Source: Mobula hypostoma
Taxonomy: Eukaryota
Length of the DNA stretch: 64,000 bases
Direction of reading: 5' to 3'
Assembly (NCBI RefSeq): GCF_963921235.1
Contig: NC_086097.1
Span: 128,156,001-128,220,000 of the forward strand
This document shows, piece after piece, positions 1 to 64,000 of the stretch. A program made the translations under genes and the position numbers. Position 1 is the stretch's first letter; each line of letters starts with the position of its first letter. Under the pieces are notes generated by a model, which saw nothing but the letters and a program-made list of their open reading frames with translations, made no database searches and was not told where the DNA came from.

Positions 1-379
1 CATTTCTGGCATCTCCAAGCCTGTATGCTTGAAACCGCAGGGAGCAAAACGATGCTGAATTGTCATACTGCTTTCTTCTCACCAACAATCAGTGACAAAA
101 GTCACTGCTTTTTGAACACAAACACATGCAACTGATGCTATTTAAAATCTGTTCACTTTAAGTACAGTATAGTGTCTGACAGCCACAGCAAGCGCTTGCG
201 ACGCATGCTATTGAGAAACTTTTTGGTAACGGTCGCCTGTCCGAATTAAGGGGAGTAGTGACCCAAGTAATTGAAGGGAATCCCAGGTAATTTTTTGATT
301 AATTTTGTTCTTTAAGAGTTGCCCTAATTAAAGGGTTGCCATGATTAACCGATGGCCCAATTGACCAGAGCCCACTGTA
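1..379. mobile_element. Terminal part of a TcMar/Tigger-like DNA transposon remnant
   Basis: Ends ...GGCCCAATTGACCAGAGCCCACTG-TA; reverse complement is TA-CAGTGG..., the typical Tigger terminus with TA target site. The other end is outside the window. Confidence 0.5.
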
Positions 380-1405
380 TTTGCAAGTGAACAAGCTTTG
401 ATTGCGAAAAGGCAATCTCTTCCATCCCATCCACTCCTTTAGCATTCTTGTTAATCACTAACTCAGACCCCCGCGAATGCAAACCACAAGCATCATCAAT
501 GATGCAAATATAAACTAGCTTTACATATTGGATTTCCTGTTATTCAGTAGAGTGAAGATCTTTCCCTAAACCCAAAGCAGAATGGGATGTGGGAGGGAAA
601 GAGATTAATTCTTTGTCAAGAGCTCCTTGAAGATTTAATTGGATCCTGTCTCTATCAATGCACAAAAGGAATATTTGTTAACACTTTTTTATTTTTGAAA
701 ATCTAATTTCTGCATCCTGGTAGCTGGTCAGGGGCTGAAATAGAATTTGTCTTCAGTTTTATTTTCTTCACAGAGGAGAAACAGAGGATAAGTACTTTTT
801 AAAAACCCCATAAAGCAAAATGTTTCATGGAAAATGGGAGAAGAAGCCACACAAACATTAACCTGACCAAAGTACAAATGTGCAGGAGAAATGTAACTAT
901 GTAGTCTCACTTGTTTTTAATTTTGGAAAATGCATTGTCCACTTAAAATGTTTCAAATTCTTGACAAAGTGCTAGCGCTGAAGTATCCATTATTGTATTT
1001 AAAGTTTTCAATTAAATGATCCATCAAACTTGGCAGAATTTTCAGAGAAGCATAGGCGTGAATGCATTAAGGATGCATTTGAGAAGTGGGCTTTGAGAGA
1101 CATGCCCACGAGCGTGGCTTGATAATCCTCTTTATGCTACTGGGAAGGATACAATGCCGATTATGTTTCGTGTTTATGCAGTATTAATAGTGGGATCTTA
1201 ATGCAATATGTGACCTTGATTTCTGTGGAGGAAAATTAGACTTAAACGATATTTTGATCCACTGGGACTATTCTATACTTTTTTCCTTGCTTGTCTGGAC
1301 ACTGTAAAGCTTGCATCTTTTCTGGGAATTCCGGAATAAAATGACTGTTATTTATCATTACAAACCTCTTTATCATTTAGTCAATAAAAGGCTTTTTTTT
1401 TGCAG

Positions 1406-1470
1406 AGCGAACTCAAGAGTCAGAAATCTGTATTAGTCTCCTTTGGCCCGAAGGCAGGAGATGTCAAAAG
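1406..1470 (+). other. Candidate 65-nt exon
   Basis: gcttttttttttgcAG | AGCGAAC...CAAAAG | GTAAAT in a repeat-free island; two open frames. Confidence 0.3.
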
Positions 1471-2234
1471 GTAAATCATGATCAGCCTTGGCTTTCTGGC
1501 TAAATTGTGTATGAAGGCCTCAGGGTAAAGGTGCACATGCTCATTACTTGAGACAGAAAAGAGAAGTTCACACACAGAGACGCACATATGCAGCTGGCAA
1601 TATTAGATATGAAACAATTCAGCTTCAGACAACTTGATTCCATTTGTTTCACGGATTAACACACAATGTGACTTTCAAGGGTAGGGGGTTTAACTCTGCA
1701 TAATACACCCTTTGAAGTTTATCAAGAAGGCTTGGAAACAATTTAACAGTCAAATAGCCCCAACAAAGTGGAAAAGAAATGATATTCTTTCGGTTTTGTA
1801 GTATTCTGCTCCCAAACCGAAACCATTTTCACACTCGGAGCCTCATGTGTTTTCTCTTTTGTTTTAGTTTGGTTTATTTATACCTTTGCAAACCCTTAAT
1901 TTTCTACTTTTCTTATTTTTCAGGAGCAGAAAAGTAAACCAAATCGTGTTCTAATTTTTTTTCAAGTGCACACGTTACCGACCTACAGTATTAAACGCTC
2001 AGCCACTTTATGGCTCCTTTTAAAATGACAAAGAAATTGCAGAATGATCCCTAAAAGAGCTCAGAGAAACTAGATTTTCCATGGTACGGCACAACTTGCA
2101 TTTTGTTAGCACTTTTAAACAGTATAATTCCCTTCACAGGGGCCTTCTCATACAAATATTTGATTCTGCGCCACATAAACAGAGATCAGCAAAAATAACC
2201 AAAATTCTGCACAGTAGATAGGTTTTATGGAGTA

Positions 2235-2372
2235 GCAAACAATCTCCCACAGGATCCCAGCAGCTCGAGCAGCATCTGTGGTGGTTGAAGAAATTGTTAA
2301 TGTTTTGGGTTGAAACCCTGCAGCAGGACTCTATGTTATCTGTGGCCCCAGATTCCAGCATCTGCTGTCTCT
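2235..2372 (-). mobile_element. Old Penelope-like terminal-repeat remnant
   Basis: Similar to the family motif CAGCAGG..CAGCATCT...GAAACCCT..ATCAGGACT and to CCAGCATCTGC seen in better copies (23142, 59890). Confidence 0.5.
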
Positions 2373-2473
2373 TTTGTCTTAAGGGAAGCAGCATGTGCAG
2401 AGGGAAGGAAATGTAATAGGTAGTTGGGGGGGGGAGAGGTCAGTTTTCTAGAGCTTACAGCCCAAGCAATTGT

Positions 2474-2805
2474 GGGCGGTACAGTGGTACTGCCCACTGC
2501 CTCATTACGCTAGAGTCACGGGTTCAATCCTGACTTCAAATGCTGTCAGTACGGAGTTTGCACTGACTGCAGTTTGTTTTTTTCATATGTCCCAGTTTCC
2601 TCCTGCTTCTCAAAGGTAGGTGGTTTAGTAGCTGCTGTGAAGTGACCATAGGAGGGTGTGTAGCTGATAGGTAGAATCTGGGGAGAGTTGATGGAAATAC
2701 AGGGAGAAGAAAACAATGGACTAAAGTAGGATTAGTATGTGATTGATGGTCATTGTGAACTCTGTAGGCCCAAGGGCATGCTTCCATGCTCTATCTCTCT
2801 ACGAC
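2474..2805 (+). mobile_element. tRNA-derived V-SINE (HE1-like)
   Basis: B-box GGTTCAATCC, V-domain-like GGAGTTTGCA..CAGTTTCCTCC..CAAAG, CR1-like tail. Confidence 0.6.
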
Positions 2806-2807
2806 TC

Positions 2808-3468
2808 AGGCAACTTTCTACAAATGTACAACGAAGAGCAGTCTAACTGGCTGCATCACTGTCTGCTATGGTGGGGGTGGGGGGGGGGAGTGGAGGGGTG
2901 GTGCTGCTGCAGAGGAGCACCACCCTCAGTGGTAAACCTAGTCAGCTCCGTCTTGAGCACTCACATCCGTAGTATCCAGGACATCTTCAAGGAGTGATGA
3001 CTCAAAAATCCGACACCCATCATTAAAGAGCCCCATCACCCTTTTCTCATTGCAACCATCAGGAAGGAGGTACAGAAGCTTGAAGGCACAACAAATTCAG
3101 CAGCAACACACATCAAAGTTGCTGGTGAACGCAGCAGGCCAGGCAGCATCTCTAGGAAGAGATACAGTTGATGTTTTCCTCGAGGAATCCGCAGAATTCC
3201 TCGTGAATACATTTTTAAATTCAGCAGCAGCTCCTTCCCCTCTGCCATCCAATTTCTGAATGGACATTGTACCCATGAACACTACCTCACTGCTTCTTTT
3301 ATTTTTATTTTTGCACTAATTACTTAATTTAACTATTTAATATATATAAGTACTTACTATGATTCACATTTTTTCCTCTGTTATGCATTGCATTTTGCTG
3401 CTGCCGCAAAGGCAACAAATTTCACGACATATGCTGGTGTAACTAAACCTAATTCTGATTCTGATTCT
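2808..3468 (+). mobile_element. Rex1/Babar LINE 3' fragment, interrupted by a Penelope-like insertion
   Basis: AACTTTCTACAAATGTACA..GAGCAGTCTAACTGGCTGCATCAC (NFY.C..ES.LTGCIT-like); tail CTGATTCTGATTCT. Confidence 0.65.
3106..3216 (-). mobile_element. Short Penelope-like terminal-repeat insertion with 13-bp TSD
   Basis: AAATTCAGCAGCA at 3093-3105 and 3217-3229; body matches 55963-56114. Confidence 0.75.
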
Positions 3469-4224
3469 AGCTATTCATGCAAATAAGGCAGCAACTAAAT
3501 TGGAGGAATGAAAAGGAGCAGAGGTACCTCAAAATTTGGCAGTGAGGAAATTATGGATGGGTATTTGAAAATATTAAAATTAAAATTGTTATTTACCTGA
3601 AAGCTTATACATAGAGAGAAAACATTGCACATGTTAAATGAAAGAAAGCTAATAATTTGGAGACTTCCCTCTCCTCCTACTACCAATGCACACACTCTCT
3701 GTGGCTCAAAGAGCAGTCATTTTCTTTAACTGATGCAAATGTCAAGCCTAATTAGTGACAAATTAAAGACTCCAGTGATTTTCCTGTCAGTTGATACAAG
3801 CCAGTGATTGGCAGGGCACCAACTCTCCTTGAGCTGTTTTACATTTATTTACTTTTATGGCACAGAAGAATCAAAGCCACGGTGTTTTTGTCTGCACAGA
3901 GAACAGCACAATGGATAGTGGCAGGGCCTTTGCATTTAGCACCTTGTTAGATTCACTGTTTTATATCAGAGGTTGTGCCCTAGTGTTCCATTGAATAGCC
4001 TCACTGGAAATTACACAGTTAACTCACAATTATAAATCTCCAACTAAAACACTCCACACCACCTCAAATCATCATTAAGTTTGCTTATTTACTTACATCA
4101 CAAACGGAAACCCAGTACCAGTACATTGACAGTCACAATAAGTATGTTCTTAGTTATGCTGTCTGTTATTGAAAATGGGAGAACATCACGTTTTTAGAAA
4201 TCATGTATTTTTTAGGCCATCCTG

Positions 4225-4390
4225 AGCTCTCTGTTGCAGACCATTTCAGCTTCCCTTCCCATTTCCACCCTAACCTGTTTGTCCTCAGATCTCTCCACTG
4301 CCAGAATGGAGGCCAACACAATCTCAAGGAACAGCACCTTATAGTCTGCATCCCAATAGCATGAATGCTGAATTTTCCAATTTCAGGCAA
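4225..4390 (+). mobile_element. Decayed Penelope-like GIY-YIG C-terminal remnant
   Basis: CCATTTCAGC..GAGGCCAACACAATCTCAAGGAACAGCACCTTATA..GCATGAATGCTGAATTTTCCAA parallels 22815-22925 and 54320-54480. Confidence 0.5.
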
Positions 4391-4469
4391 CCCATATCTC
4401 CTATCCCCCACCCCTCCCTCTCTCTGATTCAACTTCGGTCCTCCCATTTTTGTCCATTTACCTACTGCT

Positions 4470-5060
4470 ATGATGATGGCTGGTTCTTCACTTGCGAAGA
4501 TCAGGAGGGAAGAAGTGTTCCTGGGAGTGATGGCACAATCACTGGTGACTGTAGAGACACCCCTTCTCCATCACTGCAGGATTTTTTTTCTTCCCGCCTG
4601 CACCACGTAGGTTTATAGTGAGGATCAGTGCCTGCAGACCGATTCCACTCTTTAGGCTGGGGGACGTTCCACAATGGCACAGCAAACTGCGATGACTGCG
4701 GTGACCGCAAGGCTATAGGTTGAATATTGGAGTTTTCCTTCTCCTTGACAGACTGCCTGGCAAGGCTAACCAGTCCCATCTCCCGGATTTGGGAATCGGA
4801 GTTGTCCTTTTCCTAGGCTGGCTGCCAACGAAGGCTAACGAGCCCAGCCCACTCGCACCATTATCGCTGAATACTGCACGTAGCAAACTCAGGGACACCA
4901 CGTGAAGGTATTGCTATGGTCACAGTAGTGTAGGAGAGGTCATATGCGAGTGATCTCCTGCATGGCAAGCCAAACAGTGGTCCTGTGGTGATCACTACAC
5001 CTGGAAATGAGAGGCTATGGGCTGGACATCCTTAAGTGACCAGGATGTCCAGCCCAGGAC
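4470..5060 (-). mobile_element. Non-autonomous (bipartite) RTE-derived element
   Basis: (CAT)n tail; about 45 bp of 3' end nearly identical to the RTE at 7413; two tandem copies of the RTE 5'-UTR-type motif GGCAG..AGGAGAAGGAAAACTCC; no RT coding sequence. Confidence 0.6.
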
Positions 5061-5384
5061 TTGCCCATCCCCATTCACCTACTAATCATATATTTATTCA
5101 CTGATTACACCCCCTACCCTGAATGCCAATCTGATGCCACCTGCCCTCTGACTTATCCCCTAATGGTTCCCCATATCACTGTTCTTACATTTCAGATTGC
5201 AGCCGTAGTAACCTTTGTGTCCTTGCTTATCACACTTCTAGCTGTCTCCTTCATCCTTCATCCTCCTCTCCCCCACCTCTGTACCTCTGGTTTTTCCCTT
5301 TGCGCTTCGAACTCTCACCCATCTAACTCTATCTTCCAGTTCCACCACTCTCCCAACCTTACCTAGGTCCATCTGCCCATCAAG

Positions 5385-5604
5385 CTGGAAAGGGCAAGCA
5401 CCTTCAAATTCCTGGGCTTCAATGTCTCAGAGGAACTATCATGGTCCCAATACATTGATGCAATCATGAAGAAGGAGCACCAGCGACCCTCACCAATTTT
5501 TATAGGAAGCTTCTCATTATTACCATCAGAGAGGCAGTGCAGGAGCCCAAAAATGCACACTTTTTTAAAAACAAGAGAAAATCTGTAGATGCCGGAAATC
5601 CAAG

Positions 5605-5646
<42 letters not shown>

Positions 5647-5935
5647 CTAGAGAAACTCAGCAGCTCAGTCAAGAATATAGCCAATGTTTTGGACCAAAAC
5701 CCTTCAGCAGGACTGCCTTTTTAAGGAAGCTTCTTCCCCTCTTTCATCCAATTTCCGAACAGTGCCTGAACTCATGAACATTACCTTGCTAGACCTCTTT
5801 TACGTGATTAACTTATTTATTTTTGTTGTAACATACCAATTATTTTTCTTTTTTATGTCTTGCACTGTGCAACTGCTACAAGACAACATATTTCACAACA
5901 TGTTGTTGGTAATAAACCAGATTCTGATTCTGAAC
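5385..5935 (+). mobile_element. Rex1/Babar LINE 3' fragment, interrupted at about 5565-5715
   Basis: TTCAAATTCCTGGGCTTCAATGTCTCAGAGGAACTATCATGG (FKFLG.N.SE.LSW); tail AATAAACCAGATTCTGATTCTGA. Confidence 0.6.
5565..5715 (-). mobile_element. Penelope-like terminal repeat with expanded (CA)n and degenerate hammerhead motif
   Basis: Reverse complement CAGTC CTGCTGA AGGGTTTTGGTCC AAAA CATT GGCT; (CA)n at about 5608-5641. Confidence 0.6.
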
Positions 5936-5952
5936 GTTTGAACCTTGGGGAG

Positions 5953-6071
5953 GAACATAGACTAGTACAGCACAGTACAGGCCCTTTGGCCCACAATGTT
6001 GTGCCGACCCTCAAACCCTGCTCCCATATAACCCCCCGCATCTTAAATTCCTCCAAATACCTGTCTAGTAG
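5953..6071 (-). mobile_element. CR1 3'-UTR fragment
   Basis: GAACATAG..TACAGCACAGTACAGGCCCTTTGGCCCACAATGTTGTGCCG is the antisense of the CR1 tail at 20640-20710. Confidence 0.65.
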
Positions 6072-6203
6072 CCAGTCCTGAGGAAGGGTCTTGGCCCGAA
6101 GCATTTACTGTTCGTTTCCACAGATGCTGCCCGACATGCTGAGTTCCTCCAGCGTGTTGTGCGTGTTGCTTTGATCCCAGCATCTGCAGAGTATTTTGTG
6201 TTT
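6072..6203 (+). mobile_element. Penelope-like terminal repeat starting at the hammerhead motif
   Basis: CAGTC CTGAGGA AGGGTCTTGGCCC GAAG CATT TACTG, then GATGCTGCC..GCTGAGTTCCTCCAGC. Confidence 0.7.
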
Positions 6204-7412
6204 CCAGTTTAGAATATTGTAAGAATGTGTTGTATTGTCAGTATGGTCAGAAGTAAAGTCTATACATGCCTGCAGAAAACAGCTTGTAAAGTAGCTTCTA
6301 AAATCAGCCTCCCTTTATGGCATTATAGCTTTGAACAATGTTTTAATGCACTAATCATCAGGTATGCAATGAACTTACACTACCATTACCAAGCTTCTGA
6401 ATGCAGCAAAATAATCACACATTCATCTGTTAATGTTAATGAACAGGTAGCCAATAGGACACAAAGAGACCTCCACACTGAATTCCCGAAAATAGGCTAC
6501 CAATGTGCAAAGTTCAGTGTGACTAATTGACAACATCCACACCATTGTGTAAATGTCTCTATTGGTTCTTTCTAATGGAATACAGGTTAAGATCAAGGAA
6601 GTGGCCCAAAACAGATCAACAATCTTCTTCAAGAGAAATTGTTATGGATGATAATATTTGGAAATTGTTTGATTTGAATTCTTCTTTTCCAATGAAATCA
6701 ATTTCCCTTAGAATTCAGAAAGCAGGGGATATCAATTTAACATGTTTCACGGAAGGCTTAGAGAAGAAAATTGAAGAAAAATACTTTCACCCAAAGAATG
6801 GTGGGTGTTTTCATGGACAGGATGGGAGGGAGAATCCTTTGTTACATTTCAAGAGTTGATGTGAGCATTTAATATGCAACAACTTACAAATGGCTTGTGA
6901 ACCAAGAGCTGAAAAGTTGAATTCAGCAGAATAGAACTTCAACACGAACGTAATAATCTGAATAGGCTCCCTTGAACCTCAGATTCTGCTGATTATGTAA
7001 TGCAAATATTATGAAATGCCATGAGATTTTTAGTGATCCCATGTTGTCTGTGAGCTAGCACTGACAACCTGGTCCTTGAACGGCTTCCTTCTGTACTGCA
7101 TCATTCCCAGCTTCTAAATCAAATATATATTATTTTGCTGTTCCCAACATTTTAACTCAGATATAGAAATCGCTCCAGCCCAGTTAAATTTTCCATAATA
7201 TTTTAACTTTTATTTATAGGGTGTGGACATTAACAGCTTTTATTGTCCATCCCTAACTTCTTCAAAATTGAAGAGACCACTACTGGCTTGGAATAACATG
7301 AACCAAAAAGAAAAGGTAAGGATAGTAGATCTTTATCACACTGATGATCTACAACTGATTGCTTCATAGTTACCCTTATTGCTTCCTAGTTTTATATATA
7401 TATATATATCTT

Positions 7413-8150
7413 ATGGCTGGTTCTTCACTTGTGAAGATCAGGAGGGAAGAAGAGCATTCCTCAAAATTCTTGGCTGCTCCGTGGATCAGTGTTCTCCAGT
7501 GGTCTTTGTCACAAGCCAGGTGCTGCCACTTGTTGACCTTGATATTTGCTGAGAGGGCTGCTGCTTAAGTTGGTCTTTGTACCTCTTGCGCAGGGCACCA
7601 CGATCTCTCCTGCCCTGAGAGAGTTCTCCGTAAAGTACTCTTTCAGTTACTGGAGATGTCCGTGCGAGACACGTGGTCTGACCAGCAGAGCTGCTTGAAT
7701 GGCAAGGTGGCTGCAATACTTGGAAGTAGAGCCTTCTCCGAGATCTCGTTGTCAGAGACACAATCACAGAGGATGTGCTACAGGCTCTAGTCACCCAGTT
7801 TGCCAATGCTGTAAGGGTTTTTGGATTAATGATCAGTCTAAAGTAAACAATGTTCCTCCATCAGAAGCCACCTCTTGGCATTTACAACTTGGATTGACAA
7901 CCACCCTCTCACTATGGTTTAGCCGGTTCACTTACCAGAACAGCATCATCTCCAACAATGCTACAGTAGTAAGACACATTGACAATCAGCTCGTCAGAGC
8001 CAGCAGGCCCTTTGGGTGCCTCCAGAAATGTGTGTGGAAGAACCACTAGCTGTGCCTGTTCACAAAGTCCAGGTGTACAGGGCTGCTGTCGTCACAACAC
8101 TGGCACGTGGCTCCAAAGCCTGGGTCTTGTACCGCCTTGAACATCTAGCG
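7413..8150. mobile_element. RTE-BovB-like LINE fragment with inversion (3' part on -, RT part on +)
   Basis: Minus: RVLYGELSQGRRDRGALRKRYKDQLK. Plus: FTYQNSIISNNATVVRHIDNQLVRASRPFGCLQKCVWKNH. Both are RTE ORF motifs. Confidence 0.75.
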
Positions 8151-8964
8151 TGGTAGCATTGGAACTACAGTGTATACCTGGATCCATGCCTCCCGTTGCT
8201 ATACAAGCAAAGTCACCAAGCTATTAATTCCATATCTTCAAAGCAGTTTACAGTCAATTTACCTCAGTAGTCATGGTGGCAGCCCTATTCCAATGTATTA
8301 CCATTGCTGGGTTAAGAGTAAAAATATAAAACAGTTAGTTATTTATGGCTCAGCAGATCATTTTTGAAAGTCACATATCATCTGTATACTCCAATGGTGT
8401 GGGAAAGAAGGATGTGCTGTGACATTGGGAATTTCTGTCTAATCTTCTTCTGATTACTCCTGATGGGAGTGGTGTTAATACTTTGTTTATGTAGAGTAGA
8501 ACGCTTCACTCTTCACTGGAAAACAGTGCTTATCTTTAATCTCTTTGCTGTGGTAGTTCAAAAGATTATCCTCCTATATCTTATGGCCTTATGATTTTAT
8601 AGTTATCAATGTCTCCGTGTAGCCATGGTATAATGGCAATGCCCCCGACTGTATGGATAGATGATGCCTGGAGCTGTGGTTTAGTGCTTCTGATTTAGAG
8701 ATGGATGCCTCTATCTATGGTATAGTTGCTGAGATCTCAATGAGGCCTTGCTGTCTTTCTCTTTGGTGAGGCTGGCTCAAGATGTGTCATGGAGAGAATG
8801 GATAGGGAAATATAAGGCCTTGCAAATTAAATGCAGAACATATTAGTCTTGAATCAGCAACGTTAACCATCGTGCTACAATAACGTGTGGGGAGGACTTT
8901 TGTTCATATGCATTTTGGAAACAGAAGCAACATTCTCCAATTGATTTCCTCTTCTTTGTAGTTA

Positions 8965-9570
8965 AAGGATATAGGAAACAGAGGAAGGAGTGGGCCATAA
9001 GGCTTCCTGAGCACACTCTGCTATTCAATAAGATCATGACTAATCTGACTTTGGCTTCAACGTGACATTCCTACCTTTGATTCAAAGACTTGCATGTATC
9101 AGCCATCAGCTAGCCTACTGACACAACTTCCACATTTTTCCTTGAGATAAAGAATCCAAGAGATTCACATCAGAAGGTCCTCCTCATCTTGGTCTTCAGT
9201 GGAAGCTCTTTTCTTGAAACTGTAGCTTGCAGTTCCAATCTCTCCTGTGAGAGAAAACATCCTCTCAGAATCTACCCTATCAAGCTTCCTCAGGACACTG
9301 TATGTTTCAGAAATCTCAACCTTTCAATCTTCTTAACTCCGAAAAGCTTGGTTACTTGTTTATAGAAAGTACCTGGAATATATTGAACAAATTTTCATAT
9401 CTCCAAGGTTAGTGTAATCATCTTTAAGTACCATATCCAAAACTAGAAATGCAGTACTCAAAGTTTGATCACACCAATGTCCAATGCAAATGCAACAATA
9501 TTTCTTTATTATTATTCTCCAGAGTGAGACTTGCTTTTCCAATTACTTGCTCTACCTGCATGCTAACTCC
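8965..9570 (-). mobile_element. Old CR1 LINE 3' fragment
   Basis: Antisense CR1 tail (GGAGTGGGCCAT..CTCTGCTATTCAATAAGATCATG) and CCAAAAC..CAGTACTC (EYC.QFW-like). Confidence 0.6.
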
Positions 9571-9629
9571 GATGATGCTTCTCTCAAATTGGACTGCCCA
9601 TGACCCATTAAGTTTGGTACCCTCCTGAT

Positions 9630-9895
9630 ACGGATGAGCAATGGTAAAGGTAATAGAGCTGCTGTTTGAGAAACCCAGGATCCTAGGTTCAATCCTGACC
9701 TCAGATGCTATTCACTGCATGATGAGTCTGTCTGTTCGCCATGTGCTGCCGGGGCTTTCTCCAGAAACTTCAGTTTCCTTCCATATTCCAAAAACATGCA
9801 GGACAATTGGCTGCTGTAAATTCACCCTGGTGTGCAGGTGAGTGTAGAATCTGGTGGGAGAATGTGGAGAGAATAAAATGATATTAGCATAAAAT
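9630..9895 (+). mobile_element. tRNA-derived V-SINE
   Basis: B-box GGTTCAATCC; CAGTTTCCTTCCATATTCCAAAAACATGCAGG V-domain. Confidence 0.6.
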
Positions 9896-10131
9896 GATAT
9901 ATTGTGCCGTTTCACTCTATACATCTATGGCTATGTTGCCACTAAAGTGCAGCTATTAAGTACCTGGAAAGCATGCAGACATTCATAAAAATAGTTTTTT
10001 TTTGTAAAGCGATTGCTTTTCACCAATGCACGGGTTGATACTTATTGTTAACTCTTAGGTGTGACTTACTGTACATTATGCGTTATTTTTTCAGTCATGT
10101 AAATATCGAAGGAGTGATGTTAACTTTTGTT

Positions 10132-10393
10132 GGGGCAGCATGGTAGCATAATGGTTAGCACAACACTTAACTGTACCAGGGGCCCGGGTTCAATTCCCGT
10201 CGCTGCCTGTAAGAGTTCGTACTTTCTCACCATGACCATGTGGGTTTTCTTCCACGGTCCAAAGACGAACAGTTTGGTAGGTTGATTGGTCATTGTAAAA
10301 TGCCCTCTGTTTAGGCCAAGATTAAATTGGGGATTACTGCACGGTGCAGCTGAAGGGCCGGAAGTGCTGTACGTCAATAAATAAATAAATAAA
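10132..10393 (+). mobile_element. tRNA-derived V-SINE with (AATA)n tail
   Basis: A-box TAGCATAATGG, B-box GGTTCAATTCC, V-domain, (AATA)n end. Confidence 0.7.
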
Positions 10394-12129
10394 CTTGCTG
10401 AAAGTAGGGTGGTTGATGTCATTTAATGTGTCCGGAGCTTTAGTGGTCTTTGGATACTTCCACATTGCCTGTGTTCTGGGATACCCTTATAGGAGTTAGG
10501 ATGCTTCTCGTATATAAAGTGCTTCCTCTCATGTTGATTAGACACAGTTTATCCTTTCAAAATATTTAAACACATCTGTTATAAACCTTGTACATTTTTG
10601 ATTAAATGTATAGAAACAGTATGTAAACCATGACTATTTTTCTTTGTTGCTACAGCCTAGATACCGGGAACATTCAGGACTATACATTTATACTTAAAGA
10701 GGAAATGCAGTCAGTAATCAAAATATTTGAAATTTGCACACTGACAAATTTGCTAGACCCTGTCTCATGTAATCTGTGAACTGTATTGTTGGCATAAATG
10801 AATGAAAAGTTTGAATAATTGCTGTAAGGCTGCAGGAACATACTGACACTCTGGAGACCCACGTTGCTCTCCACAATCCCTACCCACTGCCCCATAATCT
10901 GTGGCAGGCCAGATGTTCGTGATGTAGCCTGACTTTGTACTGTCCAAACCAAGTGTTGGAAAGTGTTGAGGTTGGGAGAATGTGGGCTTGTTTGATATTC
11001 TGATGGCCATCTGTTCCACTTCAACATGGCCAGGTTCTCAAAATGATTCCGACAGTCTTACAGCAGGCCCATGTTTACAGAGTTCACCATCCTATCTATC
11101 CCAGAAATTATTAAATCAAAGACTCAAGTTGCAGGGAAAGTCTCCTCTTTTCTTTTTATTTAAAAAAAAAATCACTTAACCATAAATTGTGTGCTAAATC
11201 CATCCATATGCTTGAGTACACTAAAAGTAGAATCCCTGACACTATTTGAGGGCGGTGAGGGAGACAGTATTTAACCCCAAACGAAGTTTAATTAATTAGG
11301 CATTGTTCGCTGTATGTGGGACCATGAGCATGAAGTGTCTGTCAACTTGCTCTTCAAAGCTATAATCAAACAAGCTGTAAATCCCCAAAAGACTGATGAG
11401 AGTTACAAGCGCTTCTTATGAATGCATCACATGATTGGCTTCATCCCAGGATTCCTGTTTCCGGGGTATGTTTGATGGGATAACTGCTTTCACTTGTACT
11501 TGACCTACGTGGTCAGACTGGCTTGGGTGTAATATTTTTAATTTATTATGTTGACTGGCATGATTTGTTCACAGTGAGCATTTTTGGCGTATTAAGTGTA
11601 AAGCCAACTGTCATCCTTAGAAAACAGAATCAGGTTGGCTGGCTAAATCTGCTTTGTCCCATCGCAATATTAAATGCAATTCTTGCCATTCCTTAGTGCT
11701 GACAAATTAGGAAATTTTGTTTATTCTCTGACAGAATTTTGCTCCTTCATCATATAACCTGCATCTTATGTTTTCCATGGAAAAAAATACGGTGTAAGAT
11801 CTTCCACTCCCATTGTGAGTATCAGGAATGAACGAAGTAACAAGGAAATGCTTAACCAGTGCAATATAGGATTGCTATTTTCCATTATATTTACAATATT
11901 GCTTTCTTCAGAGCATGCTTCCTTTGGTTCAGTATTAGGCAATATAAATATTGGTAATAAGTTTCTGGAGGTTGCTGGCAGCTTCACGTGTCTGCATTCT
12001 GCAACCACCTGCAAGTTGTCGCTTAGTGCTGGAACTGACGCATGTATTGCAAAAGCAGAGTCTAAGCTGAGCAGGCTGACTGGGAGCCCAAGCTGCAAGT
12101 CTGCCATGCAGTATGTCCATAGTGCAAAG

Positions 12130-12460
12130 CACATCAGCACACACAGCAGAGCTGCTGTCTCACAGATCCAGCAACCCGGGTTCAATCCTGGCCTGTCTGT
12201 GTGGAGTTTGTATATTTGTCCGGTGGGTTTCCCCTCAGGGGCTCCAGTTTTCTTCCACAGCCTAAAGATACAGCTTGGTATATCAATGGGACACCATAAA
12301 ATTCCCCTAGTGTGTAGGTTATTGATAGAACCTGGAGATAATTGATGGGAATGTGTGAAACTATAATGGGATGAGTATAGGATCAGGATAACCATGGACA
12401 CTTCATGGTTAGCACAGTCTTGTTGGGCCAAAGGGCCTGTTTCTGAGCTGTACATCTCAA
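12130..12460 (+). mobile_element. tRNA-derived V-SINE with CR1-like tail
   Basis: GGGTTCAATCC, GTGTGGAGTTTG..GGGTTTCCC..GCTCCAGTTT..CCACAG, tail GGGCCAAAGGGCCTGTTTC. Confidence 0.7.
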
Positions 12461-12608
12461 TGGCTTTGTTGTTCACTTCTCTACAGTAGTGAGACCTGGT
12501 CAGGACCAATGTGTAAGCAGCCTTTGCTGCTTCATTCTCGGGATCTCCTGGCAGGTCGAGACCGCTATTTAAGTGATCGTGGACTATGCTAGTCTGTCAG
12601 CATACATT

Positions 12609-13130
12609 AAATCAATCAATCAATCAAAGTACATTTATTATCCAAGAGTGTATAAATTATACACCTTTTGATTTGTTTGCTTATGGGCAGCCACAATGCA
12701 AAAAACAGCATTGCGAACCAGAATGAGTCCTCAGGTCTGCTCCCTGGAGCAACTGGAGTAGTAGGCCCAAGCTCCGATCTCAAGTTCATCGTATTAGCAG
12801 GGCAAAAACGCTGCGCAACTTGCAGAGCTGACAACCATCAGAGAGAGGAATGAACATCATGGGAGAGCAAGAGAAGACAGCCTGTCCCTCCCCTCCGCAC
12901 TTGGGCTTTCCAGTCTATTTGGGCCAGTGTTTAAGTTGTCCAAACACCGTGTAGTGCCTCGCTCTTGGACCCGGGCCATGGTGCAGCAACGCATCTGGAC
13001 CGCACAGCCCGAAGCCGTTCTCAATCTCCCCAAATCAGCTTTGAGTTTGGAGCAATCCAACCTCGCACCTGAGTTAGGTGGATGGGCATTGAAAGTCTTC
13101 TGCATCAACTCCTCTCCAAATCATTCACTC
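12609..13130 (-). repeat. Unclassified interspersed repeat with (TGAT)n tail and GC-rich body
   Basis: (ATCA)n then TTTATTATC...GATTTGTTTGCTTATGGGCAGCCA, related to 21890-21960. Confidence 0.4.
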
Positions 13131-14914
13131 CAACAGCGACAGCGTTAGGAGCTCCGTCTGCACTGAGTCTTGACACATTGCGTTCCAGCTTTGCAATACA
13201 CCAGCACGGCTCATCCTTAAAATCAGCTTCGCCTCTGCATGCTTCTTCATTGTTTGCGGTGAAAGTTGACCACAATCTACCTCAGAAAATGTGTTACTAG
13301 TAATGTTTCCAGTCATATTTCTTGCCTTCTGATCTGCCAGTAAGCTGTTGTACAACTTCAGCAGCGCTGAACCAGAGATAGCACTATTAAACCAGTGAAG
13401 TCTGTGATGGGCTGGCCGCATTTACTTCTTGCTTGATGTTCATATTATCAAGGACTCTCTCTGTAGTGTTAGATGTCCGTAACTCAGCTCTGAAAGAAAT
13501 GAGGAGAAGCTGTCTGAGCAGAAGACCTAGAGAAAGCAAAGGCTGGTAAATGTCACAACTTCTCAGCACATATCCCAAGTACCATCTAGAGAGAGGGTCC
13601 TGAGCCACACTAGACAATGCCCGACTCCCCGACTCAGAGGTGACCACAAAGAGTGCATATAATCATACTGTATCATGGTTGGAAAGTTGTCATGCAGGAC
13701 ATAGTTGGTCTCTGAGACTTTTTGCAATGGAAAATTCCTAGCTGTTTGATAAGTAGTAAGAAAACCTGATGTGTCAGGTCTCACAGGTTTGATTCCAATA
13801 CAGCGATGATGAGTTTATTGCTTCAGTCCTATTCCCAGAGCCCAATGCTTTTTTCCACAAATTACGCCAACAGTTTTCCGTGGCTGCCTGAGACTCAGCT
13901 AGCAAAATAAAGATGATCTATTCGTGCTTGGGCTCCCATATGGGGCTTCAATGCATTACCTGGATCTAATTATCTCATCTCTGTTTGACAGAGAGGTTTC
14001 TTTGGAATGTTCTCCATCATCAGAAACCTCACCCATGCCTACAATGCTCTAAATTGTTTAAAAACACAAGGGAGATTATGTGGTGTGTTCAATAATTTGG
14101 GCTGTCTGATGGTTTGATGTATTTTTGGGTCTCTTGCACATTGGATGAACAAGTTAGAGCAAATCTTATATTGACCTCAAAGTCTTTATGAACTACTCAA
14201 GCATAATATCCTCTTCAGAGGCATGTGGGGAGTAACAGTAAAGTGCCTCTGGTCCGTAAAGTAGTTTTGAATGCACACAAACTTGAAGAAGCTATTGCTT
14301 AGCAACCGGGCATCATTTATAGCCATTGCCTTTTCTATTTATTGAAGCAAACTGATGTTGTACAGGAATGTTCCCGTGCAGACACAGTCTTCATGACTGT
14401 TGCTCTTAATTTTTTTTTGTTCTGAAGGGTGCTGCACAAAAGCTGACAGCTGCTGTGACAAGCTGACGGATTTGTGATGTCTGAATCTTGTTAACAAAGT
14501 TATCTCAAATTCTAGCCTGTGACCTGGAAAAACAAACTGGGAAAAATTCAGACTGGATGTGCCGAAACTTAATTTGTTTCACTGTTGCATTTAAATAGCC
14601 AAAGTTCTCCCTGATGCAAAGTAATTCTCTTGATTCACGGTCCATCTAACTGATACCCTTTTCCATTTTGGGGAAGGGCACTTTGAGGCTTGAAGTTCTT
14701 TTGAGCACCTCCACGTAAGACTCCAGGGGATGATGGAAGTTGATGCTGCGTCACATGAGGAAGGCCATCTTAACGAGACAAGAACCGAGATCTGTAATTA
14801 CTTTGTATACTGTGTATTCCTCCTGATGAAGGAACACCCCTTTTCTTTACCCCAACTAAAGGGCTTTCTTCATCACAGAAGTATCGTTCCATTCAGAAGG
14901 TAGCAGATCTTCCA

Positions 14915-15250
14915 ATTAGTCAGTAGATTGTGGGTTCAACTCCCTCCCAAAGACTTGATCTAGGCTGTCAGTGCAGTACTGAAGGGTGCTAGCATTCAAA
15001 TGAGACGTGAAACACTGTTCCTCCACTGAAAATGAAAGCTCTCATTGAATTGTTTCCAGGAGAACAGATAATTACTTAGAGTGTCTTAGTCAGAATATTG
15101 TCAAAAGCAGACCGAGTGGTTATTATCACTCCACTGTTTGTGAGAGCTTGCTATGTACACACTGTCTACCAGGTTTTCTACATTTCAATGTTCACTGCAG
15201 AACACTGTGGGCTATCTTTAGATGATAGAAGGCACTGTAGAATATTTATT
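14915..15250 (+). mobile_element. Deu-domain SINE (SacSINE1/AmnSINE1-like)
   Basis: GGGTTCAA B-box, TCAGTGCAGTACTGAAGGGTGCT, ATGAGACGTGAAAC, TTATCAC..CTGTTTGTGAGAGCTTGCT match the DeuSINE consensus as I recall it. Confidence 0.55.
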
Positions 15251-15716
15251 TTCTCATGTTCTACACCACTCAAAAAGGTCAAAAACTGATGAAAGACCAG
15301 TGAATATGAACTTTGATGTTTTCATAGATGCAGCGAGAATTTCTCTTGAATTTGTGATTCCTGCCTTGCACATCAAACATTATTTTTCCATCCATTTGCT
15401 GCATTTCGTTCATCACATTTTATAGAGTCACATTTTGGATAGGAACACATTTTTAAATAAAATATGTAAAATCTACACCAACACCTCCGTAGAAACTTAG
15501 GTAATTGAAACTAGGAGGCAGGATTTTATCATCAAAAATCATACCTCAAGCACCAATTAGAATGGAGGTTACTTGGAGGAGTCGATGCTTTGGTGGTTTG
15601 TAGCAAAGCCCCCCATCTGATTTTAAAATGTACTGTTATGGGGCATGTAAAGTCCGGTTATAGAACAGGTCATTTTTAAATTTCCCAATTAAGAGTAGTC
15701 ACAAGTACAGTCAAAA

Positions 15717-15887
15717 AGATAAAGAGAGGGGGGGAAGCGGGGGGGGGAGAGAGAGAGAGAAGGGGGAGAGAGGAAGGGAGAGACAGAGACGGGAAGAGAG
15801 AGGGAGAGGGGGAGGGGGAGAGAGGAAGGGAGAGAGAGAAAAAAGAGGGAGGGTGGAGAAAGAGAGAGAGGGAGAGAGAGAAAGAAA
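15717..15887. repeat. Polypurine GA/G-rich low-complexity tract
   Basis: About 170 bp almost entirely G/A. Confidence 0.9.
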
Positions 15888-16189
15888 TAGATGTCCAAGT
15901 GAGCTATTTAGTTGTTGGATAAGAAGTGAATTTGACTATTTCCAATGCACTGCCATTGAACTTTAAGTAGTATCAGAATCAAAGTTGTTCTGATATCTGT
16001 AAACTGTGGAATCTCCGATTCTATCTCTTCCCTCTCTCAGTCTTTCTCCTTCAGGCACTCATTCCTGTTTGAATGGCTCTGATAGTTGCTGTGTACAAGA
16101 CCCTTTAATGAATGAAGAATTGGAGAGTCTGTATGGAAACATGCCATTTTGAACAGCAAATCCACAGGAATCATTGAGAACCCATTTAC

Positions 16190-17246
16190 AATGGTGGTTG
16201 TCTCTCGGGGTCTGAGGGAGGCTAAACATTGTGCAGTCAATCTGTGGATACACATGTGGCTTCGGAGGCCAAAGGCCGAAGCACACATGCGGTTGCAGGT
16301 TGGACATGGAATGGCGGTTGATAGAACAGGTGCATACACAGCTTTGTGGCGTCAGTCTCGTGCTGCTGCAAGGCACTGATTTCGGTCATCCTCAAAGTCA
16401 GATGCAGCTTTTCTGGACAGGGCACGCCACGCAGCCCTGTCGGCTGCAGACTCCTCAAGTTGTTGATGCTGGAGGTCTGCTCACTTGATGTACGATTTCA
16501 GATTGCCTTTGAATCTTTCTTTGAGGCGGCCCCGATTGCAACTACCGTGCTCAAGCTCACCGTAGAGCAGCTGCCTGGGGATTCTTGTTTCACCCATGGC
16601 CAGTCCAGCATAGCTGGGCTTGGAGGATCCTTGCCTCAATGTTTGTGCTGTTGGCTCTGTCAAGGACTTCCTGGCTGGTCCTGCCATTGAATCCTCACGA
16701 GCGACTGCAGAGAGCGCATGTGAAATTGCTCCAGCTGTTTGATGTGGCTGCAGTACAGGATCCAGGTTTCGCCGCCGTACAGGAGAGAGGTGAGGACCAC
16801 AGCCTTGTACACCTTGAGCTTGGTTGAAAGCAAAATGTCCTTGTGCTGCAGAACTTTGACACAGAGTTTCCCGAGTGCCTGGCTGGCTTTCTGGATCCTT
16901 GCTATGATCTCTTTGTCAAGGGAGCCATCACTGGAGATGGTGCTTGCTAGAAACTTGAATCTCTCCACATTCTTCAGGACAGTGCCGTCGATGGTGATGC
17001 ATGGCTGAGGAGGGTGACTGCTTTGTGCACGTTGTAGGAGAACTTCCGTCTCACCGAGGCTGGTTGTCAGGTCGAACAGCCCTGAGGTTGTGGAGAACTT
17101 GTTGACAATCGTCTGCAGCTGATTCGGCTGGTGGGCCATGAGGGCACAGTCATCAGCAAACGGGGCTTCCGTGATGAGCCTCCTCAACGTTTTGGTCTTT
17201 GCAGCAAGGTGTCTCAGGTCAAACATCGATCTGTCTCGGCGATATC
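16190..17246 (-). mobile_element. RTE-BovB-like LINE, 5'-truncated, frameshifted RT C-terminus
   Basis: FADDCAL, FKFLASTIS.DGSLDKEI.ARIQKASQA, KLKVYKAVVLTSLLYG.ETW, RIPRQLLYGEL, terminal C2H2-like CPTC..C....GL.SH. Confidence 0.9.
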
Positions 17247-17299
17247 TTATGTAAATAATGACCCTGCACTAATCTGCATTTTATTCAGTCCACTTTCCC

Positions 17300-17498
17300 A
17301 TCAACACCCCTGATTCTACCCCTCAACTACACACTAGGGGCAATTTATAGTGCTGAATGGTTTGCCTTTGGGAGGTGGAAAGGTACCAGAGCACCTAGTG
17401 AAGAATACCTCACAAAGAGTGCACCAGAAGTCAAATATGAACTCAGGTTATTTGTGCTGTGGTGCAGCAACTCTACTAACGACCCTACTGTGTCACCC
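17300..17498 (-). mobile_element. V-SINE remnant
   Basis: Antisense: ACACTAGGGGCAATTTA..CCAGAGCACC..TGAACTCAGG..CTGTGTCACCC. Confidence 0.5.
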
Positions 17499-17828
17499 AA
17501 AGTTTTAGGAGGTCTAAGTATTCCTTAAAAGCAGATCATGAAGATCTAATGCTCATAGACAGGAAGACTAAAGCAGACTTAACCTTTATCTCCTGGAATC
17601 AGGAGTACATAAGTGACGAGGGTTCATTCGCACGGAGCATTGTGTTGAATTCTTATTTGGAACATTGTCTTTCAGTTCTCGGTATTTCACTGCAAAATAT
17701 ATTTTAAACTTCATTTTTTAATTATATCCTTCAGCTCTATGTGTGGCTTAAGTTTTATATTACTCTCTGTAACATGTTTAAAAATACTGTATTAAAAATG
17801 TTTTCATTTTCTGGCTTTCTATCCTCAG

Positions 17829-17860
17829 GAATATCTGATATCCAAAAACAGTGTCATCCA
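17829..17860 (+). other. Candidate 32-nt exon of an unidentified host transcript
   Basis: ttttcattttctggctttctatcctcAG | GAATATC...CATCCA | GTAAGT; two open frames (EYLISKNSVI / ISDIQKQCHP). Confidence 0.35.
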
Positions 17861-17877
17861 GTAAGTTAACACAGCAT

Positions 17878-20710
17878 TTAATGTGAGGAGTATCATGAAC
17901 AAAGCGGATGAGCTTAGAGCGTGGATCAGCACTTGGAGATATGATGTTGTGGCCATTATAAACACTTGGATGGTGCAGGGGCAGGAATGGCTACTTCAAG
18001 TGCCAGGCTTTAGATGTTTCAGAAAGGATAGGGAGGGATGCAAAAGAGGTGGGGGTGTGGCACTGTTGAATAGAGATAGTGTCACGGCTGCAGAACAGGA
18101 GGAAGAATTGGAGGGGTTGTCTACGGAGTCTCTGTGGGTGGAAGTTAGGAATAGGAAGGTGTCAATAGCTCTACTGGGTGTTTTTTATAGACCACCCAAT
18201 AATAGAGACATCGAGGAGCAGACAGGGAGACAAATTCTGGAAAGGAGTAATAATAACAGGGTTGTTGTGGTGGGAGATTTTAATTTCCCAAATATTGATT
18301 AGCATCTCCCTAGAGTGAGGGGTTTAGATGGGGTAGAGTTTGTTAGGTATGTTCAGGAAGGTTTCTTGACACAATATGCAGATAATTCTACAAGAACAGA
18401 GGCTGTACTTGATCTGGTATTGGGAAATGAACCTGGTCAGGTGTCAGGTCTCTCAGTGGGAGAGCATTTTGGAGACAGTGATCACAACTCTATCTCCTTT
18501 ACCATAGCATTGGAGAGGGATAGGAACAGACAAGTTGGGGAAACATTTAATTGGAGTAAGCGGAATGATGAGGCTATCAGGCAGGAACTTGGAAGCATAA
18601 ATTGGAAACAGGTGTTCTCAGGGAAACGTACCAAAGAAATGTGGCAAATATTCAGGGGGTATTTGTGTGGGGTTCTGAGTAGGTACATTGAGACATGGAA
18701 AGGATGGTAGGGTACAAGATCCATGGTGCACAAAGGCTGTTGTAAATCTAGTCAAGAAGAAAATAAGAGCTTACGAAAAGTTCAAAAAACTAGGTAATGA
18801 TAGGAATCTAGAAGATTATAAGGCTAGCAGGAAGGAGCTTAAGAATGAAATTAGGAGAGCCAGAAGGGGCCATGAGAAGGCCTTGGTGGACAGGATTAAG
18901 GAAAACTCCAAGGCATTCTACAAGTATGTGAAGAACAAGAGGATTAGACGTGAGAGAAGAGGACCAATCAAGTGTGTATGGAACTGGAAGAAATAGCAGA
19001 GGTACTTAATGAATAATTTGCTTCAGTATTCACTACCGAAATGGATCTTGGCGATGGTAGGGATGACTTGCAGTGGACTGAAAAGCTTGAGAATGTAGAT
19101 ATTAAGAAAGAGGATGTGTTGGAGCTTTCGAAAAGCATCAAGTTGGACAAGTCACTGGGACCGGAGGAGATGTACCCCAGGCTACTGTGGGAAGTGAGGG
19201 AGGAGATAGCTGAACCTCTGGCAATGATCTTTGCATCATCAATGAGGACAGGAGAGGTTCTGGAGAATTGCAGGATTGCGGATGTTGTTCCCATAGTCAA
19301 GAAAGGGAATAAGGATAGCCCAGGAAATTATAGGCCAGTGAGTCTTACTTCAGTGGTTGGTAAGTTGATGGAGAAGATCCTGAGAGGCAGGATTTATGAA
19401 CATTTGGAGAGGTATAATATGATTAGGAATAGTCAGCATGGCTTTGTCAAAGGCAGGTCGTGCCTTACAAGCCTGATTGAATTTTTTGAGGATGTGACTA
19501 AACACATTGATGAAGGTAGAGTTGTAGATGTAGTGTATATGGATTTTAGCAAGGCATTTGATAAGGTATCCTATGCAAGGTTTATTGAGAAAATAAGTAG
19601 GCATGGGATCCAAGGGGACATTGCTTTCTGGATCCAGAACTGGTTTGCCCACAAAAGGCAAAGGATGGTAGTAGACGGGTCATATTCTGCATGGAGGCCG
19701 GTGACCAGTGGTGTGCCTCAGGAATCTGTTCTGGGACCCCTACGCTTTATGATTTTTATAAATGACCTGGATGAGAAAGTGGAGGGATGGGTTAGTAAAT
19801 TTGCTGATAACACTAAGGTTGGGGGTGTTGTGGATAGTGTGGAGGGCTGTCAGAGGTTACAGCAGGACATTGATAGGATGCAAAACTGAGCTGAGAAGTG
19901 GCAGATAGAGTTCAACCCAGATAAGTGTGAGGTGGTTAATTTTGGTAGGTCAAATATGATGGTAGGCCAGAATATAGCATTAATGGTAAGACTCCTGGCA
20001 GTGAGGAGGATCAGAGGGATCTTGGGGTCTGAGTCCATAGGACACTCAAAGCTGCTACGCAGGTTGACTCTGTGGTTAGGAAAGCATACGGTGCATTGGC
20101 CTTCATCAATCGTGGGATTGAGTTTAATAGCCGAGAGGTAATGTTGCAGCTATATAGGAACCTGGTCAGACACCACTTGGAGTACTGTGCTCAGTTCTGG
20201 TCACCTCATTACAGGAAGGATATGGAAACCATAGAAAGGGTGCAGAGAAGATTTACAAGGATGTTTCCTGGATTGGGGAGCATGCCTTATGAGAATAGTT
20301 TGAGTGAACTCGGCCTTTTCTCCTTGGAGCGACGGAGGATGAGAGGTGACCTGATAGAGGTGCATAAGATAATGAGAGGCATTGATCGTGTGGATAGTCA
20401 CGGGCTTTCCCCAGAGATGAAATGGCTAGCATGAGAGGGCATAGTTTTAAGGTGCTCAGAAGTAGGTACAGAGGAGATGTCGGGGTAAGTTTTTTACACA
20501 GAGAGTGGTGAGTGCGTGGAATGGGTGCCAGTGGCTGTGGTGGAGGCGGAAACGATAGGGTATTTTACGAGACTCCTGGATGGCTACATGGAGCTTAGAA
20601 AAATAGAGGGCTATGGGTAAAACCTAGGTAGTTCTAAAGTAGGGACATGTTCGGCACAGCTTTGTGGGCCGAAAGGTCTGTATTGTGCTGCATATTTTCT
20701 ATGTTTTCTA
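17878..20710 (+). mobile_element. CR1 LINE, near-complete ORF2 (APE endonuclease + RT) broken by stops and frameshifts, plus 3' UTR
   Basis: [78 protein letters not shown]-type tail. Confidence 0.95.
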
Positions 20711-21121
20711 AGCCAATCTCACTGGGGAAATCTTTAGGACAGGAAGTTAGAAAATAAAAATATTTTTAATAAACTGTTTCACAAAGTTGAACATAACACC
20801 TAGACTTTATGAAAAAGCTGAAATGTGAGAATATAAAGTATAAAATAACAGTAATCATTTTAAAATGCATTAATATTCTGAAATAGTTATGATAATCCAC
20901 AAGTATAACATTGTTTTCTTAGGGTCAGAGAGGCTATTTAGCAGTAATTCCACCTTCAAATGCCATTAAGTACTGAATTATTGAGTTTCTTTTAGCAGAG
21001 AGAGTATAAATCCAATGTTCACAGTACTCCAAGTGATATCTCAAGTTGGTTACTGCTTATGTATTGTTTAGTGAGTTCTAACAGGTTGTTTTTCACCTCT
21101 CTCCTGATCTATGTCTTGGTT

Positions 21122-21321
21122 CCAAGAAGGCAGTGGAGGCCAATTCTCTGGATGCTTTTAAGAAAGAGCTAGATAGAGCTCTTAAAGATAGTGGAGTCAA
21201 TGGATATAGGGAGAAAGCAGGAACGGGGTACTGATTGTGGATGATCAGCCATGATCACAGTGAATGGCGGTGCTGGCTCAAAGGGCCGAATGGCCTACTC
21301 CTGCACCTTTTGTCTATTGTT
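21122..21321 (+). mobile_element. CR1 3'-UTR fragment
   Basis: GGATGATCAGCCATGATCACAGTGAATGGCGG..GGGCCGAATGGCCTACTCCTGCACC..GTCTATTG. Confidence 0.8.
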
Positions 21322-21329
21322 ATCCTCTT

Positions 21330-21815
21330 TCTCATGCTACATCCTCTCTCCAGCCCCCATTTCATCTGCAACCCCCATGTGATTTCACCTGTTTACCTCT
21401 TCCGTAACGGTTCCTATTATTACCTTCCTTACTGTTAGGCACTGTGTTCCCCCTCCCCTCCTTATCACCCTTATATTTGTAACCATCCTTCCCTCCCTCC
21501 ACTTGGCCTCATCTGCCTTTTTTTGTCTTTCTCCATCTGTTACCCATTCGCCTCAGTGTCCAACTCTCCCCGCCCCTATCTGAATCCATCTGCTCATCAT
21601 CCTTCACCCTCCTCCGTTCATCAAATACCTACTGATCTCTGTCTCACCACCTTATCTTCTCTCTTTGTACTGGCTATCCTCCCTCTACACTCAGTCCTGG
21701 TGAAGAGTTCCAACCAGAAAGGTGGACAATTCCTTTCTCCCCACAGGCGCTGCTCGACCGGCTGAGTCCCTCCAACAGATTGTTTATTACTCCAGATTCC
21801 AGCATCTGTCGTCTT
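21330..21815 (+). mobile_element. Old Penelope-like 3' region and terminal repeat
   Basis: CT-rich body followed by CAGTC CTGGTGA AGAG..GAAA and CCAGATTCCAGCATCTG. Confidence 0.5.
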
Positions 21816-22464
21816 GCATGTCTGCACTTTGAATAGTTGGAATATATGGCAGGATTGAAACATCTGGAGATATTCAAAGCCTTGAAAGAACATTTATTAT
21901 TATCAATTAGGAATGCTGTATATGACTCTGAGATTTGTCTTCCTAATGGACAGCCATGAAATGAAGAAGAGCTTTGGAACCCGTTCAAAGAAAGAAAACA
22001 TCAACCCCCTCACACACAAAAAAAACTAATCAGGTAAAGGGCAACAAAACAAAAGAGCAAAAACACGGGATATAAAACACAAAATCACAAGGCATATTAA
22101 AATTCCATATTAAAAAGAGCATTCATAATCTACAAACAGCTGTGCATGTTATTTTGGTATTTCTCTTTGCGTAAGTTAAAATAAAACTTCTGTAAAACTT
22201 TCATTTCACCATTGTTATACTTTACTCCAGCAAATTTTCTGTCTGATGTCTACCAGAATCTTTGTCAATTATATTATTAGCCTAAACATGGAAAACGTCA
22301 ATCATTAAAAACGTCATGGATGAATAGAAAGCACAGCAGATAACTAATGCAAAATAATCTATGTGTTTTCCAGAGTTAAACCTGGGCTATTCAGTTAAAA
22401 CATCTAAAGGAGGATTTTCAGTTCATGTGATGAACTGAATCTGAAAATAATACGTTAGTATCAG

Positions 22465-23232
22465 TAACAAGAGATAATCCGCCAATGTGGGAAATCCAAG
22501 CACCACACACATGAAATGGTGGAGGAACTCAGCATGCCAGGCAGCATCTATGCAAAAGAAGTTGATTGGTGAAGAGATACAAGGCTGGAGAAGGGGGAGT
22601 GTGATAGGAGAGGACAAAAGACCATGGGAGATAGTAAGAAAAGGGGGAAGAGCACCAGAGGGAGGAGATGGGCATGTAAGGAGATAAGGTGAGAGAGGGA
22701 AATGGGAATGGGGAATGGGTTGCAGTTACTGAAAGTTCAAGAAATCAATGTTCATGCCATCAGATTGGAGGCTACCCAAGTGGAATATAAAGTGTGGCTC
22801 CTCCAACACCAATACTGTTACAATGAGGCCACATTCAGGTTGGAGGAACAACACCTTATATTCCATCTGTGTAGCCTCCAACTTCCACCTTAATGGCATG
22901 AACATCGATTTCTCAAGCTTCCAGTAATGCCCCCCACCTTCAGCATTACACATCCCATTTCCCTCTCTCACCTCATCTGCTTACCTGCCCATAACCTCCC
23001 TCTGCTACTCCTTCCCCTTTTCTTCCTTCCATGGCCTTCTGTCCTCTCCTTTGAGATTCCCTCTTCTCCAGCCCTGTACCTCTTTCACCTTTCAACTGCT
23101 CAGCTCTTTACTTCACTCCTCCCTCACACCCTTTTTCTCTCTAGTCCTGATGAAGGGTCTCGGCCCGAAATGCCAACTATTCTCTTTTCCATAGGTGCTG
23201 CCTGGCCTGCTGAGATCCTCCAGCATTTTGAG
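22465..23232. mobile_element. Penelope-like element pair in inverted (fold-back) orientation
   Basis: 22465-22808 is antisense and 22815-23232 is sense of the same GIY-YIG C-terminus (EATFRLEEQHLIFHL) plus terminal repeat. Confidence 0.8.
23142..23179 (+). ncRNA. Minimal type-I hammerhead ribozyme motif, decayed at stem III and the cleavage triplet
   Basis: TAGTC CTGATGA A GGG TCTCGG CCC GAAA TGCC AACTA: intact CUGAUGA and GAAA boxes, stem II GGG/CCC, stem I TAGT/ACTA. Confidence 0.6.
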
Positions 23233-23939
23233 TTACTGTTAGTAATAGTGATGATAGAACAAGCAGATTGTCACTAAACGTATACATTACTCTCTAATAT
23301 CCTTTGTCCTTCTCTGGGGTCTGCTGACTCCACAGCCACCAGTATAGCCTCTTCACTGCCTGCTGAGTTCATATGTTCTAATAACACTGAAAGAAGCATT
23401 CAGCCTATTAAGCACATACCAATTCCTAGAGCACTCCCATGGTTTGGGGCTAATTAGGGATAAATCTTAAATACCAATAATGTTACATACTATAAATGAA
23501 AAAGTAACACAAAAAATATGGGCACCAGAATCATTCACACCTGTTGTCCTTTGCCCTCTCCGGGCTGTGTAAATGCTTTGAAGCTTGTTCAAGATCGGTG
23601 GTCCAACATGTTTCCACCACAGCACAATTTTGCAAGGAGGTCTGAAATCCAACGAGGTTCGAGCCATCCAGTGTACCATTGGAAAGGATATGCCTCTCAG
23701 ATGAAGCTGTGCATGGTGCCCAGTTCGAGGCGCTGCTTGTAATTTGCCTTCCTGGCCTTTGTCAATCAGTGCGGCAGTTTACAGCTAAGGTCCATGTATT
23801 GCTAGCACGAAGTATTCTGAGAAACTACCCTTTCTTGAGGCTTTCATTCTACATGTTTGAGCTAGAGCTCAGATTATTTGGAGTGGTAGAGAGGATGATA
23901 GTGGGAAGGGAGAGGCATCTCTTTATCTATATTTCCTTA

Positions 23940-24228
23940 TGACACAGAAGGAGGCTATTTGGCTCATCAGAGCTGCACTGGTTCACAGAGCAATCCCATC
24001 CCCTCACTAACTCTTCCTATCTCCTCACTTGGAATCAACTCCCCCTAGCCACTCCAAGTCACCTACTCATTAGTGACAATATACAGCAGACAACTAATCT
24101 ACAAACTCGCATTTTGGGGATTTGAGGGGAATTCTAGACAGCCAGAGGGAGAACATGCAAACAGCAGCAGGATTGAACTTGGATTGTTGTACCTGTGAGG
24201 TAGCAGCTCTACACATTACACCATTGTG
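23940..24228 (-). mobile_element. V-SINE remnant with CR1 tail
   Basis: Antisense tail GGAGGCTATTTGGCTCATC, GGGAGAACATGCAAAC, GGATTGAAC. Confidence 0.5.
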
Positions 24229-25399
24229 TTTCTGCAGTTGTAGGGGTGGGTATTTGTCATATCATTAAGTATAAATTAAGTATTAAAGTTCCAATTCTTT
24301 CTGTGAACCTACCACTATAGAACAATTTCATGAACTTTTAGGAATTATAAAGGAAATCTTAAGAGGTTTCATGGTTGTTACCAATTTGGTAAAATGGCAA
24401 TTTTTGTGTGTGTTTATTTTATACAACAATGTAATCCTTTTAAACAAAATACAACTAATGCTGTGTGTGTTCTAAAGGATTTTTGCCTAATCGCATTTTA
24501 AAGTCTTTCCTACTTGAATTCCTATAAATATTTCATCCAACTCTTTCTTGAAAATATTATTACACTAATTTGTTTACCAGTAACTATGAATGTAAATCAT
24601 CTGACATAAGGCAACATTAACTCTTGAAAGCATGAAGCTTAATTTAATGATAGGCAATCCCATTCCTGAATGAAAAAGACCAACGCAAAGGCTCTGTGAA
24701 TAATGGTAAATAATTATAGTAGCTTATTCAGACTATTAGCTTAATCAATAAGTTCCCATTAGTGCTGTACACACCATATTATGGAAGAGGCACTATTAGT
24801 TGCTAAAAAAATGCTGTTTGAGATTCCCTCTGCTTGACTGCTCTCACAATCCGGGCTGAAAATATGGTTACTGCAAGTGAAATTCAGGTGACCACAAACC
24901 TGGGAAATCTCCACAAGACAAGATGTATTGAGACTTGGAGTAAAATGACTAATTCTGGTGTGAGTTCACTGAGAAGAGACGTATTGATTTTTAAATGATT
25001 AATAAGGACAAAATAATTGTATTTCATTAAGATGGATGGGATTTCATTTAGTCTCTCTTCTCTCTTTCCACTTCAGATGGGAAAAGAAATCAAGTCATCA
25101 TTGGTGGCACTTTTTGTTACACTGCTATGGCAACAAGGTCATTGATTAAGTGAAGGAGGTTTCTATGCTGCAAGCCAGCCCCTAGTACCTTAGCTGGCAA
25201 GATGGCCAAGACGAAAGAGACCAAAACTTGCTGATGTGATTGTGCCAAATGAAGTGCTGCAAGAGACCAAGCAACAGAAAGCGTGAAATACACACAGCTA
25301 GAAATTTGATTTACGCGACTTCGTTTTCTTCAGTCTCTGCAATTGAAAATCGGTTTAATCTGGAGCAAGTCACCTTTGTGATCATTTCTAAGTCAAATC

Positions 25400-25612
25400 A
25401 TAAGAACGTAAGAAATAGGAGCAGGAGTAGGCCATCTGGCCCATCGAGCCTGCACCACCATTCAACATGGCTGATCTGTCCGTAACCCAGCTCCATCTAC
25501 CTGCCTTTTCCCCATAACCCTTAATTCCCCTACTATGTAAAAATCTGACTGTATCTTAAATATATTTAGTGAAGAAGCCGCAACTGCTTCCCTAGGCAGA
25601 GAATTCTACAGT
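25400..25612 (-). mobile_element. CR1 3'-UTR fragment
   Basis: CATAAGAACGTAAGAAATAGGAGCAGGAGTAGGCCATC..GGCAGAGAATTC. Confidence 0.75.
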
Positions 25613-25819
25613 TAAAAATCACTTCCATCTCATGATGTGACCAGGCACTTCATGTGGTGATCTTGTGACTATGAAGTGATATCTTTGTTTCATGGTGACA
25701 TCATTTTCTGTGCGCTGGAATCAGGCCCTTCGCCTCACTATATCCATGATGACCATCAAGCATTTACCACTCAGCTAACGCACAACAGCAACTTACTTCA
25801 CAAATAACTCATGAAATAT

Positions 25820-26125
25820 ACAGGCCCTTCAGCCCAATAAGTATGTACTGATCAGCAACTACCCATTCATACTAATCCTACATTCTCTTCCCATTAAGTC
25901 TCCTCAGTTTCTACCATGCTCCTACGCGCTAGGGACAATTTACAGTAGATAATTAACCATCCACCCCGCACAACAGTGGGTTGTCGGTGGAAACCAGATC
26001 ACTTGGACAATGCCAGTGTGGTCTCAGTGAGAATGTGAAAAGTGCACATGGACAGCAGCTGAGGTCAGGAATGGTCCTCTGGCAATCTAAGGCAGATGTT
26101 CCACTACCTGCACCACTGCACTGCC
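25820..26125 (-). mobile_element. V-SINE remnant
   Basis: Antisense GGGACAATTTACAG..AATTAACC..GGAAACCAGATCAC..GAGGTCAGGA. Confidence 0.5.
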
Positions 26126-27149
26126 ACTATCTGCCCTGTAATGATACATTCTTCTACTGACCTGCTGAATGAGAAATTTGTCTAAATCCTTAGGCAACTT
26201 TCATCCCTGCTCTGAGAATCCCAGTCTCCCAGGCAGCCCCCAGCATGTATCCCACTCCTCTGTGTCACCCCTCCTCCTTCAGTTGACATCACACGTACCA
26301 ATCTACATGCCAATCTTTGTGATCTGTGTCAGTCTCCCCAAATCTCCACTACCCCAGCCTGCACCCCTATCCCACACATTGATCGTGCACGTGGCTGGTT
26401 ATTGACCCTGACCTCAGGAGAGGAGGGCTGGTTGATGTATTACTAAACATGAAAATAAGTAACTTGATCACTCCAGACAAAGAGACTGAACGTGCTGAGA
26501 TCTGGAACAACAAAAAAGCTGCAGGAGAAACTCAGTAGACTGGGCAGTATTGGTGGGGAGAGGAAGGAATCATCAGTACTCCTGGTGCAGGATTTTAACC
26601 CAAAACGTGAACAATTCATCTCCTCGCCAGACAAACTGCAATCGCACTACATTCATGAAGCTTTAGACTGCAGAAAGCAGAGGTTTTAAGCAATTTCCTA
26701 AAAGAAATTTGGTCAGCTGCATCTCAGCCATGACAACTTGCACCCACAGAAATGAGTAAAGTAGAAAATTTGGACTTCTCATCCACCAACAGCACCCACA
26801 CACTTGTTATTGCCAAGATTCACATGATAGTGTTCAGGAAAGTGAGCCAACAGCCACTGTATCCCAGCCTTACCAGAGGAACCCACTGTGCAGTGGCCAG
26901 GCTGTTGGCAGACAGTACAGATCAGTGGGCGATTCTGACACCCTCCTGAAACCTGACCACATGACGTACTTCCCCATCCAAATGAATTCTCAGCAGAATC
27001 CTCCAAGTTGGTGTATGATGATATGAGGAAAAATGTTTTCACATTACACTTCCTGTTGCCTCATGAAATAAGTCAACATAATTATGGACCTCCTCCCATC
27101 CTGCTCATTCTCCCTCCTCCCCTTTCAGACTGCATCACCTCATCACCAT

Positions 27150-28062
27150 CTTCTCAAGGGATGTGTCTTGCCATCATGCAAACCAACCTCCCCTCCACTG
27201 ACTCTGTCTATGCTTCTCATAGGATAGCAACCAGCATAATCAAGGATCCCTTCCACTCCAGTCATTCCCTTTTCTTCTCTCTCCTTTTAATCAGAACATA
27301 CAAAAGCTTGAAAGCATGTACCTGTCATGGTCCGGTCCGTGAGGTCCATATTCCGGTTCACGGTCCAGTCCATCCAGCCTCCAGCCTCCTGCCAAGCCTC
27401 GCCTCTAGCCTCATGCCTGAACACTCCAGCCTCCTGCCTCCTGCCAAGCCTCGCCTCAAGTCTCCTGCCAAGTCTCAAGTCTCTAGCCTCTAGCCTCAAG
27501 CCTGAAGACTCCAGCCTCTTGCCTCCTGCCAAGCCTCACCTCAAGTCTCCTGCCAGGTCTCCAGCCTCCTGCCAAGCCTCGCCCTGCCTGCCAGCCTAGC
27601 CTTGTCCTTGCCTAGTTCTGGGGTCCAAGCCAGAGGCAAGACCCATGTACTGGGTCCTTGTCCAGTCTCTGGCTCGGAGTCCTAGCCTGAACTCCTAGCT
27701 CTCTTGTCCAGTCCTGTTCCGGGTTCCCGGTTTTCGTGTCCATGTCCCTGCATCCTAGTCCTGTCCCTAGTACTTCAGTGTCTGTGCCTTGCTCTTGGGT
27801 CCGTTCCTAGCCACCTCCGTATGACAGTACCACTTGCTATTATCAGATTCTTGAATACATCTCTCGTATACTAGAGATGAACTCTTGATCACCCAATTTA
27901 TCTTACTGTAGCTTCTGAACTGTGCACTTTCTCTGTAACCGTAATACTATATTCTGCATTATTATTACCTTGATATACCTACAGATGGCACGATTTGTCT
28001 GGATGCCATGCATAACAAAAGGTTTTCACTGCATTTCAGAAGACTGGGTGATAATAAACCAA
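27150..28062 (+). mobile_element. Rex1/Babar 3' fragment interrupted by a solo LTR
   Basis: AGCAACCAGCATAATCAAGGATCCCTTCCAC..TACAAAAGCTTGAAAGCATGTACC; tail ATAATAAACCAATT. Confidence 0.6.
27323..27826. mobile_element. Solo LTR (probably Ty3/Gypsy type)
   Basis: Termini TGTCAT...ATGACA; perfect 5-bp TSD GTACC at 27318-27322 and 27827-27831; internal CCAGCCTCCTGCCAAGCCTC repeats. Confidence 0.85.
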
Positions 28063-28429
28063 TTACCAGTCCTAGGTCCTTTGAGTTTACAATTCACACT
28101 GAGTTTCTTTCCCATGTTCTTATTTGCTTGAGAAAGGGGTTGCTCTATGTTATTTCCAATGCCAGTTTTACAAACAACAGGGCGCTAAAGGTTCTGAAGC
28201 CTGAACAATAATTTAAAAGGATGAATGGGCTTTTTGAATATTAACTTGCATATGCTTGATGCAAATTAATAGTCATTTTATTAATATGATTTAAGTGCTT
28301 AAGCATTGATAAGCTGAAATTTTCTGTTATTTGATCATTTTTTTAGAATGTGGGTAATGATGGAATAGGAGTTGGAATTACTTTTTACCAAGATGCGGTG
28401 AAAAGTTTTAGTTTGTGTGCCCAGCACAA

Positions 28430-28780
28430 CAAGCCATACATGATTTAATCTAGGTAGTTAAAAAGGATAGCAGAATGCAGAATATAGTGTTTGAGAAAAA
28501 GTCCAGAACAGATAGACAAATGCAGCTCAAGGGCCACAACAGGGTAGATTGTGAGACCATGAATTTATCTTTATCATAGAAAAGTCTGTTCGTCTTTAAC
28601 AGCAGTATAGAAGCTTCTCATGAGTCTGGTTGTAATTGTCCTCAAGCTTTTATAGCTTCTGGTCAATGAGTGGAGGGAGTAGATAGAATGACCACTGTGG
28701 AAGTGGCCCTTGATTATATTGCCTGCTTTCCCAAGGCAGTGTGAAGTCAATGGAGAGGAGCCCACTTTGTATGATGGCAA
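28430..28780 (-). mobile_element. Rex1/Babar 3' remnant
   Basis: Minus ORF contains KAGNIIKGHFHSGHSIYSL..RSYKSLRT.TTR. Confidence 0.55.
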
Positions 28781-29029
28781 GACCCATTCCCAGTTGCCCC
28801 TGAGAAGATGGTGATGAGCTACTGCACTCCCAAAGAACTGGAGTACATTTTCCATTTGCACTCAATTGCCTAGAAAGACAGATTTCATTGAACATCCCTC
28901 CAAGAGCCTCGTTGTAATAAATTAGACTTGTGTTGCTCCATGTTCTATCATTGCCACAAGGGCAAAGTCTCAAAGTTCCATGTCTCTTTCAGTACCTCCA
29001 CCACTCATAGAGCTCTGGGTCAGAGTACA

Positions 29030-29815
29030 TGTGGGGTGATGCATTTGGAAAGGCAAACCAGCTTAGGATTTATACTCTGAATGGTAGGGCACTAGGAAGT
29101 GCAATGGAACGGAGGAACCTAGGACTACAAATCAATGGTTCAGTGAAGGAGCTGGTATAGGTAGACATGGTGGTGAAAAAGGCGTTTGGCAATCTGGCCT
29201 TCCTTAATCAAGCCTTCATTAGTCAGAGTATAGGAGCAAGAACTTCCTGTTGCATTTGTATAAATCACTGGTGAGACTGAAGTTGGAGTATGGTGTACGG
29301 TTTTGGTTACACTGTAGAGGAATATTACAGTTAAACAGGACAGAGTGCAGAAAATATTTACAAGGATGTAATCAAGGCAAGTGGGCTTGAGTTACAGGGA
29401 GAAATTGGTCAGGCTGGGTCTTTAGTCCTTGGAATATAGGAAAATGAGGAGAAAACATTAACAATTTTGCTTATTTTATTTAAAATTATGAGAAGCATAG
29501 ATGGCAACAGTCTTTTCCCCATAATAAGGGAGTCCAAAACTATGGAGCATAGGTTTAGGGTGAAAAGGTAAAGTTTTTAAAGCGGTCTGTTCTTCACAGA
29601 GAGGGTGGTGATTATATCGAATGACCTGATAGAGGAAGTGGTTGAGCAGGTACAATATATCATTTAAGAAGAACTAGGATAGAATCATGGACGGACAGGG
29701 CTTTGAAGGGTATTGGCCAAATGCAGGAAGTTGGGACTAGCTGGGTGTGCACCATGACAGCATGGACTGAATAGGCAGAAGGGCTGTATCCCTGCTGTTA
29801 TTGTGCTGACTCTGT
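29030..29815 (+). mobile_element. Old CR1 3' fragment
   Basis: TGATGCATTTGGAAAGG, GTGGTGAAAAAGGCGTTTGGC, TTCACAGAGAGGGTGGTG, CR1 tail. Confidence 0.75.
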
Positions 29816-30989
29816 ATCTCTATTAGTATTTCCTTTGCCAGTTGGTGCTCACAGTCTACTATATCTTTTTCGAAGTAGGTCGGTGCAAAATTGCCATTCA
29901 ACTTAACGTGTTACAGGGAGTTCTATTTCATTTCAAATCATTTTAGCAGCGTAAGATGTATAATGGACGAATTACAAAATGGTGATCTGAATCAGTTGGA
30001 GCTTTTGAGTATTTTAAAAATTCAGACAACAGGCAAGTGCTGGGCTGTCATGGAAACAATAGAGCGATTTATCTTTTCATTGGGTTACTGAATCTTTGCC
30101 AGTTACGTGCAAGATTAAGGGCTTTTCTCCATTCCAGTAAAATCTGTGGTTCTGATAGACAACAAAATGGAGCAAAGTGTAGTGGACATCATTACCATCT
30201 GATTTGGAAATGCTGAATAAAGCAGCTTTGATTGCACAGTGATACAGCACAGAAGGAGGCCATTTGGTCCATCATGACTTCGATCGATCAATCCATTCAG
30301 TCTCATTCCGTTGTTTTCTCCCCATAGTCCCATAATTTCTCTTCCATTCATGTAGTTATCCAATTTAGAATGCTATTATTGAATCTACTACATCAATCCC
30401 TTCAGGCAGAACACTGGTGATCATAACAACTCACTGTAAATAGAAAGTCTCATATTGCTTCTACTTAAATGACATTAAATCTGTGTCCTCTGGTGACCCA
30501 ACTCTTGTCCCACTGGGAGCTCTATCTAAAACCGTTAACGTTGCTGCCTCTTGGGTCTGGGGTTCATCCGCCACGTGCTATTTGTACGGAGCGTGCACGT
30601 TTTCTCTGTGAATCCTGTTGCTGAAGTCTGGCTGCTGGATAAATAGCAGAGGCGAGAGAATCAGCCCTTCATATATGGTACAGATGCATATGGCAGTGTG
30701 GAGACCAGGAAGCAGGCCTGGCAGAATCTACTGTAATGTTCTCAGGAAGAATAATATAAGGAAAGCACATGTGATATGGAATTTTCAGTTAAAGTGTCTG
30801 TGATTTATTGAAAGGCTCTTAACAAATTTAGGAACTCAACAAACTCACAACAACCTCATGAAATTCCCATGAAGCATTTTCTTGACGTGGACAGCAGTTA
30901 ATCACATGACACATTCCCCAAAGACATGGCAACCTTAAGGTAAAAGTTACCATCAGCAACCTATACCAAGTAACTATACATACACCTTC

Positions 30990-32794
30990 AGGGATATTGA
31001 ACTGTGTAAGGTAAGGGAAACAGGTAGGGAAGTTATGGAAACTATGATGATTAAAGAAGAGGAAGTACTGGCGCTTTTAAGGAATATAAAAGTGGATAAG
31101 TCTCTGGGTCCTGACAGGATATTCCCTAGGACCTGGAGGGAAGTTAGTGTGGAAATAGCAGGGGCTCTGACAGAAATATTTCAAATGTCATTAGAAACGG
31201 GAATGGTGCCGGAGGATTGGTGTATTGCTCATGTTGTTCCGTTGGTTAAGAAGGGTTCTAGGAGTAAACATAGGATGGGGATGATGGAGTGGAGGGATGT
31301 TGGGAGGGAGCAGCAGAGGGGTTCTGGTTGTGGATGATCAGCCATGATCACAGTGAGTGGTGGTGCTGGCTCGAGGGGCTGACTGGCCTACTCCTGCACC
31401 TATCGTCTATTGCTTATTGTCTAAACCTAGCAATTATCGGCCTGTGAGTTTGACATCAGTGGTGGGTAAATTGATGGAAAGTATTCTGAGAGATGGTAAA
31501 TATAATTATCTGGATAGACAGGGTTAGATTAGGAACAGTCAACATGGATTTGTGTGTGGAAGGTCTTGTTTAAAAAATCTTATTGAATTTTTTGAAGAGG
31601 TTACTAGGAAAGTTGACAAGGGTAAAGTGGTGGATGTTGTCTATATGGACTTCAGTAAGGCCTTTGATGGAAGGTTAGTTAGGAAGGTTCAATCGTTAAG
31701 TATTAATAATGAAGTAGTAAAATGGATTTTCAGCAGTGGCTGGATGGGAGACGCCAGAGAGCAGTGGTGGATAACTGTGTATCAGATTGGAGGACAGTGT
31801 CTAGTGGTGTGCCTCAGGAATCTGTACTGGGTCCAATGTTGTTTGTCATATACATTAATGATCTGGATGATGGGGTGATCAATCGGATGAGTAAGTATGC
31901 AGATGATACTAAGATAGATGGAGTTGTGGATAATGAAGTAGGTTTTCAAAGCTTGCAGGAGAGATTTATAGGCCAGTTAAGAAGAGTGGGCTGAAAGCTG
32001 GCAGATGGAGTTTAATCCTGATAAATGTGAGGTGCTACATTTTGGTAGGACTAATCAAAATAGGACATACATGGTAAATGGTAGGGCATTGAAGAATGCA
32101 GTAGAACAGAGGGATCTAGGAATAATGGTGCATAGTTCCCTGAAGGTAGAATGTGGATAGGGTGGTGAAGAAAGCTTTTGGTATGCTGGCCTTTATAAAT
32201 CAGAGCATTGAGTATAGGAGTTGGGACGTAACGCTGAAATTCTACAAAGCATTGGTGAGGCCAAATTTGGAGTACTATGTACAGTTCTGGTCACCGAATT
32301 ATAGGAAAGATGTCAACAAAATAGAGAATACAGAGAAGATTTACTAGAATGTTACCTACGTTTCATCACCTAAGTTACAGACAAAGGTTGAACAAGTTGG
32401 GTCTTTATTCTTTGGAGTGTAGAAGGTTGAGGGGCGACTTGATAGAGGTATTTAAAATTATGAGGGGGATAGATAGAGTTGACGTGAATAGGCTTTTTCT
32501 ATTTAGAGTGGGGGAGAATCAAACAAGAAGACATGAGTTGAGAGTTAAAGGGCAAAAGTTTAGGGGTAACATGAGGGGGAACTTCTTTACTCAGAGAGTG
32601 GTAGCAGTGGTTGAGGCAGGTTTGATGTTGTCATTTAAAGTTAAATTGGACAGCTATATGGACGGGAAAGGAACGGAGGGTTATGGGCTGAGTGCAGGTC
32701 GGTGGGACTAGGTGAGAGTAAGCGTTGGGCACAGACTAGAAGAGCCGAGATGGCCTGTTTCCGTGCTGTAATTGTTATATGGTTATATGGTTAT
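30990..32794 (+). mobile_element. CR1 LINE, 5'-truncated RT region and 3' UTR
   Basis: KVDKSLGPD.IFPR, GRSCL.NLIEFFEEVT, GVPQ.SVLGP, KYADDTK, LEY.VQFWSP; tail (GGTTATAT)n. Confidence 0.92.
31270..31421 (+). mobile_element. Short CR1-tail insertion nested in CR1, TSD TAAAC
   Basis: TAAAC at 31265-31269 and 31422-31426; removing it restores KGSRSKPSNYRPVSL. Confidence 0.8.
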
Positions 32795-34204
32795 ACACTA
32801 AAAGTGTGGAAAGACTTTGATAATTGTTACAAATTCATCAAAGCTCAATAATTTTCTCAGTGGAAATGTTGTAACTTGTGTTATATTTGCAGGCAGAATC
32901 AGATTTATTATTAATAACTTGGCTGATGTGAAATGTGTTGTTCTTTGGAAGCAGTATAGTGCAAGGCATAAAAATTACTATAAGTAAGAAATATTAAATA
33001 AATAGTGCAAAAGTGGACTAATGAGGTAGTGTTTGTGGATTCATGAACTGTTCAGAAATCTGATGATGGTAGGAAAGAAGCTGGTCCTAAAATGTTGAGA
33101 GTGAACATGTAATGAATATTCATTTCTTGGGCACTTTTTGTTCCTTTTGCTAAGCTTAACTTTCTAAACACAGCAGCTGCCACTTGTAAAGATCAAACTG
33201 TTATAAGTTAAACTTCTAACTAATATTTAGCTCCTGGTTGTAAATGGGAGCCGGTCTTCAGTTCTTAAAATATAGATAGCAAACAGAATTAAGTAATGAG
33301 TTTGAAAACACAGCTTTGCAAACAGAAGCACTGTATACAGCAGACTTAATGGCTTATAGTACCTGTGTTTGCTTCTGAAGATGTGCAGTATTAGACAACA
33401 GGTTATTTAATTTGTCTTGTTTCAAAAACAGACAACACTGGCTAAATTGTTTAATTCAAGGGAGTTTGCAGATCAGATGGAGGCAATCACTTAGTATAGC
33501 AATAACTGACTATTAATAATTTGGAATGTTTATGTTCTTTGGGAAGTTAGCTTCACAGCGTTAATCATGAAAACCTGAGATCTATGTCTCCAAGAAGCCT
33601 TGAGACTATTTGTGTTAAGAGTATCTCAAGAAATATCATATATATATGAAGTCACCCAAGAGGCAGAAAATGTAGACAACAGCTCAAGCTTATAAGGAAA
33701 AGGGTAAGAAACACCAAGAAGCATGAACTAGACTTTTTTTCCTCTGCCTTTGATTTCTGCAATGCATGGCTGGTTTGTCTACATTTTTTGGTCTGTCTTT
33801 TAGCTTGTATAAATTGTGCCTATATTTTGGAAATCCTTTGATTTTTAGAAATGGTTTGTAATTTTCATGTCTCTTATAAGTTAGACGTCCTGAATGAGTT
33901 TTAAATGTGTTTTAAGAATGTTCTTTGGATTTAAACATCTTTCACTGAAAATAAATGAACTGTGTTTTAAGTTACCTTGTTAGCTGGAAGCATCTCCTCC
34001 TTGGTAGGGAGGAGGGATCCACCACTCAAATAGTGGGTTTTGGCAGCTAAACTCCATGGAAAATTAATAGGGAAAGTAATTGGTCTTCAAAGATTTGGTA
34101 GTTACAGTATAACTTCCATTTAGTGAGGGGAGAGTACCCATGGCTGTTTATATCAGCTGAAGGTCTCCATCTGAGGTTAGAACTTTGCAGTCAGCAAATC
34201 CAAT

Positions 34205-34615
34205 ACCATCACAGGTCTTCAGTCTTTGTATCTCCTCTTCGATGTTAATAATGAGAAGTGGCACGTCCCGAATGGTGAGAATCCTTAATGATGGATGTAG
34301 CCTTTTTGAGGCACTACCTCTTGAAGATGTCCTGGATGGTAGGGAATGTTATGCCTGTGATGGACCTGGCACTACAACCCTATGCCGCCACTTGTGATCT
34401 TGTGCGTAAGAGCCTCCTTGCCAATTTTGATGTGACCAGCCAGATTGCTTCCAACCATACATCTATAGAGAGTTATTAAATGTTGATGCACAGAAACTTG
34501 AATATGCTCACTCCTTTCATCACTGACATCCTTACTGAGCACTGGAGTGTGTTCTCTTGACCTCGTAAAATCCATAATCAACTCCTTGGCATTGCCAACA
34601 TTGTTGATGAGACAC
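34205..34615 (-). mobile_element. Rex1/Babar remnant
   Basis: Antisense FKFL (AGAAACTTGAA) and GAGGCACTACCTCTTGAAGATGTCC. Confidence 0.55.
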
Positions 34616-34689
34616 TATTTAACTAAGTAATCTGCAGTTAGAGTATCTTCCATCTCTGGTTTAGGTGATCTCATTTCACTTTGACTTTT

Positions 34690-35255
34690 GTAGGAAGCTT
34701 CAAACATGGCACACCAACAGCTGTACCTCATTAGAAGCTTGAGGATAGTTGGTATGTCACAAAGTCTCTTGGAAATTGTTTATAGATTTGCAGTAGAGGG
34801 CACAGCCTGGTACTGAGGCTGCACTGCACAGGAGCATAAGAAACTGCACAGTGTTGCAGACTCAACCAGCTCTTGGGCACAACACGCCCCACATTCAATG
34901 ACATCATCAAAAAGCAGTCCTCAGAAAGGCAGCATTCATTGTGAATGACCTTCATTATCTGGATATGCTCTCTTATTTTTACTATTACCAGAGAGGAGAT
35001 ACAGAAGCCCGCAAGCCCACACTCAGTGATTCAACTTCCCCTCCTCCCTCTTCTTCACCTCCACCAACCGATTTCTGAATGGTCCATAAAACCACAAACA
35101 CTACATCGTTATTCATTTTTTACACTATTTATTTATATTATAATTTATAGTAGTCTTATGCTTTACTGCCTTATTATGATACTACTGTCACAAAACCACA
35201 AATTTCTCTTTGTATAAGACAGTGACAATTAACCTGATTCCAATTCTGATTCTGA
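34690..35255 (+). mobile_element. Rex1/Babar 3' remnant
   Basis: CAACAGCTGTACCTCATTAGAAGCTTGAGG (QQ.LY..R.LR); tail CCTGATTCCAATTCTGATTCTGA. Confidence 0.55.
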
Positions 35256-36310
35256 TCATTCTCAAGGATTAAATGGTCAATGTGGACTCTGGAATTTCTT
35301 GTCCAATTTTCACAAAATAGTTCCTACTTCATTTTTCTCTGATGACCCATTCCCAATCTCCGATCTGATTTATAACAATTATGACAGTGAGTGCAGGACA
35401 CCTGAGGAAACTATTACAGGCTCGGTCAAGCCTTACTAATACAGAAGGCAAAATAAAGATAGAAAACAGATTACACTGATTTTCATTTTTAACTTAGCGA
35501 TACAGCACAGTAACAGGCCTTAGTGATCCAACTAGCCCGCACCCCCCAAGTGCACCCATGTGACCAATTAATCTACTAAATCGGACATCTTTGGAATCTG
35601 CTGTTGTGGCAACCTATGAGGAAGATAGTTTTCCTAACACAACTGTAGGAAAATTTGCAACTGGAGTTCTTATTTTGAAGAAACAGTTCTCGTTTTCTGA
35701 ACTCTGTCACACAAGTTGGACCTTCTGTCTCTATGGCCTGCATCACGACATTTAATCTCTTTTAATCTCCTCCCACTTTTTCTTTCAAATTGGTTTGGAT
35801 GAGACTGAGCAACGTTCTGAATCTTTGATTTATTAATATTTTGATGGGAATATACTGTGTTGTACCACTCATTTTTAGGAGAAAGCAATACTGCTTATCT
35901 GATGCCATGTGCCTGCGATGCTGTTACAAGTAAGCTTTTCATTTCACAAAAAGTTGACAAGAAACTTGACTTTGACTTTGAAATGTTGTGTTGATGTTTC
36001 ATGGTGATGATTGATCAACTTCCAGTCCCTATGTCTTCAATGCCCCACTTTACTTGAAGGCTGACCTTGCTGCTTTCTTATTTGCACCAAGATGGCCAGG
36101 AGAAATAAAACAGGATTTTTTTCTATTGCTTCTCTTCAAGTCCTTCAAACTGAAGAGATCTAAACTGCAGACCATTGTCTGATGTGACTTCTTATAGATC
36201 ACAATTCTTTCATTGTGAATTATGTGCAATGCACCATCCAACATTTTTGTCACTGATGGTAGGAAATGGTTGCTAGTTATGCTGAGATGTTGTTTGTTCC
36301 TCTTTCAAAG

Positions 36311-36429
36311 TTATCAATATGGAGCTGCTGGAAAGGTTACAAAGGCACTTTCACACTTGGTGTGGTGCCTCACGTATTCGATATGTTATGCACCTCCTTG
36401 CCAAGTCTTATTATTGTTGTGTATGGCAG
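36311..36429 (+). other. Candidate 119-nt exon of an unidentified host transcript
   Basis: gtttgttcctctttcaaAG | ... GGCAG | GTTAGT; unique sequence, all three frames open. Confidence 0.3.
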
Positions 36430-36984
36430 GTTAGTAGGAAAACCTTACAGGCAGTGACTTCATCTTATCATATCCAAATGTTCCTCGTTGAATTCATTCA
36501 TGTCAATTTGTTTTGCAATCTCAGCAGTTACATGATCCAGTCTCTTCACCTCATAAAATCAAGTATAAGGACAATTCATAGTGTTTGTAATAAAACAATG
36601 TCATCTCTTCACTTGGACCTACTTTGCAGGATTCCATTCATTAATCTGAATTAAGATTTGAATGAAAATTCATGTTGATATTTTGATTATTGATGCTAAT
36701 TCTAACTGTCAATCATCCTGAGTGATGCATTTGCTTTGTACAGTGGTTTCCTGACATTGTTTATTCATCTCAGTGTTGTCTTAACCCTCCTTTTTGTTTA
36801 TTTTACTACAATTGCTTTGCTTTTGTTGGGATAATGTTTGAGATACTTGTATTCTGCTTAGTTTTGTACAAAGCAGCAATGTTTCCTCTGCTTTCCACTA
36901 TTATGTTTTGTTCTGACACATGTGCTGAGTAAATTACACCTAGCCTGGTCTTAATGCAGCAATCATTCATAATCAAATGAACAT

Positions 36985-38100
36985 AGGCCTTTGTCAAGGT
37001 GTCATACAGGAGGCTGCTTAACAAGGTAAGAGCCCATGGCACTACAGGAAAGATACTAGTATAGATAGAAGATTGGCTGACTGGCAGGAGGCAAGTGTGG
37101 GGATAAGCAGGGAATTCTTTGGTCGGCTGCCGGTGACTAATGATGTTCCACAGGGTTTGGTATTGGGACAGCTTCTCTTTATGCTATGTATCAATAATCT
37201 GGATGATGGATTTGATGGCTTTGCGGCCAAGTTTGCAGATAATACGTACGTAATTGGAGGGGCAGATAATATTGAGGAAGCAAAGAATCTGCAGAAGGAG
37301 TCATATCCAGAGAAATGTGTCAGACTATTTTCTAAATGTGGAGAAAAATCAGAAATCAAAGCTGTAAAGGGCCTTAAGAGTGCTCATGCAGGATTCTCTA
37401 AAGTTTAACTTACAGGTTGAGTCAGTGGTAATGAAAACAAATGCAAAGAAAGCATTCATTTTGAGAGGACTAGAATATAAAATCAAGACTGTAATATTGA
37501 GGCTTTATAAGACACTGTTCAGACTCCACTTGGAGCATTGTGAACAGTTTTGGGCCGCTTATCAAAGAAAAGATGTGCTGGCATTGGAGAGGGTCCAGAG
37601 GAGTTTCACAATAATGATTCCGACAATGAAAGGGTTAACATATGAGGAGCGTTTGATGGTTCTGGGCTTGTACTCACTGGACTTTAGAAGAATGGCGAAG
37701 GTGGGGGGGGGTGTCTCACTGACAGCTGTTGAACATCGATAGGTCTGGATACAGTGGATATGGCGAGGATGTTTCCTACAGCGGGTGAGTCAAGGACCAG
37801 AGAGCACAGCCTCAGAACAGAGGGACACCCATTTAGAACAGAGTTGAGGAGGAATTTCTTTAGCAGAGGATAGTGAATCTGTGGAATTCATTGCCATGGA
37901 CTGCTGTGGAGGCCAATTCATTGAGTAAGTTTAGAGCGGAGGTTGATAGGTTTGTGATTAGTCAGCATGTAGCGGGTTACAGGGAGAAAGCAGGAGAAAG
38001 GGAATGAGAAGAAGAATAAATCAGCCATGATAGAATGATGGTTCAAAGTCAAAGCGGCCGAATAGCCTAATTCTGCTCCTATGTCATATGGCCTGATGCT
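36985..38100 (+). mobile_element. CR1 RT/3' fragment
   Basis: DVPQGLVLG, KFADNT, LEHCEQFWA.Y.RKDVLALERVQRSFT, CR1 tail. Confidence 0.88.
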
Positions 38101-41100
38101 TTATGCTACTGTCTCCTTTACCACTGCCATGATGTGCGTTTGCAATATTGGAACCAAGTGTAGAGGAAAGACAGACTCTTGATGTAGATATAGTAACAAG
38201 GGTTTATTCATAATAATTCCAAAAGAATATTGATGGCTTGACATAGTGACACTGTGAAAAGTAACATTCTCAAAATTAGGACCCTGTGATTAGTGCTAAT
38301 TGAGCATCCATTTAACCATATAACAATTACAGTACGGAAAGAGGCCATCTCAGCCCTTCTAGTCCATGTCTGTGTTACTTATATTAAATAATATGAGTAA
38401 CACAGAATCCCTGAGCCTATCAAAATAAATTCAACAAGCTTAAGCAGAAAGCGCCAGGAGACCATGTTACAAAAAGCGAGCCGCTTGAGAAAAACACAAG
38501 GAGATCTAAGTAATTAAGACGGTTATTGAACAACAATTAACCAATTCAGGTGCTCTAAAAACCTCGGAGCCCAAAGTTCTCTGGCATCCCGCACAGGTCC
38601 AAAGAACTCATTACAACCACAAATAATGAAATGAGAGATTCCATATACTTCAGAATAACCTATTCAACCACACACATTCAAGGGTTTGCTTTCATAAAAG
38701 ACCAAGGACTCACTTTTATTTTATCTGTTAGCAAAATATATCACTTTAAAGTTCACCTGCCAAATTTTGTCCACTTCAGCAACACATGTACTCCTGTTGT
38801 GTACTCCCATCTATTTCAATCCTCAGGATAACTCCATGTTCTGTGACTAACCATTGCTGACACACAATTCTTTCTCATTAAACCATGAGGTACTGAGACA
38901 GTGAAGCAAAACAAGCTGGAAGCATCACATCAGACAGGACCACTGGAGGGAGAAACAGTGTCTTAGCTCACTGAACTATCAACAGAACGGCTCAGCCATA
39001 GACCAAGAACAAAATGATTTTGATTCATATTTACAATCCTGCATTCTAATTATACCAAGCAGATTAGTATGCGCACACGAAACCTTTGTTAATAATTCTG
39101 GATATAATACAAGCATCCACAACTTAAACATTGTAAGTAATGTTTAAGTTGCCAGAGAGAAGGGGACACTCTTTATGGTCCCTGACTGCTCTTTGGCTCC
39201 ATAAGTCATGCCATCAACCACAAACTGCTCACAGGCCACTTGGGGCTGAGCTCTTTTTCTCCTGTCCTTTCAGTTCACTCAACAACTGTGGAGATATTCT
39301 CTCTGACTGATCAGAAGTGAATTAGCAGAAGCCAGAACATGGCTCCTCAGCCTTGACTGGTCATGCCATGGACAGAAGTGCCTGCTTGGACTTTCTACTC
39401 TCCATCCAGGCATTCCATTCTACTGATGTTGGTGCAACAGTACTTTCGAAACAGAGTTCAAAACATTGTCAATAGAGCAGATTTGTATTCAATGCAAACC
39501 ATCATTTTTTTTCTACTGCAAGGTAGTCAATTTTTTATTTTCAAAAATTAAAAAAAAGGCCTCAAGTAATCTCCAACTGGCAAACTTGGTAATATTCGTG
39601 GAAAGAATTGAAATTGGCAATCCTGTTAAATAACTGAGGAATTAAGTATCCCAAAAGCTTGGAAGTCGTGCTGTTATATTTTAAAAGATAACGTCAAAAC
39701 AGGTTTCTTCTCTCAAATTGAGGTTTAGTTTAGACTGCAGTTGGTGTGAATGTGAATGCACCTTAGTTGTGATTATTTTTGTGGAAATCTGCAGGCTTTA
39801 GCTGCTACTAAGAAGTAATGAATGACCCTCAGAGATCTTGTGAGAGGGGAGGTGACTGTAGCTTTGTAGGGGAAAAAGACCACGCTGAATTAATATTCAG
39901 CCCTGACCTACACGTCACCCACATTTTATTGAATGGGTGACTAGGATTTGAAAACAGGGACTGTTACCAAATACTGCTTCAGTGGAGGACTGGAAATATA
40001 ATGGTACAGTTAAACTGAAATTGGAGAAGAGGGGAATAAAGAATTGATGTAATCAAACACGCTGTTGTTCCCAGAACTTCGACGAAGTTTCTAAATGAAG
40101 GTTTATGACTTGCTCATTTATTAGTTGAATGGTCTTGCTTCTTTGCTGCCATGTGTTGCAGTTGTTGACTAATTTTCCTGGCCAGATGCCCAAAAGAAAA
40201 TTAAAACACTGCTATCTACTAGCATTGTATTGTGTCCTTCTTGGCCCAAATAGTAGCAATGGTTGCACCTTAGAAAGACTAGTCTGCTAGTGAATGTGTC
40301 GGTGCCAACATTGGAACTTGCTTATTTGTTCTTTATCAGGGCTTGGATTATTATGGAACTGTGGGGACTCAGTATGTTTTCTTGGTATTCCTTCCCAATC
40401 ACTTGGTAACTGTCTGTGGGGCTGGAATGCTGGAATGCAGCAGGTGAGAAGGCATTTGTGGAAAGGGAAAGTTTTCAGGCCCAGGACCCTTCAACAAAAA
40501 TTTTAGGTGACTAGGTGAGAGAAAAATATGACAATAGGGTGAGACCAGGTAACTTAATGTGGCTGTTAGGCAGTTGAAATCTGTTTTGACTTTCTTTTAC
40601 CCTGTTTAGATATGAATCAGGTTTCAGAATCAGATTTATTATTACTGACATCTGGTGTGATATCTTGCAGCAGTGCTTGTTTAGGTATTCACTGTAGACT
40701 AGTCCCTGAAAGAAGAAAATTGTGGGTTTAAGCTACCTTCCCAAACATGCAGCTGATCTAAAAGCAACATCTGAGAGCTGTGGCGCAGTGATCCTGCAAA
40801 TTTATAGTTTAACCTGCTACTCGGGAAAATGTAAAGCACATAGTTGGTATTTGGAGCGAGATGCTTCATTACATTGGCTATATGATAATGAAATGGGCCA
40901 TTTGGCCCAGCCTCTCTATGCTGCTCTTTATGCTCAACTCAAGAAAATTCTTAAATCTCTCTCATACTAACCTATCATTGCAAATTTCTATTCGTTCTCC
41001 CTCAAATACTTGTCCAAGCTCCCCTTCAGAATGTCTAAACTATCCATGTGATATTCATTTCATATTTTCCGCAGGCTCTGGATAAAGAAATGTCTTCTTG

Positions 41101-42667
41101 AATTCCTTGTTGGATTTCCTAACATGTACGTCTGGCTATACCCTTCCCCAAGAATCTCTCTGCATCCACTCAATAGCATCCTTCATTTCCACTAAGTCAC
41201 TGATCAAACCTTTCCTCCACAGGAGGCAAGAGGCTCAGTGACTTGGCCATCAATCTTTCTGTGGTCTAACCCCACCTAAAATCAAATTATTACCTTATAT
41301 TGTGATCTTGCTTTGAACGAAATGAACACTCTATTTTTCTTTCACATTATCAAAGAGGCACAGCTTGCAAAAAAGTAATTCATTGTATGACCTGCCAACA
41401 ATAACAACTAAATGAAGATCTGCTATCCTGCTGCTAAATAGATTCCAGGGGATCCCGTGATAATTGATGGGCTGGATTACTCGAGACCTGGGCAATGTCT
41501 GTGGTCCCTGTACTCTTGTGTTTATTTGGACTGGATGCATAGGGAAAATCAAGCTGGCCCTCCCCTCCCTGCAGAAGATCAAGGCCTCAGTGGTAAGCAG
41601 TCTGCAAGAAGCATGGAGAATAGGAACATCCTTCAAATTGCCCTTTGGCAATGGTTCTTTATCTCTTGTCAAATCCTGCAAAATTATTTTAGGTTTTTAA
41701 ATATCTCTGCCTTTGTGATACATAATAACTCCTGAGATTAATGTGTTTTAAAAATGGTATTTACTTTCATAATGAAGAAGAAATAAGGTTCATTTAAAAA
41801 TTAAACACATAGAAACTGCTAGGTAGATTAAAGTAAAAGTGCTAACCTTCCCCACTTCACAGGACATGATCCCCATTACATAAGGGAAGCTCTGAAATGA
41901 CTTCTGGTCTGAAACAGGACTAGAGAGATGTTCTTCTGAATAATGTGGAGATCCCAGCAAGACCCATCCACCTCTGGACAGATATATCCGACTACTCTTA
42001 AGTCAGTAATCAAACATCTATGCCTTGATTGGAATTATTAGAGTTAATGAGCTAGTTAGAATGATAAAAAAAACAAGTCTTCTAGGGTGTTAATGAAATC
42101 AGAAATAGATACATAGCACAGATCAATATGTGGATAAGGAGATGGTGCAGAATGGAGAGTTTCAGAATAATGGATCATTGAGCTCCCTTCTAGGATAAGT
42201 GGGATCTGTACAGCCAAGACAGATTGGTTCTGAACTGAAAAGGAACTAATATCCTCACCAAAATGTGCTACTCGGGAAGGTTTAAACTTGAGTGGCAGGA
42301 GGAAGGGAACCACAGCACCTGTGCAATAGAGGGAAGGATTGAAGGTACGAAAGATGAAGAAGAAAGAATGAAAGGGTAAATAAAGTCAGACCGAAAGGAC
42401 AGCAATGGATAAAAAAATAAGCAGGTTGAGACTAATGGGCTGAAATGAGTTTACTTTAACACTTAGAGTATTATAAGCAAGGAGGATGAGCTTACAGCCT
42501 GGATCAGCACATAAAATTATGATATTGTTGCCATTACAGATTACAGAGATCTGGCTGAGTGAGGTACAGGATTGGCAGTTCAATGTACCTGGGTTTCATT
42601 GTAATGGGTGTGGGTATAAAAGAATTGAACTATTGATAAGGGAGCAGTACTCAAGGAGACACTAGGG

Positions 42668-43429
42668 CAGGGGTCCCCAACCTTTTTTGCACCGCGGACC
42701 GGTTTAATATTGACAATATTCTTGCGGACCGGCCGACTTGGGGGGGGGGGTGTTCAAGTAGGGTTAAACTCACCTCAACATTTCTTTTACAGTTAGGGTT
42801 GCCAATTTTATCACTCCCAAATAAGGGACAAAGGTAGCAGTCAAATACGGGACACTTGTGTTTACCCCAAGAAAGTCTATCATGACCATGAAGCCTTGTG
42901 CGGGCACCTGTGTGCGCATGCGTGACGTGCGCACACGTGTACGTGCTGATTTTTTTCCACAAATTGGTTTCGGCTTAATCTTCCCAACTATACTGTACAT
43001 ACATTATTTCTACTTCATATAGGCTGTGTATTTATCATATCATTCCTGCTTTTACTATATGTTAGTGTTATTTTAGGTTTTATGTGTTATTTGATATGAT
43101 TTGGTAGGTTATTTTTTGGGTCTGGGAACGCTCAGAATTTTTTCCCATATAAATTAATGGTAATTGCTTCTTTGCTTTACACCATTTTGGCACAAAAGGT
43201 TTCATAGGAATGCTCTAACTCAGCAGGGGAAATACGGGCCAAGAGTGGTCCCGTATGGGACAAACCAATTTAGCCCAATATATGGGATGTCCTGGCAAAT
43301 ACAGGACAGTTGGCAACCCTATGTTCAAGTTCAACAGTGCGTGACAGGGAATGAGGAAAGGTGCAGCTGACATATATCGTTTCCTTGCGACCCGGTACTG
43401 GTCTGCGGCCCGGTGGTTGGGGTCCGCTG
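42668..43429. mobile_element. Non-autonomous hAT (Charlie/Buster-like) transposon
   Basis: TIRs CAGGGGTCCCCAACC / GGTTGGGGTCCGCTG; 8-bp TSD CACTAGGG (42660-42667) / CACTAGAG (43430-43437). Confidence 0.85.
42759..43321. mobile_element. Second non-autonomous hAT nested in the first
   Basis: Termini TAGGGTT...AACCCTA; perfect 8-bp TSD TGTTCAAG (42751-42758, 43322-43329). Confidence 0.8.
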
Positions 43430-44797
43430 CACTAGAGGATTTCTCCATAGAGGCAGTTTGAGTGGAGTTCTGAAATAATAATGGTTAATTATACTGATGG
43501 ACATACTATAGGATCCCTAAGAGCACCAAGAGATAGAGAAATAGCTCCATGTAGGCAGATTATGTAGAGGTGCAGAAATTACAGTGTTGTTATAATGGGG
43601 AACTATAACTTTCCCTGTATTGATTGAAAGTTCCTTCCTATTAGAAACTTAGATGGGGTGGGATTTCTTCAGTGCATCCAAGAGGTATTATTGAAACACC
43701 TTGCAGAGAGTTCAACTAGATGAGAAAACTTACTGGACCTACCTAGTTTTGGAATATGAACCAGACCAGGTGACAAATCTGACAGTTGGTGAATATTTAG
43801 GGAATAGCGACCACAACTCATTTTGCTTTAAGGTAAGATAAAATTGGATCTTGTGAGAAGGTACTAAATTGGGCAGAGAGCAAATTATGACAAGGTAAGA
43901 CATGAAGTTGGGGTAAGTTGGGAGTTGCTGCTATCAGACTAGTGCATATTTGATATTTGGGAGTTGTTGAGAGGCAAGCTGACAGAGTTTAGGATTAATG
44001 TGTTCTGGTAAGGAGTAAGGGGAAGGATGGTAAGCTAATGGAATCTTGGATGACCTAAGAAGTCCCAAATTTAGTCGGGAAGAAAAATGGAAGCATATAT
44101 AAGGTTTAGGGTGTTAAAATCAGACTGAGCCTTTGTAGAATATAAAGAAAACAGGAAAGTGCTCTAGCTTTGCTCAAAAGGTCGAAAGGGGTCACAAGAT
44201 ATCCTTGGTGAATAGGATTAAGGGGAATTCCAAAACATTTTATATTTACGTTAACAATAAGAGAAATATTAAGGAGAGGGTAGGACACATATTCAGTATG
44301 ATCCACAGGAAGGTTATTAAGAAAATTTGACAATAAATCAAATAAAGAAAATTTGAACTGATGCTTGATTAGTGAGGTCATTTTTAAAGAATGTTTTACA
44401 TGTGTTCTAGAGGTGAAAGGAGAGAAGGGCAGATTAGTTTAGGGAAAGAATTGCAGAGCGCAGGATCTCATTCAATGAAAACATGATACTAAAAAAATGC
44501 AGAGAGCTGTAGTTTATCTGCTTCCAAATATTTGTCGGCATTTGGACCACACCACCAAGTTCAAGAATAGTTCTGCTCTGAAAATCATTAGGTTTTTGAA
44601 TTGACCTGCTCAACCATAATCCTACCTCAGCAATAGATCACTTCTTTGACAGCCATGGGCTTACTTCTGATTTGGTGTTCTTCTTGCACTAATTTCTCGT
44701 TTTTGTACAGTCTTTTGTTTTGTCTTCATTGTTTTATATAATTTATATTCTGCGTGTTGTCTAAACCTACATGTCTGTGATACTGCCATAAGCATTT

Positions 44798-44900
44798 CAA
44801 TAGACAATAGACAATAAATGCAGGAGTAGGCCATTCAGCCCTTCGAGCCAGCACTGCCATTCACTGTGATCATGGCTGATCATCCACAATCAGTACCCTT
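44798..44900 (-). mobile_element. CR1 3'-UTR fragment, same subfamily as 21122 and 31320
   Basis: CAATAGACAATAGACAATA..GGAGTAGGCCATTCAGCCCTTCGAGCC..GATCATGGCTGATCATCC. Confidence 0.75.
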
Positions 44901-45355
44901 TTCATGGTACTATACTTCATTGTGCTTGTGCACGAAGATAAATAGATTTGACTATGGTTTCCATTTGCACTTGAATTGCTGTCAGAGATATGAGTCTTAC
45001 ACTTGCTTGTGTAGTAGGGTTTGTCTCACATCACAACCACACTGACACATTGAAGAATGGAGATTGGATAGTAAGAGATTGGAACAGTAGTTTTTTGTTT
45101 AAACTTGGCACAATGTGATTTGAGTTACGTCCTTCCCTCTTGAGTGCATATTTAAGCAATCCTTCACTGACAGTACAGGGCTATTCAAGGAGTTATGCAG
45201 CATGGAGACAGGCCCTTCAGCCCACTGACTCTGTACTAGCCATCAAATCCCAAATGTACTCAATGTTGACCTTGTAGGAGTGTCGGCAAAAATCAACATG
45301 AGTATAATTACTTCTAACGTACACTTTATTTCCTCAGCAAACAAATGGCAATGTC

Positions 45356-45376
45356 ATGTGTGTATATACATATACG

Positions 45377-45432
<56 letters not shown>

Positions 45433-45469
45433 TATGTATGTATGTGTGTGTGTATATATATATATATAT
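45356..45469. repeat. Compound (TA)/(TG)/(TATG) microsatellite
   Basis: Directly visible. Confidence 0.95.
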
Positions 45470-47314
45470 CAAAATGTAATAATATACAATGTAACATGTA
45501 GCATGCATGGCGAACTTAAACCTTAACAGTCATTGTGAATTCTGCCTAATGAAATTAAGGAGTCGTTACAACCCATGTCTTTAGGACGCAGCTTGGAAAT
45601 ACTATGGGGTGCAGAATCTACAAGTGCCCTCACTTCATAGAAAACATACAAGTGTAATTCTTAAATATTCTTAAACCCTTTGGGCCTTTCTTTAAAGATA
45701 TCTATAGGGGGATGAATGTAGTGGCGGGGGCAAGAGTGCTGCAGTAGGATCAAGAGAGAAACATGCAGAAATACCCCGTTCTCATTTGGCTGAAGTTCCC
45801 TCCCAAGCACTGATTTGTATGTATGGGTTGTGAATAAGTCAAACATTTGTAACCTGGGGAATACTTGTATACTGATTTAATTGTAGTTAACAGCACATCA
45901 AGACTGACTTTGGAAATCTATCATGGGATCTGATTTCCGAGGAAAAGATTTATGTGCATGGAACTATCCTTAGTTAATTGCAAGCTATTGTATTGGAACA
46001 ATCCTTTATTTAATCCTGTTCTATAAAGCTTCTGCTGTGGCCTGTAAGGCGCCAAGTTAATATATATTACTGAGCTTCATTTGCTGATCTTTAACACAAA
46101 TAAATGGGTTAATAATGTTTATAAAATAGCTTGCTCTGAAACTTGCTTCACATTTATATGACTGCTATAAAAATACTAATTATACATAATCAACCCCTAA
46201 TTAATGATGTGATCCATGTTATTTTCATTGTTTCTTGTGACTTATACTCTATAGTCTACTGGCTGCAGCAAACACTAATGTTGGTTTAAAACTGTCATCC
46301 GTTAAAGATGATTGAAGCAACACATAGTAAAAGCTAATTTTATGATCTGAATGGCTGACCAATCCTCAACATAAGGAAACCACCAATAATTTTCCTTCAG
46401 GATAACAACAGCTATATGTTAAAATAATCGTCATTGGCTGCAAAGCCCTTAGCAAAATTCTGAAAAGGATGAGAAAGTTCTTATAGAAATGTAAGATTTT
46501 GCTAAAATCTGTATGGGTTCAGGAAATATGTTCTAATCTTGAGAATGACTACAGTGTAGAATTAACTGCCACAAGTGTGGTTGAAGCAGGTAGCACGGCT
46601 GTGTTTATAAAGAGTCAGGAAATGCGAGAGCAGGAGAAAGCAAATCGAAGCTTGTGGTTTTAGTTATTTGGATGGGAGGAACATCATATGAGCCTGACAG
46701 CTTAGAGCCATGAAGCAATACAGCAAGGAAACAGGTCCTTCGCCCCACGGAGTCTGCACCAACCATCGACCACCCATTGACACTAATCTCGATGTGGTCT
46801 TTACACGTTGTTGTCCACCTGCTCTGTAATTGTAATTGTAACACCATATTCAGCATTCTGCTATTACTTTTCCCTTGTGGTACTGCAATGCATAATGTTT
46901 AGAATAATCTGTACAGGTGGGAGCCGGTCATCACTGTATCTCAGTCAATGTGAACCCAGTGTCAATTCCTACATTAATCACATTTTTATTCTCCCCACAA
47001 GCTTATTAAATCCCCAGATTCTACCACACACCCACACATTAAAGCAGCTTACAGTGGGCTGTTAACCTGCAAACCCGCATGTCTTTGGGATGTCGGAGGA
47101 AGTGGGAGCACTGAATGGAAACATATACCTTCACAGGGAAAAATGTGCAAATTCCAGCACTTGAGGTCAGGATTGTTAAAGTTCCGGTAAAATACTGGTC
47201 TGTGTTCCTCTTCAATGTGCTCAAATGTGTCATTTGCTCCCCCAAACCTCCTCAATGCACAAACATTAACCACTCTTCTAGTTCAATACTAAAATCCTCA
47301 GAACGTGGGCGGAC

Positions 47315-47570
47315 TTAAGGAGGAATTTCTTTAGCCAGAGAGTGCTGAATCTGTGGAATTTGTTACCACAGGCATCTGTGGAGGCTTAGTCATTGGGTAT
47401 ACTTAAATCAGAGGTTGACAGATTCTTGATTAGTCATGGCATGAAAGGGTACATAAAGAAGGCAGCAGATTGGAGCTGAGAGGGAAATGGGTCAGTCATG
47501 ATGAAATGGTGGGGCAGACTTGATGGGCCAACTGGCCTAATTCTGCTCCTAGATCTTATGGTCTTATGGG
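47315..47570 (+). mobile_element. CR1 3' fragment
   Basis: AGGAGGAATTTCTTTAGCCAGAGAGTG..GAATCTGTGGAA; tail TCTTATGGTCTTATGG. Confidence 0.8.
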
Positions 47571-48854
47571 CTTTCTGTTTCACATTTGGGGCAATGAAAA
47601 TGAGAGGAACGTTGACAGTTTATATTTGGAATGCTTCTTTCCAGTTAGCTTTTTCATTTCTGGTGTAAGTATGTCACAAGCTCTGGATCGCTGGATGATA
47701 CTTTGGGTATGCATGGTTATGTGGAGATTCTCTTGATGTTCCTGCCCCATTTTGAAATACTAGCACCATGCAACGTGAGTTAACCCAGTAATTGCAAAAC
47801 ACAATTACATGCCTCCCTTATTTTCCACATGATATTTTCTCTGAGATCACGTGTATCTGGGTCACGTATACTACATGTGACAGCTGTCACAATCAATTCG
47901 CTATTCTATCCAAAGACATCGGAAGATAAGGGTTTTTGGTCCAGAAACTTGAGCTGATAGACCTTATCTAGCTGTGATCAGATCTTTAATGTCATCTTAC
48001 CTTAGACATCACAGGTGTGGAATACAAAAGCCGGCTCATTTACTACAAACCAACACTGAAGAGGTGTATTCTTAGTTATACAGACTATGACTTTTGGAAA
48101 TGTTTTATTTTGTTTATTCTTTTCTTATATTCACAAGTTCCTAATTTTAAGCGATGGCCTTTTCTTCAGAAAGCCTATTTTCTATTAATTGAATATTTGT
48201 TGCAATAATTATTGCTTTCTCACTTGGAAATGTATTAGAAGTATTGTTAAAGGGAGAGCAACACACTATAAATTCTCCAGTGTCCTAAGGCATCCTTGGC
48301 AGCTGCTTAATGATACATGTATCATTATATTGTGGTGTAGTTGGAGGGCAAAACAGACTTGATTACACTACAGACAATTGTTTTGCAATAATACCAAACC
48401 ATTTTTCATTATGTTTCTTTCAGCGATGGAAGGACACTGGTAATATTTTATCTTCTACCTTAGGAGAAACATCATACAATTAAAATGGGGAAGTTTTTTT
48501 TTCCGTTTATGAGATTTAAATGTATTTTTTAATATATTTTTTCTATTTTATTGAAATCTTAAAGTGACAACACTCTATTTTTTGGTTCATGATTAGTAAC
48601 ACTCTGGTACCCTTGGAAGCTACTCAGTAGAATTAGGGATTGATTCTGCATAGGGGAATCCAAGACTAAAGGTGGATAATTACTGGATGGATGAAGTCAT
48701 CATGAAGGTCTAAGAACTTTCTCAGCTTTTAACAGATAAGGAAGAAGAAGCATTGACCAATGATCATCCAGTGCCATCCATATTTAAAATCTGTGGGTCA
48801 AATGCTCCAAACAAAATATTCCCCAGACTTTATTGCAAAGATATTTGAGCAAAT

Positions 48855-49215
48855 GGGTGACGCAGTGGTGCAGCTGGCCTAGTCACTGCCCAACAGGACC
48901 AGAGGCCTGGGTCTAATCCGACCTCCGGTGTTATCTATGTGGAGATAGCATGTTCTTCCTGTGCTTGCATGTGTTTCCTTTGGGTGCTGTGGTTTACTCC
49001 CACATCCAAAAGATTTGCAGGTTGGTAAAACGGGCCATTGTGAAATTGAAAATTGAGCCAAGTGCATAGCTGAGTGGTAGAATCTGCGGGAGATGCTGAG
49101 AATGTGGGTAGTAAAAGAATGAGATTAATATAGGATTAGTGCAAATGAGTGACTGGCAATAGGGGTAGACTTGATGGGCTGAAGTGCCTGTTGATAGTAC
49201 TGTATCTTTCAATGA
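48855..49215 (+). mobile_element. tRNA-derived V-SINE
   Basis: TGGTGCAGCTGG A-box; GCATGTTCTTCCTGTG..GGTGCTGTGGTTTACTCCCACATCCAAAAGA V-domain. Confidence 0.65.
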
Positions 49216-49229
49216 CTACAAAATAATTT

Positions 49230-49550
49230 TATAAAATTATGAGAGGTGTAGATGGACAGTCTGTATCTTTTTTCCAGGATCAAAATGTTTAATACTAGAG
49301 GACATGCGTTTAAGATCATGGGGGAAAGTTTATGTGAGGCAAGCTTTTTCACACAGAGGGTGGTGGCTACCTGGAATGTACAGCCGCGAGTGCAGATGGA
49401 GGCAAATATCACAGAGGAATTTCGTAATTAATATACAATGAAAGGAGGAATGTAGATCGTGTGCTGGCAGAAAGGATTAGCTTAGTTCATCATTAGGTGT
49501 GTTAATCTGGGCCAAAGGGCCTGTTACTGTGCTGTTCTATTCTTTGTTCT
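49230..49550 (+). mobile_element. CR1 3' fragment
   Basis: TATAAAATTATGAGAGG, TTTTTCACACAGAGGGTGGTG, GGGCCAAAGGGCCTG. Confidence 0.7.
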
Positions 49551-50935
49551 AAATGCCTGAGGAAGGCTCCAGTGCTCTGGATCTGCAGTGTTTCACTGTA
49601 GGACTGTAACCCACATGGTTATGAACTGAACAAAGGAGAGGGATTAAGTTCAAGTGCACTGATGGGTGGCATACATTCCCTCTGTGATGTGGATTTCTAT
49701 AAGAAGAGAAAAACAGATCAATTAGAACATCCAGGCCTTCATGCCTGCTCTGCCTTCCAACACTCTACGTTCATATTTTACCTGTGCTCCATTTCCATTC
49801 ACTAACCCTATGTCCCTTGATTCCCCTAACATCAACCTATGATTTTACAAAGGTCGCAGAACCAGTCAGGAATGAGTTAGCAACTGGAGCTGGTCTAACA
49901 GAGAGATAGAAAGTGTAATCGAAGTCACTCAGATCTTTAATTTCAAAGTCGGAACTTCCAAATAAAGAGGAAATGTCAGCCTGTGAAACTCCTTGCATCC
50001 TAGGAACTGAGTACGTGTTGGGTAAAGGCATCTGTGAATCAGCGACCTCTAAATTGATGGTGATCACACAAGACCTAACGTAAGCTTCTTCTGCACATGC
50101 CAGTGAACATCTGCTATGGTGCCTAGTTGTTTAACTACCATGGCCAGGTTGGGATTGAGCTACTTCAATCACTTTTCTCATCTCAAAGACATTTAATTCC
50201 ACCAACCACTCAAGGCTCTCCTGGCTTCCAGTAACTGGGGAAAGGACTTGGCAAATTCACTGCTGGAAAACCAGTGAAGAGCTGATGAATTTTCCACCAT
50301 AAAGGGACAGAAACATAATGATAATGGGAAACAAATAGATCAAGTGGATTAAACTGTAGTGACACAGAGCCCTAAATACTCTTTTAAACAGAATACTTTT
50401 TATTTTGTAGAGTAAATTCTAACAGAGACTATACTTCCTACAAAAACTTTCAAAAACAAAATACAATAGAAGAACAAACCAGATGGGAGACTCATTTGTC
50501 ACAGAAGGACAGATTTAGGAAGAGCTCCTTCTTGGACTGAAGCTGATGAGAGGATTCCATGTTTTCATTTCTGTAACTCAAAACAGAGTTTCCTGCCTTT
50601 TACTATTTATATTGATTTTTAACTAATTATCAATTGATGACCTCTTCTGCAAGCACTGTTTCATAATTGCATTGATTTGGTCAATTCAATTGATCATCTT
50701 AATTTGGCCAACATGGACAATGTTGTTTCTCCTAATCAGGTCACAACCTCCATCAGGTTAATAAAGGCAGTACCGTTTTTCTTGATCAGGTCAAGAGGCT
50801 GAGGAGAGATAACTAGTGGGAATTTAAACTATTTAATGATATTTATCTTGGATGGTTTCTTCTGCTGTGCCAGAACTTTGAAGTTAGCAAAATGCACCTT
50901 GGTCCTGGTCATTGAATATCCATCACAAAACAAGG

Positions 50936-51267
50936 GGTCACAGTTTGAGGATTCCAGAATGAGGGGTCACAGTTTAAGGATAAAGGGGAAGCCTTTTAGG
51001 ACCAAGATTAGGAAAAACTTCTTCACACAGAGAGTGGTGAATCTGTGGAATTCTCTGCCACAGGATACAGTTGAGGCCAGTTCATTGGCTGCATTTAAGA
51101 GGGAGTTAGATATGGCCCTGGTGGCTAAAGGGATCAGGGAGTATGGAGGGAAGGCTGGTACAGGGTTCTGAGTTGGATGATCAGCCGTGATCATACTAAA
51201 TGGCGGTGCAGGCTCGAAGGGCCAAATGGCCTACTCCTGCACCTATTTTCTATGTTTCTATGTTTCT
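50936..51267 (+). mobile_element. Young CR1 3' fragment with 9-bp TSD
   Basis: RGHSLRIKGKPFRTKIRKNFFTQRVVNLWNSLP; (TTTCTATG)n tail; AAAACAAGG at 50927-50935 and 51268-51276. Confidence 0.88.
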
Positions 51268-51419
51268 AAAACAAGGTACAGTAATCCTGGGTAAATTATG
51301 GGCACTCTTTGTTATCCTATGGTCATAAACAAACAAAATAGCCACGTCTATAACATTGACAGAATTCAGATCTCCTCCTACACAATATTTTTTACTCATT
51401 GAGATACCTCTGGCCATTT

Positions 51420-52072
51420 ATCTGGGCTGGATCTGGGGTTGAGGGGGTAAACAGCTTTAAGTTCCTCAGCATCCACATCACCGAGGACCTCATGTGGTCT
51501 GTACACAACAGCTGTGTGGTGAAAAAGACACAACAGCACGTCTTTCACCTCAGACGGTTGAGGAACTTTGGTATGGGCCCCCAAATCCTAAAAACTTTCT
51601 ACAGGGGGACAATTGAGAGCATCCTGACTGGCTGCATCACTGCCTGGTATGGGAACTGTACCTTCCTTAATCGCAAGACTCTGCAGGTAGTGTGGACAGC
51701 CTAGCATACTGTATCTGTAGTTGTGAACTTCTCATGATTCAGGATATTTACAAAGACAAGTTTGAGAATGGAGCTCAAAGGATCATTGGGGACCCAAGTC
51801 ACCCCAACCACAGTCTATTCCAGCTTCTACCATCCGGGAAATGGTACGACAGCATAAAAGCCAGGACCAATTGGCTCTGGGGCAGCTTCTTCCACCAGGC
51901 AATCAGACTAATTAACTCTGAATGTATTTCTATGTTACATTGACTGTTCTATTTATTATAAATTATTATGAATTACTATGATTGCACATTGCATGTATGG
52001 AAGGAGACATAATGTAAAGATTTTTACTCTTCATGTATGTGAAGGACATAAGAAATAAAGTCAATTCAATTC
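51420..52072 (+). mobile_element. Rex1/Babar LINE 3' fragment
   Basis: VEGVNSFKFLSIHITEDLMW..LRRLRNFGM..FYRGTIESILTGCITAWYGNC; DPSHPNHSLFQLLPSGK; AATAAAG-(TCAAT)n tail. Confidence 0.88.
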
Positions 52073-52729
52073 CTACTTGGTCTTTCACTGAGTGGGTTGG
52101 CATCTAAGAGTCAACCACATGGCTTTCCATATATGGATTTACATACAGACCAGACTGGGTAAGGAAGGCAGGTCTGATGATGAATCAGAAATGCTTTTAA
52201 AACAAAAAGGAAGGTTCTGTATTGCCATTACTGATACCAGCTTACTTCTCATTGCAGAAGCTTGTTTGATCAACTTATTTCCTCTGGATCTGTGGAGCAG
52301 TTTGAACTCTTGTGAATTCTGGGGCTCTAGTCTAGTAACTACCAGTTAAAATATTGTAGCTTCTTCAAGTTTTTGAAAAGCAGAAAGACTAGCTTCCAAT
52401 ACCTCATCAGACAGATCTCATGTTTTATTCCAATTTTTGATTCATAAATGTGTTCCTAGGACTGGATACATTTAGCAATGACGAAAGGACATAAGACCCT
52501 ACAGATGCTGGAATCTGGAGCAACAAACAATCAACAAACTCAATGGCTCTTCATTTGAACCCAAAAGGTTTTGACCCAAAGCGCTGTCTATTTCCCTGCC
52601 TGATCCGTTAAGTTCCTCTAGCAGTGTGTATTTCTGCTAGCTAAGAAGAAAAGGGACTATTTTCTTTGGAACCGAGTTCACTGAGGGGGGGTTTAATTCA
52701 GTGCACAAGGTTATGGAGTTCTTGAAGTA

Positions 52730-53070
52730 GCACGGTGGTGTTTCAGCACTGTTGTTCTCTCCGTGATCCAGGTTCATTTCTGACCTTGGGTACTACCTGT
52801 GTATAGACACATGTCCTTCCTGTGATTGGATGGGTTTTCGCTGGGTGCTCCAGCTTCTGCTATATCCCAAACATTTATTAGTTAATTAGCCACTGTCAAT
52901 TATCAGTTAGTGTGGGTTAAGGGCAAAAAGAATCTAATGGGAGAGTGTGAGAGCAAATTATTTGCAGGGATATAGGGAAATAAGGACAAAGGAAATGGTG
53001 ACAATGGGATTATTTAGGGAGAGATAGCATGCAACCAATGGGACAAATGACTTCTTTCTGTCTCCAAGAT
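52730..53070 (+). mobile_element. V-SINE remnant
   Basis: CAGGTTCATTTC B-box; TGGGTTTTCGCTGGGTGCTCCAGCTTC..ATCCCAAA. Confidence 0.5.
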
Positions 53071-53239
53071 AAAGTGAACAGAAAAGAAGTTTACCTTTTC
53101 ACAGCTGACACAAAAAGCTGGAGGCAATTGATTGAATATAATTGGTAGAGAAGCCACAAAGCAAATAAGGAAAGAGTTTTTCCACTCAGTGTTGTGGAAG
53201 GCTGGAACTCTGACTGAAAAGGTGGTCAAGACAAGTTGA

Positions 53240-53690
53240 GACAAGACAAGTTCATTGTCATATGTGCAAGAATGGTGAGGTACAAGGTACAATGAAAAGC
53301 TTGCTTGCAGCAGCATCACCGTCACGTACATTCAAACCACGCCCAGAACATATTCCACACATATTGTACATAAAATATGCAAGACTGTGAAGAAAAACAA
53401 GACTGTGCAAAATAGACATGAATGAAAAAAAAAATCCCACTCGGAGAAGTCGTGTTCTGTTGCTGAAGATCAATTCAAGAACCTGACATTTGAAGGAAAG
53501 TAGCTGTTCCTGAACCTGGTGCTGTGGAACTTCAGAATTCTGTACCTCCTACTTAGTGGTATCAGTAAGAAGAGGCCATCAGCCCAAGGGTGATCTTTGA
53601 TGATAGGTGGCACATTTTTGAGGCAGTGCTTCATGTAGATGTCAGCAGTGGTGGGAGGGCTGTACCATAATGGACTGAGCATAGCCCTCC
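53240..53690 (-). mobile_element. Rex1/Babar 3' remnant
   Basis: Minus ORF: IIKDHP..LF.L.P..RRYR.LK..STRFRNSYFP. Confidence 0.65.
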
Positions 53691-54037
53691 ATCTCACTGA
53701 CTGCAAACCTCATCACATTTAAAATCTACCCATGTACTTATAGAGCCAAGAACTATAGTGCTGTATGGTGGTGGGATGAGAGTGGATATTTCTTTTAGCA
53801 CTGCACTATATAATGGATGCATGGCTTCTTTCTGAGGTGTGAGTGTACTATGATCCTGTCATCACCACTAGCAATCAATGCAAGAAGGGATGACTGTTGG
53901 AGCAGTTCCTTCCAATATAGCTTGAGCACACGATACATTTGAACTCAGAATATTCTACGCCGGATATTAAAAAATGCTATGATAATCCTATGATTCCGGG
54001 ATTGCTTGAGACTCTTACTATGTCTCCCATGTATGTT

Positions 54038-55160
54038 AAAAAGATGAGGAGTAGTTTTTAAAGGTGGGGGGAGGGGAGAGAGAAACACAGGTGATAGGTG
54101 AGACCAGGAAGGGGAGAGAAGAAGTAAAGAGCTGGGAAGTTGATTAGTGAAAGTGATACAGGGCTTGAGAAGGGGGAGTCAGCTAGGAGAGGACAGAAGG
54201 CCATGGAAGAAAGAAAAGAGGGGCGGGGAAGAACACCAGAGGGAGGCGATGGGCAGGCAAGGAGATAAGGTGAGAGAGGGAAAAGGGGATGGGGAATGGT
54301 GAAAGCAGGGGGCATTACCAGAAGTTGGAGAAATCAATGTTCATGCCATCAGGTTGGAGGTACCTAGATGGAGTATAAGGTGCTATTCCTCTATCCTGAG
54401 TGCGGCTTCACTGCAGCAGTAGAGGAGACCATGGACTGACATATCAGAACAGGAATGGGAAGCAGAATTAAAATGGGTGGCCACTGGGAGATTCCTCTTC
54501 TTCTGGCAGACAGAGCATAGGTGCTCGGTGAAGGAGTCTCCCAATCTACATCGGGACTCAGCAATATACAGGAGGCCACATCAGGAGCTCCAGATACAGT
54601 AGATGATCCCGACAGGCTCACAGGTGAAATGTCGCCTCACCTAGAAGGACTTTTTGGATCTCTGAATGGTAGTGAGGGAGGAGATGTTGGGGCAGGTGCA
54701 GCATTTGTTCTGCTTGCAAGGATAAGTGCCAGGAGGGAGATCAGTGGGAAAGGGTGAGTGGATAAGGGAGTCGTGTGGAGAACCATCCCTGCGGAAAGCA
54801 GAAAGTAGGAAGGAGGGAAAGATGTGCTTGGTAGTGGGATCCCATTGGAGATGGCTGAGGTTGCAGAGAATTAGGTGCTGGTGGGATGGTAGGTAAGGAC
54901 AAGAGGAACCTTATCCTTGGTAGGATGGTGGGAGAATGGGGTAAGAGCAGAATTGTGTGAAATGGAAGTGATACAATTGAGGCCACCATTGATGGAGGAA
55001 AGGAAGCCCTTTTCTTTGAAAAAGGAGGACACCTCTTTCATTCTGGAATGAAAAGCCTCATCCTGAGAGCAGATGCAGCAGAGACTGAGGATTTGAGAGA
55101 AGGGGATGGTGTTTTTACAAGTAACAGAGTGAGACGAGGTGTTGTCCAGGTAGCTGTGAG
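54038..55160 (-). mobile_element. Penelope-like retroelement fragment (RT C-terminus, Cys-rich linker, GIY-YIG endonuclease, 3' region), pseudogenised
   Basis: Minus translation GTYPCKQNKCCTCP..F*VRRHFTCEPVGIIYCIWSS*CGLLYIAESRCRLGDSFTEHL..PVATHFN; possible TSD core TCCCATGTA at 54025-54033 and 55163-55171. Confidence 0.9.
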
Positions 55161-55329
55161 TATCCCATGTAGCTATCTCTTATAATAGCTCCCTGCTGGT
55201 CAGACACCGCCTTAATACTAATGTTACTCAATAATAAATCTTTGCCTTAACTTCAAATCAGTCATAAGTCTGATCTATCATTAAGAGGGGGCAGGATGGA
55301 GGGGAGGATCAATGTCTGATTTATGGAGT

Positions 55330-55875
55330 TCAAAGTTCAAAGTAAAAATTAATATCAGAGTACATACATGTCATTACATACAGCCCTGAGATTCTTTTTC
55401 CTGCGGGCATACTCAGAAAATCTATAAAACAGTGACTGTAAACAGGATCCATGAACAATAACTGTACAAATATAAATATATAACAATAAATAATGAATAT
55501 GAAATAACAAGATAAAGAGTCCATATAGTGAGACCATCGGTTTGGGAACACCAGAAGCAGAAAGAGTGTAGTTATCCCCTTTTGTTTAAGAGGCTGATGG
55601 TTGAGAGGTAGTAACTGTTCTTAAACCTGCTGATATGAGTCCTGAGGCATTTGTACCTTCTACCTGATGATAGAAGTGAGCAAAGAGCATGGCCTGGGTG
55701 GTGAGGATCTTTGAAAATGGATGCTGCTTTTCTATGGCAACGTTTCATGTTGATGCAGCCAATCAGCACACTCTCCACCACACATCTGTAGAAGTTTGCC
55801 AAGGTTTTTGATGACATGCTGAACCTCCACAGACTCCTGAGAAAGGAGAGCTGCTATTGTGCTTTCTTTGCAATT
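55330..55875 (-). mobile_element. Rex1/Babar 3' fragment
   Basis: MSSKTLANFYRCVVESVLIGCI..KAASIFKDPHHPGHAL.SLL.SGRRY. Confidence 0.8.
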
Positions 55876-55962
55876 ATATTTTTATGGAGCTTCTGATAGG
55901 ACTGATAGGACCAGTGTTTAATTAAATAAAGTCAATCACTTAATCAGCGCAATATTCCAGCT

Positions 55963-56114
55963 ACACACATAAAAGTTGCTGTGTTCACCAGCAACTTCTA
56001 TGTGTGTTGCTTGACTGTACCTCTTCCTAGAGATGCTGCCTGGCCTGCTGCATTCACCAGCAACTTTTATGTGTGTTGCTTGAAATTCTAGCATCTGCAG
56101 ATTTCCTTATGTTT
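55963..56114 (+). mobile_element. Short Penelope-like terminal-repeat insertion with inverted and tandem pieces, 14-bp TSD
   Basis: GCAATATTCCAGCT at 55949-55962 and 56115-56128. Confidence 0.8.
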
Positions 56115-56501
56115 GCAATATTCCAGCTTACTTAGGTCTCGTGCCTTGCAAAATATAATCAGAGTTTCTTGCGCTTCTTTTTTATGGTATTTTAATTCTA
56201 ATAAAAATTCCCTATTCTGGAAAGAACTGTTGGTACCATTATGACACAGGGCTCAGATAGAGCCAGGATTGTCTATTCAAAGTTCAAAATTCAATGTTCA
56301 AAGTTCAAAGTAAAATTCTTGCCAATGTACATATATGTCCATATACTATTTTGAGATTCATTTTCTTGCACTCACAGTGGAATAAACAAATAAAGTGTTT
56401 ATTTTTGTGCACATAAACAAAGACTGACAACTAACCAATGTGCAAAAGAAAACACACTTCTCAAATACAATAATAATAATAATAATAAGAAGAAGAAGAA
56501 G

Positions 56502-57182
56502 ACCATAAGCCATAGGAGCAGAATGAGGCCATTTGGCCCATTGAGTCTGCCCCACCCTTTCAGCATAGCTGACCCGTTTTCTCTCTCAATCCCATTCTCC
56601 TGCCTTCTCCTCATAACCTTTCACACCCTGACTAATCAAGAACCTATCAACCTCTACCTTAAATACACCCAATGACCTGGCCTCCACTGTGGAATCTCTA
56701 GCAACAAATTCCACCAATTCACCACCCTCTGGTTAAAGAAATTCCTCTTCCTCTTCATCATTGTTGTAAATGGTCATCCTTCTAATCTGAGGCTGTGCCC
56801 TCTATTGTTAGACTCTCCCACTATAGGAAACATTCTCTCTGCATTCACTCTTATCTCGGCCTTTCAATATTCAATAGGTTTTAATGAGATCCCCCCCCCC
56901 ATTCTCCTAAATTCCAGTGAGTACAGGCCTAGAGCCATCAAACGCTTCTCATATGATAACCCTTTCATTCCAGAATCATTCTTGTGAACCTCCTCTGAAC
57001 TATCTCCAATGTCAGCATATCTGTTCTTAGATAAGTGGCCCAAATCTGCTCACAATATTCCGTGAGGCCTCATCAGTGCTTTATAAAGCCTTAGCATTAT
57101 ATGCTTGCTTCCATATTTTCTTTCTCTCAAAATAAATACTAATGTCTCATTTGCCTTCCTTACAACCAACTGAACCTGCAAG
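56502..57182 (-). mobile_element. CR1 3' fragment, adjoining an (AAT)n(AAG)n microsatellite at 56468-56501
   Basis: Antisense tail CCATAAGCCATAGGAGCAGAA..GGCCATTTGGCCC; MLRLYKALMRPH. Confidence 0.8.
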
Positions 57183-58779
57183 CTGTTTCCTTTTCTTTTA
57201 AAAACATGGTAGTCAACTTCTTCCATGACTTTGTCTCTCACTATTCAGACCAGAAACTAGTCAAAACCTTTGCATTTCTCTGTTTCTGGTCTCTGGTATA
57301 TACACTGTTCCTAAGAGTGGATGTGGAGAGGATGTTTCCTATAGTGGGAGAGTCTAAGTCTAGAGGGCACTGTTCCTTTACCCAACCTTTGGCTCCCATG
57401 CCTTCTGCTTTCCACTCCAGTTCCTTCGACTTTTCACGACATAAACTTGGATTTATATAGCACCATTAAAGTGGTAAAGATACCTTAATGAGCTAGCTTA
57501 TAAAAAGATGAGCTTCACTTGAATTGAGCTAAGATCACTGAATGAGTTAAATAAATGACTTGGATTGCAGATTAGCATAAACCTATTAGTTGGAAGTGAA
57601 GTTGATAGTTGCAAAGAGAACTGATGAGGGGAAACTTAGGAAGTTAAAGAGCACAGTCAAAGCAATCGTCAAATGGGTAATGATAACCAAGAAAGGCAGG
57701 ATGCAAACATGTTCAGTATATCTTCAATTAGAACTAGATTTGGATAAAAAGGCAAAGATTCTAGTTTAGATGGTACACAATGTTCATAGATTGTTAGATA
57801 AGTTAATGTCTCAGTCTAATAGCCATTACGTGGATGAGATTGCAAAGTGATCAAGATTGGGAATTAAATATTCCAGGATATTAACTTTTAGATGAGACAG
57901 GGAAAAGGGGAGAAATGGGGAGTGATGTGTGAAACAACAAAGGGCCAGAATCTTTGGTGGGAGCTTCTGGAGCACTCCAAAGAACATTGGGAGTAGAAGA
58001 CATAGTAGCAATCAAAAATATATAATATTTATTACACTGTAAACTCTCATTTACCCAGCATTTATATATCTAGAATTCTGCAAATTTTTTCTAGTAATTT
58101 CATGCTATATATTTTATTTCAGGTATTATGCAAAATAAATGTGAAAAGACATTTTAGCTTACTTACATTTATGGAATTAGATATTTAATTTTATAATTTA
58201 TAGTAATTTTTTGATTTGTATTATATAGCTGTTGCAAAATAAGTCAGAGATAATAAGACTGATTCTGATTCCTTAACATTTGGTTCTTGAACCAACCTGT
58301 ACAACCTTAATCACTATATTAATATTGTAACGTTATGATCACGTTGACCATTTTGCACTACAATAGACTTTAATTTTTGTTTTAATTGTGTTCTTTTTTG
58401 AAGAAAATATGCATAATTTATGTTTAGTTCATGTTTTATTTGTGAACACTGCTTATACAGTCCTGTGTGCCTGTGATGCACCTGCAGGTAACTATTTCAT
58501 TTCACCTTTGCATACTTGTGTAAATGACAATAAACTTGACTTCAACATAAGGGTCATACAATTGTATACTGATTAGTAGTAACATCCTCCTTGAAGATTT
58601 AGAAATGAGTATAGACATTTACTTGATTTAAATTTGCTGTGCTTTACATTGATACTGTTTAGCCTTAAAATATAGAGTTAATGTATGAAACAATGTTATT
58701 TAAAAGAGTAAGGAGGTGACATATGTTTCAACAAATTATAAAGTCATAGAGTCAAAATTTTCATTTTTCAACCTTAACT

Positions 58780-59085
58780 CATGACTTCTGGCTGTAGTCC
58801 CAACAAACCACAGTGGAAGAAGTCTGGCTGCATTTACTCTATCTATACCCATCATAAGTTTGTATACCTCTATCAAATCTCCTCTGAATTTTCTACTTTA
58901 CAAGCAATAAAGTCCTAACCTATTCAATCTTCCCTTATAACTCAGGACCTCCAGACCTGGCAACATCCTTGTAAATTTTCTCTGTATTCTTTCAACCTTA
59001 CTTTTATCTTTCCCGTAGGTAGGTGACCAAAACTGCACACAATACTCCAAATAAGGCCTCACCAAAGTCTTATACAACTTCAAGA
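58780..59085 (-). mobile_element. CR1 ORF2 C-terminal fragment
   Basis: KLYKTLVRPYLEYCVQFWSPTY.KD..KVERIQRKFTRMLPGL. Confidence 0.88.
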
Positions 59086-59889
59086 TTTGTTTAAAGTTTT
59101 ATGCATAAACTGCTATTGTGTGATATACAGTGCTTGAGCAAGTCTTATGAAACAGGCATATTAATGTAACTAGCATAGCTCCACCTCTCCATTCCCCATG
59201 GATGTTTGAGAGTGCACTGTACAATCACTGGGAGGAATCAAATCACATTCGCAACAGTAGTGTGAAGGCTGAACTTGTGGAGTACATGGAGATGGTTTTC
59301 CAGATCAGTATGTTGAGATACTAGAACTATTTTGTTTCTAATATTTTGACTATGGCTTACAATGGAAGCTAGAGATAGCATTAGATGGATGGGAAAGATT
59401 CAAATTGTTTTTCAAAAGAGCAGTAACACTAAAAATTGTGGTGATATCAGGATTCAGCAAAGGAAGATTAAAAAAAAAGGGAAAATGGAATAAAGGGTTA
59501 ATTTGTCAAGTAATGTAAAAATAGATTATACCACCTTCCATGGATATGTGACTGGGAAAATATTAACAAAAGTTAATATAGATCCCTCACCGACAAAAAC
59601 AGGAGGAATTGTTTTGGGAATAAGGAATAGCAGCAAATTTAGTCAAATATTCTATGTAGGATAGCAAGTTTAGAACAGAGGCATTCAATTGAATTTTCAT
59701 CAGTTCCAAAGTTGTGTTGGAAGCATATTATAAGTGGGACTGAAAGCCAATAAATCCTCAGAACTTGATGACCTGAATGCCAAAGTTCTGAAAGGTGATG
59801 GATAAATGTGGATCTCAGCTTCCAAAGTTCCATAGATTTGGGAATGGTTCTACAGACTGGATTGTATAATTGTAAAGAATTGTAGAAAT

Positions 59890-59990
59890 AAGTCCTGATG
59901 AAGGGTCTTGGCAAGAAACATTGACTGTTTACTCTTTTCCATAGATGCTGCCTGACCTGCTGAATTCCTCCAGCATTTTGTGTGTTTTGT
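59890..59990 (+). mobile_element. Penelope-like terminal repeat starting at the hammerhead motif, about 14-bp TSD
   Basis: AGAATTGTAGAAAT (59876-59889) / AGAATTGT-GAAAT (59991-60003). Confidence 0.75.
59891..59927 (+). ncRNA. Minimal type-I hammerhead ribozyme motif (CpG-decayed)
   Basis: AGTC CTGATGA AGGGTCTTGGCAA GAAA CATT GACT: core boxes intact, stem I AGTC/GACT perfect, stems II and III damaged. Confidence 0.55.
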
Positions 59991-60124
59991 AGAATTGTGA
60001 AATATTTTGAAACATACTTGAAAAGGAATCATTATATGTAGATGAAGATTTTTTTTAGAGCAAGTTGGTTTGATAAGGAGTAATTAGCGGTTCATATGAC
60101 TTACATCACATTTAGTAGGATATA

Positions 60125-60515
60125 AGGACATAGGAGGATGAGGGATAAACTTATACGATAGTTCAAAATTATGAGGGGTATATTAACAGTCTTTTTTTCC
60201 CAGGGTGCTGTAGTTGAGTCTAAAACTAGGAGATTTATGTCTAGGATAAGAGAAGAAAGATTTGAATGCGAACTGAGGGGCAACTTTTTCACTCAGAAGC
60301 AAGTGAGTATAAGGAATGAGCTGCCAGAGGAAGTGTCTGAAGCAGGTACAATGATATCATTTAAAAAGCACTTGGATACCCTCGTGATGGAGTGCGTCTT
60401 TGAAGAATATAGGCTTAACTCAGGTAAATGAGACTAGCCAGTGGGCACCATTGTCTGCATGGACTGGTTGGGCTACAGGGTTTGTATTCGTGCAGCGTTG
60501 CTCCATGACTCTATA
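60125..60515 (+). mobile_element. CR1 3' fragment
   Basis: ESKTR..RIR.ERF..ELRGNFFTQ..VSI.NELPEEV; CR1 tail. Confidence 0.75.
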
Positions 60516-61189
60516 ACTTTATAAGAAACTCATTCTCACCGCTTAGCAATGACAGCTTTAGGTGGAACAATATGCAATTAGCCATTTAAACAACAGTAGA
60601 TTTGGGAACAATGGAAGCAGCAGAGTTATTGACAGACTTGGAATATTGAAGCTCTGAATCCACTTGATTCATAGATTGCACTATGATTGAATTTATTGTG
60701 GTTTCCAAGTACCGATACTAGAGAACTAGCTCTCAGATCCCAAATCAGCTTAGACTGGGCTCGAGATCTGAGATCCATTTACTCCGCTGGGAGGCTGTGA
60801 ATTTGGAGGTTTAAAGGGTGCATCAGCAGTTTCTTTTTCAAATATTTTCACTTAAGTTTAATATTTTTAATTAGTAACAAGTGTTCTAGGTGCTATGATA
60901 GTTATTTATAATAAAGTGTAATAATATAAAAACAATTACTTAAATTTTTAGAATTTTAAAATGTCTCTGAATGTAAGAGTTGTAAACTATTGAAAATCAC
61001 TCACAGCCCTCAATGTTGTGGTGTAGGAGATGGATTTTATCAGCTGTCTAAGGCCACAAAATGTGTTTTGTAGGCAAGGCATCTTGGCTATATTACTTCC
61101 TTTCACTGTCCATGTTTAAATTGTGTGTTTCTAGAGCAGGTAAATATAGCCATGGTGGGGCCAGGAGGTGGTAATTGGAAATTGATTTA

Positions 61190-63890
61190 CAAACGTATAA
61201 TTGATACTGAGATACAGTGTAAATATTTTTCTTGCATGCCATCTGGACAGATCATTCAATTCATAACTACGTCAAGGTAATACAAAGATAAACAGAATGC
61301 AGAGTTTATTGTCACAATTGCAGAGCAGTGGCAGTGCAGGTAGACAAATAAAGTGGAAGAGTCATGCCAAGATACTGTAGATTCAAGATTGCTCAATGTC
61401 ATTTCCAGTACACAAGTGTATAGGAGAACAAAATAATTGTTACTTCAGATCCAAAGAAGCATAAAAAACATAATAAGATAAAGGACATGAAAATAAAAGA
61501 CACTAATAAATATAAGCACATAAGATAGCTTATATACGTAGATTGATTGTATGTCCATAAAGTGATGCTAGGAATAGGAGTGTCTGTACATAAGGTGACT
61601 ATGACAGGAAATGATAAAGTAGTAGTGGTGGTGTGGGATGTGATGGGTGGGTTAGTGGGTGGAGGTGTGGATCAGTCTCACTGCTTGGGAAAAGGAGCTG
61701 TTTTTGAGTCTGGTGGTCCTGGTGTGGAGGCTATGTAGCCTCCTCCCTGATGGGAATAGGATCAAAGATGAATAGTTCATCTTTATTGTATAAGTTTGAT
61801 CTGATAACTGTGGGATAGAAGCTGTTCTTCAAGACTCAAGATTCAAGATTCAAGATTGTTCAATGTCATTTCTTGTACACAGTATAATGAAAAACAAAAT
61901 AATTGTTACTCCAGATCTAATGCAGCACAAAAAAAACACAAAAGATAACAGAGCACAATAATAATAAAAAACACAAGAAATATAAATACATAGATAGCTT
62001 AAATACATAGATTGATTGTATGTCCATAAAGTGACACTAGGATATACATAAGGTGACTTGTGTAGAGGTGGAGCTAGTGGGTGGAGGTGTCAATCAGACT
62101 TACTGCTTGGGGAAAGTAACTGCTTTTTAGTCTGGTGATCCCAGCGTGGATGCTACATGGACTCCTCCCTGATGGGAGTGGGACAAACAGTCCATGAGCA
62201 GGGTGGGTGAGAACCATCATGATGTTATGGGCCCTTTTACAGCACCTATTGTAGATAAGTCCTTGACGGGGGGCGTAGGCTGGTGCCAGTGAGGCATTGG
62301 GCAGTTTTGACTATCCATTGTAGAGTCTTCCTGTTTACTGCAGTGTGTAGTTTCCATACCAAGCAGTGATACATCCTGTCAGGATGCTCTCCACCGCACA
62401 TCGGTAGAATGACGTTGAATATTGATGTGCAAAGTCCAGCTCTCTGCAGCCTCCTCAAAAAGTGGAGAGATTGGTGAGATTCCTTGACTGTGTAGGATGT
62501 GTTCTGGGACCATGTGTTGTGTGGTGCACTCCCAGGAGTTTGAAACTGCTTGCAGTTTCCAGTATCGTGCCGCCAAACGAAGGTGGTGTGGGTGTGTGAA
62601 TGGTGCAAGTTCTCCTAGTCGATAACTATCTCTCCTTGAGCCTGGTGGCACATGTTCTGGCTCTTTCATCTTCTGCTTGATAGGAGTGGAGGGAAGAGAG
62701 AATGGTCTGGTGTGGGAGGGGTCATAGGTCACATTGGCCGCATTCTCAAGGTAGCAAAATCAATAGTGGGGAGGCTGGCTTTTGCAATGGACTGTGCTGT
62801 GTTCACAGATCTCTGCAATTTCAGTTCTTAGTCAGAGCAGCTGCCTTATCAGGCCGTTATGGTTCAGAGAGGATGCTTTCTATGGTGCAACTATAAAAGA
62901 ATCAGAAACAGATTCACCTTTATTATCCCTGGCATACCGTATGTCGTGAAATTTGCTGGTTTACAGCAGCAGTACAGTTTAATACATAAAAATTTACCAA
63001 AAGTTACAATAAGAAATGCATTAAAAGAAAATTGTGCAAAATGAGAAGAAGTAGTGAGGTGGAGTTCACAAACCCTTCAAAATTCTAATGACAGAAGGGA
63101 AGAAGCTGTTCTGAAAACATTGAGTGTGCACTCTTGGGCTCCTGTACCTCCTTCCTGATGGGAATAATGAGAAGAAAGCATGTTCTGAATGATGAGGGTC
63201 CTTCAAGATGGATGCCACCTCCTTAAGGCACTGTCTTTAGAAGACGTTCTCAGTAGTGGAAAGGCTGGTACCTATGATGGAGCTGGTTGATTCCACAACC
63301 CCCTGCAGCTTTTTCTTGTCCCATGCATTGGAGCCTCCATACCGGACGGTGATGCAACCAATCAGAATGCTTCATAGATCTCCGTACGTCTGTAGAAATT
63401 TGCTGGAGATATCAGCATCAGTATTTTGGGCCCAGGATAGATGCTTTGAGATGTCGACACCCAGGAACTTGAAGCTGCTCACCTCTTGTGCTGTTGACCC
63501 CCTCGGGCTTGTTCACTCACAATCCCAATGCAATCTGACAGAGCATGAGGATCTTTTGTAAAGAAGAATAAGAATGGGGAAAATTGCAGTGTCCAGATGT
63601 GCAAAGCTGATGGAGACCTATCCACACAGACTCGAGGCTGTAGTTACTGCCAAAGGTGCATCTACTAAATACTGACTTGAAAGGGGTGAGAAATTATCCA
63701 ATCAATTTTATATATTATTGTAATTAGTGAGGATTGGTGTGTACTCTCCTGACTTCCCCATCCTGAAGCCCAAGATCAATTCCTTGGTCTTTATGACAAA
63801 GAGTACAAGGTTGTTGTGACGCCTCTCAATCAGCTGATCTATCTCACTCCTGTACACCTCCTTATCACCATCAGAGATTCTGCCAACCAT
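61190..63890 (-). mobile_element. Cluster of nested Rex1/Babar 3' fragments
   Basis: LHFLRRLQRAG, ESIL.GCITAWYGN, YRSEIDQL..W...NNL.L.V.KTKELI..FR motifs; two copies of one tail subfamily at about 61380-61760 and 61830-62640. Confidence 0.75.
63505..63720 (+). mobile_element. Tc1-like transposase C-terminal fragment and start of right end
   Basis: NLTE...EWGKIAVSRCAKLMETYPHRLEAVVTAKGASTKY* (stop at 63673-63675), the typical Tc1 C-terminus. Confidence 0.85.
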
Positions 63891-64000
63891 AGAAGGAAGG
63901 ATTCAAAGGGGGGAAAGTGGCCACAGTGGTTGACAAAGGAAGTCAGAGATAGCAAAGCATTAAAAAGGAAGTATAACAGAGCTAAGGTGAGTGGGAAGAC

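Follow-up and report, generated by a model that had tools for sequence, protein, structure and literature searches.

A probable minimal hammerhead in the end repeats of an abundant Penelope-like retrotransposon of Mobula hypostoma, with decayed copies in a 64-kb window

Introduction

Minimal type-I hammerheads of Penelope-like elements (PLEs) were described by Cervera and De la Pena (2014; PMC4209133), with the core CUGANGA, one extra base, a stem II that starts with G, GAAA-C-GU-C without loop 3 and a short stem I. They lie in both flanking repeats and occur mostly as solitary truncated copies, with nearby pairs on opposite strands, and the ray motif described here shares all of these features. 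That work reports that metazoan minimal hammerheads cleave poorly even as dimers and that the Schistosoma motif gave no cleavage as a monomer and low cleavage as dimers; its Table S1 and Fig. S3 include no cartilaginous fish. The dimer and circle model of PLE hammerheads is reviewed in PMC6765202, further context is given in PMC6155905, and their role was called unclear by Craig et al. (2021; 10.1101/2021.04.23.441226).

For the Poseidon element of Anolis, PAc (Frangieh et al. 2024; PMC11167929), the ribozyme was reported to cleave only with its protein, and cleavage was dispensable for insertion in vitro. Two internal starts of reverse transcription downstream of the PAc hammerhead define a tail of 30–40 bp, with no sign of cut RNA as the main template; the ray element appears to agree in these points. 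In Drosophila virilis, an intron ends at helix I (PMC4209133; PMC2377424), and the Drosophila start site lies inside the pseudo-LTR (PMC2377424). Neptune/Nematis-type EN+ PLEs (Craig et al. 2021) combine a reverse transcriptase (RT) with a C-terminal GIY-YIG domain, a DKG motif and a CX2-5CxxC linker, and form partial tandems with an inverted 5'-truncated partner and a tail on one end, an organization shared by the ray element. Non-LTR retrozymes (10.64898/2026.07.22.740005) also carry PLE-derived type-I hammerheads in vertebrates, with one chondrichthyan genome reported; they are tandem non-coding repeats, whereas the ray copies are dispersed ends of a coding element. In the mostly open-access literature covered, we found no description of a PLE hammerhead from a shark or ray, and the chondrichthyan retrozyme family of this 2026 preprint could overlap with the present one.

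Results

Decayed motif copies in the window

We analyzed a 64-kb stretch of the ray genome (the window), in which a first-pass annotation had placed seven copies and one half copy of a single hammerhead-like motif. All were confirmed at their positions and read as described, and its remark that no copy is intact holds, as 7/7 copies are damaged in the core, the NUH triplet or stem III. The idea of one shared motif stood only in part: a tail of ~60 nt is common to the copies, whereas they belong to at least two lineages with no single consensus. A profile built from natural copies gave 13 family matches in the window, 8 of them across the core, and 0 in the reversed-sequence control. The features are the following.

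2237..2331, − strand: subfamily B copy, C at core position 9; A6>C, G12>A, G16.2>A
3093..3178, − strand: half copy, GAAA through tail
5636..5715, − strand: short copy from stem I; A6>C, G12>A, G16.2>A
6073..6190, + strand: short copy from stem I with long tail; A15.1>G, G16.2>A
21679..21785, + strand: subfamily B copy including upstream UTR; position 9 is A; A6>G, C15.2>G, H17>G
22466..22807, − strand: inverted partner arm of the same insertion as 22813..23233; frame end, UTR and tail, without motif
22813..23233, + strand: PLE 3' remnant; GIY-YIG frame end (22813-22922), pyrimidine-rich 3' UTR, motif and tail
23142..23179, + strand: decayed minimal hammerhead motif; CUGAUGA and GAAA kept; C15.2>U, U16.1>C, G1.1>A
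26516-26563, − strand: weak inverted tail arm of the 26578 copy
26578-26631, + strand: subfamily B copy, C at position 9, within feature 26516..26631
40431..40496, − strand: weak relic across the core (nhmmer, E 5e-4)
54040..55164, − strand: longer PLE 3' remnant (tblastn); RT thumb, linker, GIY-YIG and UTR
56011..56116, + strand: tail-only copy, start within ~2 nt of the predicted cut site; absent from the first-pass list
59890..59990, + strand: short copy from stem I, core kept; G16.2>A, stem II base broken

The motif at 23142..23179 has C3 at 23147 and a predicted cut between 23174 and 23175, and 18/22 pairs of the dimer fold are possible in it. Its surrounding remnant shows 84% DNA identity to the full-length locus L042 over 110 nt, and the frame end upstream is identical to the 290-aa frame of locus L001 at 15/21 aa. 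The longer remnant at 54040..55164 (78% DNA identity to L042 over 882 nt) had no detectable motif. The short copy at 59890..59990 has a likely 8-nt target duplication, and a duplicated tail piece (55977-56014) lies directly ahead of the tail-only copy at 56011..56116. Five of the seven motif copies appear to start at stem I, a proportion to be read in light of their having been picked for a whole motif. Judged by their sequence, the window copies are decayed 3' ends of a Penelope-like element, and the 38-base motif matches the small hammerhead type already known from PLEs.

The strict pattern CTGATGA...GAAA is weak in the window (6 matches compared with 1.54 expected, 2/6 being family members), so the case rests on the shared tail and the genome-wide counts. 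A descriptor of the intact motif gave 0 matches in the window versus 7 in 400 kb of random DNA of the same genome.

Several other features were seen in the window. A (CA)17 microsatellite (5608-5641) lies inside the tail of the copy at 5678, and since element sequence continues beyond it, the TG repeat of the tail is its likely source. A divergent PLE endonuclease end at 4224-4390 (+ strand, 40% to L042) had no motif detected behind it. The broken LINE at 17865-20434 (+ strand), which we take to be CR1-like, carries endonuclease (PF03372) and RT (PF00078, E 1.6e-22) frames, and related fragments occur across the window. A repeat-derived frame at 51360-51704 (+ strand; PF09004, ALKBH8_N, E 1.2e-10), with relatives at ~2812 and 62319, is likely a retroelement fragment. 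The 276-codon stop-free stretch at 11766-12596 (− strand) had no Pfam match.

The carrier element

The L001 frame protein was compared with the 3.48-Gb genome, giving 234,233 first-look candidates, of which 135 were scored. A 1,043-aa open frame was found at 5/135 scored loci (L041-L045), and these five were examined together with five shorter loci. The results bore out the Penelope origin proposed earlier: the motif lies ~300 nt past the stop of an RT and GIY-YIG frame (306 nt after the 290-aa frame at L001, where it is intact) and in both flanking repeats. Intact motifs sit on both sides of the frame in L042, L043 and L045 (3/5 full-length loci); L041 has G8>A in its 5' motif copy, and L044 is truncated at the 5' side. 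By the motif-to-motif spacing in L042, the element unit is 3,513 nt with a single RT and GIY-YIG frame. Direct repeats (pseudo-LTRs) of 663-1172 nt occur in 4/5 full-length loci, and many inverted pairs were present among the young copies examined.

Against Pfam, the element protein gave two matches that fall short of the curated cut-off, RVT_1 (E 6e-5) and GIY-YIG (E 0.002), and the L042 translation contains a DKG motif and a C-x4-C-x2-C linker. It has 947 protein homologues. Homologues show RT and GIY-YIG domains too, the top matches have RT domains, and the best named match is a bamboo shark protein (71%), which places the host among the cartilaginous fishes. The long frame opens ~57 nt past the cut site and the element ends are GU-rich, whereas in PAc the frame starts inside stem II and the ends are AC-rich (PMC11167929); the ray element is further marked by its linker. 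On these features, the carrier is an EN+ Penelope-like element with a single RT-GIY-YIG frame, partial-tandem pseudo-LTRs and an inverted truncated partner. It carries the linker mark of the Neptune/Nematis type, a likeness that does not tell Neptune and Nematis apart.

Hammerhead anatomy and predicted cleavage

The anatomy of a minimal type-I hammerhead with a palindromic ACGU stem III, as first proposed, is present in the sequence, and intact copies could form 22/22 pairs of the dimer fold. In the youngest intact form, stem I is UAGUC/GACUG and the core is CUGACGA, with one extra A; stem II has 4 bp and a G.U pair at its base, and GAAA-C-GU-C lacks loop 3. The proposed stem I CAGUC/GACUG fits the inferred 34-nt form, which has 1,021 exact genome copies (control 0), and not this youngest form. 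The core CUGANGA, GAAA, U16.1 and H17 are kept in the 65,699 genomic copies that fit the structure-compatible descriptor, and in none of the seven window copies once stem III is counted in. Compared with the hammerheads of PMC4209133, stem II of the ray motif is short (4 bp).

With 22/22 pairs possible, the dimer folds of L042 and L001 were predicted at -12.9 and -18.1 kcal/mol. The best predicted dimer reached -31.9 kcal/mol, so the active dimer is not the lowest-energy fold in this model, which ignores core contacts. Stem pairing across 19 chosen, mostly decayed copies was possible in 78.5% of cells versus 78.1% in shuffled controls, with slid partners at ≤40%. The stem changes in these copies were one-sided (G-C to G.U, U.G to U-A), and covariation was not above shuffles. 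The Rfam check suggested in the first-pass annotation gave no hammerhead family match in the window (E ≤ 5) or in an intact copy (E ≤ 10). Self-cleavage of the intact motif is what we infer from this anatomy.

Abundance and CpG decay

The structure-compatible descriptor (core, stems, NUH) matched 65,699 genome copies, one per 53 kb (control 0). This is several times the published counts for the frog Xenopus (~9,000) and the coelacanth (~4,000; PMC4209133), a rough comparison because the descriptors differ. Forty 10-kb stretches at round coordinates on large contigs, taken as a random sample, contained 47 core-spanning copies, one per 8.5 kb, 7 of them intact. Genome-wide extrapolation gives ~408,000 relics (Poisson range 300,000-543,000, wider with clustering). 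The earlier figure of about one motif per 8 kb is therefore right as a number and is not special to the window. Its density is ordinary for this genome, and the copies in it happen to be old ones only.

CpG decay accounts for most lesions, as had been suggested. Among 49 copies compared with a natural intact copy, 103/343 cells differed in CpG columns and 129/1,321 in other columns (30% versus 10% changed), and 90/103 of the CpG-column changes were C>T or G>A. Column by column, the CpG-rich letters of the motif are still the most frequent, although CpG o/e in the window is 0.25. In the youngest subfamily, whose motif has four mutable CpG sites, no core letter is lost and both the NUH triplet and the palindrome are preserved.

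We also inspected by eye the first 100 listed descriptor matches (G000:C1:1-4,061,516). Diverging opposite-strand pairs within 1 kb numbered 7, and 5 pairs on one strand were found within 5 kb; for most intact motifs there was no same-strand partner nearby. At L153 (G000:C1:130191810-130192643), two motifs form a direct tandem with a few bases between them, and the upstream motif is decayed. Retrozyme-type tandem non-coding arrays with an intact hammerhead per unit were not found in the window, and a 39-nt array elsewhere in the genome has broken units. This array (L255:1093-1729; G000:C2, ~122,689,600-122,690,240, − strand) comprises 16.4 copies of a 39-nt unit from a decayed motif. Position 9 is C in many of the units and stem I is intact in none, and the array can be described as a minisatellite born from a hammerhead.

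Subfamily B and core position 9

Three window copies (2295, 21692 and 26578) belong to subfamily B, which has a differing stem II variant and tail. When position 9 was left open, its genome matches (n = 53) had C in 45, T in 4, A in 2 and G in 2. The A expected at this position in the consensus CUGANGAH of PMC4209133 is thus not what subfamily B has, its CUGAUG-C-A lying off that consensus. We found no description of position-9 hammerhead variants in the mostly open-access literature covered. Two subfamily B copies free of decay lie at G000:C55:63995602 and G000:C64:49448103. Among 30 fetched subfamily B loci, one (L280) has a PLE frame remnant directly upstream, with 35% identity to L042, which suggests that subfamily B is likely an older, separate PLE lineage. 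Position 9 matters for hammerhead catalysis, as A9 pairs with G12 in the core.

Ends of the insertions

A 45-nt stretch of the tail had 8,305 exact genome matches, and the ends were analyzed in 99 distinct copies from the first 100 matches listed, all within the first 43 Mb of contig C1. The 3' ends fell at two sites relative to the cut site, with 52/99 at +55..72, 46/99 at +95..112 and one at +632; the two sites lie ~66 and ~102 nt past the cut site, ~36 nt apart, in line with the optional 30–40 bp tail of EN+ PLEs. The motif was intact in 71 of the 82 young copies that span it.

The 5' ends were mostly truncated and favoured the first bases of stem I. Three rows with unanchored alignments (L096, L116, L123) were dropped, leaving n = 96, and 17/96 ends lay at -30..-33, the first bases of stem I, compared with 2.2 expected (P = 3e-10; 2e-8 over 60 windows). 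At the predicted cut site there was 1/96 compared with 2.8 expected, a count of low power that excludes only a strong peak. Among stand-alone copies with target duplications, 7/17 start at -31..-33, and the duplications are 12-15 nt in 15/17. A second sample took 80 of the 1,021 older-form copies and dropped L188 (another subfamily's UTR); here 10/79 start at -31/-32 (P = 2e-7, the background being 18 ends over 33 nt as counted by hand). A smaller cluster of seven copies at -53..-56 was not significant after correction. None of the five full-length copies (0/5) starts at stem I, and 4/5 extend at least 600 nt upstream; this counts against a simple start-site model, which predicts some such starts. 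Separately, L095 (minus strand, ~2841 oriented) and the window copy at 55977-56116 start within 2 nt of the predicted cut, each after a duplicated tail piece.

Splicing as the cause of the stem I hotspot was not supported: a pyrimidine tract and AG lie just ahead of stem I, as at the Drosophila virilis intron end, but same-strand element sequence was found upstream in 0/23 copies ending at -29..-36. Masking of the core by the upstream tract, as a folding switch, looked strong in L042 and was seen in 3/5 copies only, and shuffled upstream sequence matched it in 8, 29, 86, 92 and 53 of 100 trials for the five copies, so it was rejected as a selected feature.

Discussion

The motif is most probably the end-repeat hammerhead of an abundant Penelope-like retrotransposon, whose window copies would be inert and whose intact copies would cut after GUC only when paired and helped by protein. 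The element protein may initiate reverse transcription internally, at a point of the RNA shortly past the motif, and internal initiation is favoured by the two groups of 3' ends, which resemble the two reverse transcription starts of the anole element. With such a start, even the shortest insertions would copy the motif, which would explain its high number. Most templates would be uncut or re-ligated RNA, and many may begin at stem I, either as a transcription start or as a processed end. In source elements, two motifs could pair through the palindrome ACGU, each core cutting the GUC/GAC of the other, and this mutual cutting would release or circularize unit-length RNA. Source elements would keep a dimer-dependent, probably protein-assisted ribozyme, and after insertion CpG decay destroys the motif.

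The position of the 5' ends bears on two other readings, both of which we consider rather doubtful. The motif could descend from a hammerhead and act in this lineage chiefly as a signal, structural or protein-binding, where the template RNA begins, with cleavage rare or dispensable. The 5' ends mark stem I and not the cut site, 4/5 full-length copies extend well beyond the 5' motif, and subfamily B spread with C at position 9, with a PLE frame remnant ahead of one of its copies. In the anole element, mutation of the core leaves insertion in vitro normal (PMC11167929). Such a signal accords poorly with a youngest subfamily that retains the core letters, NUH triplet and palindrome despite four mutable CpG sites. 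Circular templates made by cleavage and ligation would likewise leave no ends at the cut site, and L095 and the window copy at 56011 do start there. Alternatively, the stem I hotspot could be a by-product of insertion chemistry, through GTC microhomology during inversion or through a hairpin that causes a pause or nick, and would then be silent on where the RNA starts. GTC recurs on the opposite strand, inversion junctions were flagged in 8/23 copies ending at -29..-36, with several others that looked inverted by eye, and the seven copies at -53..-56 form a second, smaller cluster. This is countered by the 7/17 stand-alone insertions with target duplications that start at -31..-33 without inversion, and by loose contig ends at the same two bases in three other organisms, one base being confounded by subfamily differences.

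That the likeness to a hammerhead arose by chance in the terminal sequence of a repeat is very improbable. It would account for the lack of an Rfam hammerhead match and of compensatory covariation above shuffles in the 19 mostly decayed copies, yet the core letters, the extra base after A9, G10.1, the palindromic stem III and the position in the pLTR all fit the consensus of PMC4209133. The end-repeat hammerhead of a PLE thus remains the reading we prefer.

The kind of element is already published and the window copies are relics; the value of the present case lies in scale and testability. The map of insertion ends and the C9 subfamily bear directly on whether cleavage belongs to the transposition cycle. 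We put forward, tentatively and with some reserve, that the hammerhead marks the template start more than it cuts, and that a subfamily which spread with CUGAUG-C-A would have either a core variant, with the extra base before A9 and not after it, or a life cycle in which catalysis is dispensable. If this is true, the ray genome, with tens of thousands of intact copies, would be a ready test bed for the function of PLE hammerheads.
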